A stretch of DNA of 64,000 nucleotides from Iphione sp. A-MEVVRFRX5. Taxonomy: Eukaryota. How positions within the stretch are numbered: position 1 is the first letter of the stretch; each line of letters starts with the position of its first letter. Under the pieces are notes generated by a model, which worked only from the letters and a program-made list of their open reading frames with translations, was not told the origin of the DNA and did not search any database. Of this stretch, positions 1 through 64,000 are shown in pieces. The position numbers were made by a program, and so were the translations under genes. The stretch is from positions 75,640,001 through 75,704,000 of the forward strand of contig OZ320319.1 in NCBI GenBank assembly GCA_976226885.1, written 5' to 3'.

Positions 1-2
1 CA

Positions 3-3000
3 GAGTGGGCAGCCCCAGCCTTTTTGGTGTCAAAAGGGGGGCCTGGTAAACACACTGGTTGGCGTTTGGTTGTTGACTATAGGGGTTTAAATACGGCCAC
101 CATAGACAGGTGCCTTAATATTCCCCGTATTGATGATACCCTTGATGCTATTGGTCAAGTGAAACCACAGTGGTTCTCTGCTTTAGACCTCGCTGCCTCC
201 TTCCATCAGTTGCCTATCAGGGAGGAGGACAGGGACAAAACTGCATTTTTAACACAAGATGGGGCATATAGGTACACTCGTTTACCTATGGGCCTACAGG
301 GATCACCTGCATCCCTACAATTGGCCATGGACAAACTTCTGTCAGACATTAGGTATAAGACATGTCTTGCCTATTTAGATGACATTATTGTCTTTTCCCC
401 CACTTTTGAACAACATCTAAAAGACCTAGAGGAGGTATTCAGGCGTCTACAGTCTGCAAATCTGAAACTAAAAGCCTCTAAGTGTCATGTTGGCTGTAAG
501 CAAATTAACTACCTAGGACATGTTCTTTCCCCTGAGGGAGTTGCCCCACAAAACGACAAGATTACAGCCATGACATCCCTTAAAACTCCTACCACTGTTA
601 AGGCAGTGAGACAGTTCCTGGGTATGGTAGGTTTCTATAGGAAATTTATCAGGAATTTTGCAGACATTGCTAGGCCCCTAACCCTCCTCCTAAAAGAAAA
701 GACAGAGTGGGTCTGGGGAGAAGACCAGCAAAAAGCCTACGACACCCTAATACAGGCTATCACCAGTTATGAGGTATTGATCTACCCAGACTTCAATAAA
801 CCATTTGAGTTGAGCACTGATGCTAGTGATGTAGGCATGGGGGCAGTGCTCTCTCAAAAAGATGACAGGGATGTATTGAGACCAGTGGCCTATGCGGCTA
901 AAACTTTCATCCCTGCTGAATTAAACTACACCACTACTGAAAAAGAACTGTGTGCAGTGGTGTGGGCCTGTAATTATTTCAGGGTTTATTTAGAGGGAAG
1001 GAGATTCACCATCCATACTGATCACAATGCCCTGAAATGGATCCTGACAACAAAGTCAGTGACAGGCAGATTAGCTAGGTGGGCAGCCAAATTACAGGGT
1101 TTTACCTTTGATGTAAAACATGTAAAAGGTAAAGAAAATGTAGTCCCAGATGCTCTATCAAGGCTACAGAGTAGGGAGAAGCCAGAGGACGTTTCAGCAA
1201 TACAGAATATATTGGGGGGTCAGGGAGGAGTCTCTGACATACCAGACACTCCAGAGAAGGAGGAAACCCACCCCTCCACCCACCAAGGCTTCTCCCCTCA
1301 CTGTCCACCAAATAAGGGGCTACAAACTCCTTGGATACGACCTCAGAGCCCACACCCTGTCCAGTCTGAATACATTAATTCCTCTTCCCCAAATTCACCA
1401 CCAAAAATGGGCACCAAAGCTCAGATTCAGGATGAGTTGAGGCCTGACCAATACACTGATGTATGCAGGGCTGAGGGGAGAGATGGGGTTTGGGTTCCTA
1501 CCCCCTCCCCCACTCCACACCCCTCTCCTGGCCTCCCAGGCCTCCATGGAGCTCGTTTCTCTCACCCTGGTCACTACTCCTTGGCCCAGAGCCAAGAGAG
1601 AGGTCGGATGGCTGAAATAACCATCCCACCACCCATCAAACCACCCTCCCCACCAGCTGCCAACCCTGGTAGCCTCCCACCCAACCCACCCTGCCTTCCC
1701 ACCCAGTCAGGAGGCTCCCTGCCTACCTCCCCTACCAGAGGGGAGGGGGAGAATATAAGAGAGTTCTCTAATACACATGGTATAGGTGTTCACACTTTAC
1801 AGCAAAAACCACAAAACAAAAGGAGAAAAAGATATCTGACTCAAGCATCCCAATCTATCCCTGAATGTCTCAATGGATTAGGGTTGGATGTAGACCTTAT
1901 TAGAGGAGAACAAGAGAAAGACCCCTTTTGCTCAGAGATATTAAACTTCCTCAGACACTCTAAACTCCCTGATGATGAAGACAAGGCAAGAGCTATTGTC
2001 TTGAGAGAGATGGATTATTTCATTTCTGATGATCTCCTATATAGACTCAATACTCCGGGGGGAAAGAAATCTCAGGTAACTGCACAGTTAGTTATTCCCC
2101 ACAATCTTATCAAAACTGTCCTAAGTCTCCACCATGATACTACATATGCAGGTCACTTAGGTTCACAGAAAATGCTTTCTGTAATGCGTCCACGTTACTT
2201 TTGGCCAAAACTCGTAGAGGATGTACAACTCTACACAAAATCCTGTGATGTGTGTAATGCAAATAAAAGAATGACACACACCATCAAACCACCGCTCACT
2301 CTCAGGGAGCCAGCCCCTGCTCCCTTTGCAGTGGTCAATATGGATGCCATCGAGGACCTGCCCCCGACAGAACAGGGAAACAAACATATCATAACTATTG
2401 TGGACTTTTATTCCAGATACCTCATAGCGTTCCCTGTCCCAGATCTAAAAGCAGCGACCCTTGCTAAACACTTTTATGAACAAGTTATCTGCCGCTTCGG
2501 GGCAGTGCGTCGGATTGTTAGTGACAATGGATCGGCTTTTATCTCTGAGTTGTTCAAAGAACTTTGCGTACGATTTGGCATACAACAAACCTTTATCACT
2601 AGCCTACATCCATCCTCTTCAGGCCTAGTTGAAAGATTCAATAGATCCATTATCAACAGCCTGAAAAACTATGTCCAGGAAAATCAGACAGACTGGGACA
2701 AGTTTCTCCCCTCTGTCTGCTATGCACTGAATATGTCGGATGCATATTCAACTGGACATAGCCCACATCTCCTCGTTCATGGGTACAACCCACCAACCCC
2801 ACCAGAGTCTAACCTTGATGATCCATTCAATGACCCTAAAAATGTACAACAAATCTTTGCAGATATCCTACAGGCACAACATGCAGCTGACAAGGTAGCA
2901 AAAGAACACCTTGCCATGACTCAGGACAAAATGAAGGAAAGGTATGATAAGACAGCATATATGCCAGACCTAAAACCTGGTGATATTGTTTGGTTGTTTT

Positions 3001-4148
3001 GGCCTAGAATTGCTCTTCCCAAAACTAGACTTAAACTTTCCAAAGTTTACCATGGACCTTTCCTTTTTGTCAGATTTCAATCTCCCTCTACTTGTTTCAT
3101 TAAGAGACTCTCTGACAATAAGTTTCTGGATAAACCTGTGGCAGTGGCTAGGTTAAAGAAGGGTTTGTTAAGAGAGGACATCACTCACTGGGATCCTATT
3201 ATTGGTGATATAGAGGACCCAATTGAATTGGATGAAGGTGACTTACCAAATGACAGTTTTGAGATGAGTGAACAGGATAGATCTGTCTCCAATCCAGACC
3301 CTGTCCTAGTCACTGTACATGAATCTACAGAGAAGAGAGACCAACCAACCCCTACCACCCACCCTTCCACCCCTCCCACCCATCAACAGACCCCTACTAC
3401 TACTCCCACCACCCCCACTACTACTCCTGATGCTCCTACAACCTCTAGGACGTTTCCTGGAGTAGATATAACGCTCCCAGTGCTGCCACAAGCGTCCTAC
3501 ACCCTCCCCCAGTCTCCTAATCAGCTCCAGAGCTCCAGGACGGATTTAGAACCTGATCCTCCACTCCTACACACACTGGCAGGCACTCCAGGGGGAGGGG
3601 GAGCATTCCAGGACGAGTTCTATACACCACCACAGCTCCCACCACCTCACAGGAGGGGCAGAGACCTCTCAAGAGGGAGTAAAGACCCCCATCTACTTAT
3701 TGACTCACCCCCATCTCAATCTTCACCCCTCCCATCACACAGCTCTTCCCCCACACCACAGACACCACAGATACGTCCTCCTGGCCATGGTATACCTCCC
3801 ACCCACTCTGGAGGGGAGCAGAATCCCTCCCAGTCAGGGAGCAGTGAACTCTTCACCCCTACACCTCCCCAGCCTCCCCAGAGTGTACCAAACGAAGGTG
3901 ATAAGCTATCCTACCCTGCTGCAAGTAAAAGTTTAGGCCCAGACAAAGTTTATCATGAAGTAAAAGAAATGATAGACATGGGTAATGTGTCAGGTTTAGG
4001 AACAAGATTCAAACTTGTTTTTGCAGATGGAGATATTAGATGGGTAGCACCTGAGTGTCTAAATACCATGGCTAAACAAAAGTTTCTCACCTCTGAAATA
4101 CAGGAGGATTCTCTTAGAGAAGTTCCCCACACTAGATCTATGAGGTAA
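3..4148 (+). CDS. pol: Pol polyprotein (5'-partial): RT, RNase H, Pro-rich insert, integrase, Pro/Thr-rich linker, chromodomain-like C-terminus
   Basis: Frame open from base 3 (EWAAPAFLVSK...WRLVVDYRGLN). YLDD at 372-383; RNase H TDAS/KELCA/HTDH/PDAL; INT H-x6-H and CDVC; D (2343), D (2523), E (2631) with exact D-35-E spacing; GPF motif ~3054-3062. Confidence 0.97.
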   Translation, partial: EWAAPAFLVSKGGPGKHTGWRLVVDYRGLNTATIDRCLNIPRIDDTLDAIGQVKPQWFSALDLAASFHQLPIREEDRDKTAFLTQDGAYRYTRLPMGLQGSPASLQLAMDKLLSDIRYKTCLAYLDDIIVFSPTFEQHLKDLEEVFRRLQSANLKLKASKCHVGCKQINYLGHVLSPEGVAPQNDKITAMTSLKTPTTVKAVRQFLGMVGFYRKFIRNFADIARPLTLLLKEKTEWVWGEDQQKAYDTLIQAITSYEVLIYPDFNKPFELSTDASDVGMGAVLSQKDDRDVLRPVAYAAKTFIPAELNYTTTEKELCAVVWACNYFRVYLEGRRFTIHTDHNALKWILTTKSVTGRLARWAAKLQGFTFDVKHVKGKENVVPDALSRLQSREKPEDVSAIQNILGGQGGVSDIPDTPEKEETHPSTHQGFSPHCPPNKGLQTPWIRPQSPHPVQSEYINSSSPNSPPKMGTKAQIQDELRPDQYTDVCRAEGRDGVWVPTPSPTPHPSPGLPGLHGARFSHPGHYSLAQSQERGRMAEITIPPPIKPPSPPAANPGSLPPNPPCLPTQSGGSLPTSPTRGEGENIREFSNTHGIGVHTLQQKPQNKRRKRYLTQASQSIPECLNGLGLDVDLIRGEQEKDPFCSEILNFLRHSKLPDDEDKARAIVLREMDYFISDDLLYRLNTPGGKKSQVTAQLVIPHNLIKTVLSLHHDTTYAGHLGSQKMLSVMRPRYFWPKLVEDVQLYTKSCDVCNANKRMTHTIKPPLTLREPAPAPFAVVNMDAIEDLPPTEQGNKHIITIVDFYSRYLIAFPVPDLKAATLAKHFYEQVICRFGAVRRIVSDNGSAFISELFKELCVRFGIQQTFITSLHPSSSGLVERFNRSIINSLKNYVQENQTDWDKFLPSVCYALNMSDAYSTGHSPHLLVHGYNPPTPPESNLDDPFNDPKNVQQIFADILQAQHAADKVAKEHLAMTQDKMKERYDKTAYMPDLKPGDIVWLFWPRIALPKTRLKLSKVYHGPFLFVRFQSPSTCFIKRLSDNKFLDKPVAVARLKKGLLREDITHWDPIIGDIEDPIELDEGDLPNDSFEMSEQDRSVSNPDPVLVTVHESTEKRDQPTPTTHPSTPPTHQQTPTTTPTTPTTTPDAPTTSRTFPGVDITLPVLPQASYTLPQSPNQLQSSRTDLEPDPPLLHTLAGTPGGGGAFQDEFYTPPQLPPPHRRGRDLSRGSKDPHLLIDSPPSQSSPLPSHSSSPTPQTPQIRPPGHGIPPTHSGGEQNPSQSGSSELFTPTPPQPPQSVPNEGDKLSYPAASKSLGPDKVYHEVKEMIDMGNVSGLGTRFKLVFADGDIRWVAPECLNTMAKQKFLTSEIQEDSLREVPHTRSMR

Positions 4149-4369
4149 ATAACCTACACACATTGATTATTGGCTACATGTCCCAGGCCAGACAATATAC
4201 ATTAGTATTTTGTCTGTGTTGCTCTTGATTATGATTTGGCAAAGGTCATATAGAACACACTGTGATAACTACTGCAGTAGGACTTTGTTTTTTCTGTGAT
4301 ATGTCTGATCAGATAGAATGTACAGAACCCTTTTAGTTTAGTTTCACCTCTGTATATATGCCCAGAGAC

Positions 4370-4387
4370 TTTATTTTTTATAATAAA
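4370..4387. terminator. Back-to-back poly(A) signals: minus-strand AATAAA (4375-4370) and plus-strand AATAAA (4382-4387)
   Basis: TTTATTTTTTATAATAAA; the plus signal is followed by a GU/U-rich tract (cgtcttgttatgtatattt) and lies ~235 nt after the pol stop. Confidence 0.5.
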
Positions 4388-4857
4388 ACGTCTTGTTATG
4401 TATATTTCGGATCTCCCAACAAAAAAAAATCAGAACTGACAGAGACAGAGAAGTGCATACAGGCACAGGGTTTTCAGTTCCCCACATGATTTATCTTGCC
4501 ATTTCTGAAAATGGTTCAGTGGATTGGAGATAACAGTTACAGGAGAAAACTGTTATACGGTAAAAGACCATGGCAGACACTCCCCCTTGCCCAGGGAAGG
4601 AAGGGGATGACCGTAAAGGTTTAGCCCTAGCCCACAAGAAGAAGGGTAGGGATGATTCAGTTTCCCTCCTTAGGGAATGAATATACATGTTTGCGGAACA
4701 TGTCAATTGTATTTTAACTGATCGCTCTCGCACCGTATCAGGTAGACTTGAAAAATTTTGGCATGACCCCTATTTACAAAGAGGGGCTCTAAAGGATATG
4801 TAATGGTGGCCCGAGGGCCGGGTTTCTTTTGGGGGAGGAAAGGGAGAAGATGGCTCT

Positions 4858-5408
4858 TTATTGCGCATGAATATAGTCCATCCACATCTTGCCATACCAG
4901 CCACCCCATTCTATATCCATCTTTCGTGCCCGGTATAATTCCTTCATGAGAAGGAAGTATGCCTTGGCCCAGTACGGTAGGGCAGCACCCCTTATCCGGG
5001 CTAATGACTGTGATCCCATGTCTTTTAACATGGCATCAAAAGCCAGCCGCCCAAGGGGGCCCAATTGCTGGTAGGTATAGGTGTGGTAGGTTTTTGTCTT
5101 AAACAAGGCAGTCCTCTCCAATGCATGTATGTACTTGCATAGGAGACACCAACAGTTTGGTTGACAATCTCCATGAAAGATTTCATGTATCAACTCATCA
5201 CTGCGGGATTTAGTTAACTCCCCTGTAAAACAATACATTAGCAGGAACCAGTCATCAGAGTAAAAAGCTCCAGCCTTTTTGTATACTATGTCATCATCCC
5301 AGTGCTGGGAAACAGACATAAACTCTGCAATACTGTCTGCCATGTCTTTCCCTTCCCAACCTAGAGGTAGGAATGAGTGCATCCCAAACCTGGGATCCAA
5401 CCCTGCCT
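4858..5408 (-). CDS. Main (last) coding exon of an antisense accessory gene of unknown function with a Cys/His cluster
   Basis: Part of the 237-codon minus ORF 4858-5571; globular-looking sequence (HGDCQPNCWCLLCKYIH); acceptor ccctcctctcctctcAG at 5410-5409; strong-Kozak internal Met (GACATGG, MADSIAEF, 161 aa); AATAAA overlaps the TAA stop (4862-4857). Confidence 0.7.
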
Positions 5409-5681
5409 CTGAGAGGAGAGGAGGGAGCCCTAAAACCATACCCATATTTGTAAAGTGGGTTTCCTGACTTAATTTATGCTCAGTCCTTCCTCCTACACCT
5501 CGTTTCTGTTGCCATGGGCCCTCCTCATGGCCCTGGTATTGATGGCTTGACTTATATGGCCAGGTATCCACTCTCTGACCATCACCAGCCCTCCCACCCT
5601 CTCACCAGTGGTGGGGAGAGGCTAAAATCGTTGATATAGCCCCATAGAGCCAGAGAGCACCACCCCACACTCCATACTCAC

Positions 5682-5742
5682 TCTGGAGCAGTGGAAACGT
5701 CCTTGCAACTGCTATACACACAGCAGCAAAGGGGATATACTT
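5682..5742 (-). CDS. Predicted exon 2 of the antisense accessory gene (KYIPFAAVCIAVARTFPLLQ)
   Basis: Acceptor tctctctctctcttAG (5744-5743) and donor GTGAGT (5681); enters in phase 0 and leaves in phase 1, matching both neighbouring exons. Confidence 0.45.
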
Positions 5743-5875
5743 CTAAGAGAGAGAGAGACCACTGGAAAATATCACCAGACTGAATACTGGGTTGTCTCTC
5801 TGTGGTGAAACCTACTACACTTGACTGTGTTATACTGACTCCAACTTATCCTAAGGAACAGAAAGGATAACTCAC

Positions 5876-5917
5876 CTTAGAGAAGGAGTTTATCCAGACT
5901 ACAGTGATTATCACCAT
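5876..5917 (-). CDS. Predicted exon 1 of the antisense accessory gene (MVIITVVWINSFSK; in-frame upstream ATG at 5956 possible)
   Basis: gtcATGg Kozak context; 42 nt ending AAG|GTGAGT (donor at 5875), phase 0. Confidence 0.45.
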
Positions 5918-5936
5918 GACTGCTCTTTGGAGAACA
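5916..5936 (+). CDS. env: Predicted env leader micro-exon (MTALWRT)
   Basis: accATG, 7 codons, then perfect GTAAGT at 5937; 246-nt intron with CACTAAT branch (6149-6155) and tttcAG at 6181-6182; joins env in frame to give signal peptide MTALWRTVVPLLCFASFCRVIQG. Confidence 0.7.
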
Positions 5937-6173
5937 GTAAGTTTTAATAGACTCATTCACACCTCTTTTGAAAGGGAAGTTGTATTGAGTTACTTTTGCA
6001 TTGACTTTAGTCAAAACTTGTATCTTTTCCCTTGTTTTAAGGTTTTGTTCCTCCAATACATTTAAAAGGAGATAACTTTGTTGGCAGAGAAAAGGCCTCA
6101 CTGTTATCCATTTCGGCATTGAGGTTACTTATCTTTAGGGAGGAACATCACTAATTATGGGAATATTTTATGT

Positions 6174-9131
6174 ATGTTTCAGGTAGTGCCACTACTGTGC
6201 TTTGCCTCCTTCTGTAGGGTCATACAGGGGAATGGCCCAGTGGTGAGGCAGAATGTAGGAGTGGTATTCCACCCTACAAAGCATGTCCTCTTAGGGGGCC
6301 AGGAGTCCTATGATCTGGTCTTCAAGATCCACATCCCTAGGGGTCTTGATCATTCTGTTATCAATCCAGACACAGATTTATGTCTTAGGGTCTGGAAACA
6401 TAGATATGGGGGAATGGCTTCAGACCAGCCATCAGATTCAGGCCAAAATATTTCGAAACCAGACCAGACTCCTGACAATACCACCCACTGGCTACCTCCC
6501 TTCCAAAGTATTGACCCTGAAGTACTGGCAATAGCTGCTGAACGTGCGAAACTACCCCATCCGCCACCAACATATGAGGGTGACTTCTGCAACTCGATGA
6601 CACCACTCTTCTCTTCATTACGGAGCGTGCTCCACACTGCTCGACAACACTATAGAGAAGAGCGCAGAAGGCTTATGATGTTGCTGAGGACACCATCCCC
6701 TAACCCAGGAACGGTAACTCCAAGGGCACCTTTCGGTTTCATGGGCCAGTTTCACAGGGCTCTTTATGGCACTGCGACACTTGATGATATTAAGGTCGTA
6801 AATGAGAATATAAAAAGAGTAAAAGGTTATTCAGTCGCGGTTGCAAATTTCACTACAAGACTTAGAGATTATACTCTTCATTTTGTAAATATAACTAGAC
6901 ACAAATTCAATGAACTTGGTAGGGACATGGTACAACATGCAGTTTATATAAACAGGCTTGCACAAGCAGAGCAGGAACTTTCTGAGAAATTAACAAAAAC
7001 CTCCACTCAATTAGAGTCTAATAGGTGGTGGACTCTATATGCACTTTCTTATGTAGGTGCCAAGACTCTGGCTATTCAACAAATTCATAACTATATTAAC
7101 GCTTTGTCCCGTTTTAGGCATGGCCTAGAACAGGGAATGAAGGGATCCCTCACAACTGACTTAATCTCTAGAAAAGACCTAAGGAGTGGTTTAAACCAAT
7201 TGAGAGAAAGACTTGCGAAAGTTGACAGAACAGTGGTCCTTAAAGATGCAGCACTTTACTATAATAACTTTCTGGTCCAGGTAAGGTACAATAGTCGGTA
7301 TATCTATATACATATTTTGGTTCCAGTTGCTAAAACACCCTCTTTGTATGACATGTACCAGGTAAGCACTTTTCCAGTCCCTATTAATATTAAGGATCAT
7401 AAGGGATATACCCAAATTACTAACATCCCTGACATCCTTTTGGTAAATGATCAAACAGGCAACTATATTACCTTATCACACAAGGATCTCATCGGTTGTG
7501 AAATGGATCACTTCATCCTTTGCCCTTTCCCACTCCCTGTTAGGGAACCTACCATCCCTACTTGTATTATGGACATTTTTCTGGATAAAACTATTTCATC
7601 CGCACAATGCAATCACAAGCTCTATCCTTTTCAAGAATCTCCAGATGATATTATCCCTATCTCAGACTCAACATTCATTATTTCTTCCTTCCACCATAAC
7701 TACACCCTCACTTGCAATGACTCAGTCACTACCCATACAGCAAATGGTTTAGCTGTTGCGAAGGTGGGTTGCGATTGCGTCCTACGGATAGGAGGACAGA
7801 TGGTCACAGGAGGCCGTTTCACCTGCGACCGACGAATGCAGATTGAACTCCAGCATGCACTTAACCTTCCAGTCTTACAAGCTTTTAATATTCCTCTGCC
7901 AAATGCCACTCCATCTTTTACCTCAAACATCTCCTACAGTCTGAAACTTCCAAACATTTCTGCCTTCCTTCATGAAGAAAAACAAAAATATGGAGATTCC
8001 TTTACAGATGACCTGGACAAAATTTCAACACAAATGCAAAAGATTAAGGTCCCAAAGCCACCTGTCCTCATGCCATGGCAAGCCGACTCCTTTTCTGACT
8101 GGCTAAAATCCCCATTTGCTTTCTCTTTCATCAGTGGTTGGGGAGCATTTCAGCTTCTCATCTCTCTTGTTTCATTAGGTTTAGCTATCTGGACATTCAT
8201 CAAAATGAGACAGTTAAGGGCAGCTTTACTTTTAGCCACCGCTAGTAGAACTATGTACACCCTGGCTGACCCCATCCCTCAGGTAAACTTCAAAGACCTC
8301 TATCCAATTGCACCTACTATGCCCACTGACATAGACACTGTTGAAGAAAATGACCTTACCCGAGTGCTGGCAAACATGACCTATCTAGACCAGATCGTCT
8401 CGATAATTTTTGTTATTTTTCTAATCTGGATGTTGGCCAAATTATTTAAATCTTGTGCAAAACTGTGTTGTGGAGGCACAGAACAATGCCTCAGCCGTCT
8501 ATCTCCATTTGGTAAACCAAACCACCTTCCTTGGAATCGTTCCACTTTCGCGTCAAGTGGCATTGAGTTTTGGCTCAAATTTGGTTCAGCCCACAAATAC
8601 GAGACCATATATCTGACCACCATTTTCGAACGCCTTGAGGCTACACGTGTGCACTGTATGCCTAAGGTTAAGGTATGTGAAATTATTTGTGGATGCACCA
8701 CTTGTGATGTTATTTTAAACTATGACGGGTGTCTCCAGTTGTCACACCCACATAAGAAGGAGACCATAAATTTGCCTGCAACAGTGCGTATTCCAGCCTG
8801 CAGAGGCAAGGCAATCAAACGCCTTGGCTTAGACACTGTTGAGGCTTGCCTTATTTTACGTCAGGGTGATCTCTGTGCACAGGCTACGGCAGAGACAACT
8901 TGTGCGGCCACTGCCTTATCCCGCACAGCTGCCCGTGCCAGCATGAGAGACCCAACCCACAGGACATCCTCAACCCTACCTCGATCTGCGAGTGCAGAAT
9001 CAATTAACCCTTTCATTCAACCAGAAGAATTGAGCCGAGGTAGAAACCTCAACATGGAGGCCACCGCTCCATTAGTAAAGTTTAAGGACCCGCCTGGTTA
9101 TTCAGGCACATATAACAGCTCATTCGCTTAA
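6174..9131 (+). CDS. env: Envelope glycoprotein, class I fusion F-type (baculovirus F/errantivirus-like), with a C-terminal second-TM extension
   Basis: Signal peptide; R184 followed by fusion-peptide-like APFGFMGQFHRALYGTATLDDI; heptad region; Cys-rich segment; many N-x-S/T sequons; aromatic MPER and TM at ~aa657-677; second TM ~aa741-758; PPGY at aa973-976. Confidence 0.93.
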   Translation: MFQVVPLLCFASFCRVIQGNGPVVRQNVGVVFHPTKHVLLGGQESYDLVFKIHIPRGLDHSVINPDTDLCLRVWKHRYGGMASDQPSDSGQNISKPDQTPDNTTHWLPPFQSIDPEVLAIAAERAKLPHPPPTYEGDFCNSMTPLFSSLRSVLHTARQHYREERRRLMMLLRTPSPNPGTVTPRAPFGFMGQFHRALYGTATLDDIKVVNENIKRVKGYSVAVANFTTRLRDYTLHFVNITRHKFNELGRDMVQHAVYINRLAQAEQELSEKLTKTSTQLESNRWWTLYALSYVGAKTLAIQQIHNYINALSRFRHGLEQGMKGSLTTDLISRKDLRSGLNQLRERLAKVDRTVVLKDAALYYNNFLVQVRYNSRYIYIHILVPVAKTPSLYDMYQVSTFPVPINIKDHKGYTQITNIPDILLVNDQTGNYITLSHKDLIGCEMDHFILCPFPLPVREPTIPTCIMDIFLDKTISSAQCNHKLYPFQESPDDIIPISDSTFIISSFHHNYTLTCNDSVTTHTANGLAVAKVGCDCVLRIGGQMVTGGRFTCDRRMQIELQHALNLPVLQAFNIPLPNATPSFTSNISYSLKLPNISAFLHEEKQKYGDSFTDDLDKISTQMQKIKVPKPPVLMPWQADSFSDWLKSPFAFSFISGWGAFQLLISLVSLGLAIWTFIKMRQLRAALLLATASRTMYTLADPIPQVNFKDLYPIAPTMPTDIDTVEENDLTRVLANMTYLDQIVSIIFVIFLIWMLAKLFKSCAKLCCGGTEQCLSRLSPFGKPNHLPWNRSTFASSGIEFWLKFGSAHKYETIYLTTIFERLEATRVHCMPKVKVCEIICGCTTCDVILNYDGCLQLSHPHKKETINLPATVRIPACRGKAIKRLGLDTVEACLILRQGDLCAQATAETTCAATALSRTAARASMRDPTHRTSSTLPRSASAESINPFIQPEELSRGRNLNMEATAPLVKFKDPPGYSGTYNSSFA

Positions 9132-9266
9132 ACATGCCTCTGCCTACCGAAACCACCATTCTATGTTCTTTGTATTGAAGATGTTTTGACCGGTCCATGC
9201 CCCCGGACCCAACGAGATTGTACTGAAGGAAACAACAACAACAAAAAAAAACCAGTGTCACATACA

Positions 9267-9272
9267 AATAAA
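9267..9272 (+). terminator. AATAAA 136 nt downstream of the env stop
   Basis: catacaAATAAAaattatgt. Confidence 0.4.
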
Positions 9273-9846
9273 AATTATGTAATCTTCGACTGTGTCCAGG
9301 TGGTGAGAATACGCCTGTTCTCCCTACCTAGGAACAGTCTACTTGAGTGTTAACGTTCATTTATGTAGCTTTTGATAATTGCTTATGATGAAATGTACTT
9401 GTATTTACTCATAGAAGGTTTAATCTTGTTTAGAGTTTGAAGTTGATTGTGCCTCATATTATCATTATATAATTTTTTTAAACTTATTCATTTGAGATGG
9501 ATGGAACAACTAGCTAGAGTAGGATTTTATTCATTGTGTGACATGTTTTTATTGTATTATGTATTCTGAGCATTTACCTATTCTCTTACACCGTATTAGG
9601 TTTGTGGTTATACATATATAATCTATATGGTATATAACTTATTTATGATATGTAATGCATGCAATACATTCTAACCATGATATATGTAACTTGTTTTGAG
9701 TCACTAGATATTCAAGCAATTACAACCATATCTACTATCTTATACATACTCTCATTATTTAATTGAGTTACCTCTCGCTGACTTCGTATTTATTCAACAC
9801 CTTCTATGAAACACCTACCTCAGTTCTGATGGAACAGAACTTTTCC

Positions 9847-9860
9847 AGAGAGGAGGTGAG
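9847..9860 (+). other. Polypurine tract (PPT)
   Basis: AGAGAGGAGGTGAG immediately 5' of TGTTAAC. Confidence 0.75.
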
Positions 9861-10660
9861 TGTTAACATATTAATGTACTCAATATTGTGAATCCTACAC
9901 TGTCTCAATTGTGGGATATGTTTTTAACCTTATCTACCATTAACTCTGTATTATCTTAATGTTTCACTCAGGTTTTAACCCTTTGCATGGCTTGCAGGCT
10001 CTATAGCCACAAGACTTCGATTTGGAGTGTATTTCTGGGTAGTATAGAGTAGGTAGGTTAGGGTTCAGGCGAGGAGGGAGCATCTGAGTAAATATAGCCC
10101 TTGCCAGAGGGGAGGGGGCTCTGCCCCATCCAGCTCAGGCAGGCAGAGGGCTAGCGCTGGGAGTTGCTCCCTGGGCACTGGCCAGTACAGTACTACCTTC
10201 AAAATCGACCTGGATACTCCCTCATCTCCTGTATTAATTGTGGTGAATCAGAGTTGTTCCTATTCCATCTCACATCTATGTAACTGTGTGCATTGTTGAG
10301 ATGGAATATACACCTTACAGCGGATCCCTGTTGTTGTCTTATTGGATTTAATACACCAGGAACACACACACACACACTACCATACATACAGACATTGCTC
10401 CCCACATATAACCCTGCAAAGGAGTTATACCGGACGTTCTATTATCCACAAAGGAACAAGTGTGTATCTACCAAACCCCACACAAGGGTTTGGACTCCTG
10501 GAGACATTTCCACCAGACACTCTTTCACAACTGTGAGCTGTTTTGTGATGCTCATGTAGCAGTGTGTCGAGCAAGAGGAAAGCACGGTCTGACAACAAGT
10601 TCACACAAGCGTCCAACTGACAGGAGCAAATCGTGACCTTTTAGGACTTTCCCCGTAACA
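9861..10660 (+). repeat. 3' LTR (~800 bp; end could be 10668)
   Basis: Begins TGTTA right after the PPT and ends GTAACA (TGTTA/TAACA inverted termini); TATA-like TAAATATA at 10089-10096; a second GTAACA ends at 10668; the 5' LTR is not available for confirmation. Confidence 0.7.
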
Positions 10661-10942
10661 GTGTAACATGTAGAAGTAATGAAGCTCTTTACTTTCGCCG
10701 TTTCGTTTCTCATCTCTGGGAACTAGACGCATCCCGGCCATCTTTACTTCATTAATGCTGTGGGACTTTCAATCGACCCTGGTTTTCCGGACAAGCACGT
10801 CCTGCTTTGAAATCACCAGTTCGGACAGGGGGGGGGGGCGTAAAGGTGATAACTAAACCTGAAGCTTTGAGCCAGCAGAGGGAGGAGCCCCCACACGCGA
10901 TTTCAGAGAGATATTCCCAGATAGCTGTGACATGTACCACCG

Positions 10943-10985
10943 GCGCATGCGCGACTAGATTCAATAGCAGCTGCCAGGTGGCGCT
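10943..10985 (+). promoter_or_regulatory. NRF1 palindrome plus CTCF-like motif upstream of the transporter start codon
   Basis: GCGCATGCGC at 10943-10952; GCTGCCAGGTGGCGCT at 10970-10985; locally CpG-rich. Confidence 0.5.
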
Positions 10986-11640
10986 TGGGCACTCGGTGGC
11001 GCTGCCCTGAAGCTGGACGGGGAAGCTGGGGCCCTGTGGTTTAAAACCGTCTGCGGCACCTGTCCTCCTCGACAATCCCTAGATGGATGGCGACGTTGAT
11101 GGGTGATAATAAGGCAGGTTTGTCAACGTTCTTGACCCCCCGAGGAGGTGCATGACAAGGACTTTTCCTACTACGGCTACTACCACGAAACTTTGCCTCT
11201 CACACGCAGTGTAGATTGAGAGTACACCGAGTGGATATTGGCCAAGTCCGTCTGCTTATGAGAACCGCAACGGCAATTGAATTGGCCAAGGACGTAGCAT
11301 GTTAAAGAAGCCTTCGAAATCAGATGTTTAGGATTTAAATCAGGAAGCGACATCATCGGTGCCATTAAATGTGGCCTGGGGGGAAAGCCCTTTAACACGT
11401 CTGGAGAAAGAGGAACACAAGCACATTTAAGATAGTTTTGGAATACATATTCAAAGGACAGTGAATTTGTTAAAACGCCACTTATCTAGCTAGGGAATGT
11501 GACAAGAGTCCATCATGGGCTAACTTCTACGATTCAGGAACATAAAAGATTTATTGAACACAGTTCTCTACTTCGGACATTGAACACTTTTTGAACATTT
11601 GCTATTTCATTCGAGGAGAAAAGAAAAATTAGGTCTCGGA

Positions 11641-11770
11641 ATGCAACCTATTGGGCCTGACGAGGCTGACATGCCGGACTGGCTCCAGCGGATCCGGAAG
11701 TCACGCCATCTTGTTCTGTTTATTGTGTTCCTCGGACTTCTATTGGACAACATTCTTTTGACAGTGGTCG
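11641..11770 (+). CDS. VMAT: SLC18A vesicular amine transporter, coding exon 1 (start could be 11671)
   Basis: [43 protein letters not shown]; TM1 Asp retained; donor G|GTAGGT, phase 1. Confidence 0.93.
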
Positions 11771-13823
11771 GTAGGTACCCATCTGATTTTTCTTTCAGCA
11801 AAGCTTTGGGATTTAAATAATAAGTTTATTTTGCTCTGTTTTCTATCACCTTCTTTCTCACAAACTTTCTCCTTCTGCTTGTATTTACATACGTCCTCAT
11901 CTCTCTTCTTGAGCCACTTACGCATAAATGATTACTAGGCCTTTCTATCTAGCAAGTCCTGAGCTTTCCATTTCCACTTTCCTTCGTTTAGAGTAACGGT
12001 AGCCGTGTTGGAAAACCCAAATTTTTATTTATCTCCTAATGTACCGAATTCCACACTTACCAGGAATTCTTATCAACGTACATGCCATGTGCCCCGCCGA
12101 CCTCTTTCCCATGGACACCGTGTTTTCCCTGACATTTGCGGGCTATTTGACCTGGACTTATTTCCTAACAAAATACACATCCGTCCCCTATTGTGGACCT
12201 GCCTCTTGTTGTAATCGTATCCTGTTCATCTCAAAACCAGCGTGCCTCAGCAAAGGTTGCCTGCTGGGCACTTCCCTCGCCAAAAACTCTGGAGAACTCC
12301 ACGCTCTGACGTCGGAGGGTCCACGCCCGTCACTGTGATGTGACCTCTGACCGGTCCACAAACCCCAACAGCTACCTTCCCACCATAACAACCATCCACT
12401 TAACTTCATATGAAAGCCTCGGGGACCTCCCGCATTTCCTCAACCTAGGCTGTCTAGTAGCAGTTTTAGTAATAGCACTCGCACCTATAAGAAGATTAAG
12501 CTTTCACAGTCTTACGCCAACCTGACTGTTTCTGCCTTCATCTCTAGTTCTCTGTATATTACTATGAATTTTTTCTATCAATCTATATTTCTATCTCTAT
12601 ATACATCTATCCTCATCTATATATTCTTTGTTATGCCCTTTTTTCGACCAAAAGATCGGATTCGGCAGAGGCACGTGCTCTCTTGTACCTTGATTTTTTT
12701 TCTAGAATTGCTCTCCTTTGTTCAGTCCCATCCTTTATCCATCGATCTTAGTCTTGCACATACCGCAGATGGTAGCCACTTGCGGTCGTCTAATTGACTT
12801 TCCTTCTTTCTTCCTTGCTCCTATCTGGTCTTTAACTTGTTTTTGACCTCTAACCTGCTTCCCGCCTCCCGCCAACTCTACCTCCCGAAGGTTCAAGACC
12901 TCAGTACCCTGGCGTGGCTCTTCTCACAGATGCTGGCTCGTTAGGCACAGACACTAATGATGAAAGGGTGGTAACACTCGCTGCACATGCCAGCTGGGCC
13001 CGCTACGTGCCCGGACCTCTTCACCAGATGTATATGTTTCAAACTTGCCCGGTGTCAGTTACTTTTCTTACGGGGATTTAAGCTCGTTACCCCTGGAGCA
13101 GTTTGTTTATTTTCGTTTAGAAGTGGAAGTAAGGAAATCTCATCAAGGACGTTCCTACCACTGCAAAATTATATGGTAGCGTGGCTAATCTACTGATTTC
13201 TGTCGACTAGATCGTTAACAGCAGGAAGAGCCGATTTTTAAGATAAGATTATTGCCTTCCACCGTTCTAATCAGGACGTTTTCCAAAGAGCTGGAGTTGC
13301 TAGAGCCACATTATATATCCAGTGCTGACCCTTGAAGATGAAGATCATCACAGTATTATAGAATTGATATATTCTAGAGACTATACTTAAAACGGGTAGA
13401 ATGATAACAGGGGATAGTGTGTTTATCTTCGTCTTTAGACGCACAATGGGCGTGTCCCTACTCCACAGATCGGGAGTGCTTCATGTTTACCTTGCTGTGT
13501 CTTCTCATGCTCAAACCAGAACTGACGTTGCTTATTTTTCGAGTATGCAGATCTGTAGCCGGCCTAGTAGAGCGCGAATGGTGGAATGAGACATCATTTA
13601 GATATGAAGGATATACATCTATATCTACAGGAGGCACGGCCGATAACAATTGCTGTATTATTTTGATTGATAAAAAAGTAGGTAAAAAATCCAGCCTCTA
13701 GTGGACACGTTCAAGCAACTCTATATTACAAAAGTACCAAAATCTGGCGTACGTAGGCAAAAGATTCACGGAAATGGTTAAAGCATTGGTAGATTTTGTC
13801 CTCTCTCTCCCCCCACTCTCTCT

Positions 13824-13831
<8 letters not shown>

Positions 13832-13864
<33 letters not shown>

Positions 13865-14099
13865 CGCATCTATAGCTACAAGGTTATATGAAATTATGTA
13901 TAAATATTTAGTGGAAGACAAGGTTCGGGCATAATCCATAATTACTCAAGTATGAACGTTAGATCCTAAAAAAGAGACAGCCATAGAGAGGGAGAGAAAG
14001 AGAGAGAGAGAGGCAGAATACACAGAGGAAGTTAGGGAGGGAAAGAGTTAAAAGGGAAACCCTTTATCGTTATGAACTTTAGATCTTAAAGAGAGAGCC

Positions 14100-14146
<47 letters not shown>
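13832..14146. repeat. (CT)n at 13832-13862 and (GA)n at ~14109-14146 microsatellites
   Basis: Direct reading. Confidence 0.9.
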
Positions 14147-14150
<4 letters not shown>

Positions 14151-14305
14151 AAGAAAACACAAAGGAAGCTAGGGAGGGAGGGAAAGCGATAAAGTGAAGC
14201 CCTTTTATTATCATTCAGAACCAGCATGTAATAGAATGATGAGAAGGTGAGGGAGAGAAGGGTGTACATATCCGTCTCTCTATATATGCGGGTGTACGAC
14301 GTTTG

Positions 14306-14806
14306 ATCGAATCCCACTATATCGAATGGTCTCTTTAAAGAAGAGACTTTTTATCGACAGGACACCTTATCGAATGACTTTTTATCGAATCCCACTATAT
14401 CGAATGGTCCATATGCTTAGAATATGTTTGTATTAAGTGACTCTATTTTGCTAAAGGTAACAAGTATAATTACGATATGTAAATGTGTTTGATCACCTCA
14501 TTAGAAGTGTGTCATTTGAACCTGGTCTCTGTACATATCTCTATGTATTTCATCTCCAGGTAAAATAAAAGTATTTTTAAAAAAAAACAGAAAAACATAG
14601 CATCAGCTATATACATGACAACCTCCTTCTTATCTATGAAGCAATAATGTACAATGGAACATACTTGTATTCAAACGTCAGTCCAATTAGCAACCAAATG
14701 ATAGTCCTGTTCTCTAGCCCAACTTTTCGATATAGATTTTCTATAAAGAGTCTTTCGATAAAACGTCCTGTCGATAAATTGTCCCTTCGATATAGTGGGA
14801 TTCGAT
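14306..14806. mobile_element. MITE-like element with a 21-bp perfect inverted repeat and internal ATCGAA-type subrepeats
   Basis: ATCGAATCCCACTATATCGAA (14306-14326) vs TTCGATATAGTGGGATTCGAT (14786-14806); true termini may lie slightly outside. Confidence 0.7.
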
Positions 14807-17800
14807 ACACAGTCGGTCTCCCATATATGCTGTGTGATATACACACATGTACATTTACACGAAACCTATCTGCTGTTAATCAACATACCAGTTCAGTCTG
14901 TTTTTCATTACATTTTGACATGCCTTTACTATAATGTATTTAATGATGAGAATAGATGACTTTCTAACCATTACATCTCCCTGTTCTGACAGATCACGAG
15001 CCTTGTTCTAAAGGTATTTACAAATGTTATGATAAGGTTTGACTGCTCTCGACTATTAAAGTAATGGTGACCATCCTTCCCTTATAGAAGTTTCATATGC
15101 TTATGCTTCTCTATAGTGAGGCTTTCTTAAGTTAATCTGAATTGAGAAGGATTGTTGAGGGGCTGGATTTAATGTAAGTCAAACGTTATTTTTATATCCC
15201 GTTCGCCTTACATCCACACGTTACAATATTTCACATGGAGAAACAATGACAACAAAGATAAAAAAAGATTACCATGCATGAGCGCTTTTGTCACAATGAT
15301 ATTTTTGCCTGATTTCTATGGACAGCAGGACAACAAAACTTGCGGTAATAGTAGGTACGGAAATTCTGCGCCCAGAAAAATAACGGCCCTCCCTCACCCA
15401 GACCCCCACGACATAAGAGAGAGGCACTGAATGTTTCCCGTGGCGACACCTGTCACTGATCACGAGAGGTACTGCCCTCGCCCCTTCCCCTCCCTTCGTG
15501 GGGCCTTCTATCTATTGGGACACCAGCCCACTCCTCCTTCTAGAGGGGAACCTCCCTGAGAAGGGGTCATACGGTATAACTGTCGGGGTCTAGTTAGTGT
15601 ACAATTAAGGGAGGGCAAAACGGTAGGTGGTTGAATCTTTCTCAGAGGTGTACTCCGGCATAGCCAATCTTGAGAAAGACTCTGCACAAGAAGCTATCCA
15701 GATTTCTCAGGGAAAGTAGCCTATGAAATAGAGAATTCATATTGCATGGGAATGTATAGTCTCTACGTAAAATTCATTTTACGTACATCCATCAGAAATA
15801 GAAGGTTACATCAAGGATTGTAATGTATTGGTCTATATTCTCAGGTTTCGATCAATAACTAGGGAAATTCGCCAGTCGCTTTTTTTGATTGACAGTTGAA
15901 GCTAACCAGCCACAACACATCCTGTCCAAAGCCTGGAATATTCAAGCAGGCACAAACAAACCTATCTAGCATTGAAGGCAATGGGAACGCGAAATGTTTC
16001 TCTTAATATTGTATAGATAGAATTATTTCTTTTACATGCAGAACCAGGATAACAAATGATTCACAGCAACTTTGGTATGTTTGCATCAAATAAATTCTAA
16101 GATACAAGAGGTCAAAGATGACGGATTTAGCATTGGAAAGGCCTAGGAAGCATGTAGCTTGTCTATGCTGGAAGCCTGTGGCTATGATGCTTGGCAGTGG
16201 GAGGAGTTATCTCACCAAAAGTGATCAGTGATACTCAATCGTACGGAGGATTTCCTGTGTATGCTTGCTTCTCTGTTTCCATGGTTACGTATTTATGAGA
16301 AACGTAGAGAGTCTACCTATCTTTCTTCATATATTTCTGTTTGCCCATTCTTTACTTCCCAAACTTACTTGACAGAGTGGGCCTGTGCCTGGACAGATGA
16401 ATAGATAGGGTAATCCCCCCCCCCTGTCCAGAAAATGACCTCAGGCGAGGTAGACCTATAAGAGGATCATGTTCCCGTGGCCAAAGGCGACGTCGTGCGG
16501 CCATTGAAGATACCAAAATAAACAAACCTGGTGATACAAATAGCATAAAACGTGCCAGGTAGTCGCAGATAAACACAACCCCAAACTCACCAGTGCAGAT
16601 GGCGAAGTTTGTTTAGGTTTAAGATTTCCCCTGCAAGGTTCGGGGATCTTCCTGTGGGTTTTCGGTTGAGTTGTCGTAAGAAATGGAGCCGATCATGTGA
16701 GACTTTATTCTGCGTTTTTTTCTGTTCTTTTGCTAGGACGTACTTTCTTTCATGTGTTCTCGGTTGTAGACTTCAGTATAGTGTTTCATTATACTCTTTT
16801 AACGATCAAAGAAGTTCAAAAATCGATAGGAACAACATTGAGTCAGCATCGATTTACATGTACATATACATGTTATACTGAATTTACCCAAAGAGTCCAT
16901 TCCTTACCCTACCTAAAAAAATTTTGACCTTAAAGAGTTTCCAAGGCTGAATTCCCTTAGATGTGTGTTTTCATGACACATGTTTTTCTGTAAATTCAGT
17001 AGAATAACAAAAAAATCCATGGAAATTCTCTAAAAAAACTGTAAAACTCCTACAGATTGGTCAAACTTCTTGATATTCTCTTTATTATTGAAAACCAGAG
17101 GAAGAAACTGGAAAAGAATCTTAAAAAAATGATGCCCCTCCTCCCTACCTAGGTTTTTGGCTGGTCATTACCAGAAACACACCTATTTTTTTTGGCCTAT
17201 GGGGTAATGGGCCTATGCCCCGATCGTGCATACAGATTCGATTGATTCACATGTGCACGTGTTCTTGCTTCTGCTGTCAGGAAATAAGTGTTTCTTTCAT
17301 TCGAACATGTCCCATTAGAAGAAACACAATTTCCCTGTTGTTGGCATAGACATGTGGATGGGAGATACGCATATATGAAAACTGAGGCCAAGGGGGTCTT
17401 TCCCTGTGTATGTAAAGTATGTACACAGAAACAGGGCTGGGACTGCAGGAAATGCGAACTAACTGTATTTTGATGAAGCCTTTCCATGTACATAAAGTTA
17501 ATGCACTAGTACACACCAGTCTGCAAGAATCCCATATTATAATATTCATTACAAACACACACAGACATACACATGCACCTGTTATATTCGGTAAAGCGAA
17601 CGTATTTCAAGGGCGAGTGCCATAATGGAAAGGATTAGACAGTCACTGGACGGGTCTTGGAGAGTTGGATGGCCTGAACATATACTGCTCATGATGATAT
17701 CAGGGGAGATAAGGGTTCGTAAAGCCTTCACAGTCTAGCCCCATTTTAACATGCACTTTATTTATTGCAATTGTCAGTATTCTCACAATCATTCACCAAC

Positions 17801-19216
17801 ATGGTATGCATTCGTGTGATCTATATAGAATCTTTGAACTGCCCGGTGATAAAAGGTTCTGGTTTCTGAGCTCTGTATAGGGGGACTGCTACTGAGGTCA
17901 ACCACCCAAAAAGACCCTAAAGCATTCTCAAATGTTTTTTATTTCTGTAACAAGCTTGGTTTCCTAAGAACATATAGGCAAATGAGTCAAAGAAATGTGC
18001 TCTCTTTGAAGATATCATAAAACTATTATTTTCAACTCCGAAGCAATAAAGCTGAAATTTCGTATGGCCTTCTTTGCTTCGGCTTGTTGTCAGAAAAACT
18101 TTACTCTCCTACTTCACATCCGCGTTTCCGGTGGGATTATCTGTGTTTTAGCCCTACAACCACTGTTAGTCATGGGAATCCCTAACTAATGACGCTTTCC
18201 TTGCAGACAGTCGGCCAAATCAGACACAGGTGCACAGTGTACACATACTGACGCCATCAGCCATTTTCTTCGAGAGTTAGAAGCGCGAATGCCACCAGGT
18301 GTACAGCTTTTTTGTACAATACTTTTGAGCAAGTGAGGAAAAAAACGGGGATAGAACTGGCTGCACTTTCCAAGATTTTCGTCCATTTGGAGCTCATTAT
18401 TAGAGGTAGAACCAGCTGTAAGATAGTGGCTATCTATATCAGAGGGAAACTGCAGGCCTCCAAACGTTCTCCCTTTTTTAAGATTCAACCCAGGATGTTT
18501 ACTATACTTCTACATTATGGCTCACTAGTAAATTATAGCACCTCATCTGACATCTGACTTTCATTGATGACTTTACTTTTTTATGCTCTAGATCGCCGAG
18601 TGAAGGATTCAAGAGTACCTTAAGTCCTGAGTGTTTGTTCAGTAATTCCTAACATTTTTGCTGTATCTCTAATTATCCAAACACCCGACTCCCCGAGAGA
18701 AACAGTACTTTATTACACATCGACACTAAATATTCCAGCTTTTCTGCATCTTATCAACAAATCAATGAGTAAGGATCATTTGTACTAACGCTGAACTTAC
18801 ATTTTCGATGCGAGAAACAGTTCATTTAAGGAAAAGGAAAATGTAAAGAAGCAAGTAGAGTTGAATGAGACCTTTGGAATGTTTCTAGTGGGTTATGACA
18901 GTCCTGAGTTGGTTATAGTGCCAGTTGACTAAGAAACTCTTTGTGAAAGACAATAGGTGTTGGGAAGAAACTTACTTTAAATGAGAGTTTAGGACTAAGG
19001 ACTGGGTAGAATGATTCTGGTTGTGTTTCTATATGTATGATTTAGATTATGGTGTGTGTCGCTTCGAGTGTTGATAATATAAAGCAAATTATTTACAAAA
19101 AATAACGAAAACTGGTCATTGATACAAAACTGTCAAAACGTTGCCCAAATGTTGTGTCCTGCTGGCGATGCAAAAGACTAATTGCTAACATTCCCATAAT
19201 GGCAGCTCAATATAGT

Positions 19217-20097
19217 TCCTGACATAACCAAGCCAGAAGATACAAGCGTTCCACCAAAAAGACAAATTTCCCAGCGTACTTACAAAATGTTAGGGAGACC
19301 TTAGCATCCGTTGGTCCACTATATCTACATACGTAATGAAATTTAGTAGCACACAATGAAACTGGCAAATTATATAAGTGGATTTCTTCATGGGAAAAAT
19401 CAAAATCACAAGAAATACAATCCTCTGATGTGGTTCGATCAAACTGCACTTAAAGGTCAATTACAGCTGTTAAATTAGAAGGCATAAGTACATGTAGTTA
19501 CCCCCATCGCGACGTTCGCACAAAGCAACATCCTTGTAAGTGGAATGGCAGAGACCTGATTCAATCCCTACAAAATATGATAAGAGATTGCACAAGGCAT
19601 TTCGAGTTGCAGATAAAATCACCTGCATATTGTAGGAGTATTGAAGCACTTCATCTTGAACAAAATACGACAAGGGAAACATCTTCAGCACAGAGTTATA
19701 GGTTGAACTTCTGAAGAGAAGACTTCTGAAGAAATACTGGTTTTCAAGCACACATAGTCCAGCATTCCCCTTGAAATTACTTTTTACCGCTTGTTTTGAT
19801 GTGAACAGTATTGGCTAAACATCTCCCTTTGAAAAAGATGCGACGAGACTCCGCTCTGGAGGAAAGGCGAGTAATATGAGTCTTCAGATACCGCCCGTAA
19901 ACCACGATTGATATGTTATCTTATAATTACTTACATAACTCTCCGTAACGGTGGGCTGGTGGAAGTGACACATTGCGGTCTTTAGACTTGCGCGAGTGAC
20001 TGTGTACAAATAAACCAACTGTTCTGGCAAAACACGCCCGATTAACTGGCCTGTCGTAGCCTTACTTCCATTACCACAGCTTGGCTAAAGATCAACA
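19217..20097 (-). other. Candidate nested antisense gene with six short introns (140-aa product, unrecognised)
   Basis: GT-AG introns of 66, 79, 77, 55, 58 and 65 nt; coding exons 19973-19935, 19855-19788, 19710-19623, 19567-19502, 19443-19284 and 19218-19217 join in one frame. Confidence 0.35.
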
Positions 20098-21480
20098 CTG
20101 AAAAACCATTCGTCAGCAGTTAAGTCAGCAGGGAATGTTTGACGTTCTGTGATTAGCAAAGTGGCCTGGCTGTGATAGGAAATACAGGGCGTGGGGAATC
20201 TCGAAACGTAACAGCGAAATTTATCATAATAGCACGAAATCTATGCATTAGTGGGGATGTCGATCTAGATCCCCAGGATGTTGGGGATTTCTGTTTTGTT
20301 CAGAAGTATATCGTAAAAACATGGGCAAAATGGTTGGCACACTCAGATCATGCCAAGCAGGAATTACGCCAAGAACAATGTCCCCTTATCATAGAGAAAT
20401 AAAATAGTTTCGATAGTCTCTTCGACTATTGACAGTAGGTGGGCTGTAAAGAAAGATGGGTCGAAGGAAATGCCCAGGGGTGGGTGTATACAAACGTGGA
20501 ACAAAAAAAGTCTAAATACAGTTTATGCATTGTGATGTATGGCAACAAAATGTGCAAAGGTAAAGTGATCTTGCAAAAAAAATCGTGCAACAAGTCGAAC
20601 ATGGCTGCAATGCTTGGAAGAAGCCTCTCTTCCCTTGGCCGCCACTTGGGCAGCACTTGTGTGTAAGCTGTCGACCAGATGCTCACTGCATTGAGTTGCG
20701 ATGGTGAGCTGCTCCGAGGGATGGACTATGAGGGGGATATCTCGTCTGGGTTCCATGTGGCCGACTGACTTTTACATAAACAAGGCCCAGGGGCTACTGC
20801 TAGCCCTCCTCCTCTGCTGGTGATGGCGAGTTGCTCGCGTGAGGCCGTAGGGAGAGCTGCTCTCGGCGAGTTTGCAGTCCCCTCCTCCGAGAAGGCGCTC
20901 GCGGGGCCTCGGAAACCCTTACAATACAGTCAGTTTGTTGGGTTTTTAGGGGGATGTCTTTCCAAAAGAGGGATCATGCCATTAAAAGGAACTCCAATAC
21001 CTATTAGGCATTTTTTCCCCATGGACACAGGTTATCATGCGTCTGCATGTGTAAGTGTTATATGTTTATATCTGATAAAGTTGCAAGCGAGGAAAATTGT
21101 GACATCCAGATGGCGTGTATGTTGAATGTATTGTTGTCCACATCTATTGCTTGCATGCACCTGCAAAAGTGGGATAATCCATCAAATCTGGATGGCCAAA
21201 ATGTTTATGGACATGTGTGCATTATGTATCAGCGCATAGAAATCCGTAATCATGATAATGTGTAGATGGAAAAACTGACTATTACAGCCTAGCATGCAGA
21301 ATGCAGAAGGATGAACCGCCTCATCTAAGAACTCGCCATTCACCTAGTGTATCGTTTGTTGCTAGAAAAAAAATGTTACTGTTATGCCAAGTCGGTAATA
21401 TTTTACCAAAAATACGACCGATAAAACAGCTCAAGGCACAGCATAATATCTTCTATCTGACAGTATAGCCTTATATTGTC

Positions 21481-22733
21481 AAGTGCGGGGAAAGTGACAA
21501 CCGTCAGCCCTTAGTTCAGTTCTGAACTTAATGTGTGTAGCTGGAGCTTAAATGGAGTATGAAAGATCACTTAAGGGTCGGATCTGTTGGGATGGGTTTG
21601 TTTTGGGAACAAGCACGTTCTGTCTTGCTAGAGCTAAGGGTCAGAGGTGTAACAGAGGTCAATAGTTTGCTTTGGTGTGATTTGATTGATGTAAACTGGT
21701 TGGTTGTTGCAAAATCTGAATGTATGGTGTATTGAGGTATAAATTGAGGGTGATCCTGAGAACTTATTTAGGCAAGACTTCATGAGCTTAAGGCTACTCC
21801 GATATACACAATGGGAGTATCAACAATTATTGTTGGGTGGGGGGACCTGTGGTGTTGGAACCTGATATCAGTCATAAACAGGGGGGGGGGTTAGGGGGTA
21901 CCTAATAATGTTTCACCAAGAATTGAAAACCTCTATAACGCTTAAAAAAGACCAATTTACGCTTTACTAACAATTAATTCTTTGATAACGCTTCACCAGT
22001 AATTACTTCATAACACGTCACACTTATTTATAGAAGCAAATAACGTTTCTCGCTGATTTGAAATAGGCAATAACACTTCACCAGAATAGTTGACCCTCCT
22101 GTTCATAAGAGCAATAACGCCGACCGTGTATATATTTTATCACTTGTCAGGCATGAGCTTACAAAGAACAATGTTGATACATGTTCACTGACTAACTATG
22201 CTCTGTGCTGTCTGGTAGCTCTTTGTTGATGCAAAGTGGATCAATGACTGAATGGGAAGGAATAGTAATCACACATATATCAAGAGGTAAAAAAGTAAAG
22301 TGTCTATTTTTGCATGGATGACACAGTTGGGGTGAGCACCCTGATGTGGGCGTATGGCTGGCCATATGTGACACTGTTACTGTAATGTGGCATATACTAG
22401 TTGTCTGCTTAAGGGTTCATATATATGCTTGTGAGGATTGGCTCATTGTATATCTGGTTATAAACGCTATTATGATCTAATTTATTGCATACGATATTCA
22501 TGTTGTTCTACACAATCATTCTAGATCTGGTACCTGTGAGATAGCAAAACTACATGTGAGCATGTCCTAGGTCGAACTGACACGGTATCCATTTTGTACT
22601 AAACAGTTGTCCATGTTCGGACGAAGAACTTTGTACCCAATTATCAAAGATTCCGAATAAACAATATTTCAATAATGTGAAGTCCGGGGAATGTGACAAC
22701 AGTCAGCCCTTAGTTCAGTTCCGAACTGAATGT
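21481..22733 (+). repeat. Two dispersed copies (~55 bp; 21481-21535 and 22680-22733) of a short repeat
   Basis: Shared GTGACAAC.GTCAGCCCTTAGTTCAGTTC.GAACT core. Confidence 0.7.
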
Positions 22734-23039
22734 ATGCTGGCCTTAGCACACATTAATTTCTTTCCATTGCTGTATAGTGCTCTTGATTTACGTGGTAAAT
22801 TGGCGTGGTCAACACCTCCGCCACGCCAGTCACTTCACAGGCCTAATTCCTACCACAAACCAGCGCTCAATCTGTGTTAGGTGGACAGGTGCCCAATGGG
22901 AGGTCAATACGGTCCTACATTTGCTCCACACCCCAGGTGTGAGTCTTAAAGAAGCTTTAATGAAGACGTATGGGCGCAATGCAATGGTCAGGGATAGAGC
23001 CGTTTGGCTGCCGCTTAAGGTCAAAGGCTTAGCAGTGAG

Positions 23040-23265
23040 ACTACCGACGTCTGACGTGACAAATGACGTCATGCTAAGAGCGTCGTCATGCGGGGCATGA
23101 CGTCGGAGGCGACGGCCTGCCTGTGATCGTATACGCACGTCGGACGCCGTCGACGTTCCACTTCCTGACCTTCACACCTTTTTAGCGACTTCTTCCTCTG
23201 ATCTGTCAGCGAAACAGCCCACCCAGTTAACTACTCAGCGGCGCCTCGGAAACCGCGTCCCCCCA
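23040..23265. promoter_or_regulatory. CpG-rich patch with a CRE cluster
   Basis: TGACGTCA at 23064-23071, TGACGTGA at 23052, TGACGTCG at 23098, ETS-like CACTTCCTG at 23159. Confidence 0.4.
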
Positions 23266-25390
23266 TGCTTTTACGCTTCATTTTATCTCATTTGCTCCCA
23301 ACTGACGCCAAATGTGTTACACTTCTATATCGACTTTTTAAAAAAGAATACGTCGACTTACTGGCCATGACTTATCATTATTCGCTCGTTGTAAAAACAT
23401 TATATTCATCAGAAGAGTAAAGACGCAGTAATCCATCTTTGTAAAAAATACTCCTTGATTACTACGCACATCCCTATGGAGCCCTGTTTAAAAAAAGATC
23501 CGTTTGCCAACTGAATTTTCCGTCGCTTTCCTGTTGACATATATATGATCAGTTAACTGTACAACTAACTGGTTGTTCTCAAGTATCACTTCCCAGGGTC
23601 CTTCAATCAGCGTTTCATGGAGGAATCGCCAATTAATCCTACATTTACATATCGTCTGACAAAGGATTCTAAGTAGTCAGTTATGAAAATTCATCACAAA
23701 ATATATGCAGTCAAATTGACGATACGTTCCCGATTCCCACTTAAAGAATACTTTCGTAGCTTCCTCTTGTTTTACGGTCTGTTCACTGCTCAAACTATGA
23801 CCTTGCCATTGTTTCCGTGTATTTTCTCCCTTGCTGCACATCACTACGGGGGAGGGGGGATAATTAGACAGCTTACTGTCCGATCCAGCCTGTCAACTTG
23901 GCAATAATGTTGTCCTCGCCGTAGCCATCGAACACTTCAAGCCCTTTAATAGTTTACACTGGAGTCGAGATCTATGGGGGAAGATCAAGTTGGAGATCGC
24001 GCCGGAGGTTAGAAAAGGTTAGAGAATACCACTAGGATCTCATGGGGGGTAGAGAAGGAGCTTTGGATAAAACCGGAGGATCCCATCAAAGGATAGTCCT
24101 GAGGCTACACTATTAGACCAGACCGCACATTTGCCTGCCTTTTGCTTATCGCGCATAGTGAGTCTAGGAAATTGTCCTAATTGCATAATACAGTCTAGTA
24201 AATTATCCTAATTGCATATTACATAGTTAAAAACAAGAATTGTAAAATGAGAGTCAGATAGTCCTGATTTACATGGTTAGGTTTCTTTGAAAATAGGGTT
24301 TATTCCATTGGCAATATGAGTTTCCCTCGGCTTGATAGCAATGTTGAAATTGTTTGGGTTGGAAAGATTGACAGGAAAGGCTGGCTTGGGTATTGACACT
24401 GCAATTGTTGGTAAGAACCACTCCTCTCGCAAAGACAGTTTGACGTAGATTCTCTAATGTGAAGCTTTGGTAAATCAATGTTTCAGGGTGGTCCGTGAAA
24501 TCAAGAGCAGCCTCCTCATTTCCTCCTTCCGCTTTATGTATATGCATTTGCCTCGATCCTTCAACGTGGAAAAGAAACAACGATTGGAGAAGATGCTCCC
24601 CACTGACACTTTCCTATGGCATCTGTCCTTTGTCTGGTTTTGTGTCCTTATCTCAACTCTACCTTCAGAGTCGGTGAGAGAGACCTAACTGAAATTTAAT
24701 GTCTCCGACTTGATTTATCCTAGATACAGCGACCTACAGTCCCATGTGGAACTGTCTGTTGTGCCCGTGAGTCCTTCCCTTTTCTTCACGTCCGTTCTGC
24801 AGTGTCACTCCCGCACTTCTTCCGATTAATATAAATTAGGATTAGTCACACTCAACGTTGATTTTAATGTGATGATGCAGTGCGCTTTTTGCATAAATAC
24901 TATAAAGTATGAACGCTTTCTCAATGATCGGAATTTTCCCTCTCTTCTTTGATGTCTATTTTCCTTACTAACCGTCTCCTTTTTAACGTAAGTTCATCTT
25001 TCTGGTATGCCCGATGGCATGTCCCTTTGTTCTCATGCAAATTCCGGATTTGCACAAGTTTCCACTGGGACCCGCGAAAATATGAAGATAAGAAATAAAT
25101 TATTCATCCAAATTTCGTCTTTTGAAGACGTTGTTGAAACCCGGATGTGCAGATGACATACAAAGCAAATACATATTTGAAGATGATATAGACATCATGA
25201 ACAATTGATGAGTACAGTAAAATGTACAATTCTATTTCTTTGTATGAAGATCTATATTAGGTTAATCAGTTCAATTCGATGAAACTTGTTAATACTTTAA
25301 TGTCTTTAAAATGATACTTCTTATTATAAACCAAGAAACTACTGATAACGATACGGAGCGTGGGGCAGACCACCTATCCTTATTAACCAT

Positions 25391-25920
25391 CTTTGCGTTG
25401 CCTACAGACAGTTAAATCATAATTCGTGAGCTACTTACTTGTAGATGTGGATATACTTGTAGATGGGGACTATATCGAGCTACTTACTTGTAGATGTGGA
25501 TACTTCTAGATGGGGACTATATCGAGACTCCCCTCTATCGTGGCTGCGATTTCTCAGAACGCATGGATAGCCACATTTCTCCGGGTATACGTGACCTTTG
25601 GTATACTTCCCAGGGCACAGCGAGATTAAATCGAAAACTTATGTTTTGGATAACTTTGCGTTGCCTACAGACAGTTAAATCATAATTCGTGAGCTACTTA
25701 CTTGTAGATGTGGATATACTTGTAGATGGGGACTATATCGAGCTACTTACTTGTAGATGTGGATACTTCTAGATGGGGACTATATCGAGACTCCCCTCTA
25801 TCGTGGCTGCGATTTCTCAGAACGCATGGATAGCCACATTTCTCCGGGTATACGTGACCTTTGGTATACTTCCCAGGGCACAGCGAGATTAAATCGAAAA
25901 CTTATGTTTTGGATAACTTT
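25391..25920 (+). repeat. Tandem duplication, 2 x 263 bp, each copy with an internal 49/47-bp duplication
   Basis: Units start at 25391 and 25654 (ctttgcgttgcctacag...); identical ORF-track peptides at 25494 and 25757. Confidence 0.95.
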
Positions 25921-26679
25921 CTGGCAGAGCTGGATATGCTCTATTCAGGTGAGATGCGCTTTAGTTGGCCAAGCTGGAATGTTATGCACTGATATGATTA
26001 GAATTCTTCTATAATTCAAAGTACAAGTAATTTAGTACAGAGATATATTTACACACAATCCAAAAGAAGTGTCTTATTGTGCACGACTTTACTGGCCATG
26101 CAAGGAAAATAGAGAATATAACGCAAGGGAAGCTAATATCAGATAGAACCTGACATATTGTATTTTCCTTAAAATTGTGACATTCTGTTACCAGGATCTG
26201 GAGGCGGACGAGACCTACAGTTATGAGCCAACTCCACAGATCTGGGTCTATGAATCAGTCTCTCTTTTCTCTTTATTGTCACTACATAACTTTCTGAGTT
26301 CAAAATCAACAGAAGTGCGACAGGCGACGGTCCTGTGTTTATCTTCTATCAAATGATTTGTATTATTGTCGAATTTTGTTTTGGTCCATCCAATGTGTTG
26401 CCGGCGACTGATTTGGTCACATATAATAATATGTGTTAGAAAGAGTGAGTGGATACAATCCATCACAAAGGACGCAAATATGATGTCATTACTCAACTTA
26501 GGTATCGGGTAAGAATTCACTCATATCTAATATAATGGCAGTGAGTGTACAGATGAAGATTCATAGACTGCTGTTCATGAACTCCAGAACACTACACGCG
26601 TCAGTGCGCGAGTAAACATGCAGTCTTTACACGCTCATGGATCCGCTGTACACACACGCACACACAGCCCTTCGTGATG

Positions 26680-26850
26680 TCTCACCTCGACCAATCTCTT
26701 AGTAAAAACACAACCTCTTCCCCATCTCGTGGTCGCGGCGGGGCGCCAGAACGCATGCGCCAAAGTCCAGCAGCCACTTCCGGTTCCTCCGACGGGGCGT
26801 CCTCTCGATTTATGACGTCGCGGTCGAAGGTTCCAACTGCGCATGCGTCA
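26680..26850. promoter_or_regulatory. Housekeeping-type promoter motif cluster inside intron 1
   Basis: NRF1-like CGCATGCGC (26752-26760) and TGCGCATGCG (26838-26847), ETS CACTTCCGG (26775-26783), CRE-like TGACGTC (26813-26819), minus-strand donor AG|GTGAGA at 26685. Confidence 0.5.
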
Positions 26851-29279
26851 GGAGGGACTCGCGTAAGACTCACATGCTGCTCGCACTCGCACTAACATTT
26901 CAATGAAAAAGAATCCAGAGTGATATGTAGAGAGATCCGGGCCCAGCTATACAAACGTAGCAAAGTAAGGTCAACATTTCCTCCAGCCCAATACGGAATG
27001 CTGAAACGATGTTACATGTAGAAATCAGTAGCAGCAACTCACCCTTTTATATCGAGTGGTATATACTTTTCTTTGAATCTATTTGTCTGTATATGATTAA
27101 TTCCACCAATGTGTGTAACACCGCTATTCTCCAGGACTCTTCAGTCATATGCATATAAAGGGAAAGAATAGTAAGATATAATCATAGTAATATGCTGTGG
27201 AGTTCCAGCGTACCTCTTTCTCAGCTGGGATATTTCACAGCATACGATGGTTTTTTGCATCGTCAAACATTGGAAAGCTCTCCTCTAGGTTTTTGCCGCC
27301 CACCCCCTCCCCCCTCCCCCCGCGGAAAAGTGAGGCACCCTTTTCGTTTTAGATCGTCTGGTATGCATCTATTTGTGTGTGGTCACATCAAAGGTACGTC
27401 TATCAAATCCTCGATGTTTTCTTTGAAGATGGATCTTCCGTTAAAATAGCGTTATTTCCTGTTAGAAAGAGGTGAATATGAATGGACATTCTTGCAAATA
27501 AATGTCAAAATAGGTGATCAAAAAATGAGTGCTGGGAGCATTAGACGAGATGGTCTGGTTTGGGTGTGTCCATTGCCGGGGGATACCAGAAGAGAATTGT
27601 GTAAGTTCCATACGTTCTCGAATATCTTCTCTACATGCCGTACACTAGAAGCACAGATGATGTTCGTCTCCATATTTCTATCTCGATCAATATAGAAGCA
27701 AATGAAATGTGTTGTGCGCTGGGTGTACATTTTAGCAATACAATGGAAAATGGAAATGCCACTAAAATGTGTTCAACAAACCTCAAAACAAAAATTTCAT
27801 TCCCGACACACTATTCTCTAGAAACAACCGCACATTCATGCATGTACAAGTATCTGTACTAAGTTTAGATTTAAGTTAAACGACAGTAGCGAATGTAAAC
27901 CCTTTTAGCATTTAAAGAGCTATCTTGGGTTCCTTGCGGAAACCCTTTTTACACTTTTCATCGCCACTTGCCTAATCTTTCTTCACCGTACCGTCTATCC
28001 GCAGTAGCTTCAGAGCCTGTCCATACTCTCTGCCTAGTTCTGCCGAAAGTGTCAAGCGGAGGGCGATGTCTTTGTAAGGAGAGACCTCGTATACGAGCGA
28101 AATGAGGCGGAACCCTGGGTCACTGCCAAGGTCTACACTATGATGGCGTACAAAGCTGGAAGTCGGCCTGGCTAGTGTTCCAGGCTCTACCTCCCCTCAT
28201 GCAGAGGGCTCAACCTAAACCACTACAAAGGCCATGTGTGCTTCATCATGTGTTCCGTGCCTTTGGCTACTTTCACACTCGGCTTTTACGTTTTCTGGCA
28301 TATTTTCTGTCTGTATACAAAGTGGACCTTTGTTCTTGTACCTTTCATGGAGGAATCAAGTATTTTTTAGGCGCATGTCATGTCTATGCTTAGTTTTGGA
28401 GAGATTTTTAACCTGCAGCTTTTACAAATGTTCACGGTCTCTTTGTTTCTTGATGTCTCTCGATATCTCTGTTCTTGAGTCTGGGTTCTGTCCATCTCTC
28501 TGTCTCCCTCTGCTTTTAGCTCCGGACATATTAGATATACAGTGGAACCTCTCTACTATGGAGGGCAAAAGGACTGACCAAAATTTGTCCATCAAGAGGG
28601 GTATTCTTTATAGTAGGAGTATTTGATTATATAGTTATGGTTCTGTCTCCAGCCTGTAAATAATGTGAGCTGTCCTTTATAGTTGTCCTTAGTCGAGGGG
28701 TTGTATACCTATCATAGCAATAACGAAGAAATATGCTTCTGGTTATTTGCATTACACTGTTTTGTCTTTCTTGACGTCCACCTTTCCCCCTTTCCCCTTC
28801 CGTCATGTTTCCTTCTTCTCCCTCTTTGCCCCTTTATAAATCTCCCTCTAACCCTATCCTTCCCACTCGGTCATTTATTTATCTTTCTGCCTTCCCTGTT
28901 CCTTTCTCGTCCTAGTCCCTTCTGGGTTCCTTATCCGAACCCCCTCTCACATCCGTCTCCCCTTCTCTTCTCCTAGTTCATCTCTTCGTGCCATTATATA
29001 TGTTCCACCTCTCTTTTTCACTCCCTCTATTGCGTCTCCTTGCTCACTTTTCAGCTTCTCTCTCACCCGCATCTCCCCAATCCCCTTTGTAGCCTTCTTT
29101 CGTCTTGTCCTTTTATCTCTCGAGTTTCATTTCATTTCATTATATCTTTTACCAGGAACTAGATATTCACCTATCATATGACAGGGTTCTTCCATATCCT
29201 CCTTGGGTAGCATATACTACCATCTATTATTGAGATTTGAGAGACTTAGTCCGCCTTATCGTTCAGGCTCTCCCTCCTC

Positions 29280-29352
29280 TTTTTCTTTTGTCCCCATTTT
29301 CAGTTATTCTCTCTCTTCTCTCTCCTCTCTCCTCTCTCTCCTCTCTCCTCTC

Positions 29353-29399
<47 letters not shown>
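29280..29399. repeat. CT-rich microsatellite
   Basis: Direct reading. Confidence 0.9.
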
Positions 29400-29400
<1 letters not shown>

Positions 29401-32400
29401 AGTCCAAAGAACCTATTTGTTGTTTTATTTCAGTCTGTCCGCCTCTTCCAGTACTATGACAGAATTAACCCGATCCCAACCCTCTTCGGACCCCACTTTG
29501 AGCAGGACTGTCTGTTCCTCCCTCGCCCCCAAAGTGCTACAGTAAACGTAGGTTTGGTGATAGGAAGCAGTGATAGCTTGAGGGTCCACGCCCCAACATG
29601 ACTATCGCAATCCAAGAGCACAGCGGTTTGAGCAGTAGGGTCCGTAGTGTATATACTACACCTCACCATCCCCAGCTCCCTCTGTCTCAATTTCTTTCCT
29701 CCTTTTACTCCGTTTTATACACTCAATCTTCTCCCTCCCCAGGCCCTGGACATGCGCAGTTTGTTTTCTCTGAGTAACCAATCTTTCAGCTTCCCCTCCG
29801 TCGTCACCACGCTTTATAAACTTTACTTTTTTACCTCTCGTACTTTCAACTCGCCTGTCAGTTTATGTGGGAAAACCCTTAGGAAGCCCAACACCTAAAG
29901 GACCCTGCAGCTCTCTGAAGCTGGGGAAACATGCCAAGTGTCAGTTTAGATATGTCAGTCACTTCGTCCCCTTCACTACCAACTCCGCCCAGCACACCCC
30001 TGTCATGTTACACTGCCGTCCCACCTGATGACGACAGTCCGTGTAAGCAATGAAGGCAGCAGCCCACTACCATCACCATAAAACCAAGGAGAAGCCTGGC
30101 GAAGGTGTGGTTCAAAGCAGAAAATGCGGTAGAACTATATCATGCCGAAAAAAGTGGAATGGGATCTTCTCAATAGCTTGTAAAATTGAATGATTACCAG
30201 CGTATAATTTTCTACAATATTAATATTGATCCGCAACGACAGTTCTTCGGTATTCATCTGCTATTTCCCCCTCACACTGGGGCATCATCAACCTAGCCCC
30301 TTCCTATATCTAGCGAGCATCAACCTTCATTTTCCACCCTCTCCCATCCACCTTTCAATGCTATCTTCAATATTTCATCTCCAGTTTCCCACCTCTGTTA
30401 CCTGCAGTGTGATGTTTCCATTCGTTATACTCCGTATTCCCGGCTCGTCCGTACTCACCCATGAAATACGCATACATGTGTATATTCTTCTCTACACCTA
30501 AACAATCTACCTTCTATACAAAGGGTACCCTCGGCTCGGGTTTTCAAGACTACCCACTGTGTCTTCCTTCCATTTCACCCTACCCTCCGCTCTGCTCGTC
30601 TTCCCTAAGCAGATATCTGGCACTGAGAGACGTGTTTTGTTGGGAGTATGAGGTAAGGTGGGGAACTTCAGTTCGGTTCAAGGGTTGACGGCCAAAGAAC
30701 CCAAATATCAACATGTGCTTCGCAGGACGGAGAACTCGCTGTACATACACAGTGGCGGCCAGAGATAACATTGGCCGAGTGCGATTCTGTCCCTAGTTTG
30801 ATCTTCTTTTCACAGCTTTATGTCATGCGTAGGAAATATAACCAACGGAGAATCAGTATTAGAAAAGATAAATGTGTTATCTTGGAAATGATTATTCGGA
30901 TATTTGCGTGTTCGAAATGCAGAAACTAAGTACATGTGGAAATACAGAATGTAGCTTCTGCTACGTAGAAATAGTGTGAAGACGAATTATAGTGGAACGT
31001 TTAGGTGGTGACAATGATTTTTTTTTCTCTGGCAATGGCAATGGTCCAGTGTACATCTCCTATATGATTATAATGGGTATATTATCTCATCGATGTTATT
31101 TCATATTACAAGGCAGTGGATGCTGGTCATAAAATTTGTTAGGTGCTATCCCTATGCATGCAAACCTCCTCCGGACCCACCACTGGCTGCGTGGGGACTG
31201 ATCAGTGTTGTTATGGTCCATCTTGACCAGGCCACTTTGTGTGTGCTGTGAAAAGACTTTTAAGACATGTAAAACCTGTGTTAGATGCTTTAAAAAAGTA
31301 ATTTACATATCATTTACATAAAAAGCCACAGAATTTCAACTGATATGCCTCACTTTCCACAAAAAGCTGCAAAAATGTGCAAAATTTCCACCAATATGCC
31401 TCACTTTAAAAAAAAAACACAAAATTTCCATTGATATGTCTCACTTTCAACAAAAATGTTTCATTCTATATTTATGCAAATAGTAGGCCTATGTAAATTA
31501 GTAACAAATTTTTAAGAACTATATATGCTTTATATGTTTTCAAAGGCAAGAAAGACAGTGCATATAGTTCACCCACATGGGGATAAGCCCCATGCCCAGT
31601 GGCGGGGATGTGCAGACAGCCCGGACAATGCCATAGGTGGCCGATGTGTAGTTTGCATGCATGGGGAAAGCGCCTTAAGACTTTTGGTAATTTTTCTTAA
31701 GCTCAGTAAAGTACCATTTCCGAGTTTAGAAATTTTTATTGCTGGGAATATGGTGTTATTGCGGGTTAAACGGTCGCCCTGCGATTCTCCTTATAAAATT
31801 TCATTGGCCTTTAGTAATTTTCTAGACCTTATTACAGCAGCATTTCTGAGTTCAGAAACGTTCAGGTCAACGTCTGTTGAATGTGGTCTTGGTGATAATG
31901 ATGGTAGTTTTTGTCTGAAGGTTACTGAAGGCTTTATATTTCACGTTGAGTCTTCGTTATTCTTGCTGGCTCTATGTTTTTTTCCCGTACGTTTATGTTT
32001 TCTTTCTTCTCCTCCGGTTTCCTTCCTTCCTCCCTTCACATACATCCTCCAAAGCCTCACGTACTTCACTACCAACACCTATATATCTCTCTAATGTGTT
32101 AACAAATGCATCTGGAGTATTTCAACCAGTTTCAGAACGTAGAGGTGATGAGAACAACAGCTGGTGAGACAATGAGAGAGTTGGTATCAAGTAACGAGTC
32201 GCTGGGTACAGTTTAGATGTATCCTGTAACTTATTATATGGACAAATTCAGGCACAATACAAAAATCAAAAAGAAGGGAAAAAAGATCTGTCATGATTTA
32301 AATGGGTGATTCAGGTTTGATAGAATGATTGACGTGAGTGATTGACGTTAGCAGATGGTTCAGGGAGCCGTGGGTGACAGGGAGGTCGGGGTCGTGTCAC

Positions 32401-33719
32401 CATTAACTCGGTGTTTAGCCTTTCGTGTCCAAATCCTTGATCGTTATAATGTGCACCAAAAAAAACCCACATCGAATCAACAAGGTTTCATACATTGTCC
32501 GTCAAATCGTGCTGGATTTAAAAGAGTTCATCAAGAGTAATACCCTAATTAAATGTTGGATTTATGTCAAATATATAAATCCAACATCGGTTTGTACCAC
32601 TATAGGCAAGGAATCGCAGTTGCTGTCTCTCTATTCACAGACCACCCACGGCCTGGAATCTTCCCCAGTGTGTGCCATTACAAATATTGGATGTAGCCGC
32701 GGGTGGCTCAATGGACGATAATATAAACCAACACCATCACAATTACGTTTGACTGACATTCGATAAATGTTTAATATGAGGGTCGAATAACAATGAGTAA
32801 ACACCACAAGAAAGAATCATCTCTCATTGAATGTCGTCTGCTGTCCAAGTCATCAGTTGTTGTATTCAATCTTTTTTATTACATATGTGCCACCCCATCT
32901 TGTTACGTTGATTCGTGTGTATTTAGGAACTGCTTACATCAGTCGGGCCGCCAGTCAAAAAATGCATTTCCGAAAAGTATTGTTTGTCTGATCTATGTAA
33001 GGTACGCTGTCTTTGAAAGATTTGTTATATTTTGTTATATGATCCGCAACGGATCATATAAATATGTTTTAACATGATGTGATCGCATATGTTCTTGACA
33101 TGTTGTCTCTGATTCTGCATGATCACTTGGAAGATCCGATCCTCATCCCAGATGATAAACAGAGGAAACCGATCCCCATGTTAGATAGGGCGCCACCTAG
33201 GGGGCTGCGTGACGGATTATTTTATTACCGCCGAACTATTATTCATGAAAATATCATACGATATGAGAAATAACAGCAGATAAAGTACGTAGCCCTGTAG
33301 GATGCCTTTAGTCTGTCGGAACATTTCAGACCTATCGTCGCCAACCAGTCCGAGACGTGATATATTTTCTCTGATATTCATGGCTTGAGTAAAGAACCAG
33401 GCACATTCCTGCCTGCATAGAGAAGGTCTTGGTGCTTGACTCTTGTTAACCTACAAAGAGGGTGATTATCCAAGTATGAGATAAATACCACAGATATATC
33501 AATACAGCTGCCTAAAATTGCTGGGCTCTGCTACTCATGAAGCAATGGACCCCTAATTTGTTATGTTAGCTCCATTGCTAGGAGTGATGATTGGCGTTAA
33601 ACTGCGTTCACCTGCGTTTGCCTTCCGTGTGCATCACCATTACATGCGTTTTGGTGTCACGCACCTCAACACACAGGAGTACCTATTGACAGTGCATTTA
33701 CGTGTGTTAAAAAGATTTG

Positions 33720-33903
33720 AATGTCACTGGAAAAAAGTATAAACACTGATAAATGTCACTGGAAAAACTATAAAAATTGGTGAATGTCACTGGAAAAGAG
33801 TGCAAAACTGGTGAATGTCACATGAATAACTATAAAAACTGGTGAATGTCACTGGAAAAGACTACAAAAACTGGTGAATGTCACTGGAAAAAGTATGAAA
33901 ATT
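33720..33903. repeat. Minisatellite, ~30-bp unit x ~6
   Basis: Repeating (GGT)GAATGTCACTGGAAAA core. Confidence 0.9.
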
Positions 33904-36900
33904 ATGCAGAATTGGTGATCATTTTCCATCCATCTATCATATATCTATCACAGATTTCACCTGATTCAAAGAGTATCTGTGGTATACTACTGTCTGTTTG
34001 GCATCTGTGTGCATTGAATTATCATTCAGGGACCAATAATGAACTGACGAACAGTCACGGATGGTCACGTACACAGACACAACTGGCACCTTACAATAGT
34101 TATCACTGGCTCAATAAAAATGGATGGGAATGGATGGAAAATGGATGGGAATGCACATGGACACCAACACAGGTATGGAACCCGGCGCTGATACTCTGAT
34201 CTAGAGGTTTTAGGTTATGCAGCAACATGCCTTGATCTTACCCACTTGTTTGTGACCAGATTGATTTACTGTAGTCCAATGTGCATGGAAGTCTATAAAA
34301 TACTAAATGTGTGTAGGATACTCTCCCGAAACACAAAAAGACGCGTCGATAGGTAGGCGTTTTTTGCTTTGTTAACGAAACCTAATTCAACCCTTGTGTG
34401 TTTCCAAGCTTGTAGATACCACTTTCACTGCTTGGATCTTAATGAAACCTATACTATGTGATAGATTATGATCATAAGACAGAAAATGGTGTATGTATGA
34501 GTTTTTTTAGCATCATGCACTGTGACGATCTTCACAAAACAATAGAAAAAATATAATTTGGATTAGGACAGAAATCAGGGTTAGTAAAGTTACCAGAAAC
34601 AGATATTTAACGAAGGCCCAATAGATGGCAGTATGTTACCCCTGGATGAGACGGAGGACCATCCAAGGGTAAGCCAAATGTAAAGTTCCAGGACAAAGAC
34701 CACAAAAATTAAGAAATGATGGATACCACAAACCAGCCTTAACAACTAAAATGTCTTCTCACCCGAGGGACACTTCAGTGTGTAGGGTAAACCAAATTTC
34801 GACTGAAATGGTTTAAAACGGAACTATACCCTGTAGCTCCCATATTGCTCAGTGGGCAGGCAACTGTTCAACCAAACAGCTCCCCTCTTTGTACTCAAGG
34901 TGTATACAAGTGCTCTTACAAAGTAAATGAAATCGCTCCCTCAATCATAGCGGAATTGACCGGGCTCAATCAACGACGTCGTGTCAATAGTACATGCATA
35001 CTACTACAACAATATAATTCAATGAAATGAGGACTACACCATATTGAATAAAGGCATCCTCCCTTATTGGAGCAGGAGTGCTTTGTGGCACCTGTAAACG
35101 CACGGTTAGGAGCGCCCTGAGACTCCTGCTGCTTGGATAGTATTAAGATAGCAGGAAGTACATGTACATGGTTTCAACTAGGGAGAACAGTCGTTTTCTA
35201 CACCTCAAGACGTTATGTTATCTAAAGTAGCATGAGACATGTGAAACAACTAAATCCATCCAGATGTCATCCGGCTGAGAGTCACCTCCTGCGGCAAAAT
35301 GGTCTACGGACCGGTTATAACTCATTCCATAATGGTGTTTCAACTTCTGAACTCGCCCGCTGGAAGCTTTTTGGTCCTTGCTACCAGCTCAGGGTGTCTC
35401 TCCACCCCCCCCCCCCCCTCCCAAAGCACTTCTCTCTTGCTGTAGTGTGAAATGCCCTCGAAGGTTCCAACGGTGTCCTCCTTGTCATGCCTTGCATGTC
35501 GGGACCGGCCAGACCGTAACAGTTAGGACTGCATTCCCGCTCTGTTCTCGGGGAGTTCTACCATTCCATCATAAGTGACATCGACGACGCTCGCCAGGGG
35601 GGGGGGGGGGCATTACCAAAAGCGGCCTTCGATGGCGGGACGCTTCGTGGAAAGGTCAACAGGGCTGCGTCGAAGTACCTCGACCAGATGGGGAACGGTT
35701 GGTCGGTATGCAATGTCGGCGTTTCTGAAAATATCAAATTAAAATTAGTGATACTAAGAATGGAGGGAGTATGACCCAGTTATTCGATGAATCATTTGAC
35801 AAGTATATTTGGTGTGGCGGAACGTTTTTAAGGAATTTAGAAAATATCAAATAGATATACGACAGAAAAAGAAATTATGTAACAGGTGTAACAAAGGTTT
35901 AATGAAATATCTTTTAGCTTTATAGGGTTTAACGTACGCCATATATTCATATGATACGTTCAAATAGTTTCGGAAACATAACTGTAAAGGTGTTGCTCAG
36001 AGTCGACAACTCACAGTTGCCAATTTAGAAAAACAAAATGTGCCGGCAGCTGACATGCAAAATAATTGTACAATGTACAGATTTTAATTATGACTCCATT
36101 TACAAAATAAATAACGTACACAGTACCACGAAAACAGTATTATAGAGTTATTAGAGGCAATTCGTCACTCATCACTCATTTCACTGGAAAAAGTGGATGT
36201 ACCTTTGCAGGCAGAGGTGAAATAGCATCCTTGAAATCCTAGAGGATCGTCACTGTGTACTGCTGGATATCATGCGGTGGAAGTGTGGAACAGAGGAATT
36301 TAAGTGAAGATATTAAAGCTTCATTACGCATACCCGGTGTAAGTGAAGAGATGTGGTTTGGTGGCGGACAGAAACAGTCATTTGGTAAAGGATGGAATTT
36401 CAATTAAGAGCGCGGTCCACCTGAACCCGAATGCACGCAGGAAACTGAGAGGCGTCATGCGCTTCGACTTCCACTTGGAATGCTGGGAATGGACTGAGGA
36501 TGTCTGCGTCCGGCGTGGGCTGCCAAACGCTCATGAGAGAGTGGTACTGATTGGATAAGGCAGCCACGTGTCATATCCCAACCAATGGGTGTTGGCGTTG
36601 CAGCGCGATTCTGCGTTCGCATTTCATGCGGTTCAAGGTTGAGTGACAGAAACGTAGCACTGTTTGCTGGGTGAGCGATAACACAATTCTTTGACAAGGT
36701 CGGAAATAGCTCTCTGACAGACACAAATCATGGCACTGACGTGAAAAATAATTGACAGCATTTTTTTTACAAATTCGAAATGGAGAAGTGTGGTGTAGGA
36801 AGTAGCATGAGAAACTGCTACATGAAGTGGAAGTTCTCTGATCTAAGCTCTCATGTGCAGGAAAGCCGAATCGACGAAACCACAAATAATCATATATTAT

Positions 36901-39900
36901 TTTGATTAAATTTATATATATACATGGATGTATATAAATATATACATGGATGTGAACATTTGAAACTGGACAGGTCCAACCTGCTACTGGAAACTTTCTT
37001 ATAATTGTTACAGTCCAGTTAGGTTCAGTAGATCAGTATTAACAGTATTAACAAATGGAATCCTCAAAATACAACATACATATGCAATACCGTTTGGTGT
37101 TAATGACCAAACGGGACCTGAGATGAAAAGCTGTTACGTGTATACGTTTTCGTTTCTAAAACGAATAAGCCAATATTTGGTTATAGCTTAATATTCAAAA
37201 TTAGATACATGTTGCAGATGGGAAAGAAATCGCGTTGGATCAGATAGGCCTAAACAGGCCATCAGATGGGAACCAAGCTAGGAATCTCCGGTCAAAGTTC
37301 AGCCAAAGTTAAACCTGCAGCAGCCACCGCTGTCTAACCTGCGAAGGGTGGGCTGGGCCGGACAATGCACAGTGGGCTTGAATGTTGCCCGATTCCATTA
37401 AACATTGCCGTCTGAGCAGCGTGAGAACGTTAACACTAGGGAAGGTGTAGATCTTTGGAAGGGGTTATAAATGTGACGACAGAGGCTGTGTTAGTAAAAC
37501 GAATGTATACATTTTTAAGGTGAGAGTATAGAAAGAGAAAGAGGAAAAAAAGAGAATGTGGGAGAAAACATTGGAGAAAGAAAGGAAGAATTAGAAAGGA
37601 AGGAAAAAAACAGAAGCAGACTCGAAAAGAAACACACTTCGGATGGATATTAACTCTTTTGAGAACGATTGACAAACTTAGAAGGAGGAAGGACAGATAA
37701 TGCCAGCGACAGTGACCAACAGAATCATCAACAACCGTCAGAATGTATACATGTATGGGATACAAACCTCGTAAGGAACTGTAGCAAACAAGACATGGAA
37801 CTAAGGACCAGCAGATGGAGGTACACATAGAAGCAGTAGGCATCGACGTTCGTAGTAGCCAGGCCCAGGTGAGGTTTTATTGGCACATCTCACTCGACAA
37901 GGATGATATGAAGTATTATGGATTAAAGGGGTGTTCACATGCATCTGTTTCTCTTTAAAATGTGTATGGACGCGTAGACATTTTTCCCAGCTATGGCAAT
38001 TGTACTAGTCTCTTCACATGCCTCTGTTTTAAACAGACATGGACCCATAGGCGTATTCTAAAGCCGTCCTGGATGGAATTTATACGGACACAGATCCGTT
38101 TTCAACTAACAGCAATGGTGAAGAGACATCTGGTTTACAAAGAGCATTCAATATACAGAATCCATGTGGGGCACCTATGGACACAAATCCATAGACGTGT
38201 TTTTCACACAGATACATATGAACACCTCCTAACGTTGGTTCGGATTAGGAGCCAGACCATGTCACTCAGTGACTGCTGATCAATCGCAACTTAAGGGGTT
38301 AAGTACATTCAGAAACCTGTCTACCAACTGCGCACGTTCGCAAACGCTACGGAATTGCTCTGTGTCATGCTTGGCCTGGAAACAGCTATTCTGTCCTAGC
38401 AGTGTGTTGAGAAACTGAACTCGATATAGATAGGATATGCCTATCTTTGCCCAAATGCCTTGCACCTCCGAGACCGGTGAAATTTCAATTGGCATCTTTG
38501 AATCACACATTGGCACCCTAAAAAATGAGTCTAATAGACTCACCATGAAGGTGACATGATGGTGCTCTTATACTTGCTTCTAGTACAGTAATAGTTCATT
38601 TAGGAATCTTGCAAAAGTTTATAGTGTGTACAACTATGCCACCCTAGTGAAGCCCTCTACAAATGGACTGTGTCTGCACCACGTGATCAAAGTCTTGCTC
38701 CTTTATTAGAAACAGTGCATTTCATGTACAATTTTGCTACATTCTAAAATTTTCTTTACCACCGTTTTTTTTTCTAATTCGAAAGATTATAGTCCAGTTT
38801 GTTTCCCATTATGTTTTTACTTTTCAGTTCATCCTTCCTGTGTTTGATGAGGCCATTGAAAATAAAATTACACTTCATTATGTCTCCCACGCAGAAGAAG
38901 CATGACGAACTAACGAACGCACGTAGTTCACTTCACTCACGCCGTCAGTGAACCTGTTGGTGACCGATTCGCACCTCCTCATCAATCACACGGAGCAAGT
39001 ACACATTGCCAACAAATTCGCCGCACTGGCAATTGCTACGCCACCTACTGGCTATCACTCACATTGCCCCTTGGTGCTCAAAGTGGTCTTGATCCTCTGC
39101 GATATCGGCCATCTGAAAAGTCGTCTGGTCCCCCCCCCCCCACCCACCCACACACTAGACACGTTTTGGTGATGTGCTTGCTGGTGTAGTTGAAATAAAG
39201 ACATCGGGACTGAGGACCACAAGTTTTCCGACTGTATTCACGGCCCATTTTCAAAAGTTACTCTTGAAAACGTCGTGTTGCTGATGATGCCTGCATAATA
39301 ATGTTGCCACAATTTTAAAATATACATATATTTAAAATAGGGTCACATTATTTCTTACTTTCATTAAGCGGCAATCTGTATCTTCGATATTCTTAGTGTG
39401 TTCTATATTTATCAGTTAAACCCCAACTACACATGTTTCTGACTTCCTTAACCCATTCAGGCATGGGGACGCACAGAGGCACTCCCGTGGTGATTCCTGA
39501 AGATGCCTACAGGAATTCCTATACAGTGGACTGTAGATGCCTCGAGGCATCTTTCAGAAGAACTCCCTCACATTACGTAAATTAACTCTACCTATGGAAA
39601 TATTCGATAGAATTTAATAATATTTGGGCAAAACATACAGATGTTTTGTGATGAAGATGAAGATGAAGTGATGTCAATTCTTTTCGCAGGCGAGAAAGGT
39701 ACTGGTAGTCACATAAGGTGTGTATTTAAAGTGATGTTTCTGCCAAAAGTATCACTCATAATTCAAAACCCCTTCATCCTATGGTGAGTGTACCTGATAC
39801 CTGTTCCAATCTTGAATGGGTTAACAGTCTGCAGTCTTCCCTAATGTTCAGCACACAGTGGTCGCCTTCAGTTCCAAATTGACTTTGACTGTAAGAAGAA

Positions 39901-42900
39901 ACTGCTGCTCAAGGGGTCCTAGCTTAAACATAGATTTATATCGGGATATGGTAGATATTAGCAATTATACGATCATTATTGATAAAACAGTGATGCCAGT
40001 AGAATGCTACATAGAATGAGAATGGAAATATGACAGTTACGTTCCTCAATGAGTTTGTGATGCTGCCCTGTATATAAGCTGGCATGAAACCCTCCCTGGC
40101 ACGCCGATTGTAACAGCAGATTTGTGTTCTGAATGACCGGTGGGAACGAATGGGCACATGGGCTCTGACTCTAGTTCATCCTAATTTTTCTAAGTAGGAA
40201 TAATTTCCTTCTGAATTATTATTATGTATATTTACAATTAGAAACGACGGAATGTTTTTTTTCTCTTTCTGCTATGTATTTTTTATTATATCATCTGTAG
40301 TTTCGTGCCGCATCCCTACCTTCTCAAGCTTTGGTACCTACTGATATCAAGGAGGTATAAATAATCTTTTCTGCCATATGTAATGACAGTGTTTACCACA
40401 ATATAAAGAAATTAAATATTTGTCCTTTATCTTTTACTTATTTTGAGATTTCCCTGTGATTTGATCTCACTTTTGCGTCATACACCACAGCAAATTTGAT
40501 ATGAAACATCAACGCAATGCAAATCAAAAACATTTTAGCTTTCTGAAAACGTAGTGCCAATCATAAATAACATCTCTTAACCCCCGCACTTATGCTCCAT
40601 ACACCAAACTCCCTGTCTGGAGTTGTTCAAATCTGACGTGGAGTAAATGTCAGTTCTGCAAACATTTTTGTGGTTAATGTGTCAGAACACGAGTGTAAAA
40701 CAGGAGGGGAAGACATGTTGCCCAGATGGCCCGTCCCCTGGAGGGTCGAATGTATTCACTGAGCACGTGCCAGGTACACGAATCACGCAGCTGAGGAGCG
40801 GTTGGAGGGGGGAGCGCACGGAGTGGATAGGGGGGTGGGGGTAGGCGGGGGGGGGGGGGTGGCGGGGAGGGAAGAAAAGGCAAGGAAAACAAGCGGAGAA
40901 AGAAACACAGTGATATTGGGAAGGAGAGTGAGAAACGCAAGAAACGCCCGGATGGAGGCAGGAGTTGAATTAAGAGGGCAGAGAATAGGAGCTGTGAGAT
41001 TATGTTTGTAATTTTTTTTAACAGTTGGTTAATTCAAAGATCTGAAAAAGAGGCGGTCCTTCCTGTGTATTTACACGATTGCGCGAGCGCACAATTGGAT
41101 GCACAAGGAGGATGAAGGGAGTTCGCTTTGATAAAAAAAAATAAAGATGGACATGGAAACGTTCGCATAGAGTGAAGCGCGGTCTTAAGTAATTTACTGG
41201 AGCAAATGGAAGGCAACTGCGGAGGAACTGCCGCGGCGTGATATATCGCGAGTATGCATGGGTATTCCGAAAGAGAAAAGACAGAGAGACTTGAAAGATG
41301 GGTGAGGAGAAGATTGCTATGGTAAAACAGGAGAAGCTGAGAGTCGAGGAAAGAGTTGGTAAAAGGTGAGGGGATTCCAGAGTGTTTGGGAAATAGAGTG
41401 GCAAAGGGCTGGAGAAGTAAAAAAAAAGTCAGGGGAGAAAAGGCTAAAGGGATAGCAGCAGTCTACATACTACCTGCTGCTAGATAGATGTTTCACAGGT
41501 GGAGATGCCTGATAAAAATCCACACCTTCATCCTGGCACAGGCTATACACACGCAAAGGCTTCCGGTATAGAAGAAGGCAATTACTATGTCTCTGGGTGC
41601 TGTCATACTTTAGGGCTATAAAATCGCCTGAACTGGTCTTACTTAGAACTGCGTCTGATTTCTCAGATTCCTGAAGATAATAGGGCCCAGCTTAATGGGT
41701 TGTACAGTTGCTATAGGTTTCAATTTCCACGTATACTCGAAAGAAGAGCTAATTTGGTTTATATTATTAAAGATAAAAATTTTCTAAATGTTTTCTTGGC
41801 TTAACAGCTCAAGCAGAACGGCTTATAGCGGCTCAAGCAGAACGTTATGTCTCATATATTTATCTCTATCTTCCTGCCACCTCTACAAACAGCTATTAAA
41901 TCGAGCGGGTTTTTTTCTCCATGACTATTTCTGTCATGGATGGGAAACATTTGGAAATACCCTCTGCGGAGGAAATTAATTGTGACAACTCCCGGGACTG
42001 TTTACGGTCTGCTTTAATATGTCGGCATACTGATACAAAGTAACCTGGTAGAACATTGGTGAACAGCAGGTATCATTCCTGAAAAAAAACATGACAGACC
42101 CATTTGAAAACCGACCTAGATATGAAACGATAGGAAAAAACGGACAGAATCTGATTTTTTTAAGAGATCAAAGTTATTTCTAACTCTACTTTACACTAAC
42201 GTCGTTGACAGTGGTTTCATACGAGCTATTTATTTTTCCCCGAAGGTGATTACCCATGTACAAATGTGAGCACATGCGCCTAGCATCTTAAATCGCATAA
42301 ACGTAATGTTTTCCTTTTTGTAGAGAATACTGTTGAACGGAGATAAATCCTTCAGTTTCATGTACCCATCATATCAGTCAAACGTTTAGGTATCCAAAAC
42401 GTTATCAACCCACATATATGCACGCAAGTATAGCTGGTATTTTCTCTGAGGCTTGAAAGAGACTGAGGATATTTACTGGACATGTCGTTATGCTAGGCAT
42501 GCATGCCAAGTTGGGATGAGCTTCATATCTCCGCCATAACAGCACTGATAGGGCCATCCATCAACAGGTTCCCCGGAGCACTTGGGACACTGGGATTTTT
42601 AGTGCTGCTGTCATGAATCCCTAACGGTTCGAGCTGGGATCCACTACAGTGCTAGTGCATTAATATCCCAGCAGGAAAATGGTGCCAGCTACCTCAAAAC
42701 AGGAAGAAGGAGTAAAACCGCATCTTTCCCTTCACATCTCTTAGAGAACTTGTACTTATGCTCCAGACAAAGCTTTTTCATATTACTCAGGTTTTCATTT
42801 CGAAGTTAAAAGTCATGTGTATTGCAGCTATGCAAACATGTCCCCTTCTGCATGAAAATGGACATATTTGCTCTCTTAGAAGCACACATTACATCGGGAG

Positions 42901-43026
42901 ATAAATACAAACTAATACTTATCTCATGCGATGTTTCCCCACATATGTTGAAGCAGTCAGTTGCCTTGTTGGATCGTACCCTACTGAGATCATACGATTT
43001 CTTTTTCTTTCCTTTCCATGCTCCAG

Positions 43027-43387
43027 TGCCTATCATACCTGACTATCTCATCAGCCTGGAGGACCAACTTCTGGACCCTGGAGGGACGGAGGGAGGCCCC
43101 GGCGGGGGCGCGCTCTTCCCGGGTGGAGTCCCAGGCCTGAGCGGGGGATCTGACGGGGGCAACCTCTTCCACTACTTTCTGAACCACTCCGACTTCAACC
43201 TCACCTTCTTCAGTCAGTTGCTATACAACTTCTCCGACCCGGCCAACTGGACGGACGAAGCCCCTGGAGGGTGGGCGGTCCTCCCGCAACAGACCATCAA
43301 TGAAAACTCCCGCATTGGCTGGCTCTTCTCCAGTAAGGCCATCGTGCAGCTGGTGGCTAACCCCTTCATTGGACCCCTCACCAACAG
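43027..43387 (+). CDS. VMAT: VMAT-like coding exon 2 (luminal loop 1 and TM2)
   Basis: ctccAG|; (V)PIIPDYL...Gly-rich loop with sequons NHS, NLT, NFS, NWT...NENSRIGWLFSSKAIVQLVANPFIGPLTN(R); donor AG|GCGAGT. Confidence 0.95.
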
Positions 43388-45267
43388 GCGAGTACTGCAT
43401 TTTTTTTCTATGCACAGCCATCATTGCACCAACTTGACATTTTTGTATGTTGTTCACCTGTAACTGTCCTTGGACGAAGCACCGCCAAGGCTACAGATAT
43501 GTGTCTGAAGGTTATAACTGCAGTCTCTCCTGTTTGCTTCTTGGCAGACATGCCCACTGCAACGATTTCTTAAATTATGTAATAGATGTCTACTTCTCTT
43601 TTTATCGTTCTGCCTCACTACTCTTTAGTCTCTTTCACATCTAATGTTCATGTTTAGTAAATATACAATTTGATATGAAACATTGGCGCCTTTGTCTGCA
43701 AACAATTCTATACAAAGGTTGACTTTAAAGGTCGAGCAGAATTTCTTTTACAGAAGTGTTGCTAACGAACCAAGAATATTCTCTTTAAAATTAGAAATCG
43801 TTACCTAGCCCTATGTAGTCATATTGTGCACAACACCGGTTTGTTACATGAAGTATATTATTACAGAAGAGAAAATGTTTAAAAATTAGTATATATATGC
43901 CATTAGGAAATGGTTAGCAAATGAAAAAAAAACTGAGACGTACTCAAAATGATCGCGACAGAATATTTACAACTTTATTTACATACATGTATAGTCAATG
44001 CATCTCGGGACCATTATCCTCTGTCTAATTTTTTCTTCCACCGATCTCGGTTGTCCTGTTGGTTGTCCTAACGCTGGTGTTGTGTAACTGTGTTTAAAGG
44101 CAAGGTTAACTGTGCAGCAGGGAGGGTGCACGTGGCACGCGAGCAACTTGATCGGCCAGGAGAAAGTCATGGCATGTCGAACATGTTTTTTCATGTCATA
44201 ACCTCCTCCCGGCCAGGACCAGAACCCTCTGGCAAAAAAACGCAGGTTACAGGGTGCGGACAGGAGGAGGAATAAGCATATCCTAAACATCGGAATATGT
44301 GTAGAGATTAATTGTACTGTCGAGGTAACTGATCCAGAATGTCTCAACCCAAAGCCCATTAGTCAATGCCAAGTGCAAATAGCATACAAATGAGGACCCG
44401 TCATATTGGGTTATGGTTTATTTATGTGGACGCCCACCTGAACTGGCTCATCACTTGTCAAGACGTATTCCTAAGGTTCTTTATTGCCAGCTCTCCACTA
44501 TACCAGTTGTGTACTGTCCTTATCTGTGCATATAATATACTTAACATTGCTCATGGAACAGGACTGCGAGATTTTATCCGGAAACAGGCTACAAGAGACT
44601 AAACCAACCACTGTTTAAAAGTGATCATGAACAGATTAGAAAACGGTTCAATGCATAGCGTAAAATTGACCCATCGCTTTTTTACTGTATAGGCAAAACT
44701 ACGACATCATACTGACATGAAATTCACTGTTTAAACCTTATATTTGAATAACTCAGATGATTCTTTTCTGCTCTTCATGATCAAATAACTACAAATTAAT
44801 TCTCAGAGGGCTGTGAAAACTCTTTGAAAGAACAAACAGGAAATGTCGTAGTTTTTACATTTCCTACTAGAATACACCAAAACCAATGATAATCGATGGG
44901 TCAATTGCAATGGCGAGAGATATACGTTTGGATACATGCAGCTGGAAGGAAACTATGAATGACAATACTACAAAAGTGCTATTATTAATTTGTACTTTAA
45001 AAGGACTAAAACGTTATGTAAATTATTGTGCAAAAATTGATTCTCTTGATTTGCAGAGACTGGCTTGACTACCTTCCAAATTGTAGTGAATATTTTATGA
45101 AAAGAGGGATCAATACGCCTCAAAATCTCAACGCTAAAAAGCGAACTGATTTGTTCTGGGATGGATGAGAGAGTCAATTAAACGGTTAAGGTACAGAGCT
45201 GGGTCGATTTGAGTTAAAAATAGATCCGACAGGAAGTACAGGGAATCACTCTTTTAATCAAACAAGC

Positions 45268-45409
45268 NNNNNNNNNNNNNNNNNNNNNNNNNNNNNNNNN
45301 NNNNNNNNNNNNNNNNNNNNNNNNNNNNNNNNNNNNNNNNNNNNNNNNNNNNNNNNNNNNNNNNNNNNNNNNNNNNNNNNNNNNNNNNNNNNNNNNNNNN
45401 NNNNNNNNN
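45268..45409. other. Assembly gap (142 N)
   Basis: N run. Confidence 1.
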
Positions 45410-48400
45410 GCATTTACTGGTGAAACGCTACCAAACGCTACCAAACAATTAATTCTTGGTGAAGCGTTATCCCCTGTATATTTAACCGCTATGACTACTT
45501 TGTGAAGCGTTATTGGATAGACAGTGATCCCCCCTGTGCAGCGTCTGTCTGTCAGTTGGCGGCTGACTAGGTCAGCGGCCGACTCGACCTGTTACCCTGA
45601 CAACCACTGAGTGACCCAGATGTAATATTACTACACCAACCCCCCAAAATAGTGCAATTTTTTTTCTTATCACTGCATTTGAATACATTTTACAATTTTA
45701 TAGGACAAATCTTTCTAAATAATGCCTCTGTGAAGGCCACATATATATAAATATCTTACTTTGTTGCCAAAGGGAAGGAACTGCTTGACGGATCTACTTC
45801 CAGCCTACTTCCGGCAGCCATTTTAAAAGAGGGAGGGTAATAAGAGTGGCATGTCAATACACTACCCAGGCTGAGTTGTACCTTGTGGGATACAGCTTCG
45901 TAGGATGGCATATACCCCAGAGGACACAAGGGCATATGACAACAAACTACAGCACATGTACTACATTTAACATTGAACGCAGTACGGTCATCCCTTGCTT
46001 TCCGACAAAGCTGCTGTGTGTTATATGAGTATCTTCATTTGCTGAAATGAGCCCTGTAAACAGAGTGGAATATACATACTCATCATATACGCATCGCTAA
46101 CATACAAGCTTCTTAAACTCTCCCGGGCCAAAGGGTTAAATTTGTAAGTTGGCTGTTGGTTGGCTATCGAGGGCCGATTACAACACGTTTACAGATAGAT
46201 TACATATAAATGGTATGACAATACATACGGATCATCAACAAAACAAGCATCATGGCACCATCCTGAACATACGACTGTCACAATACCTCGAGCCTGGCTT
46301 TATACGTCGGGAAACTACCATTGCTGTTTGAACAACAGAGAAATGTTTGATGTCTACCAACAGTTGTGTGAGAGACATGTGAATTTGTCATCCACATGTG
46401 GCGCAAATGAGGCAGAAGGGAGCACCCCGCAGAGTATCCCAACAGGTTGTGACTCCGAGGGAGGATGGTGGTATGTGGTATAGGGGAACAACCACTAGTG
46501 GTGGCAATAGCCTTTTTTTTCTGGAATAGCAGCGATAGCTCCATTAGGGTAGCCCTAGGCCTATCTAAACAGCCACCCATGTCGGCATTGATATTGTAGA
46601 ATTTCTGAGGACCTGAGTTCAAGCTATTGTATATCTCGACACTCAGACCAGTTTTACATGTACACGATACCCATAATCCACAAACACCATGTTTTACAGT
46701 ATTTTCGGGGGGAGGGAGGACTGCATGAGTTAATGATTACCAGGGGCCGGATGATTAGTGAGAAGAAGACACACATTTTACAACTGTCGCAGAGTCTGTG
46801 CATTCCCCCTCCCGTTTTGTTAACCTCCTTTTCGGATTCCTGATCTTTTCCCCCCCATCAGGAGTTAGGCTTAGTCTCCTTGTTGGGACCTAGGGTGGTT
46901 TGAAATCTCCTTCTGTATCTGGTTTACTGTCTGATTAAGGCCATACCCTTGCCCATTTGGTAGGCATGGGTTATTGTACTGCATGGTGGGGGGAATGGGT
47001 ATCCTGGCAGGCTGAGATAGCGCTTTTGCTGCCTCTGGAAGTACTATTAGTTAATGCATGCATGCCTCGATGGGTTACTATTCCACAAGTGCATCTATGT
47101 CAGCATTATGATGAAAAGTTATGAAAAGTTCAGTTAAAATAGATGTCCACTCCTTCAGACACTCGCATCAACACATCCATTAGACGCATTAGAGACTACG
47201 AAGCTATATGAAGTTCTAGCAGCATGCATTAAAATCATGAAACAATTAATTTCAGACTCATTAATACGGAAGGTCTTAAGAACGCCTTCGGCAGATGTTC
47301 CGTCTCACAGTTGAATCTGCACTCACTTCAACTACGCAGTGATTCGGAATTATTTTGTCTCATGGGCTATGTGCGTTACAAACTGAGGAGCGACAGATCC
47401 AAAAATATGAAGATGGAGAATGTTAACAATGTGAAAACGAGAGGCTCGCCCTTGGTAAGGCAATTCAACACACACCCGCCGAGTATTCAGAAGCAGATCT
47501 AGCACGAACTGCTAGAGTCAGGTAATGACGACAAATTACCTGCATACAGACGGTCCTTAACGAAATTGGCAAGAATTTTGGAAGTCCAATGATGAATGCT
47601 GATTAAAGTCAATCAACATTTCATGTTAAACAAAGCAGTTGTTCCCCCATGAGAGGATCTGGCAGTCTGCCACTTGCGTCTTTTAACAGTATATAAAATC
47701 CAGGACGGCAGCTGTTTTCCTAACTTCTCAACATTATAGAGAGACTATATACTATAGAGAGTTACAGGAGGTGGCATCAAGTGGCCTGTGATTCCCAACC
47801 TTTCATGTAAGGAGAGCCTTGCATTAGATTATTTAAAGTGTATTTAAATTAGCTTTCCAGTACCTTATTCATATATCTGTGACTTTTACAATGCCTTGCC
47901 ACACATAGATGATATTTTGATGGAACAAGATGTACTGTGGGGTAAGGCAAATAATGAGAGAGAAAAGGGCCCTACCCATGTGCACACACGTCCTATAGTG
48001 TGTAACGGCAAGGTGTGGACAGATCTGTGAAGGGCCGGTTTTCCCGACACACGTGAATGGGGCTGGGATGCATAATCTGTTCATTTTCTACCAATATCCA
48101 TTCTCAGCAATACCCCTAGGTGTCTCTTTGTCTCTTCTATTCTCTACGTATGCATGAAAAGGTGCTACACACCCTATTCCGGTCTGGGTGTATAATCTTT
48201 GGACACATGGAAAGACCACCTAAGATATATATATATATATTAAGTGAAGAGAACTGGCAAGAATCTGCCATTATCTTTTTTAATAGATACTTAATGCCTG
48301 AGCCACAGTTTCGTGGCACTCACCCTTCAACCTCACGCACATACATACACACATGCACCTATGCTGACGGGCCTGCGCCGTTGCTTTGCAAATGGAGAAG

Positions 48401-49323
48401 GAAAATGTCAGCCTCTGGTAACCCATAACAACGAATGCCACGTGAAACGGAGGAGTCGATCTTTGTAATAGCAAGGGAATAACATTTTGCAGGACGGAGA
48501 CAAAAAAAGATTGTAATGTTTTAGAAAAACAACGAGAAACATCCTTTGAGCATGGGATGAAATGTGTTGCAGTTTGCTACTCTGGACTGGTAACAAGCGT
48601 GTAACATTTTTTCTCTAAGAGAAAAAGGGTGAAGGAAGGGCAACGTAAATGGGACCTGAGACAATGTGTATCTACAACGGTACCGACATGGGCCATTTGG
48701 AGTTTGTGCAGTTCCAGTAAGATGCTGTACAACTTTTGGAGTTCCTTATTTTCTGCAGCAATAACAGTGGGGAGAGAAGTGAGAACTACATAGACAAAAG
48801 GGACAAGAAAGAGTGGAAATGGCAGAGGGAATATGTATATATGCATATAATGTACGTTTAGCAAGTGTTGTTTTAAGGCATCTCTCTGCAACACTCCACA
48901 TGGAGTGTTTCTATGAGTGAATGTGTTTTCTCTCTGCTCCTCTGTAACCCTTTCCCTTGAGCCATATCTGTCCAAATGTATTTGGGATGAAAAGTTGTCG
49001 AAATTGAGCCAAAAATGCAGAAATTGTGTAGTCTTTATGCAAATGAATTGCCAACTAAACAGATTTTATACGTGTATACATGTACTTATACCTGGTCTTC
49101 CATGTACTACTCAATTTGATACAGATATATGCTACATGTTGCATGAGATTTGTGGTAAATGTTCATTTCACACAGTCAGCATAGTCATGGAAACGCGTTT
49201 TTTTTTCTTTTTGCATACTGCATGTTTCAGTCACTCAGGTACTCAGTATTCATGAAAACATAGCCTTATAGTCATGTGAAAGTGTGGTCAACCTGTTCCA
49301 ACCATATTTGAGACTTTCCCTAA

Positions 49324-49815
49324 GACACTGTTCAAATACAACCAGATTTTTCTGCTCCGCATCCGCATGCGGGTCCGGATTTTCTTTCCAGCATATACAG
49401 TGGAGTCTCTATTTACGACCACCACTTGGTACCAAGGTGAACTGGTCGTAATGGTGAATATGGTCGTAAATAGATAATCATTAACTATAGATATCATTAC
49501 TTTTGTTCCAGGTTGTACTGGTCGTAATAACAAGAATGGTCGGAAATTGATGTAGTCGTAAATAGAGACTCCACTGTACTCATCTATTGTTGGTGTTCAC
49601 ATGCATGCGGATGTTTCTGTGTCCGCACACGGGTGCAGATTTACTATCCATGTTTCATGGGTTTTGCCCAGACCCAGACACAGATTCCATAGAAGCCTAT
49701 AGTAAAGTACATCTGGTGAGCATATGTTGGCAATTAACAATGATCTCTGTAGGGGCTTTCCTCCGCACCCGCATACAGAGCCAGATTTTTCGTCTGGTCA
49801 TATGTGAACAGGGCC
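49324..49815. mobile_element. Degenerate MITE (imperfect GGCCCTGTTCACA-type termini) interrupted by a younger MITE
   Basis: taa|gacactgttcaaatac vs tatgtgaacagggcc|tta; a related element lies at ~52378-52690. Confidence 0.5.
49398..49576. mobile_element. Tc1/mariner-type MITE, 179 bp
   Basis: Perfect 22-bp TIR CAGTGGAGTCTCTATTTACGAC with TA on both sides. Confidence 0.9.
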
Positions 49816-52800
49816 TTACATCTAATGCAGTCTTGATTCTATATCCATACATCGTTCCTAATCAAAAGATCTTTTGATCGAGGAAACGATATGTTTGTGA
49901 CCTTTTGACCAATTGTCCACACCTTCATAATTTGGTGCGTTTACCAGACCTACATAATCTGTTAACACGCTGGATTACCCAGGGATGGACAAACGTTTTG
50001 TAACCTACAGTGTCTCCAGTTGAAAAAAAGTCTCTATTCAAGGCCTGTGCCTGGCAACGCCTTTCGATTATAAACGTAGTTTTTTGCACCTCAAAACCAG
50101 TCCCTGGCATTATTCGTAATGATAAACGTCCTTCTTCGAGACATGCGTGTGTTCCCACCAGCCAGTCAATGCCCAGCTCACAGCCAACTCACCAACTCAG
50201 ACTTAAGCCCCTTCTTTTCGCCTAGACCCTACCCCTGTCTCTGCCATCTTTACTCATAAATGCATGAGTGGCTCTCTCCTACAGGAGCGCCTCCCTCGAG
50301 GCGCTCAGTGAGAAGATTCTAACATCTTGGGCTTATTATAGAAACACGTTGTAGGGCGCCAACCCATTGGCCCCCAGAGTCCGGCCCCACCTATCATAAC
50401 ATCCCTGGTCCTCTGCTCTCCAACGCAAATGCTTTCCACTCCACCAGAAGCTGGGATCTCGTACACGTATGGCCTACTGACTTCAAGAACACAACGGGGC
50501 ACCTCTTCTTTATATCCCTCGTGTTTTTTCATAGTCATTTGGTGTCCTGCCAACCCCCAACCCATCCCCCCACGCCCGATTACAACCTCTGTTCCCCAAC
50601 TTACTGCAACCTTTTTGACAGCTCAGTTTCGTTTAAAGGTTGTCATTTGTTGTCAATGAGTCGGATTCTTATTTACGTTGTATGGATGTAAATATTAGTC
50701 ACAGGCTCCCCATCATGGCACATTATTCAGTTCAAATTTCAATTAGTTCGAAAATCCATCAGCTGTTGATACCTTTCTATTTAAGAAAATTCAATCATGC
50801 GTCATATTTCTGGTGATGTATTTTCAAAGCTTCAGATAAAAACAATGCACGAATGGCAAGGACATGCATCGCTGGAAAAAGGTCGGACAAATAAAGTAAA
50901 GATGGGTGGAGATACATTGCATCAACAATTATGATTCAGCCAAATGGGAATGTGCGTAATTGCATGAATTTATTGTAGAATTCTAGGATTTATGCTTCGC
51001 AAGGGAAAGGGGGTGCAGGTAAAGAACTAAAGTAAAGAGAGAGGGGAAGGGAGTAATAGGGAGGGATCATGGAAAAGAGAGCAGGAGAGAGAGTGGGAAT
51101 GGAAAAGAGTTTCTCTCTCTTTCGTATCATTTCGTCCTTCCTTTCCATGCATCCCTCCTTATCCCTCCCTCCCCGTCTCCTTCCATTTTCCCCTTTGTCG
51201 ACATACATTAGAATACAATGCAAAATTAAGTTTTGCGCATAAGAGGATTGCATAAACTTGACAGAGAATTAATTTAAAATCCAACATGCACAGGATAGTT
51301 CCAAACCTGCACACAAATTCCGCCTTGAGACGGTATCGCTGATGTATGTGAACGTAGTTTGGAAATGCGTCCAGATACTGTAACAGTTGATATAAAGATT
51401 GCCAAGGGCATTTGACTCCTTGAAGGTTCCATAATTATTACTAGATAATAACAGTTATTGGCCTATCTCCAGGACGCTTGTGGGGAAGTTGCATGTACGG
51501 GTACCTGCCATGGATTAATAATGGGTTTTTCCTGAGGGACGTCATCACTTCTTAGTGAATGTGTACCTATGAGAAAGCTTTGCACTGCCAGATGCCGGAG
51601 GTTGGCCCAACCACTGTAACCCTTGACTGGGGGGCGAGTGACGGTGGTACCGTGAGCGCCCGTCATGCCTGGTTGCGCACCCACTCATGTGAGGCTCACT
51701 GACATCTGTCAATCATTGTTATGTTTGTCACCACCACTTGAGGATTGCCCACCATGGTTACCCCAGCCCCACATAAAATATAGCTTGGGGAGGAAGGCCT
51801 GAACATGGCCTTTTTATTTGTGAGCACCTGAGTTTGAGATCAGAGAGCCAGAATAATCCTCGTTGGAGGTGCAACTGAGTGACCTACCCTGGAACCTAGT
51901 TCCCCTTCACAGACTTTACACCAGTGAACTACATGGCAGCACAGTGGTGGTATCCCAAGCCACTGTAACCCTGGTGAAAGGGGCTGAGTGACAGGTACCT
52001 AGTGAACCCATCACTGCTGACCACAACTCCCGAATTGGGCTGCCTTCCCAGCGAAGCCCCAGATGCAGTCTCCAATACCGCAAACCTGCAATGAACGAAC
52101 ACATGGCATGTACACATTTTACAATTTGTTGTTTTTCAGTGATCAACCAGTTTGACTTTATGATATGTGCATGTAAAGCCATAACTTAGCTGCGTATTTG
52201 TTGATGTTGAATGATTGTTACGAGGTTATGATCTTTCATTATCCAGACCTCTAGGTCATATCTCCTAGATACGTTGCCACACCTAGGGTAGTGGATAGTG
52301 ATGTTTGATGCAATTTTGTAACGAATGCAACTTTCATTCAAACCCGCAGCCCTTTAATGTATATTTTGTTTACAGTAAGGTGCTATTCACATGCAGCCTG
52401 ACAAGAAATCTGGCCCCGTGAGCCGACATGGAGAAACCCCCCCTGCAAAGAACATCATTAATGACTCACAGATGGTCACCAGATGTATTTTACTATAGGT
52501 TCCTATGGAAATCCACATCCGTGTGTGGATTTTTCCATGTCACATGAATAGAAATCCTCATCCGTGTGTGGACGCGGAAAAATCTGTATGTATGTGAATA
52601 CTTCAAGAGATTGGAGTGGGTTTGTAAAAACTCTGTGCCTGTGTGCAGACACAGAACGGAAAAATCTAGTTATATGTGAACAACCCCTAATGGATACATT
52701 CATATGAGTGTCTGAATGGGCAAACCTTGACTTGAACTGTCCTTTTCGTCTGTGTCTAATCATAATGCTAACTAATGCATTGGCATAAAGTGAACCCGTC

Positions 52801-53076
52801 CAGGTTGGATTTTAATGCTAATTCACACACATTCCTCTAAAAAAATACCCCAATGCGTAACTTATGCTGTATCGGACAGTATGTGCATGTAATGGTCCCT
52901 AACGTTTGATATATATTCCTAATGAAAGTCCTTTCCAGACAAATCTTAAAGCTGTTCCTCCCAGCACAAAATGACGAACCTGGAACCATCTGTAAAGACC
53001 CAAAGCTCTTACTGAAAACAGTCGCTGCCCCGACTTCTTAGCCTTCGGCGATAGGACACCCGCCACGAATCTCCCT

Positions 53077-54223
53077 CCCGCCAGGTGGCGCTTGGATGTG
53101 GTGCCCCGGGTTCCCGCCCGCATCACGTGGAAATCGGCGGTGCGCTTTTCACCCAAAAGATGCTGGCCCAAGGTTAGGATCTGCGTCAAGCACTATGGGC
53201 ACAATGTCAGCCCTGTGTGAATGCACTGTAATATCCGTACGTCAAACCACATTAAGCCCACTGTTCAAACGATTAGACACACAAGTAGTTTTTAGTGATG
53301 AATTTAACTATGCTCTAAGGTTCTGGCGAGGTTTCCTTGTATTTTTGCTGAGGTTTTTTCTTCCCTCTCTCCCTGTGTTCTCCCATCTGTATCTCACCTT
53401 TACTCTCGTATCCTTTCTCGCTATTACTTCTTGCGGCTCCCCACTCACACACATATATTTCGAAATGGACCTATTTCTAATCCATGATATCAGACGGTGC
53501 TGATGTATGTTCCATGTATTTCTATCGGTTCAGTTTCTATTGCACATATGTGTACTATTCTAAAGGGTACCTTGCTCTCTTGAAATTTCACTAAAATTTT
53601 CTTTCTACGATAGTAATAACCAGGTAAATAAAAACGGAGATAAAAGAAATCTGTTTGTTTGTAAGAAATGTTCCTCAGCACAGGTAAGACTTCATCTGAC
53701 GCGAAAGGAAAGATTGATGGTTTATGGTACGATGAAGTCTCAGACCCCACATGTGCACTCCAATCCATAAGCGCCAGTATCTTATGGTTTTCCCAACCAC
53801 CCCGAAACCTCCACCTAACCTTCCCTGACACCGAAAACTTGCACAGCGTCTTATTTCTCGGTGCTGAGACGAATCGCCAAGTGAGCGATAATAGCCCCAT
53901 GTGAGCCGTCGTTATCACTTCCGCAGCAAGGGGGCGTCGTTAGCGGGGGAGGGGGGGAGGGTTTCCTCTATCACGTGACATTGGCCAGACCATAGAGGTT
54001 AGAAGTTCTGAGATGGCTCAGGTGGGATTGGACAGAGATTCGTGTCTGGCGTGATGGCTGGATGGCTAGGTCAGCCGAGGGAAGGGCAAGAGTTTCGGAT
54101 GCATGGAAGGGTCGCCGAAAATGGTTAATTGCGAAAATTACGCCGTTGAGGTGGGTTGGCAGGCTTGTTGCGCGATTAGCGAGACGTGTGAGAAGAGTGT
54201 GGCCTGTGGCGCCATCTGGTGGC
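53077..54223. promoter_or_regulatory. CpG-enriched intronic region with CTCF-consensus motifs
   Basis: CCCGCCAGGTGGCGCT (53077-53092, +) and GCCACCAGATGGCGCC (54223-54208, -): convergent orientation. Confidence 0.4.
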
Positions 54224-56761
54224 GGCGACATGAATCATTTTGAGGCATGCGCGCCGGCAACTCCACGCCGCTTCCGTCTGGCTAATTTCCTCTCCCTGGA
54301 TTTGTTCTCGCGTCGCTTAAACTCATCAGAAAGGTTACCTAAGGGGGATAAGGAGGAACGTCCATGCCACATAACTCCTCCGTCTTCTACCCTAACCTCT
54401 AGGTCTCCACTCTTCCATTTTATCCTTTTTTTTGTCACCGTGGAGGAATCCCGTGTGTTGTTTAGTTCTGCATCATATTTCCCCCGTTCATCATGTAGTC
54501 CATATTCTTTCTCCTCCAGTGTTACCATATTTCGTCCAAACTAACGTGACCTGAGCACCACGGCCTCAAGCCTCAAGTATCATACATATTTTTGCCTACG
54601 TGTACATGTATGTATCTCATATACATGTGCATATACATGTACAGTATGTATGTACACATCATGAGTGCGTTTCTTTGAAATGCCGTCTCCGCTGGTACTC
54701 TTCCCCTTCCTTGCCTACAGAGCTACACCCATCTTATCGGGCTCACTGCTGTTAATCAATCAGGAGTTCGTGACAGAGGGCAATCCGCGCTGACGAGATA
54801 AGGTCCACTCATTTACCCGTTATCACCACACCACGCTGGCAGAGAGTACTGACATCTGTTGGTGGGAACTGATCGCTTATGTGGTTTAAACATCGACAGA
54901 GAACACACCGGCGCATCTATTTTTCGTTGGCGGTAATTGCGCCCTCCTTTACCACCACCACCCCCTCCCCCTCGCTCGCTTGTGTTTTCTCCTCGTCTCC
55001 TTCGGCAGGTGATCTATGTACCCATAATTTTAGAATGTATTGTACATGTACTGTCCGTCATTGTGTGGATCAAGATCCTGGTTATGCTTTTGTATACGAT
55101 TAGGGCGTTTTCCTCCCATATCTCGTTTCTACATCTGGCTGGCTTTCTCTTGTGTATGTTCTCAATTTTTTCCTTTAAATTTACTTTTCTGTCAAGTTTG
55201 GCGCACTTCACATTCCGTAGCATAAATGGTCTCTTTCATTTCCGAAAGTTCCTCCGAAAATAATGAAGAACATCTTCGAAAGAAGTGTAGACTAAAGCTG
55301 GAACGGTCTGGATGGGAAAAGTGTGACTCTTAAGGACGGCTAATTTGATAGATGGAAAGAGCTGTCCTCTTTGCGCTGGTTGCCAGAAGTAGTTTCTGAG
55401 GCATCAAGAGAGCAGATGAGCATTAAACACATGCCCACAAGTTGGTAAAGTGAGCCGCGTCTGTTCTGTATCCGCCGTAGTCAACAAGGAACGTGGTGAT
55501 GTAAGAAGTCCAAGTCAGTACTTTTCCCCCCAAACTATTTAGCTAATGCCGCTCATCACCAGGGGGAAGAAGCACAGGCGCCGCAGCTATAGACCTGACT
55601 GTGCTATCCGAGCAACCCCATGAAGAGAATCTCCTAAGTTCACAGGCACCAGGGATGGAACCAGTGGGGAGTCCGTCAACTCGCCTGTCTTCGCCGGGTT
55701 TGTTGTGGCCTGGCTTGTCTTCTAGTTTGGCTTTTGGAAACAAGAAAAACCGTCATCATTACTGTTCAGCTATAACCTGGCTCGCCTAGCCTCTATTTTG
55801 TAACTCCAAGTCTCGTGGATAGTCCGTGAATGGCTTGTGCTAGGCAGTTAACACTTTGGAGGAGTCCTTCTCTTTCCTGCTGTCTACCACTTCTTTTTTT
55901 CATTGCCTTACATATTTATCCCTACCTATGTGTCTGGACGTAACACCTAAACAAATATCTGTGTTTCCGGTAATATGCTAAAGATATAGAAGGTTGGTTG
56001 GTATTTTTTTTATTTTTCATTTTTGTCTTCAATATTAAAGCATCCTAAAGATAACAAATGTATATATGGTAATATCACTTCCACTGCTTAGATCTTAAAC
56101 GTATATCAAATGGAAGCTAGTGATCTAAGGAACAATGAGGTGTATAATATATGCTGCTATCCTTATTCACTTCAGAGATATTCACAAATCAAAAATAAAA
56201 AGTTCCATTGGGACCAAAATAAGGGTCCGTCAGGTTAACAGAAACATAGGATCTTTTTTTATGAGGCCTTAATTAAGTTCATAGATTATTTGTTAATCAT
56301 TCATGCCTATGTTTTCGTACCCTTGATACAGTCACATACCCAATGGCATTTCTCTGTACCCATTCAGGGCAGGTTATCATGTCTCTCAGACTAGTATACC
56401 ATAGGAAAGCATTGTACAAGACACCTGTTGAGCATGTGGTCCTATATCATCATGTACCTCTACGGGAGGCATCATGTAAGCATGAAAAATATAACAGATA
56501 CATGTGAACAGGGCCTAAAAGCTGCAACAGCATGGACATCACGCACCCCAGTACTGTAACGTCCATGACGACGCCCTATTGGGGCAAATTATCTGGAAAT
56601 AAATATTTTTTAATTCAATTCAATACCAACGCATCTGAGAATGACAGCCATGAAAAGAAGACCATATACATCGAAAAAGGACCTTAATAATGTGGCAAAG
56701 TGCATATCGGGCAAGGATTTTGAACTCTGGAGTCTAGTAATCTTCTCACAGAAAATAGGGT

Positions 56762-56850
56762 GGGGAGTTAGTTCAGTTGGTAAGTAAATGTAGTGCTGAC
56801 TAGTACTGATCCACTGATTGAGAGGTCACAGGTTCAATCCCAGGCCTAGG
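56762..56850 (+). mobile_element. tRNA-derived SINE head or tRNA pseudogene
   Basis: A-box TAGTTCAGTTGG (56769-56780) and B-box GGTTCAATCC (56831-56840); no clean cloverleaf. Confidence 0.55.
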
Positions 56851-56989
56851 ACTTTTGGTCAAGACCAGACAGATTTACTGTAGCCCCAACCCAAAGTAGT
56901 CCACAACTCATAAAAAAAAGACCACGGTTATATAGGATTCTGTCCCCTATGCACAAAAAGTCCCAAGAAACCTATTAGAAATAAGAGTA

Positions 56990-57678
56990 CAGTATAACCC
57001 CTCTACAGCGGACATCAGTGGGACTGGCCTTGAAGAAGTGTCTGATGTCGGGCATGTCCGCTGTGTCCAGGCTACCCCTTCTACCTCTCTCTCTATCAAG
57101 TGTATGAAAGAATAAGCAAACCATAATCCAAGGTTACTAATTTATTTATGTCTGAATAAATAAAACCTATATACGATGTACAATATACAATACATAGAAA
57201 GTAAATATATGCATCTGTAATCAAATCAAAAGGGAAGTAAATAATGTCTATGTGCAGTTTATACCTTCTTAAAAAATGATGTGATGGATGAGGGAAGGAC
57301 GGCAGCAGTAGACTGAAGGGCGGGCAGCGGCAGAGGGAAGGTCGGCAGGGGCAGACTGAAGGGTAGGTGTCCGCTGTAGACATTGCGGGTGTAAGAGTCC
57401 TTCAAAGAAGGGTTCCTCCCGGGTGTCGGGATGAGGTCCCACCTCTCTCGGGTGCAAGAGTCCTTCAAAGAACCCCTTCAGGGTTTCAGGACAAGGTCAC
57501 GCCTCTCTCAGGTGGGACTAGATAAGAAGTGTCCGAAGGCGGGGTGTCCGCTGTCTCTGAGTGTCCGCTGTGTTTGGGCTAAAATAAACATGATATAAAA
57601 GGTTTTTGGTTGGGACTGAAGGAATCCACTGTAGGGGGCGTCTGCTGTGTCTGGGCATCTGTAGAGAGGGTTACACTG
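56990..57678. mobile_element. Tc1/mariner-type MITE, 689 bp, with an internal ~62-bp duplication
   Basis: TA|CAGTATAACCCCTCTACAG ... CTGTAGAGAGGGTTACACTG|TA. Confidence 0.8.
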
Positions 57679-59170
57679 TAGGAGACAACTCTGGGTATTC
57701 TGGTCCCTCCATTCTCAATAATAGATTGTAGTATGCTACCCTAGGAGGATATGGAAGTACAGATGATAGCTGAATATCTATTTCCTGGTTAAGCATACAA
57801 TGAAAATGAAAATGAAAAAATTCACAGTATCTCTTAGAAGATTGTGCTCATTTGATGAAAAAGACACATTCTAAGTGTCTTTTTTAATGTTTTACTTCTT
57901 TGTTTCACAGAGAAATTCGTTACATTCACACTGCCCAATATCGTAGGAAATCTGAAATTGTACAAAGATGAAAGAAAACAGGTGGTTGAATAGCATCACA
58001 ACTCATCAAATGAAGTAGTTTGGCTTTAATGCTCAAATGGGTAAACAGTGCAAGCTTTCAACCGTTAGGCTTTCATCAGGCAACTCTGATGAAAAAAAAA
58101 TACTTGTGTATTCATGTGTGCCTATTTTTGGTAAGGTACACAAATATGTACAACTATACTTGCATTCACCACCAAGTACGCCCTCTTTGAAGGAGTGTGT
58201 TGCCTTTTGCACAAAAGCGTCAACATCCGAGGATTTGAAGACTAATTTTTTTCAATGAGATTATGATCAATCCTATGTCTCAAGACATCAAGAATCTATG
58301 TTTGATTTTTCAGTGGATAGCTATTCCTTTTGGACTATAGCAATTAGAATAACGATGATTACACTGAAATCGGTCTATGGGATCTTTAATGATCTGGAAA
58401 AGGACTTTTATAGCATCACCAATTAGAATTATCAATTCATTTTTACTAGGCTTAACCATAGTTCCCCAAAACATGGCACATTTTGGATTGGGGAAGAATA
58501 AGGGAGAGTTTCCTTATGTGCACTGAGGTGCATTCACGTGCATTTGCTATCCGTTTGTGTTAGTATGCATTTTACATGCATTTTCCCTTAACGCTACCTC
58601 ATGAAAAGGGGTGGCTATGTATAGTGTGTTTATGATACATGAAATCTATGATAGATCTTTGATAGATGTATGAAAATGGCAATTTCCAGGGAGAAAGTGT
58701 GGAAAAATTGTAATGTACAGAAATATGCGGTAATCATGTTTTTCCATGTCTCTTAACATGATTTTATGATATTTTCCCATCTTCAAAGAATGTTTCTGAT
58801 ATACTACTGTCTGTTTTCTGTCTGTGTGCCTTAAATTATTGGTCAGAGATCATTAATGGATTCATGGACATTTGAGGACATTCACGCACGCCGACACATT
58901 TGGCACTCTCTGCTAGTCGTGAATGCATGTTTTGCCAACATACCCATGAAAGCATAATGTATGATACATGTACAAATGGATACAGTCCGATTGTTAATTA
59001 CCTTAATTCCCAAATTATGTGGTGAAATCACTACAGCATGGCCACAAAAATATGTGTACCTGGAAATTAGGCCTTATTTTTTACAGGCAATACACAATCT
59101 TACTGAAAACATTGGTAACGGCTCTCAGTACAATTCACCAATTACGATAACCCCTGCTTTTCTTTTGCAG

Positions 59171-59229
59171 ATTTGGCACCAATTTACCAATGTTCCTAGG
59201 TTTTGTGTTTCTCCTCCTCTCGTCCATAC
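59171..59229 (+). CDS. VMAT: VMAT-like coding exon 3
   Basis: ttttgcAG| (R)FGTNLPMFLGFVFLLLSSI(L) |GTAAGT; 59 nt, phases 2 and 1 fit the neighbouring exons. Confidence 0.92.
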
Positions 59230-60280
59230 GTAAGTAAAGCAAGATCTTAACTTCCTAAGAAAAAGACACCCGATATCGTTCTGTATTGTGTAACCATTCC
59301 CAACATTTTAGCTTGGAGTTTCATGACACATGTTAATGTGTGTAAAATGTCCGACTAATGTCGAGCGGAATGGTTCCGTACATAGTTTAAGCAGAATAAG
59401 CCTCTCTCTAATCGTATAAATGCTAGTCGTGTGACCTTTACTAATGATACAATTTGTCCCCTAGCGGCGGCGAAATGTGGCATTAGTTTCGCACCCAAGC
59501 CTGCTTTCGTTTAACGCCGCCACGTGGTCTTGTCAAAACGAGGCAGTGTCCAACCTTCATCTTCCGTGAAATCGATATGTCGTCTGGCTCGTTTGAGCGG
59601 GAACTACCGTAGATCTATGGCTCCAAACATGCGTATTGACACATGAAAGCGCCCAGTATCATTCCTGTAATTTGATACTTGAATAAAGAGTGACAAGTTC
59701 ATCATATTTATAGAAGAAATATTGTAAGCAAGATGGCCGGATGAATTATGTGTCTGTTCTGTGGACTTCGCGACGGGTACGGCCGTTTGAAAGTGCTTTC
59801 ACTGTACCATTCTTCTATTCATGTGAATACACATACATATATATCATTGGTGGGGAGGGTAAGCTACTAAAAATATATCAAGAAAAGTTAAGGTCTTTGA
59901 TCTTCATCTCAGTGGTGTGGGACGTAAGGATCATCCTGGCTACCAATTCAAAATAGTACCGACTATTTACAGTGCACTTTCATTAAGAGAAATTCTCAGG
60001 CTGATTTTGGTTACTAAATGGACACAGGTTCTTCATATATACTTGTGTATCTGGGCAATTTGTTTATGGTCCATCAAAAGTCCCTACCTTCAACGGGCTT
60101 TCCTAGGTATTTCTTTCAGAATATATGCATGTAATATGAATAAAAGCTGCCCTCTTTTCGACATGGACATGGATCTTCATATTTCTGTAATAATTCGTTC
60201 TTTCATTTCGGGCTTGACCGGTTCTTATAGATTCTCTAATCAATTATAGAGAAGAATCCCCCCTTTTCCTTTCTTTCCAG

Positions 60281-60364
60281 TGTATGCGTTCGGGGAGACC
60301 TATGGTGTGCTGTTTGCAGCTCGATCTGTCCAGGGCCTCGGTTCTGCATGCACAGCTATAGCCG
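60281..60364 (+). CDS. VMAT: VMAT-like coding exon 4
   Basis: ctttccAG| YAFGETYGVLFAARSVQGLGSACTAIA |GTAAGG; 84 nt. Confidence 0.95.
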
Positions 60365-61052
60365 GTAAGGTGTCAGGGCCCTTTTACTTAAGTTCACACG
60401 CTGGCAACTGATCTGTTTGGCGGTATTTTTAGACAGATCTGTTTGAACTAAAAACCACCAGATGTCCAGATTGAGGAAGATACAATAGGAAATATATTTA
60501 CAATGTATAAAACATTGATCCATTTGTTTAAGATGGGTCGGCCAAACACATACTTACCAGTAAAGCATTATGATACATGTAAATTCAATGTCTGCTCAAA
60601 AAATGCACTGACATCAACAGATCCCTTAGTGTAAGCAATGTGTGCATATAAAAAAACTGCCTCACTAATAAACAACAAAAGTAGCGTCCTTTTATGAACA
60701 AATGTCTTTTCACGAGGATCCCAGGCAACATCATTTTCTTAAAGAAAAAAACATAGTTGTTCATTTATTTCTTAGAATATATCGAGCAAATGTTACTGTG
60801 ACATGTGGATACTGTGACAACTTCATGAATTCGTACACTACATTTTATATATCTTACATTGTACGATTAAAAATATGAAGTACATGAAGGTTCAATACAT
60901 TTTTCACGAGACTTGATCATCAATACCAGCTGGCTGTCCATCAGACAGAACGTCTATGTACTTTCCTACCGATAAATGTAAACAAAGATTTCATATGTTG
61001 ACCCCCTGTGTGTAGTCTTTTGCTTCTGGTACATTTGATCGTATCATTACAG

Positions 61053-61145
61053 GCATGAGTATGTTAGCAGACACCTACACCGACGACAAAGAACGGAGCC
61101 GCTCCATGGGAATAGCTCTTGGTGGAATAGCACTGGGAGTACTCA
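61053..61145 (+). CDS. VMAT: VMAT-like coding exon 5
   Basis: (G)[30 protein letters not shown] |GTATGT; 93 nt. Confidence 0.96.
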
Positions 61146-62419
61146 GTATGTACATGGTCTTTTATCAACCACATGATTCACCCATGTCTTTCTCAGTCTT
61201 TCCCTGTACATGTAATTTGTCCGCTGCTTCATATCAATGTAACTGCCTTCTGAAAACGTCACCTCTCTTCATTCATTTACATGGAATCTGAACCCTTTTC
61301 GTTTGTACACATGTTTGAATGTTGTCAGCAAAATGTAAAATGTCGAAAGACAGAAAGAAAATCAGGCCTTTTTCTTTTTCCCTCATACTTGTCTATCATA
61401 CAGCAAGTTGTTGACTGACTGTTATTATGATAATAAAAGCAGTTTTATTCTTGGGTATTCACAAATTTCAAGTTGGCTAGAGCTAAAAATCAGATATGTT
61501 TTACAAGCAATCTTTACTGATGTTACTTTAGTTGTGAATTAGCATACAGACTGCTATGTCAGGCCCACATGTCCAGCGGGTTCAAGAGATCACTTCAATT
61601 TTTAATTTCCACTATCACAAAAACATGTATTGTTCAAGCTAATAGCAATACAGAACCAATAATTGAATAATGCTATAAGAGAAACCTTTAAACAATGAGG
61701 TTCTTTTAATAATAGAGTTCTATTTTGCAAACTGCACCTGGGTCAAAAAGGAAGCGCCCTATCCATACCGTTACTCGCATATGTGTATAACCCAAAATAC
61801 TGGACAATCAGCAATACCAGATCACCCAGGATACAGATAGAATCCAGACAAATCTAAATATGACCATATATCGCGGAATAAGAGCGGCCCTCATTTAAAG
61901 AAAAATCACCGTAGAAAGGCGACTATTCACATTAATAATAGTTTTATCTGTGTACGAGATCCTTCCTTACAAAGCCCTGTGTGGGAATTAAGTAAATAAT
62001 GGGATCTAATAGAAATGTCTCACAAGGATCTTTCTAAACCGCAGCTGCCCTTGCCTCATTCTCGAGGAGGTCTTTCCTGACCTCGGGAGATATGGCAAAC
62101 ATTCTCTGTTTTAGAACTTAACATGCAGCAGTGGAACAAAGCAGTGAGGAATCAGTAACTTATGAAAGGATTATGCTTCCTTTAACGTAAGGGAATGTGT
62201 TTTTTTTTCAATCGGTGATTGTTTCTTATTCTAAGAGACGTAATATGACGGGCTTACATGATAAAATATTTAAAAGGGTCTTTCAACTGTTCAACCATCC
62301 AAATTGCCAGCCACTAGTTTGATACTGGTGAATCCAACATTTCATGGATACTGCTCACTCGGCACTGATGACGGACGTACACTAAAATCTATTCTGACGC
62401 TCTTCCATTTCTTTTTCAG

Positions 62420-62509
62420 TTGGATATCCGCTAGGTGGCTTCATGTACCAGTTTGTCGGCAAGATGGCGCCTTTCCTGCTCATTGCCGCATTAGTGACGC
62501 TGGAGGGCG
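62420..62509 (+). CDS. VMAT: VMAT-like coding exon 6
   Basis: ctttttcAG| (I)[29 protein letters not shown] |GTAGGT; 90 nt. Confidence 0.95.
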
Positions 62510-63006
62510 GTAGGTGGCGCCCTGGGTAGACTAGACTGTGCACCTCATTATCCATGCCTGAAGTTGCTTTATTTTTTGCCGCACACGCGGTAGGGGACGG
62601 ACTATAAGATGACATTTACCACATGGACGCTGCAGACATTTCGTTCAATATGTGAGGAAATATAGAGGTTAGAAACTAGTTTCGACACCCATACACCTCG
62701 TGGTAACAGATATACACCTGGAGTCAATGCTTCTTGTGTCTCTATTTCTTTTAGACTCTGGTTTTGTATATGTATTTGTTTTAGGCGGTGGTAATCATTG
62801 ACCTGGAATGAAAATCATAGAATATTCACGAAATCCTCTTTCTCACCTCTGTGTTTCTGTCTTTGTGTAGGCAAATGAAGCTAGGAATTACAATTTTGCA
62901 AAGATATCCCTGATGGTAATGCTCAGATGTGTCGCAAATCTGAAAAGATCCATTAATATCTCCGTGCGCTTTCATTGTGTCAGTGACCTTCACGTGAAGA
63001 ACAAGC

Positions 63007-63008
<2 letters not shown>

Positions 63009-63066
<58 letters not shown>

Positions 63067-63077
63067 CGTGCGTGCGT
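63009..63077. repeat. (TG)n followed by (TGCG)n microsatellite
   Basis: Direct reading. Confidence 0.95.
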
Positions 63078-63613
63078 CTGTACTGCTCGTGAATTCAGAG
63101 AACTACCTTCCAGTCGTTTATAAAATAGTGGGTTATGCACAAAAGCCGAATGTGCTCTTACTTTCTGCTCAATTCATCTTGACAAGGGCAAGTCTAGGGA
63201 AGATGAGCATAAATTTATAGGAAATGTGTACTTTGTCGCATTAGAAATCATCCAGGTAATGAATAATGCCCAATTTTGAGTCGACGTGAAATATTCTGCG
63301 GTAGGGATAAATGAGGCGCAACCAAGATGGTCTGGACCAAGAAACATCTGAATTACTTCCCCCATTGATGTGTTTACGTAGTAGACGAAGTCCGAGTCAT
63401 GATGATTACGTGATATTAACTATGAGGACGGTAGGTGGCGCCCTGAGGATTTCATCTAGTATATCTATGCCTCCCGTCAATTGCGTAATTTGGCGATTAG
63501 ATCAAGAGGGTTCAGATCCGCGAGGCAAAGCAGAGGGGGATGAATCTAAAGGGTTCGGGATCACCATTCAAGGAACATTCAGTAAATAATAAGAATCAAT
63601 GTTTCCGTTTCAG

Positions 63614-63654
63614 CACTGCTTGTCTGGGTTTTACAGCCAACATTAACGCCACAG
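63614..63654 (+). CDS. VMAT: VMAT-like coding exon 7
   Basis: ccgtttcAG| (A)LLVWVLQPTLTPQ |GTTAGT; resembles VMAT2 AIQLFVLQP; exons 1-7 total 858 nt = 286 codons without stops. Confidence 0.85.
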
Positions 63655-63700
63655 GTTAGTATACACATACCGGTCTACGGGTGACACGATGGGCTGGCAT

Positions 63701-63829
63701 NNNNNNNNNNNNNNNNNNNNNNNNNNNNNNNNNNNNNNNNNNNNNNNNNNNNNNNNNNNNNNNNNNNNNNNNNNNNNNNNNNNNNNNNNNNNNNNNNNNN
63801 NNNNNNNNNNNNNNNNNNNNNNNNNNNNN
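63701..63829. other. Assembly gap (129 N)
   Basis: N run. Confidence 1.
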
Positions 63830-64000
63830 GGGAAAGAGACCGACCGACCGACAGACAGACCGACTCACAGACAAGAAGACAATGATTATCCTCCCCTTGA
63901 GATAAGCCTCTACATTCATAAACCTCTCCCCAATATTACATGACCAGTACGATCGCTGAAGGCGCTCTAACGTTGGTACAATTATACGCCTCTGATCATA

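Follow-up and report, generated by a model that had tools for sequence, protein, structure and literature searches.

An antisense gene under purifying selection between pol and env of an errantivirus-type element from Iphione sp.

Results

The element and its genes

The window considered in this study is a stretch of 64,000 nucleotides from Iphione sp. A-MEVVRFRX5 (contig OZ320319.1, positions 75,640,001 to 75,704,000). It opens within a Ty3/gypsy element of 13.3 kb, in which an open reading frame on the minus strand sits in the interval of about 2 kb between pol and env. Gag, the protease, and the 5' LTR lie directly upstream of the window (L031:7182-9999), with gag specifying a Ty3 capsid and zinc knuckles. 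The 3' part of pol (3..4148, plus strand) encodes reverse transcriptase, RNase H, and integrase and closes with a long tail rich in Pro, Ser, and Thr, which is weakly constrained (omega 0.65). Two long Pro/Ser/Thr-rich inserts are found in pol, one at the RNase H/integrase junction (approximately 1170-1880) and the other after the integrase (approximately 3280-4000). Env (6174..9131, plus strand) specifies 985 amino acids from an ATG at 6174 and is assigned to the family of F-type (class I) fusion proteins. The N-terminus of its product is hydrophobic, as are two further stretches, near residues 658 and 741. The element ends with a 3' LTR (9861..10529, plus strand, TG...CA), with a purine tract before it and a 4-bp target duplication, ACTG, after it. 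The two LTRs are 99.85% identical, and this, together with the flanking duplication, indicates that the copy is very young.

The features expected of an errantivirus are present. The order of genes is gag and then pol, the latter arranged PR-RT-RH-IN, and the element has TG...CA LTRs, a purine tract, a target duplication, and a primer site (TGGTGGAGAA), which presumably resembles tRNA-Ala. An F-type env after pol was recognized by way of its relatives: the env of the window, searched alone against Pfam, gave no match to Baculo_F; it aligns at 22-26% with seven sister envs, all seven of which match that family, and a joint profile of the eight sequences matches the fusion protein 9w4c of the PDB (E=2e-7). 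Judged from these features, this Ty3/gypsy element, with its env, is of the errantivirus type.

CpG is scarce within the element (observed/expected 0.26, versus 0.66 in the flanking DNA). This depletion is consistent with a history of host methylation, or with pressure from it, although the element's own composition may account for the low level. The animal's assembly amounts to 1.18 Gb. Haemocyanin, erythrocruorin linker, and connexin found no match in it, and neither did the controls for these markers; the lack of connexin agrees weakly with an invertebrate host. Farther along the window, at 25391-25916, a 263-nt unit is duplicated exactly in tandem.

Between the convergent pol and antisense genes is an AT-rich stretch (4366..4400) with back-to-back poly(A)-like signals, TTTATT and then AATAAA. 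Both hexamers are found in 24 of 25 aligned copies, despite indels nearby (the 25th has a deletion). Possibly, the stretch serves as a two-way terminator, for both the gag-pol mRNA and the antisense mRNA.

The antisense frame and its predicted exons

On the minus strand of the interval between pol and env, the frame that is open from stop to stop (4858-5601) comprises 247 codons, not 237 as the original prediction had it. Over 4858-5408, stops number 12, 8, and 5 in the three plus frames and 10 in each of the remaining minus frames. Within the open frame lies a core of 161 amino acids (MADSIAEF...HAQ; 4858..5343, minus strand; 19 kDa, pI 6.6), beginning at an ATG at 5343. The core bears the cluster H-x2-C-x3-C-x-C-x2-C-x3-H (H57-C60-C64-C66-C69-H73 in core numbering; 5125..5175, minus strand), as originally described and predicted to be a zinc site. 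The TAA stop codon overlaps an AATAAA (4857..4862, minus strand), a candidate poly(A) signal that is present in all 25 aligned copies, retained in an old decayed copy (L032), and altered in another (L034).

Two introns were originally drawn upstream of the core, and each element of that drawing is in place. Predicted exon 1 (5876..5956, minus strand) has in-frame ATGs at 5956 and 5917. It is followed by predicted intron 1 (5743..5875; 133 nt, GTGAGT...(TC)n TTAG), predicted exon 2 (5682..5742; 61 nt), predicted intron 2 (5409..5681; 273 nt, GTGAGT...CTCAG), and predicted exon 3 (4858..5408; 551 nt), all on the minus strand. The donors at 5875 and 5681 are both GTGAGT, and the acceptor AGs end at 5743 and 5409. 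No stop interrupts the implied frame of the three exons, which sum to 42 (or 81) + 61 + 551 nt, that is, 218 (or 231) codons with the stop, hence the 217 or 230 amino acids expected. All four ATGs within the predicted exons share the frame of the core. Intron 2 contains seven more, five of which are out of frame with it.

Retention and selection

The last exon, taken as 182 codons, has 36 matches in the genome, of which 24 are unbroken and 96-100% identical; the remainder are interrupted, frameshifted, or old. Among env-bearing loci at 89% identity or greater, 27 of 29 keep the antisense region, and the two that lack it have large deletions that also take all or part of pol. In three young copies (L026/L028, L027/L029, and L011), insertions of approximately 0.7, 9, and 29 kb disrupt the antisense ORF or the sequence immediately ahead of it, two of them with a break near 5130.

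Selection acts on the frame in particular. Over the core of the 24 young copies, omega is 0.38 (p=0.003), compared with 1.46 and 1.11 for the other minus frames. (One plus frame over the core has an omega of 0.53; it is full of stops and probably shares third positions.) Variants were then divided into those shared by two or more copies and singletons, which were scored apart. Shared variants in the core number 11 synonymous to 4 nonsynonymous (omega 0.13, p=1.5e-4) and singletons 7 to 16 (omega 0.79), a pattern expected if selection operates during replication and drift after insertion. The corresponding values of omega are 0.05 and 0.41 for env and 0.48 and 0.73 for the pol tail. By this measure, selection on the core appears to be nearly as strong as that on env.

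A second comparison comes from the old, decayed copies L032 and L034, whose DNA matches that of the window at about 74% identity. Differences common to the two number 21 synonymous to 7 nonsynonymous (omega 0.11, p=4e-8), or 20 to 5 when CpG-type changes are removed, and the other two minus frames give omegas of 1.78 and 1.08. Two shorter old fragments give 0.56 and 0.55, not significant. These p-values are approximate, as the synonymous and nonsynonymous counts ignore the tree of copies. (A separate ORF of 185 codons at L032:2593-3147, minus strand, lies near the old element copy; it may be a fragment of a mitochondrial sirtuin.)

The six Cys/His residues are invariant in all 23 of the other young copies. 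All six codons are kept in L032, and C60-C64 are lost to a deletion in L034. No indel has entered exon 3 in the 24 intact copies, compared with 22 indel events in the 709 nt of its 3' flank; intron 2 is likewise free of indels. The conservation of the frame and of its Cys/His residues, along with a dN/dS below 1, had been proposed at the outset as a check on the claim that a gypsy element with env bears an accessory gene on its antisense strand, and the outcome (24 of 36 matches unbroken, the cluster invariant, dN/dS of 0.13 and 0.11) bears out that claim. The antisense ORF is very probably a real protein-coding gene.

Upstream of the core, matters differ. Omega is 1.12 for exon 1, 1.04 for exon 2, and 0.82 for the opening 21 codons of exon 3, and the shared variants of these parts number 3 synonymous to 10 nonsynonymous versus 11 to 4 for the core (Fisher p=0.02, with small counts). 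Selection thus marks the 161-amino-acid core from the ATG at 5343 and not the hydrophobic N-terminus that the original prediction gave to forms of 217 and 230 amino acids. That N-terminus does have the 19-residue hydropathy peaks to commend it (1.86 in exon 1 and 1.43 in exon 2), and one might imagine that the longer forms are membrane-anchored helpers of particle release or of spread from cell to cell, similar to the sORF2 proteins of MDG1. The ATG at 5917 has a good start context, only one of the 24 copies has a stop in exons 1 and 2, and signal and anchor segments often evolve quickly. Against this stand the excess of nonsynonymous variants just described, the intact env that the element already possesses, and the nature of the sORF2 proteins, which, in the available text of their description, are of 63-107 amino acids, encoded on the sense strand, and endowed with a clear membrane span (PMC11952523). 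A membrane helper is quite improbable. The two upstream exons may instead be a leader or an N-terminal extension free to vary.

Splicing

Evidence for the predicted introns comes chiefly from their arrangement. Scored with approximate matrices, the donor at 5875 is the best of the 749 GT sites on the minus strand of positions 1-10533 of the window, the strongest that the element's minus strand has to offer, and the acceptor at 5408 is second of the 761 AG sites. The donor at 5681 (6.6 bits) and the acceptor at 5742 (9.3) fall outside the top 12. A layout of ATG, donor, acceptor, donor, and acceptor in a single frame arose in none of 1000 dinucleotide shuffles (in 20 of 1000 when the demand for a common frame was dropped). 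The in-frame two-intron layout was found in one of 301 real windows, the one being the antisense locus itself, and in none of the 300 others. These rates are optimistic, because the thresholds were taken from the observed sites, post hoc. As a sequence pattern, the two-intron layout put forward earlier is unlikely to have come about by chance.

Conservation adds little either way. Wherever a copy retains the donors and acceptor AGs (24 or 25 of 25), these have not changed, an invariance of 16 bases that is not significant (p~0.2) at the variant densities of the introns (0.075-0.11 per site). In one old decayed fragment (L077), donor 5875 is without its GT. The modest donor at 5681 is outscored by another at 5605, whose use would, by arithmetic, shift the frame. 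No exon-only (intronless) copies are to be found among the 33 genome DNA matches to 5250-6050, and L032 has a deletion (6046 to 5387) whose ends do not coincide with the splice sites. A search of Rfam over 4100-6300 gave no match.

Perhaps, then, the gene is real but unspliced or spliced differently, giving a protein of 161-195 amino acids from a promoter inside what has been called intron 2, with the pyrimidine tracts being no more than the complement of purine/GA-repeat signals on the plus strand. This would account for the absence of selection upstream of the core, in exons 1 and 2 and over the opening 21 codons of exon 3. The ATG at 5343 has G at both -3 and +4 and is retained in the old copy L032, an in-frame ATG at 5445 is present in 25 of 25 copies, and GTGAGT occurs on the minus strand at no more than chance frequency (4 per 10 kb, not enriched). 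What makes this alternative unlikely, if worth keeping in mind, is that the top donor of the strand and its second acceptor should be found immediately ahead of the ORF, arranged in frame in a way that none of 1000 shuffles reproduced. It is an alternative of structure alone and is compatible with either of the functions considered below. On balance, the gene is probably spliced as drawn.

The protein

The core contains 17% aromatic residues and is nearly neutral, with 19 acidic and 18 basic residues (whence the pI of 6.6). It has no transmembrane stretch (its maximum hydropathy is 0.69) and no evident patch rich in Arg or Lys. Its relatives, if it has any, are elusive. No homolog was found in a word-indexed protein database or in a representative set of 1.84 billion sequences, and there was no match in PHROGs, in PDB sequences, or in viral contigs. 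The frame of 247 amino acids matches no Pfam family at E<=1, TRP28 (PF04195) and bZIP included, and the Cys/His cluster finds no zinc-finger family through Pfam, PHROG, or PDB matches. Matches in the Atlas score at most 0.87. Two metagenome matches were dismissed as chance, lying as they do inside long bacterial ORFs for membrane enzymes that resemble cardiolipin synthase. The word-indexed database also yielded nothing for env or for the sister protein of family A (described below); these negative results are therefore owed in part to how thinly animal transposons are covered. A structure predicted from the single sequence is all-helical and unreliable (pLDDT 41), too poor to reveal a metal site. 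The protein thus remains as unrecognizable as it was said to be at first sight. The odds that the core binds zinc are put at about even.

A protein with no homologs and a low Atlas recognition score (1317) might come from a host gene that the element has captured and carries along as a passenger; alternatively, the frame might be open by chance and give no product. These notions are largely refuted by the omegas of 0.11-0.13, that is, by frame-specific purifying selection in two independent comparisons. Moreover, the inspected members of the 36 genome matches are parts or fragments of the element, with no free-standing host gene among them. Both must be considered very improbable.

The principal rival concerns what the protein does. 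It may regulate the element itself, perhaps as a nuclear repressor or activator like HBZ or gene23 or as an RNA exporter like Rev, and the antisense RNA may interfere with transcription of pol and env. The antisense layout resembles that of HBZ in HTLV and of gene23 in the plant element Grande, Cys/His clusters often bind nucleic acid, and selection on the lineage that encodes the protein fits such a role. The composition does not fit it well, considering the lack of an evident Arg/Lys-rich patch, the pI of 6.6 with acidic and basic residues in balance, and the failure of the 247-amino-acid frame to match bZIP, TRP28, or any other DNA-binding family of Pfam. Self-regulation is rather unlikely. 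A core that is near-neutral and rich in aromatic residues, with no basic patch, membrane span, or recognized enzyme domain, points by elimination to the binding of protein rather than the binding of nucleic acid or fusion.

Sister elements

Other env families in the genome, among the matches listed, have integrases 45-47% identical and envs 25-32% identical to those of the element in the window. Their gaps between pol and env are larger, approximately 5-9 kb, and contain one to four ORFs on the sense strand, belonging to no known family. Two kinds of protein recur. Family A, of about 170 amino acids, occurs in sister gypsy families as one to three paralogs in tandem within the pol-env interval (L045:1744-2310, L056:2861-3547, L057:3801-7089, L059:919-4791, L064, L067, and L072:3102-3761). 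It has at least 27 variants below 85% identity, counting the best 150 of 5105 candidates. Family B is a long ORF, rich in Pro and Ser, that immediately precedes env and closes with a domain of about 190 amino acids with invariant CxxC...C and HH (L042:5383-6405, L045:5527-6981, L058:2-1786, L072:5768-7285, and L073:4048-6021, among the best 150 of 4762 candidates). The two families are homologous over the C-terminal half of B (hhalign 96%). The structure of family A is modeled with confidence (pLDDT 86), and Foldseek, run with it against PDB and viral libraries, gave nothing at E<=0.001. The best VIA score was that of NusB, which was rejected as a relative of the fold, a Z of 5.3 (rmsd 3.8 A over 85 residues) being at the level of background.

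Does the antisense protein belong with these families? By eye, they have in common LPxW with [RK]EL eight residues on, CxxCxxxH, and three C-terminal helices. Within a block of 36 columns chosen by eye, the sequences align in the expected register, and 4 of 500 shuffles do as well, a figure to be read as post hoc. More formal comparisons are less encouraging. HMMs of A and B gave no match to the antisense protein at E<10, hhalign assigned probabilities of 0.5% and 0.1% (not significant), and in shuffle tests 7, 15, and 2 of 40 shuffles scored as well as the real sequences. A shared origin of the antisense protein and the A/B family is rather unlikely. Nor did a closer sister family with the antisense ORF appear among the best 150 integrase candidates. 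Of 39 stretches on the scale of 10 kb, chosen from these searches, none of those listed matched the antisense protein, save for one deleted copy of the element's own family, in which the ORF is missing.

Two other features of the sister elements may be mentioned. One env subfamily bearing family B clusters within about 0.5 Mb of contig ends (for example, C15:65576, C19:79143829, C1:104360, and C4:118388425), and a telomere-like hexamer array adjoins one such family-B element (L058:5833-6442); the subfamily is possibly a telomere-targeting env retroelement. In addition, a set of high-copy elements (L037, L040-L042, L053-L055, and L073) has family B and an intact env with no match to pol in their 10-kb stretches. 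They may be non-autonomous carriers of env.

Discussion

A model for the antisense gene

That selection should act strongly on this gene, in an element of many copies, implies that the gene helps the lineage that carries it, either during replication or upon entry into a new cell. The explanation we favor, to which we assign a probability of roughly 45%, is that a selected antisense gene yields a soluble, helical, zinc-binding adaptor likely to blunt the silencing or restriction imposed by the host. According to this model, the antisense mRNA would start upstream of 5956, from an internal promoter near the start of env or from the 3' LTR. Two splicing events would remove the five out-of-frame upstream ATGs, and the mRNA would end at the AATAAA on the stop codon or at the one at 4375. 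The core would then be made as an adaptor stabilized by zinc, which would bind a host factor and so blunt the element's silencing or restriction. With a transcription unit of its own, the gene could supply the protein even while the LTR promoter is silenced. That the protein is an antagonist of host defense is drawn from analogy and is offered tentatively, at somewhat less than even odds.

Env-carrying gypsy elements have so far been viewed as having three genes, the relatives of "simple" retroviruses. From its sequence, the element in the window is an active errantivirus of four genes, whose selected antisense gene is of unknown family, and it stands within a wider, undescribed set of elements that bear accessory genes. 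With a fourth gene under selection beside gag, pol, and env, it merits the label of "complex" invertebrate retroelement first suggested for it. Taken with the one to four genes that sister elements have in the same slot, the selected fourth gene indicates that complex genomes with accessory genes evolved here too. A bolder version of this idea is a radiation of "complex" errantiviruses that, like lentiviruses, use the pol-env interval as a cassette, with up to four sense-strand copies of a new helical protein family in sister lineages and, in the window, an inverted, spliced, zinc-binding distant member. The proteins would be the first anti-defense factors of invertebrate retrovirus-like elements, missed by surveys confined to short gaps. 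We think this version unlikely. In any event, the antisense protein and those of families A and B are concrete candidates for how such elements handle silencing by the host, a question posed as well by the antisense ORFs of plant and fungal elements.

Comparison with known systems

A functional parallel may be drawn with lentiviruses, whose Vif, Vpr, and Vpx are small, helical, Cys/His proteins stabilized by zinc, encoded between pol and env, expressed from spliced mRNAs, and acting as adaptors against restriction factors. Those genes are on the sense strand, and the antisense protein has no Pfam or PDB sequence match; the analogy is one of proposed function alone.

HTLV-1 HBZ, HTLV-2 APH-2, and HIV-1 ASP offer a different likeness: each is an antisense protein gene in an enveloped retroelement, and the mRNA of HBZ is spliced. 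They differ in belonging to Retroviridae rather than Metaviridae, and the ORF in the window overlaps no sense gene. Neither does it have the bZIP-like domain of HBZ and APH-2, as judged by the absence of a Pfam match and of a basic region. Retroviral antisense genes are driven from the 3' LTR, according to the accessible part of one account (PMC10186651).

Among elements of plants and fungi, the aORF-3R genes (Grande gene23, the TRP28 ORFs of Retand, RIRE2, and brtn of Botrytis Boty) are antisense, lie downstream of pol, and are kept in most copies, as far as the available portions of two reports describe them (PMC7264820, PMC11963269). The gene in the window has these properties and is conserved like the core genes of its element. 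The same portions state that the product of maize gene23 is nuclear and that the gene has its own internal promoter, and they record the antisense ORF of Boty in Botrytis. Those genes lie directly between pol and the 3' LTR, whereas in the animal element a true env intervenes, the antisense gene standing between it and pol. The TRP28 domain of Retand (PF04195) is also lacking, no Pfam family having matched at E<=1.

Extra genes, some of them under selection, are known from gypsy-type elements of invertebrates, namely the ORF3s of bdelloids (PMC5408684) and sORF1 and sORF2 of Drosophila MDG1 (PMC11952523). In the available parts of these papers, their products resemble Env, are enzymes (GDSL, DEDDy), or are short proteins of membranes. 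No gene is described there as antisense in the pol-env interval, and every sORF2-like gene lies on the sense strand. A survey of annelids mentions extra ORFs in its introduction only, in the portion available (PMC8220671). A search of open-access articles turned up no description of an animal gypsy element with an antisense gene in the pol-env interval.

The nearest relatives by architecture are the "ancient errantiviruses" of Chary and Hayashi (PMC13524379). The main text of that work contains no mention of "antisense", "accessory", or "splic", and the env motif gave no match in seven of its supplements, which may contain no sequences. For non-insect genomes, as described there, the survey took POL–ENV gaps of at most 1000 nt and regions of at most 10,000 nt. 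The limit on the gap excludes the element in the window along with its sisters, and a survey of such design would skip elements of this kind. What the available text does describe is a close likeness: Ty3/gypsy elements with gag, pol, and an F-type env, bounded by LTRs and present in many near-identical copies. To this plan, the 13.3-kb element of the window adds a fourth gene, antisense, in the 2 kb between pol and env.

Follow-up and report, generated by a model that had tools for sequence, protein, structure and literature searches.

The window analysed here is a stretch of 64,000 nucleotides from Iphione sp. (contig OZ320319.1, positions 75,640,001 to 75,704,000), the left end of which is occupied by an env-carrying LTR element. 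The gag gene, the primer-binding site (PBS) and the 5' LTR lie just to the left of the window, in a locus called L051 hereafter. The main parts of the element are the following:

3..4148, plus strand: 3' part of pol of a Ty3/gypsy element (RT, RNase H, integrase and a Pro-rich tail)
4858..5408, minus strand: antisense orphan gene, main coding exon with 182 whole codons (selection on shared variants, comparison with relics)
6183..9131, plus strand: env body exon, with predicted signal-peptide core, putative F-like ectodomain, two hydrophobic segments and tail (selection, Atlas, hydrophobicity)
9844..10533, plus strand: purine tract, 3' LTR (9861-10529) and 4-bp target-site duplication

The hallmarks of Ty3/gypsy (Metaviridae) LTR elements are all present. 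They include LTRs with TG...CA ends, identical over a 670-nt match (100%) between L051 and the window, the target-site duplication, a PBS-like site starting with TGG 1 nt after the 5' LTR, the purine tract, pol domains in the Pfam order RVT_1, RT_RNaseH, Integrase_H2C2 and rve, and an upstream gag, which is a 390-codon ORF with two CCHC-like knuckles in a by-eye reading. The element is a member of a young Ty3/gypsy-env family with many near-identical copies. We examined 27 sequences of this family, 26 of which (the window and 25 copies) cover the CATG and its surroundings described below. Intact relatives of intermediate divergence are absent from the genome, with integrase identity falling from 98-100% to 49-51%. 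We inspected 11 partial or rearranged loci for retro-processed copies recording either env splice and found none, and Rfam gave 0 matches in 4149-6300. The junctions of loci L079 and L080 are short microhomologies. Across six element bodies, GTRAGT is found 12 times on the plus and 43 times on the minus strand; we first took this asymmetry as selection against sense donors and then rejected that idea, as base composition accounts for the plus-strand scarcity (Markov expectations of 12.4 and 43.2).

The same genome harbours five sister families, of which 20 loci were sampled and whose env genes are 22-28% identical. In all 20 sister loci, a YAG acceptor located 24-25 codons before a common RQN motif is followed 6-9 nt later by the env ATG, and the sister families also carry incidental ATGs in the acceptor tract. 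Derivative copies of these families have only ~100-230 nt before RQN in common.

Between pol and env, the spacer harbours predicted exons on both strands:

5915..5918, both strands: CATG palindrome with plus ATG 5916 and minus ATG 5917 (unchanged in 26/26)
5916..5936, plus strand: env leader exon, coding end, 7 codons, phase 0 (direct reading, copy comparison)
5937..6182, plus strand: predicted env intron of 246 nt, with GTAAGT, CTAAT branch at 6151-6155 and AG at 6181-6182 (acceptor position in agreement with 20/20 sister loci)
5876..5917, minus strand: predicted exon 1 of the antisense gene, coding part, 14 codons (frame and splice sites)
5870..5875, minus strand: donor AAG/GTGAGT, top-scoring minus donor in 4149-10529 (score 12.0; hexamer unchanged in 26/26)
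5682..5742, minus strand: predicted exon 2, 61 nt, with acceptor AG 5744-5743 after a (TC)n run and donor GTGAGT 5681-5676 (splice scoring, frame)
5409..5429, minus strand: pyrimidine tract and AG, top-scoring minus acceptor, phase 1 (score 12.0, generic matrix)
5380..5382, minus strand: first in-frame ATG in the main exon, a rival protein start (kept in 27/27; missing from the rearranged relic L052)
4857..4862, minus strand: AATAAA over the antisense stop codon, candidate poly(A) signal (26/26 covering sequences; also in the diverged copy L052)

The first-pass annotation had described head-to-head start codons on one CATG at 5915-5918, and direct reading confirmed its coordinates. On the plus strand, accATG at 5916 is followed by 7 codons up to 5936 and by GTAAGT at 5937-5942, in phase 0 into the env frame; on the minus strand, gtcATGg at 5917 is followed by 14 codons down to 5876 and by GTGAGT at 5875-5870. 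The plus intron harbours CACTAAT at 6149-6155, with the branch A at 6154, 28 nt before the G at 6182, and no further AG occurs between the branch point and AG 6181-6182. The first-pass annotation had not mentioned a second in-frame minus ATG at 5956, two out-of-frame plus ATGs (6157 and 6170) or a higher-scoring, out-of-frame acceptor at 6217. None of the 26 covering sequences has a change in the CATG, in either donor hexamer, in the CTAAT core or in the AG. Because the copies are so alike, this invariance is weak evidence (relative to local variation, P=0.049 over 16 motif bases on the plus strand and P=0.16 over 15 bases on the minus strand). The mirrored exon is absent from the sister families, which also show no detectable antisense coding in the spacer.

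The entire geometry, i.e. a shared CATG, both exons in phase 0, a purine at -3 and GTRAGT within 30 codons, occurred in 1/20000 dinucleotide shuffles of the spacer, for a pattern that was defined post hoc, after being seen. Any-phase versions occurred in 93/20000 shuffles, and a plus ATG micro-exon within the last 500 nt in 524/20000. In 303 kb of other DNA we counted 1589 CATG sites, many of them repeat copies; a mirrored phase-0 GTRAGT exon is found at 22 of these, a forward exon at 11 and both at none. The CATG by itself is ordinary at an env start, being found in 15/20 sister loci, since any C at -1 of a start codon yields the palindrome; only the mirrored donor is rare (22/1589). The RNA fold around the CATG is not notable either (z=-1.73; 13/200 shuffles equally good).

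The patterns of variation indicate that the antisense main exon (5408-4858) is coding and under selection, with an omega value of 0.33 on shared variants (p=0.026) and a third-position excess relative to two diverged relics (p=0.0003 and p=0.0001). The predicted protein matches no Pfam family at E<=0.1, and no homologue was found by word-indexed search, in viral contigs or among 2722 sister-family ORFs; its best Atlas match is 0.87 and its single-sequence fold has a pLDDT of 40.7. Two metagenome loci considered as homologues were rejected, as they match mainly a short search motif.

Of the antisense gene proposed in the first-pass annotation, the coding character of the main exon is thus supported, whereas its start at ATG 5917 is about an even call. 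Independently of how env is expressed, exons 1 and 2 might equally be an untranslated leader or not be exons at all, with the protein starting at ATG 5382, ATG 5917 unused and the CATG serving one gene. Exons 1 and 2 show no synonymous bias among the young copies (2 synonymous and 5 nonsynonymous shared variants), and their third-position mismatches with L053, an 82% remnant, are 1/13 and 1/19, which agrees with a start at 5382; these are few sites with low power, however, and L053 is a decayed fragment. The donor at 5870-5875 is degraded in L053, the minus strand is ATG-free over 5914-5676 (179/5000 shuffles), and the frequency of CATG at sister env starts also fits the use of ATG 5382. Conversely, through the strongest splice sites the frame from ATG 5917 is stop-free and in frame across both small exons into the coding exon, which we estimate at roughly 7% by chance. 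Exon 1 is stop-free in 26/26 sequences and exon 2 in 25/26, and the context of ATG 5917 is strong on the minus strand, stronger than that of the in-frame minus ATG at 5956. That both 5916 on the plus and 5917 on the minus strand are used as start codons appears unlikely overall.

The env gene is functional and under purifying selection, with an omega value of 0.09 on shared variants in 6183-7000 (20 synonymous, 5 nonsynonymous). Its top Atlas matches (0.92-0.93) are clusters with Baculo_F on 16-33% of members, at a recognition score below threshold; Pfam and PDB sequence searches gave no match and word-indexed searches were empty. We collected 782 env relatives. A furin-type R-x-x-R before the fusion peptide, found in 3/4 outside relatives, is absent here (VTPR/APFGF) and in sister families B and C (KQPR/APFGF). 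We considered a split signal peptide as a clade trait and found the case weak: no N-terminal hydrophobic core is seen in the called proteins of the three closest outside env relatives (P0001-P0003), but the same holds for 30/100 long matches, and P0004 of the same clade has one. The start of the P0003 protein resembles an intron end that has been read through.

Three further plus-strand features bear on the start of env:

5559..5915, plus strand: run without any ATG up to ATG 5916, probably the env 5' UTR (longest in window 1-10529)
5575..5608, plus strand: candidate acceptor AG 5607-5608 (score 6.2) with a candidate branch point, CTGAC (A at 5578); their use would turn 5609-5936 into an internal exon
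6174..6176, plus strand: rival in-frame env ATG within the acceptor tract, T at -3 (kept in 25/26 and in relic L052)

There is no in-frame ATG between the 6182 acceptor, 21 codons before RQN, and the RQN motif itself. The env micro-exon put forward in the first-pass annotation gains indirect support from the selection on env, the sister acceptors, the lack of an ATG in the LTR leader and the ATG-free run ending at 5916, so that ATG 5916 is likely to be the true env start codon and a short leader exon is likely to be spliced across 5937-6182. This ATG has a purine at -3 in 26/26 sequences (GCCACCATG in 13/26), and the micro-exon begins with MTAL in 14/26, to be compared with the MTAL, MTPL or MTPA starts of sister families B, C and E. 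According to a generic splice matrix, which we used for all splice scores, 5937 is the top-scoring plus donor within 800 nt of the 6182 acceptor. Against the micro-exon, this donor (6.8) ranks only 20th of 435 plus-strand GT sites, and eight donors outscoring it also have an upstream phase-0 ATG. The acceptor at 6182 scores 5.9, below those at 6217 (10.4, out of frame), 6138 and 6041. On balance, we regard the micro-exon as probably real.

At 360 nt, the ATG-free run is the longest plus-strand one in 10.5 kb. Runs of this kind were obtained in 15/10000 local shuffles, 232/10000 spacer shuffles and 0/148 host windows; an ATG was gained within 5559-5915 in 1/25 copies, and the gag leader, taken as a positive control, gave 309 nt. 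The nearest ATG before the run, at 5556, is located just upstream of the candidate branch point and acceptor of 5575-5608, a segment that is identical in 22/26 sequences, with four single-copy changes. Upstream, the LTR leader has no ATG in any frame, and the open frames before the GTAAGT donor that follows the PBS (46, 83 and 88 codons) have no Met, so a direct splice from the leader to 6183 supplies no start. This post-PBS donor, preceded by GCT, is kept in 4/4 sequences giving a match, from 6 loci tried. Joined to the acceptor at 5608, it would yield an LTR-driven, doubly spliced env mRNA, and no internal plus-strand promoter would be required.

We tentatively favour this reading, in which the micro-exon is internal to an mRNA that is transcribed from the LTR and spliced twice, whereas the overlap at the CATG arises incidentally from the C at -1 of the env ATG. 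Transcription would start in the 5' LTR, and splicing from the post-PBS donor to an acceptor near 5608 (5856 being a weaker option) would remove gag-pol and the antisense main exon. Exon 5609-5936 would provide the 5' UTR and the first 7 env codons, and the second splice (5936^6183) would bring in the hydrophobic core and the remainder of Env. The antisense RNA would run leftward from within or beyond the env intron, be spliced at 5876>5742 and 5682>5408 and be polyadenylated near 4857, before pol, its protein starting at 5917 (or 5956) or at 5382 with about equal probability. Any antagonism between the strands would then affect all sense RNA crossing the spacer, genomic RNA included, and not env alone. 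Against the double splice stand the higher scores of the acceptors at 4594 and 4673 relative to 5608, as well as a score below 6 for the post-PBS donor.

Alternatively, the micro-exon might be a first exon transcribed from a promoter in the spacer (about 5450-5750), head-to-head with the antisense unit, with mutual interference, the two units possibly not being expressed in the same cells or at the same stages. Everything that speaks for the micro-exon applies equally to this arrangement. Shared variation is low across 5409-5936, predicted antisense introns included (22/528 sites versus 82/709 in 4149-4857), as might be expected of a promoter and equally of an exon. The (GA)n run at 5744-5759, a candidate GAGA-type promoter element, and minus-strand TATA-like words at 5949 and 6172 are also compatible with a spacer promoter. 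Internal promoters have precedents in foamy viruses (PMC12789967) and for the antisense gene of Grande, the latter according to the title of a paper cited in PMC11963269. However, the plus strand over 5559-5915 revealed neither a TATA nor an Inr consensus, and the sister families show neither the mirrored exon nor detectable spacer antisense coding. The ATG-free run extends to 5559, past antisense intron 1, so the geometry suggested in the first-pass annotation, with the promoter of either unit inside the first intron of its counterpart, does not fit. We hold a spacer promoter to be the lesser possibility.

It is quite improbable that env starts at ATG 6174 instead, with the mRNA 5' end or an acceptor shortly upstream, ATG 5916 and the 5937 donor being coincidental. 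This ATG is in frame, is present in the 74%-identical relic as well as in the copies, and is followed by the identical hydrophobic core; its length to RQN (24) is nearer to that of the sisters (22-23) than the spliced form (28), and an acceptor at 6138 scores 7.5. Since the core of the predicted signal peptide lies wholly in exon 2 (best 11-mer 2.36, a modest value), it does not discriminate between ATG 5916 and ATG 6174. However, ATG 6174 has T or C at -3, lies within the acceptor tract, where the sisters have incidental ATGs, and is preceded by out-of-frame ATGs at 6157 (strong context, kept in 25/26) and 6170, both of which a 6138 splice would include; it also leaves the 360-nt run and the invariant GTAAGT/CTAAT pair unexplained.

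Lastly, joining the 6182 acceptor to a phase-0 donor in gag or 5' pol, as in the idefix subclade (PMC12992720), is distinctly improbable: such donors exist and score above 5937, for example CAG/GTAAAG at L051:8378, 149 codons past the gag ATG and in phase 0 relative to gag, and the short stretch shared by sister derivative copies before RQN fits splicing from the 5' region, but the resulting longer Env leader would place a modest hydrophobic core behind 149 residues and ignore the nearer invariant donor and the ATG-free run.

The first-pass comparison with Drosophila env splicing is right in outline. In every subclade described by Senti et al. (ZAM/Beagle, springer and idefix; PMC12992720), env is spliced from a 5' exon that supplies its start, which in ZAM/Beagle is a short peptide-coding exon. 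Unlike in those elements, whose upstream exon lies before or within gag, the leader here lacks an ATG and the predicted start exon is separated from env by 246 nt, so a second splice or an internal promoter is needed. The in-frame ATG or AU upstream of gag of the Drosophila-type leader was not found, as no Met precedes the post-PBS donor; a gag-internal donor for env is possible.

Our element resembles the 'ancient errantiviruses' with F-type env (Chary and Hayashi, PMC13524379) in its LTR-gag-pol-env order, RT-RNase H-integrase arrangement, putatively F-like env and many near-identical copies. It differs in that pol and env are separated by a 2-kb spacer harbouring an antisense gene under selection, and in its probable split env start. 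The main text of that paper contains neither 'splic' nor 'antisense'; the first non-insect screen it describes allowed <=1000 nt between pol and env, and later steps extended wider. According to PMC11963269, plant Retand/Tat elements (Grande, RIRE2, Retand) are also of the Ty3/gypsy type with a conserved antisense gene downstream of pol, but they belong to a plant lineage, their sense ORFs are not env-like and a TRP28 domain is involved, whereas the antisense protein here has no Pfam match and the first exon predicted for it shares sequence with the start of env. Complex retroviruses are alike in outline in combining multiple splicing with a spliced antisense gene: PMC8622228 and PMC12789967 report spliced antisense genes (HBZ, APH-2) and doubly spliced tax/rex in deltaretroviruses, and an internal promoter in foamy viruses. 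They represent another family with no sequence link to this element, which has a Ty3/gypsy pol and a putatively F-like env and carries its antisense gene between pol and env. A literature search, judged from its listings and covering few subscription papers, returned no shared-CATG start or pol-env antisense gene in an animal gypsy element.

The first-pass annotation had viewed the two overlapping transcription units as a possible switch. That the CATG serves as translation start of both env and a conserved three-exon antisense regulator, with overlapping 5' ends through which either gene shuts off the other and the element alternates between being enveloped and being silent or intracellular, is rather improbable, and a mutually exclusive env/antisense switch as such very unlikely; an on/off switch is probably not needed. 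If both ATGs are used, two genes would be coupled unusually tightly through the CATG, and sense-antisense control of env could be studied in a simple system; with the env ATG alone in use, there is nothing special about the palindrome. Outside insects, env-carrying gypsy elements have been described as three-ORF elements. This family and the five sister families of the same genome have selected extra genes between pol and env, and this family likely needs two splices or an internal promoter for Env, which together point to retrovirus-like regulatory complexity in the group. With a split start of this kind, ORF-only annotation would miss the beginning of env.

The right part of a young LTR element occupies 1-10529, with pol (RT, RNase H, integrase), a 2-kb spacer, a long third ORF and the 3' LTR; left of the window lie gag, a PBS-like site and a 5' LTR identical to the 3' LTR, and the element has a 4-bp target-site duplication. 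A genome-wide DNA search recovered 32 matches, of which 26 are full length (97-100%), and decayed, rearranged relics of older family lineages were found at 74-90% DNA identity (L052:5400-7300, L053:4755-5035, L054, L055 and L056). Further loci (L059, L070, L071, L079 and L080) are internally deleted or nested derivatives. Outside the element, the window holds an exact 263-nt tandem duplication (25391-25916) and two N runs (45268-45409 and 63701-63829).

Features of the element
5916-5936, plus strand, predicted env micro-exon of 7 codons
5937-6182, plus strand, predicted env intron
6183-9131, plus strand, env body exon
5917-5876, minus strand, predicted antisense exon 1
5742-5682, minus strand, predicted antisense exon 2
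5408-4858, minus strand, antisense main exon

The third ORF has no sequence match in Pfam or PDB. In the Atlas it falls with Baculo_F-like clusters (0.92-0.93; recognition score low), and phmmer retrieved 782 unnamed relatives; we read it as an F-like env. Hydrophobic segments occur twice, at residues ~655 and 737 of exon 2, and the tail is long. The protein lacks an R-x-x-R site; its processing site (6714-6734) is monobasic, as in sister families B and C, and three of four outside relatives differ. Shared variants in 6183-7000 (23 sequences) comprise 20 synonymous and 5 nonsynonymous changes (omega 0.09).

Env searches identified five sister families at 22-28% identity. In all 20 of their fetched loci, a pyrimidine-rich YAG precedes the env ATG by 6-9 nt and a common RQN motif by 24-25 codons. 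Here the distance from a comparable acceptor to RQN is 21 codons, and the hydrophobic core comes immediately after this acceptor, without an in-frame ATG. Among derivative copies of families D, E and F, similarity picks up again only ~100-230 nt ahead of the RQN codons, which in E is just upstream of the env acceptor. A GTAAGT after the PBS is kept in 4/4 matching sequences, and the open frames preceding it (46, 83 and 88 codons) contain no Met. As no in-frame ATG follows the acceptor and none is available in the leader, env must start at 5916, at 6174 or through a gag/pol donor. In the interval from the PBS to the gag ATG, a 54-nt intron-like stretch (L051:7871-7924, on the locus carrying the left part of the element) has GTAAGT, TTGAC words and an AG 6 nt before the start; this AG is changed in 1/4 matching sequences.

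We consider that env probably starts on the micro-exon at 5916. The longest plus-strand ATG-free gap of 1-10529, 360 nt, ends at this ATG; such a gap occurred in 15/10000 local shuffles and 0/148 host windows, and anywhere in the spacer in 232/10000 whole-spacer shuffles. For comparison, the gag leader has a 309-nt gap, and the 357-nt gap of the pol tail is compositional (996/5000 shuffles). ATG 5916 has a purine at -3 in 26/26 sequences (GCCACCATG in 13/26), and the micro-exon peptide starts with MTAL or MIAL in 24/26, much as env begins with MTAL, MTPL or MTPA in three sister families. Splice scores weigh against it, since donor 5937 ranks 20th of 435 and acceptor 6182 is outscored by three neighbours, albeit under a generic splice matrix that was not trained on this host. 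The signal peptide invoked in the first-pass annotation does not discriminate, because the hydrophobic core lies in exon 2 under every model. The rival ATG 6174 has a pyrimidine at -3 and two out-of-frame ATGs ahead of it, which favours 5916; in its own favour, it is kept in 25/26 sequences and in a 74% relic. Alternatively, a phase-0 donor 149 codons past the gag ATG could be spliced to the env acceptor.

The ATG-free run reaches 5559, well beyond antisense intron 1, where the first-pass annotation had tentatively placed a spacer promoter. The left end of the run carries a CTGAC that resembles a branch site (A at 5578), along with a C-rich tract and AG 5607-5608; the minus-strand 'donor' at 5605 mirrors this acceptor. 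Joining the post-PBS donor to the acceptor would produce a leader with no ATG until 5916, and hence an LTR-driven, doubly spliced env mRNA. Drosophila iERV env is described as spliced from 5' exons (PMC12992720), and double splicing in complex retroviruses and an internal promoter in foamy viruses are outlined in PMC12789967. We lean slightly towards the LTR route; against it, two plus-strand acceptor-like sites lying upstream in the spacer (4594 and 4673) score higher than the one at 5608. Both score very high and have another AG 12-15 nt upstream. A promoter within the spacer, somewhat less probable, would agree with the low shared variation throughout 5409-5936 (22/528 vs 82/709, a test made optimistic by the relatedness of the copies), but 5559-5915 has no TATA or Inr consensus. 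CpG observed/expected is lowest of the measured stretches in 5409-5915 (0.10, vs 0.40 in env and 0.66 in the host flank).

On the opposite strand, exon 5408-4858 is coding and the antisense gene real. Its shared variants (8 synonymous, 8 nonsynonymous) give an omega of 0.33 (p=0.026), the best of six frames. Third positions vary in excess against two diverged relics (53/168 vs 30/166 and 23/167, p=0.0003; 41/135 vs 18/133 and 16/137, p=0.0001), and not significantly against two shorter, closer ones. No plus-strand ORF of at least 80 codons covers this exon, and an AATAAA overlaps its stop. Relics L052-L056 keep parts of the gene, which therefore was not gained recently. Its product is an orphan, with no homologue in Pfam, a word-indexed search, viral contigs or sister-family ORFs; the best Atlas score was 0.87, and a single-sequence fold reached a pLDDT of 40.7.

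A stop-free in-frame chain runs from 5917 through the top-scoring minus-strand donor 5875 and acceptor 5409, plus acceptor 5743 and donor 5681. Against a start at 5917, synonymous bias is absent from exons 1-2, no ATG occurs on the minus strand between 5914 and 5676, as in a leader (179/5000 shuffles), and the main exon could start from an internal ATG at 5382. The sole diverged remnant of the exon 1 stretch ends at 5914 and has lost donor 5875. If splicing occurs, ATG 5917 has roughly an even chance of being the start; overall its use is somewhat less likely than not. Without donor 5681, 5742-5602 (minus strand) reads as 46 hydrophobic codons closed by a TGA at 5604-5602, after which this frame is open again for 247 codons; the product may be a short membrane peptide or a read-through form.

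Re-reading the sequence confirmed the positions of the shared CATG, donors, branch and acceptor. CATG, GTAAGT 5937, CTAAT 6151, AG 6181-82 and minus-strand GTGAGT 5875 are invariant in 26/26 covering sequences. The comparison set 26 loci against the window, one of which did not cover the region; it excluded a diverged relic, two split pieces and the locus of the window itself. Against local variation this invariance gives P=0.049 (plus strand) and 0.16 (minus strand), weak evidence because the copies are young. The whole geometry, a pattern defined post hoc, arose in 1/20000 spacer shuffles and at 0/1589 other CATG sites; the palindrome alone is ordinary, arising from any ATG preceded by C. 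In sister families CATG likewise stands at 15/20 env starts, where the minus-strand frames span 3-12 codons and lack a donor. The two genes may share the CATG, although this is less likely than not, and the proposed mutually exclusive env/antisense switch is unsupported.

Among named classes, the element comes closest to the env-carrying Ty3/gypsy group in PMC13524379, a paper whose main text contains neither 'splic' nor 'antisense'; its supplements may bear on the point. Neither a shared-CATG start nor an antisense gene between the pol and env of an animal gypsy element is described in the open literature surveyed, judged by listings. Plant Retand elements, as presented in PMC11963269 and PMC8220671, likewise have an antisense gene behind pol, with a TRP28 domain that is absent here. 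The multiple splicing and the spliced antisense gene proposed here recall, in outline, complex retroviruses (PMC8622228), whereas the pol of this element is Ty3/gypsy.

In the sister families, the spacer that separates pol from env carries sense ORFs, and these are under purifying selection.

Sense spacer ORFs of sister-family loci
L068 (re-oriented), 2583-3248, omega 0.22
L074, 2634-3200, omega 0.35
L060, 4242-6092, omega 0.58
L062 (re-oriented as fetched), 4311-5960, omega 0.39

The ORFs of D and F share 34% identity across 164 aa, and a short piece of them is found again where the Pro-rich B and C ORFs end. As these spacers hold selected sense ORFs and yielded no antisense coding signal, the head-to-head layout is, on present evidence, not a clade trait; the sister ORFs are probably spliced accessory genes.

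What the first reader, a model, noticed from the sequence alone, without database searches (positions are those of the whole stretch)
8142..9131. Env continues past its anchor into a probable second membrane protein with a late-domain motif
Seen: after TM1 (aa657-677) come RQLR, a signal-like stretch AALLLATASRTMYTLA, an ~40-aa segment with an NMT sequon, TM2 (IVSIIFVIFLIWMLAKLF), a Cys cluster (SCAKLCC), an ~150-aa beta-rich-looking domain and a tail ending KDPPGYSGTYNSSFA. Known: PPxY recruits Nedd4-family ligases for viral budding and normally sits in Gag or matrix proteins. Typical F proteins have one TM and a short tail. Inference: signal peptidase releases a separate matrix- or M-like membrane protein from the Env precursor.
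Basis: partly seen in the sequence, partly recalled or inferred. Interest (0 to 1): 0.7.

Follow-up and report, generated by a model that had tools for sequence, protein, structure and literature searches.

The report
Matrix protein hidden in retrotransposon envelope
The envelope gene of this animal retrotransposon appears to encode a second, membrane-anchored protein shaped like the matrix proteins of Ebola, measles and Borna viruses, which may be how such elements bud out of cells.

Summary
The 985-aa ORF (6174-9131) is the F-type env of a Ty3/gypsy element in an animal genome.

- Architecture: of the query plus its 150 best relatives (20-31% identity), 118 have a second transmembrane helix; most of the rest end early.
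- Processing: between the helices lies a signal-peptide pattern, with the (-3,-1) rule met in 103 of 112.
- Late domains: PPxY itself is poorly conserved, but family tails are enriched for P[TS]AP (15 of 112 vs 0.8 expected) and YPx[LI] (17 vs 1.6).

Best reading: signal peptidase releases a membrane-anchored VP40/M-fold matrix protein that recruits ESCRT for budding. Cleavage, assembly and budding are inferred, not shown. Ten literature searches found no report of it.

The parts
3..4148 (+). pol of a Ty3/gypsy element, open from the window edge: RT, RNase H, Pro/Ser-rich insert, integrase with H2C2 zinc finger, long C-terminal extension
   Evidence: RVT_1, RT_RNaseH, Integrase_H2C2, rve above Pfam cut-offs
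4858..5445 (-). antisense ORF, 195 aa, between pol and env; role unknown
   Evidence: no Pfam, no homologue, Atlas lead only
6174..9131 (+). env ORF, 985 aa, uninterrupted; proposed F + matrix polyprotein
6174..8144 (+). N-terminal signal and F-type (class I) ectodomain, aa 1-657; fusion-peptide-like stretch from aa 185 (6726)
   Evidence: 8 of 12 aligned members hit Baculo_F, the query itself does not; family profile hits a solved 'fusion protein' 9W4D at E 8.5e-18
8145..8201 (+). TM1, anchor of F (aa 658-676)
8202..8267 (+). internal signal peptide (aa 677-698): basic n-region, short h-region, small residues at -3/-1; site A698 by alignment, A690 or T693 possible
   Evidence: cleavage inferred
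8268..8390 (+). short acidic, Pro/Thr-rich segment (aa 699-739), inferred lumenal N-terminus of the second protein
   Evidence: net charge -6; family median -2; pLDDT ~60, but this part was misaligned in the alignment used
8391..8447 (+). TM2 (aa 740-758), N-out/C-in by charge
8448..8561 (+). basic, Cys-containing membrane-proximal linker (aa 759-796); acylation possible, untested
   Evidence: net charge >0 in 97% of 112; Cys 5.6% vs 1.9% further downstream
8562..8888 (+). beta-rich domain of the Mononegavirales matrix (BDV-M / VP40 / paramyxovirus M) fold, aa 797-905
8889..9131 (+). variable tail (aa 906-985) with PPGY at 9090-9101
9847..9860 (+). candidate polypurine tract
9861..10668 (+). 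candidate 3' LTR (808 bp, TG...CA, short inverted ends); no second copy in the window to confirm it

Best explanation
The env ORF is a two-protein precursor. F is threaded into the ER and stops at TM1. The basic-then-hydrophobic stretch right after TM1 acts as an internal signal peptide that restarts translocation, and signal peptidase cuts after it. This frees a ~290-aa (about 32 kDa) type I membrane protein: short lumenal stub, TM2, basic Cys-containing linker, a single matrix-fold domain of the Borna M / VP40 / paramyxovirus M kind, and a tail with ESCRT late-domain motifs (PPxY here; P[TS]AP or YPx[LI] in many relatives). That protein most likely lines the inner face of the membrane beside F, gathers the Gag core and recruits Nedd4/Tsg101/ALIX for budding. 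Shown: the sequence pattern, its conservation, the predicted fold and its nearest structures, and the motif enrichment. Inferred: topology, cleavage (about 0.8), homology to matrix proteins (about 0.8), lattice formation, Gag contact and budding (about 0.65 given the rest).
Confidence: 0.62

Rival explanations
1. No cleavage: Env is one three-pass protein (TM1, uncleaved signal-anchor, TM2) whose long cytosolic tail carries the matrix-fold domain, so matrix stays fused to F.
For: The charge data need a third crossing but not a cut. The query's site is atypical. The function could be much the same.
Against: The middle hydrophobic stretch is short (best 8-residue window median 2.3; 19-residue mean only 0.88 in the query). 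The -3/-1 columns are conserved in 103 of 112 proteins at ~19% identity, which an uncleaved anchor would not need.
Confidence: 0.12
2. The second protein is released as proposed but is an accessory membrane protein (trafficking chaperone for F, host-protein antagonist or ubiquitin-ligase adaptor) and not the budding matrix; the fold is an inherited relic or a weak analogy.
For: Low Z and E-values. Three quarters of tails lack a recognised late motif. Nedd4- and Tsg101-binding motifs also serve endosomal sorting of membrane proteins (recalled).
Against: Matrix proteins from four virus families fill ranks 1-8. All three late-domain classes occur, often in tandem as in PSAP-x-YPx[LI], the interchangeable pattern described for budding proteins (PMC7995964, passages).
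Confidence: 0.2
3. TM1 and TM2 form a simple hairpin with a cytosolic loop, so the beta-domain is lumenal or extracellular (a second ectodomain such as an attachment module).
For: Only two stretches pass a 19-residue hydropathy threshold. The query's domain has seven Cys. N-sequons in the loop are not enriched.
Against: Positive-inside bias puts TM2's C-side in the cytosol. The loop is acidic and Pro/Thr-rich. The domain's Cys positions are not conserved. Late motifs and a matrix fold make sense only in the cytosol.
Confidence: 0.04
4. The second protein is a coronavirus M/ORF3a-like membrane protein.
Against: One helix, not three. The match lies among unrelated chains, well below the eight Mononegavirales matrix hits.
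Confidence: 0.02

Closest known systems
F-type env-carrying Ty3/gypsy elements ('ancient errantiviruses', Chary & Hayashi, PMC13524379)
   Same: Ty3-type RT-RH-IN pol followed by an F-type env with fusion peptide and conserved cysteines; found in molluscs and other invertebrates (two named relatives here are from Pinctada and Littorina).
   Different: That paper analysed only ectodomains between signal peptide and a transmembrane domain; 'matrix', 'late domain', 'ESCRT', 'budding' and 'cytoplasmic' do not occur in its main text. The second helix, internal signal and matrix-fold domain are not described in the parts I read; its figures could not be seen.
Mononegavirales matrix proteins (Borna M, filovirus VP40, paramyxo-/pneumovirus M)
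   Same: Best structural matches over 86-106 of 117 residues; basic character; late motifs in a flexible tail. These proteins line the envelope and drive budding (PMC4147685, section 2.2).
   Different: They are soluble proteins from their own gene that bind membranes peripherally. Here the fold is one domain, follows a transmembrane helix, is made from the glycoprotein precursor and is in a reverse-transcribing element.
Long glycoproteins of Aliusviridae (Jingchuvirales)
   Same: They are the top BFVD matches to the domain (probability 0.77-0.97; family). Viro3D lists Aliusviridae among class I fusion proteins mostly over 1,100 aa (PMC12583693, passages).
   Different: RNA viruses, not retroelements. 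E-values are 0.002-0.4, and the tool gives no target range, so that the match lies at their C-terminus is inferred.
Lokiretroviruses (PMC7947760)
   Same: Env related to Mononegavirales-type F in LTR elements.
   Different: They have a tether plus a second RNase H and a single-TM Env model. Here Pfam finds one Ty3-type RNase H followed by a low-complexity insert.
Signal-peptidase-processed envelope polyproteins of flavi-, alpha- and bunyaviruses (recalled)
   Same: Anchor helix, short basic loop, then a signal for the next protein.
   Different: There the released protein is another glycoprotein or a small membrane peptide, not a matrix-fold protein behind a class I fusogen.

Membership tests
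Env-carrying Ty3/gypsy (errantivirus, operational sense) | Ty3/gypsy pol with RT-RNase H-integrase order | tested here: met
   Pfam; no RT tree was built
Env-carrying Ty3/gypsy (errantivirus, operational sense) | F-type env downstream of pol | tested here: met
   Baculo_F in 8 of 12 aligned members but not in the query alone; profile hit to 9W4D at E 8.5e-18; the ectodomain was not folded
Env-carrying Ty3/gypsy (errantivirus, operational sense) | gag ORF and paired LTRs | tested here: inconclusive
   window begins inside pol; one candidate 3' LTR with PPT; no genome held
Env-carrying Ty3/gypsy (errantivirus, operational sense) | furin-type site before the fusion peptide | tested here: not met
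   absent in this copy, present in 76 of 103 relatives; affects this copy's fusion competence, not the family assignment
Lokiretrovirus | tether domain plus second RNase H in pol | tested here: not met
   one Ty3-type RNase H, then a Pro/Ser-rich insert with no Pfam match at E <= 1
Mononegavirales matrix protein | BDV-M/VP40 beta-sandwich fold | tested here: met
Mononegavirales matrix protein | detectable sequence similarity to M/VP40 | tested here: inconclusive
   no matrix hit in Pfam or among PDB sequences shown; 6-11% identity in structure alignments
Mononegavirales matrix protein | soluble product of a separate M gene | tested here: not met
   in frame with env and behind a transmembrane helix in 112 proteins; so it works like M but is not filed as a canonical M
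Mononegavirales matrix protein | self-assembly into dimers/tetramers and lattices | not tested
Mononegavirales matrix protein | drives particle budding | not testable with these tools
   needs expression experiments
Cleaved internal signal peptide | basic n-region, short h-region, small residues at -3/-1 | tested here: met
   by my own pattern counts, not SignalP
ESCRT late domain | PPxY, P[TS]AP or YPxnL in a cytosolic flexible region, above chance | tested here: met
   at family level, 28 of 112 vs 3.4 expected for the predefined set; for the query's single PPGY chance cannot be excluded

The most novel reading that the evidence does not exclude
A widespread, old lineage of animal LTR retrotransposons carries not just a fusogen but a whole negative-strand-virus-type 'F + M' envelope module: a signal-peptidase-cut precursor giving a class I fusion protein and a transmembrane VP40/M-fold matrix with ESCRT motifs. 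Budding is then run from env and not from Gag. The same fused module sits at the end of aliusvirus glycoproteins and supplies the matrix those viruses seem to lack (that lack is recalled, not checked). A membrane-anchored, glycoprotein-linked form may be ancestral to the free M/VP40 of Mononegavirales.
Probability: 0.4. Interest if true: 0.92.

Novelty: new variant of a known kind. Interest (0 to 1): 0.8.

Why it matters
How env-carrying Ty3/gypsy elements outside Drosophila become enveloped and leave cells is open; the recent survey calls their transmission mechanism elusive (PMC13524379, discussion). A matrix protein with late domains inside env gives a testable answer. It would also be, as far as my searches reach, the first M/VP40-fold protein in a reverse-transcribing element and the first with its own membrane anchor. 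It links retrotransposon env to Monjiviricetes by two genes instead of one, which bears on where both F and M came from, and it predicts an unannotated matrix at the end of long jingchuvirus glycoproteins.

Tried and rejected
Sequence searches with no result:
- Word-index searches: none for the whole env or the antisense ORF; a relative's C-terminal region found only 3 close F-type envs. Lengths 'shorter' and 'longer' were not searched, so stand-alone or otherwise fused forms of the domain are not excluded.
- Related loci: none in viral contigs or metagenome contigs, so the genomic context of the relatives is unknown.
- No whole genome held; no sequencing run was listed; no phage match; no earlier scan findings.

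Structure:
- ESM Atlas on aa 690-985 gave only leads below 0.9 (arthropod hypothetical proteins, some with Monjiviricetes_fusion or Baculo_F on 13-28% of members).
- Foldseek against PDB gave nothing at E <= 0.001.
- Alignment A2 put the fragment on the ectodomain and was discarded. A3 and A4 agree with my own fragment alignment over the domain (median 0.94 and 0.89), but the first ~30 query residues of A3 and the first and last few of A4 are misplaced.
- The pol C-terminal tail gave no PDB-sequence hit; chromodomain unproven.

Rejected readings: chance read-through of one copy (family-wide); NMT glycosylation as evidence; PPxY conservation as such; lokiretrovirus.

Rows set aside before counts: of 151 proteins, 33 lacked a TM pair. 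Of these 24 had no TM1 call: 22 end before or near it or were unclear, and 2 (P0060, P0092) do carry the domain. The other 9 had one helix: 6 keep a signal-like stretch and then end, 3 lack it. Six of the 118 with tails under 100 aa were left out of the 112. The 631 weaker hits were not seen.

Full report
CONTEXT. The window opens inside the pol gene of a Ty3/gypsy element (RT, one RNase H, H2C2 zinc finger, integrase). A 195-aa antisense ORF follows, then an uninterrupted 985-aa ORF at 6174-9131, and a candidate polypurine tract and 808-bp 3' LTR at 9847-10668. The flank holds exons of an SLC18-like transporter (motifs recalled), so the host is an animal. No genome is held, gag lies outside the window, and no second copy was found.

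THE OBSERVATION. The two most hydrophobic 19-residue windows are aa 740-758 (2.38) and 658-676 (2.04). The ORF is an F-type env: the query alone has no Pfam match, but 8 of 12 aligned members match Baculo_F. A 91-sequence profile hits a solved 'fusion protein' (9W4D, source not named by the tool) at E 8.5e-18 over profile positions 25-447. I did not fold the ectodomain.

IT IS A FAMILY TRAIT. phmmer found 781 relatives and listed 150, at 20-31% identity. Of these plus the query (151), 118 have a second helix 45-121 residues after TM1, and 112 of those have at least 100 residues after TM2. Of the other 33, 24 had no TM1 call; most end before it, and two (P0060, P0092) do carry the C-terminal domain. 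Nine have one helix: six keep a signal-like stretch and then end, three (P0128, P0033, P0053) lack it. All counts of 118 and 112 include the query. A profile of the domain built without the query and its three closest relatives finds the query at 31 bits (E 1.4e-5 for 10^6 sequences) and two of the three, but not P0004. In 167 pairs chosen for ectodomain identity >=33% (median 36%), the domain keeps 28% and the signal stretch 30%, against 19-21% for the helices, lumenal stub and tail and 12% for the linker (the pairs are not independent). Two named relatives come from mollusc genomes; the genomic context of the rest could not be fetched.

TOPOLOGY AND PROCESSING. Basic residues follow both helices (mean K+R in 12 residues 2.26 and 2.74; before them 0.48 and 0.57) and acidic residues precede them (1.36, 1.81). 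By the positive-inside rule (established knowledge) both run N-out/C-in, which needs a third crossing between them. The stretch after TM1 fits a signal peptide: K/R at its start, a short hydrophobic core, then [AVST]xA 13-24 residues on in 84 of 118. Shuffles of the first 28 residues give 44+/-5 (max 59 of 500), and the same position after TM2 gives 12 of 116 (window chosen after viewing). In the alignment, A698 falls in a column that is A/S/G in 105 of 112, T696 in an A/T/V/S column, and the (-3,-1) rule holds in 103 of 112. In this copy Leu at -2 is unusual, and the 12-sequence alignment would also allow a cut after A690 or T693, so the product is 287-295 aa, about 32 kDa. The NMT sequon adds nothing (27 of 118 vs 28.8 shuffled). 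These are my own pattern counts; no SignalP or DeepTMHMM was available, and cleavage is inferred.

LATE DOMAINS. PPxY is not a conserved feature: 6 of 112 post-domain tails including the query vs 1.8 expected (9 of 1000 shuffles reach it), and 9 vs 3.9 over the whole region after TM2. The query also has a PPxY in its ectodomain. The other two classes are strongly enriched: P[TS]AP 15 vs 0.8 and YPx[LI] 17 vs 1.6, with 0 of 1000 shuffles reaching either. PSAP occurs 11 times against at most 2 for any of its anagrams, and PTAP 5 against at most 1. P[TS]AP is absent from all 112 ectodomains. Carriers share a median 19% identity and are spread over the tree (14 changes for 17 carriers vs 16.1 shuffled; YPxL is more clustered, 11 vs 14.3). 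Several tails pair PSAP with YPx[LI]. Late domains are known to be position-independent, interchangeable and often combined (PMC7995964, passages). Still, only 28 of 112 tails carry a predefined motif, many tails are short, and P0003 and P0005 have none.

MECHANISM. Most likely, signal peptidase splits Env into F, left with a helix-plus-signal anchor, and a type I membrane protein whose cytosolic part is a matrix domain with a late-domain tail. By analogy with paramyxovirus and filovirus M (PMC4147685, section 2.2) it would line the membrane, hold F and the core together and recruit ESCRT. This copy has only a single basic residue before its fusion peptide, where 76 of 103 relatives have a furin-type motif, so its own fusion activity is uncertain. 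Rivals are an uncleaved three-pass protein (0.12), a non-matrix accessory role (0.2), a lumenal domain (0.04) and a coronavirus-M-like protein (0.02).

COMPARISON AND NOVELTY. The element fits the operational 'errantivirus' group of PMC13524379. I read its abstract, the first parts of sections 5, 6 and 9, all of section 8, passages, and searched its text supplements; its figures were not visible and could show a second helix. Its main text never uses 'matrix', 'late domain', 'ESCRT', 'budding' or 'cytoplasmic'. The element is not a lokiretrovirus (PMC7947760, first of four parts read). The domain works like Mononegavirales M but is not filed as a canonical M, since it is membrane-anchored and in frame with env. 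Carboviruses place G before M as separate ORFs (PMC5834213, passages), a precedent for the gene order. Ten searches of the open library and passages of PMC5408684, PMC12440569, PMC4402516, PMC12583693, bioRxiv 2024.12.15.628590, 2026.08.30.748148 and 2024.11.25.625296 showed no report of a matrix domain in a retrotransposon env or a jingchuvirus glycoprotein. Subscription journals and preprint supplements were not covered.

VERDICT. [quoted passage not shown] Confidence in the full mechanism 0.62; interest 0.8.

Noticed in passing
window 5445-4858 (-): 195-aa antisense ORF (247 aa stop to stop) between pol and env. No Pfam or sequence relative; the Atlas top hit is class I tRNA synthetase fragments at 0.87 with only 115 of 256 shared features, a lead only.
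   Followed up: partly
window 6158-6217: Splice-acceptor-like sites at 6182 (nine bases into the env ORF) and 6217, also 6010. The real Env N-terminus may come from a spliced leader; the N-terminal signal as annotated is weak (hydropathy 1.45).
   Followed up: no
window ~1170-1900 and ~3200-4148: pol carries a long Pro/Ser-rich insert between RNase H and integrase and a Pro/Thr-rich stretch after integrase, ending in a ~65-aa ordered-looking tail with no Pfam or PDB-sequence hit.
   Followed up: partly
window ~11640-11770, ~43020-43380, ~60280, ~61110 (+): Exons of a host vesicular monoamine transporter-like (SLC18) gene, identified by recalled motifs; the first begins about 1 kb after the candidate 3' LTR.
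   Followed up: partly
window 1-9131: CpG observed/expected rises along the element: 0.17 in pol, 0.34 in the F part of env, 0.51 in the matrix part, 0.66 in flanking DNA.
   Followed up: no
BFVD rows (A0A7U3NUW5, 730 aa; A0A1L3KMP0, 739 aa): Shorter chu-like glycoproteins, one from Chuviridae, also match TM2 plus domain weakly (probability 0.63, 0.57). The module may also follow class III glycoproteins.
   Followed up: no
BFVD rows (A0A1L3KMT1, A0A8K1XFG5, A0A8E8FUE9): Unannotated 131-136-aa proteins of Hubei rhabdo-like virus 3 and two lispi-/arliviruses match the domain weakly (probability 0.16-0.38) and may be unrecognised matrix proteins.
   Followed up: no
P0128: A 1,029-aa relative with an N-terminal extension of ~500 aa, a single helix and no matrix domain: a member without the module.
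   Followed up: partly
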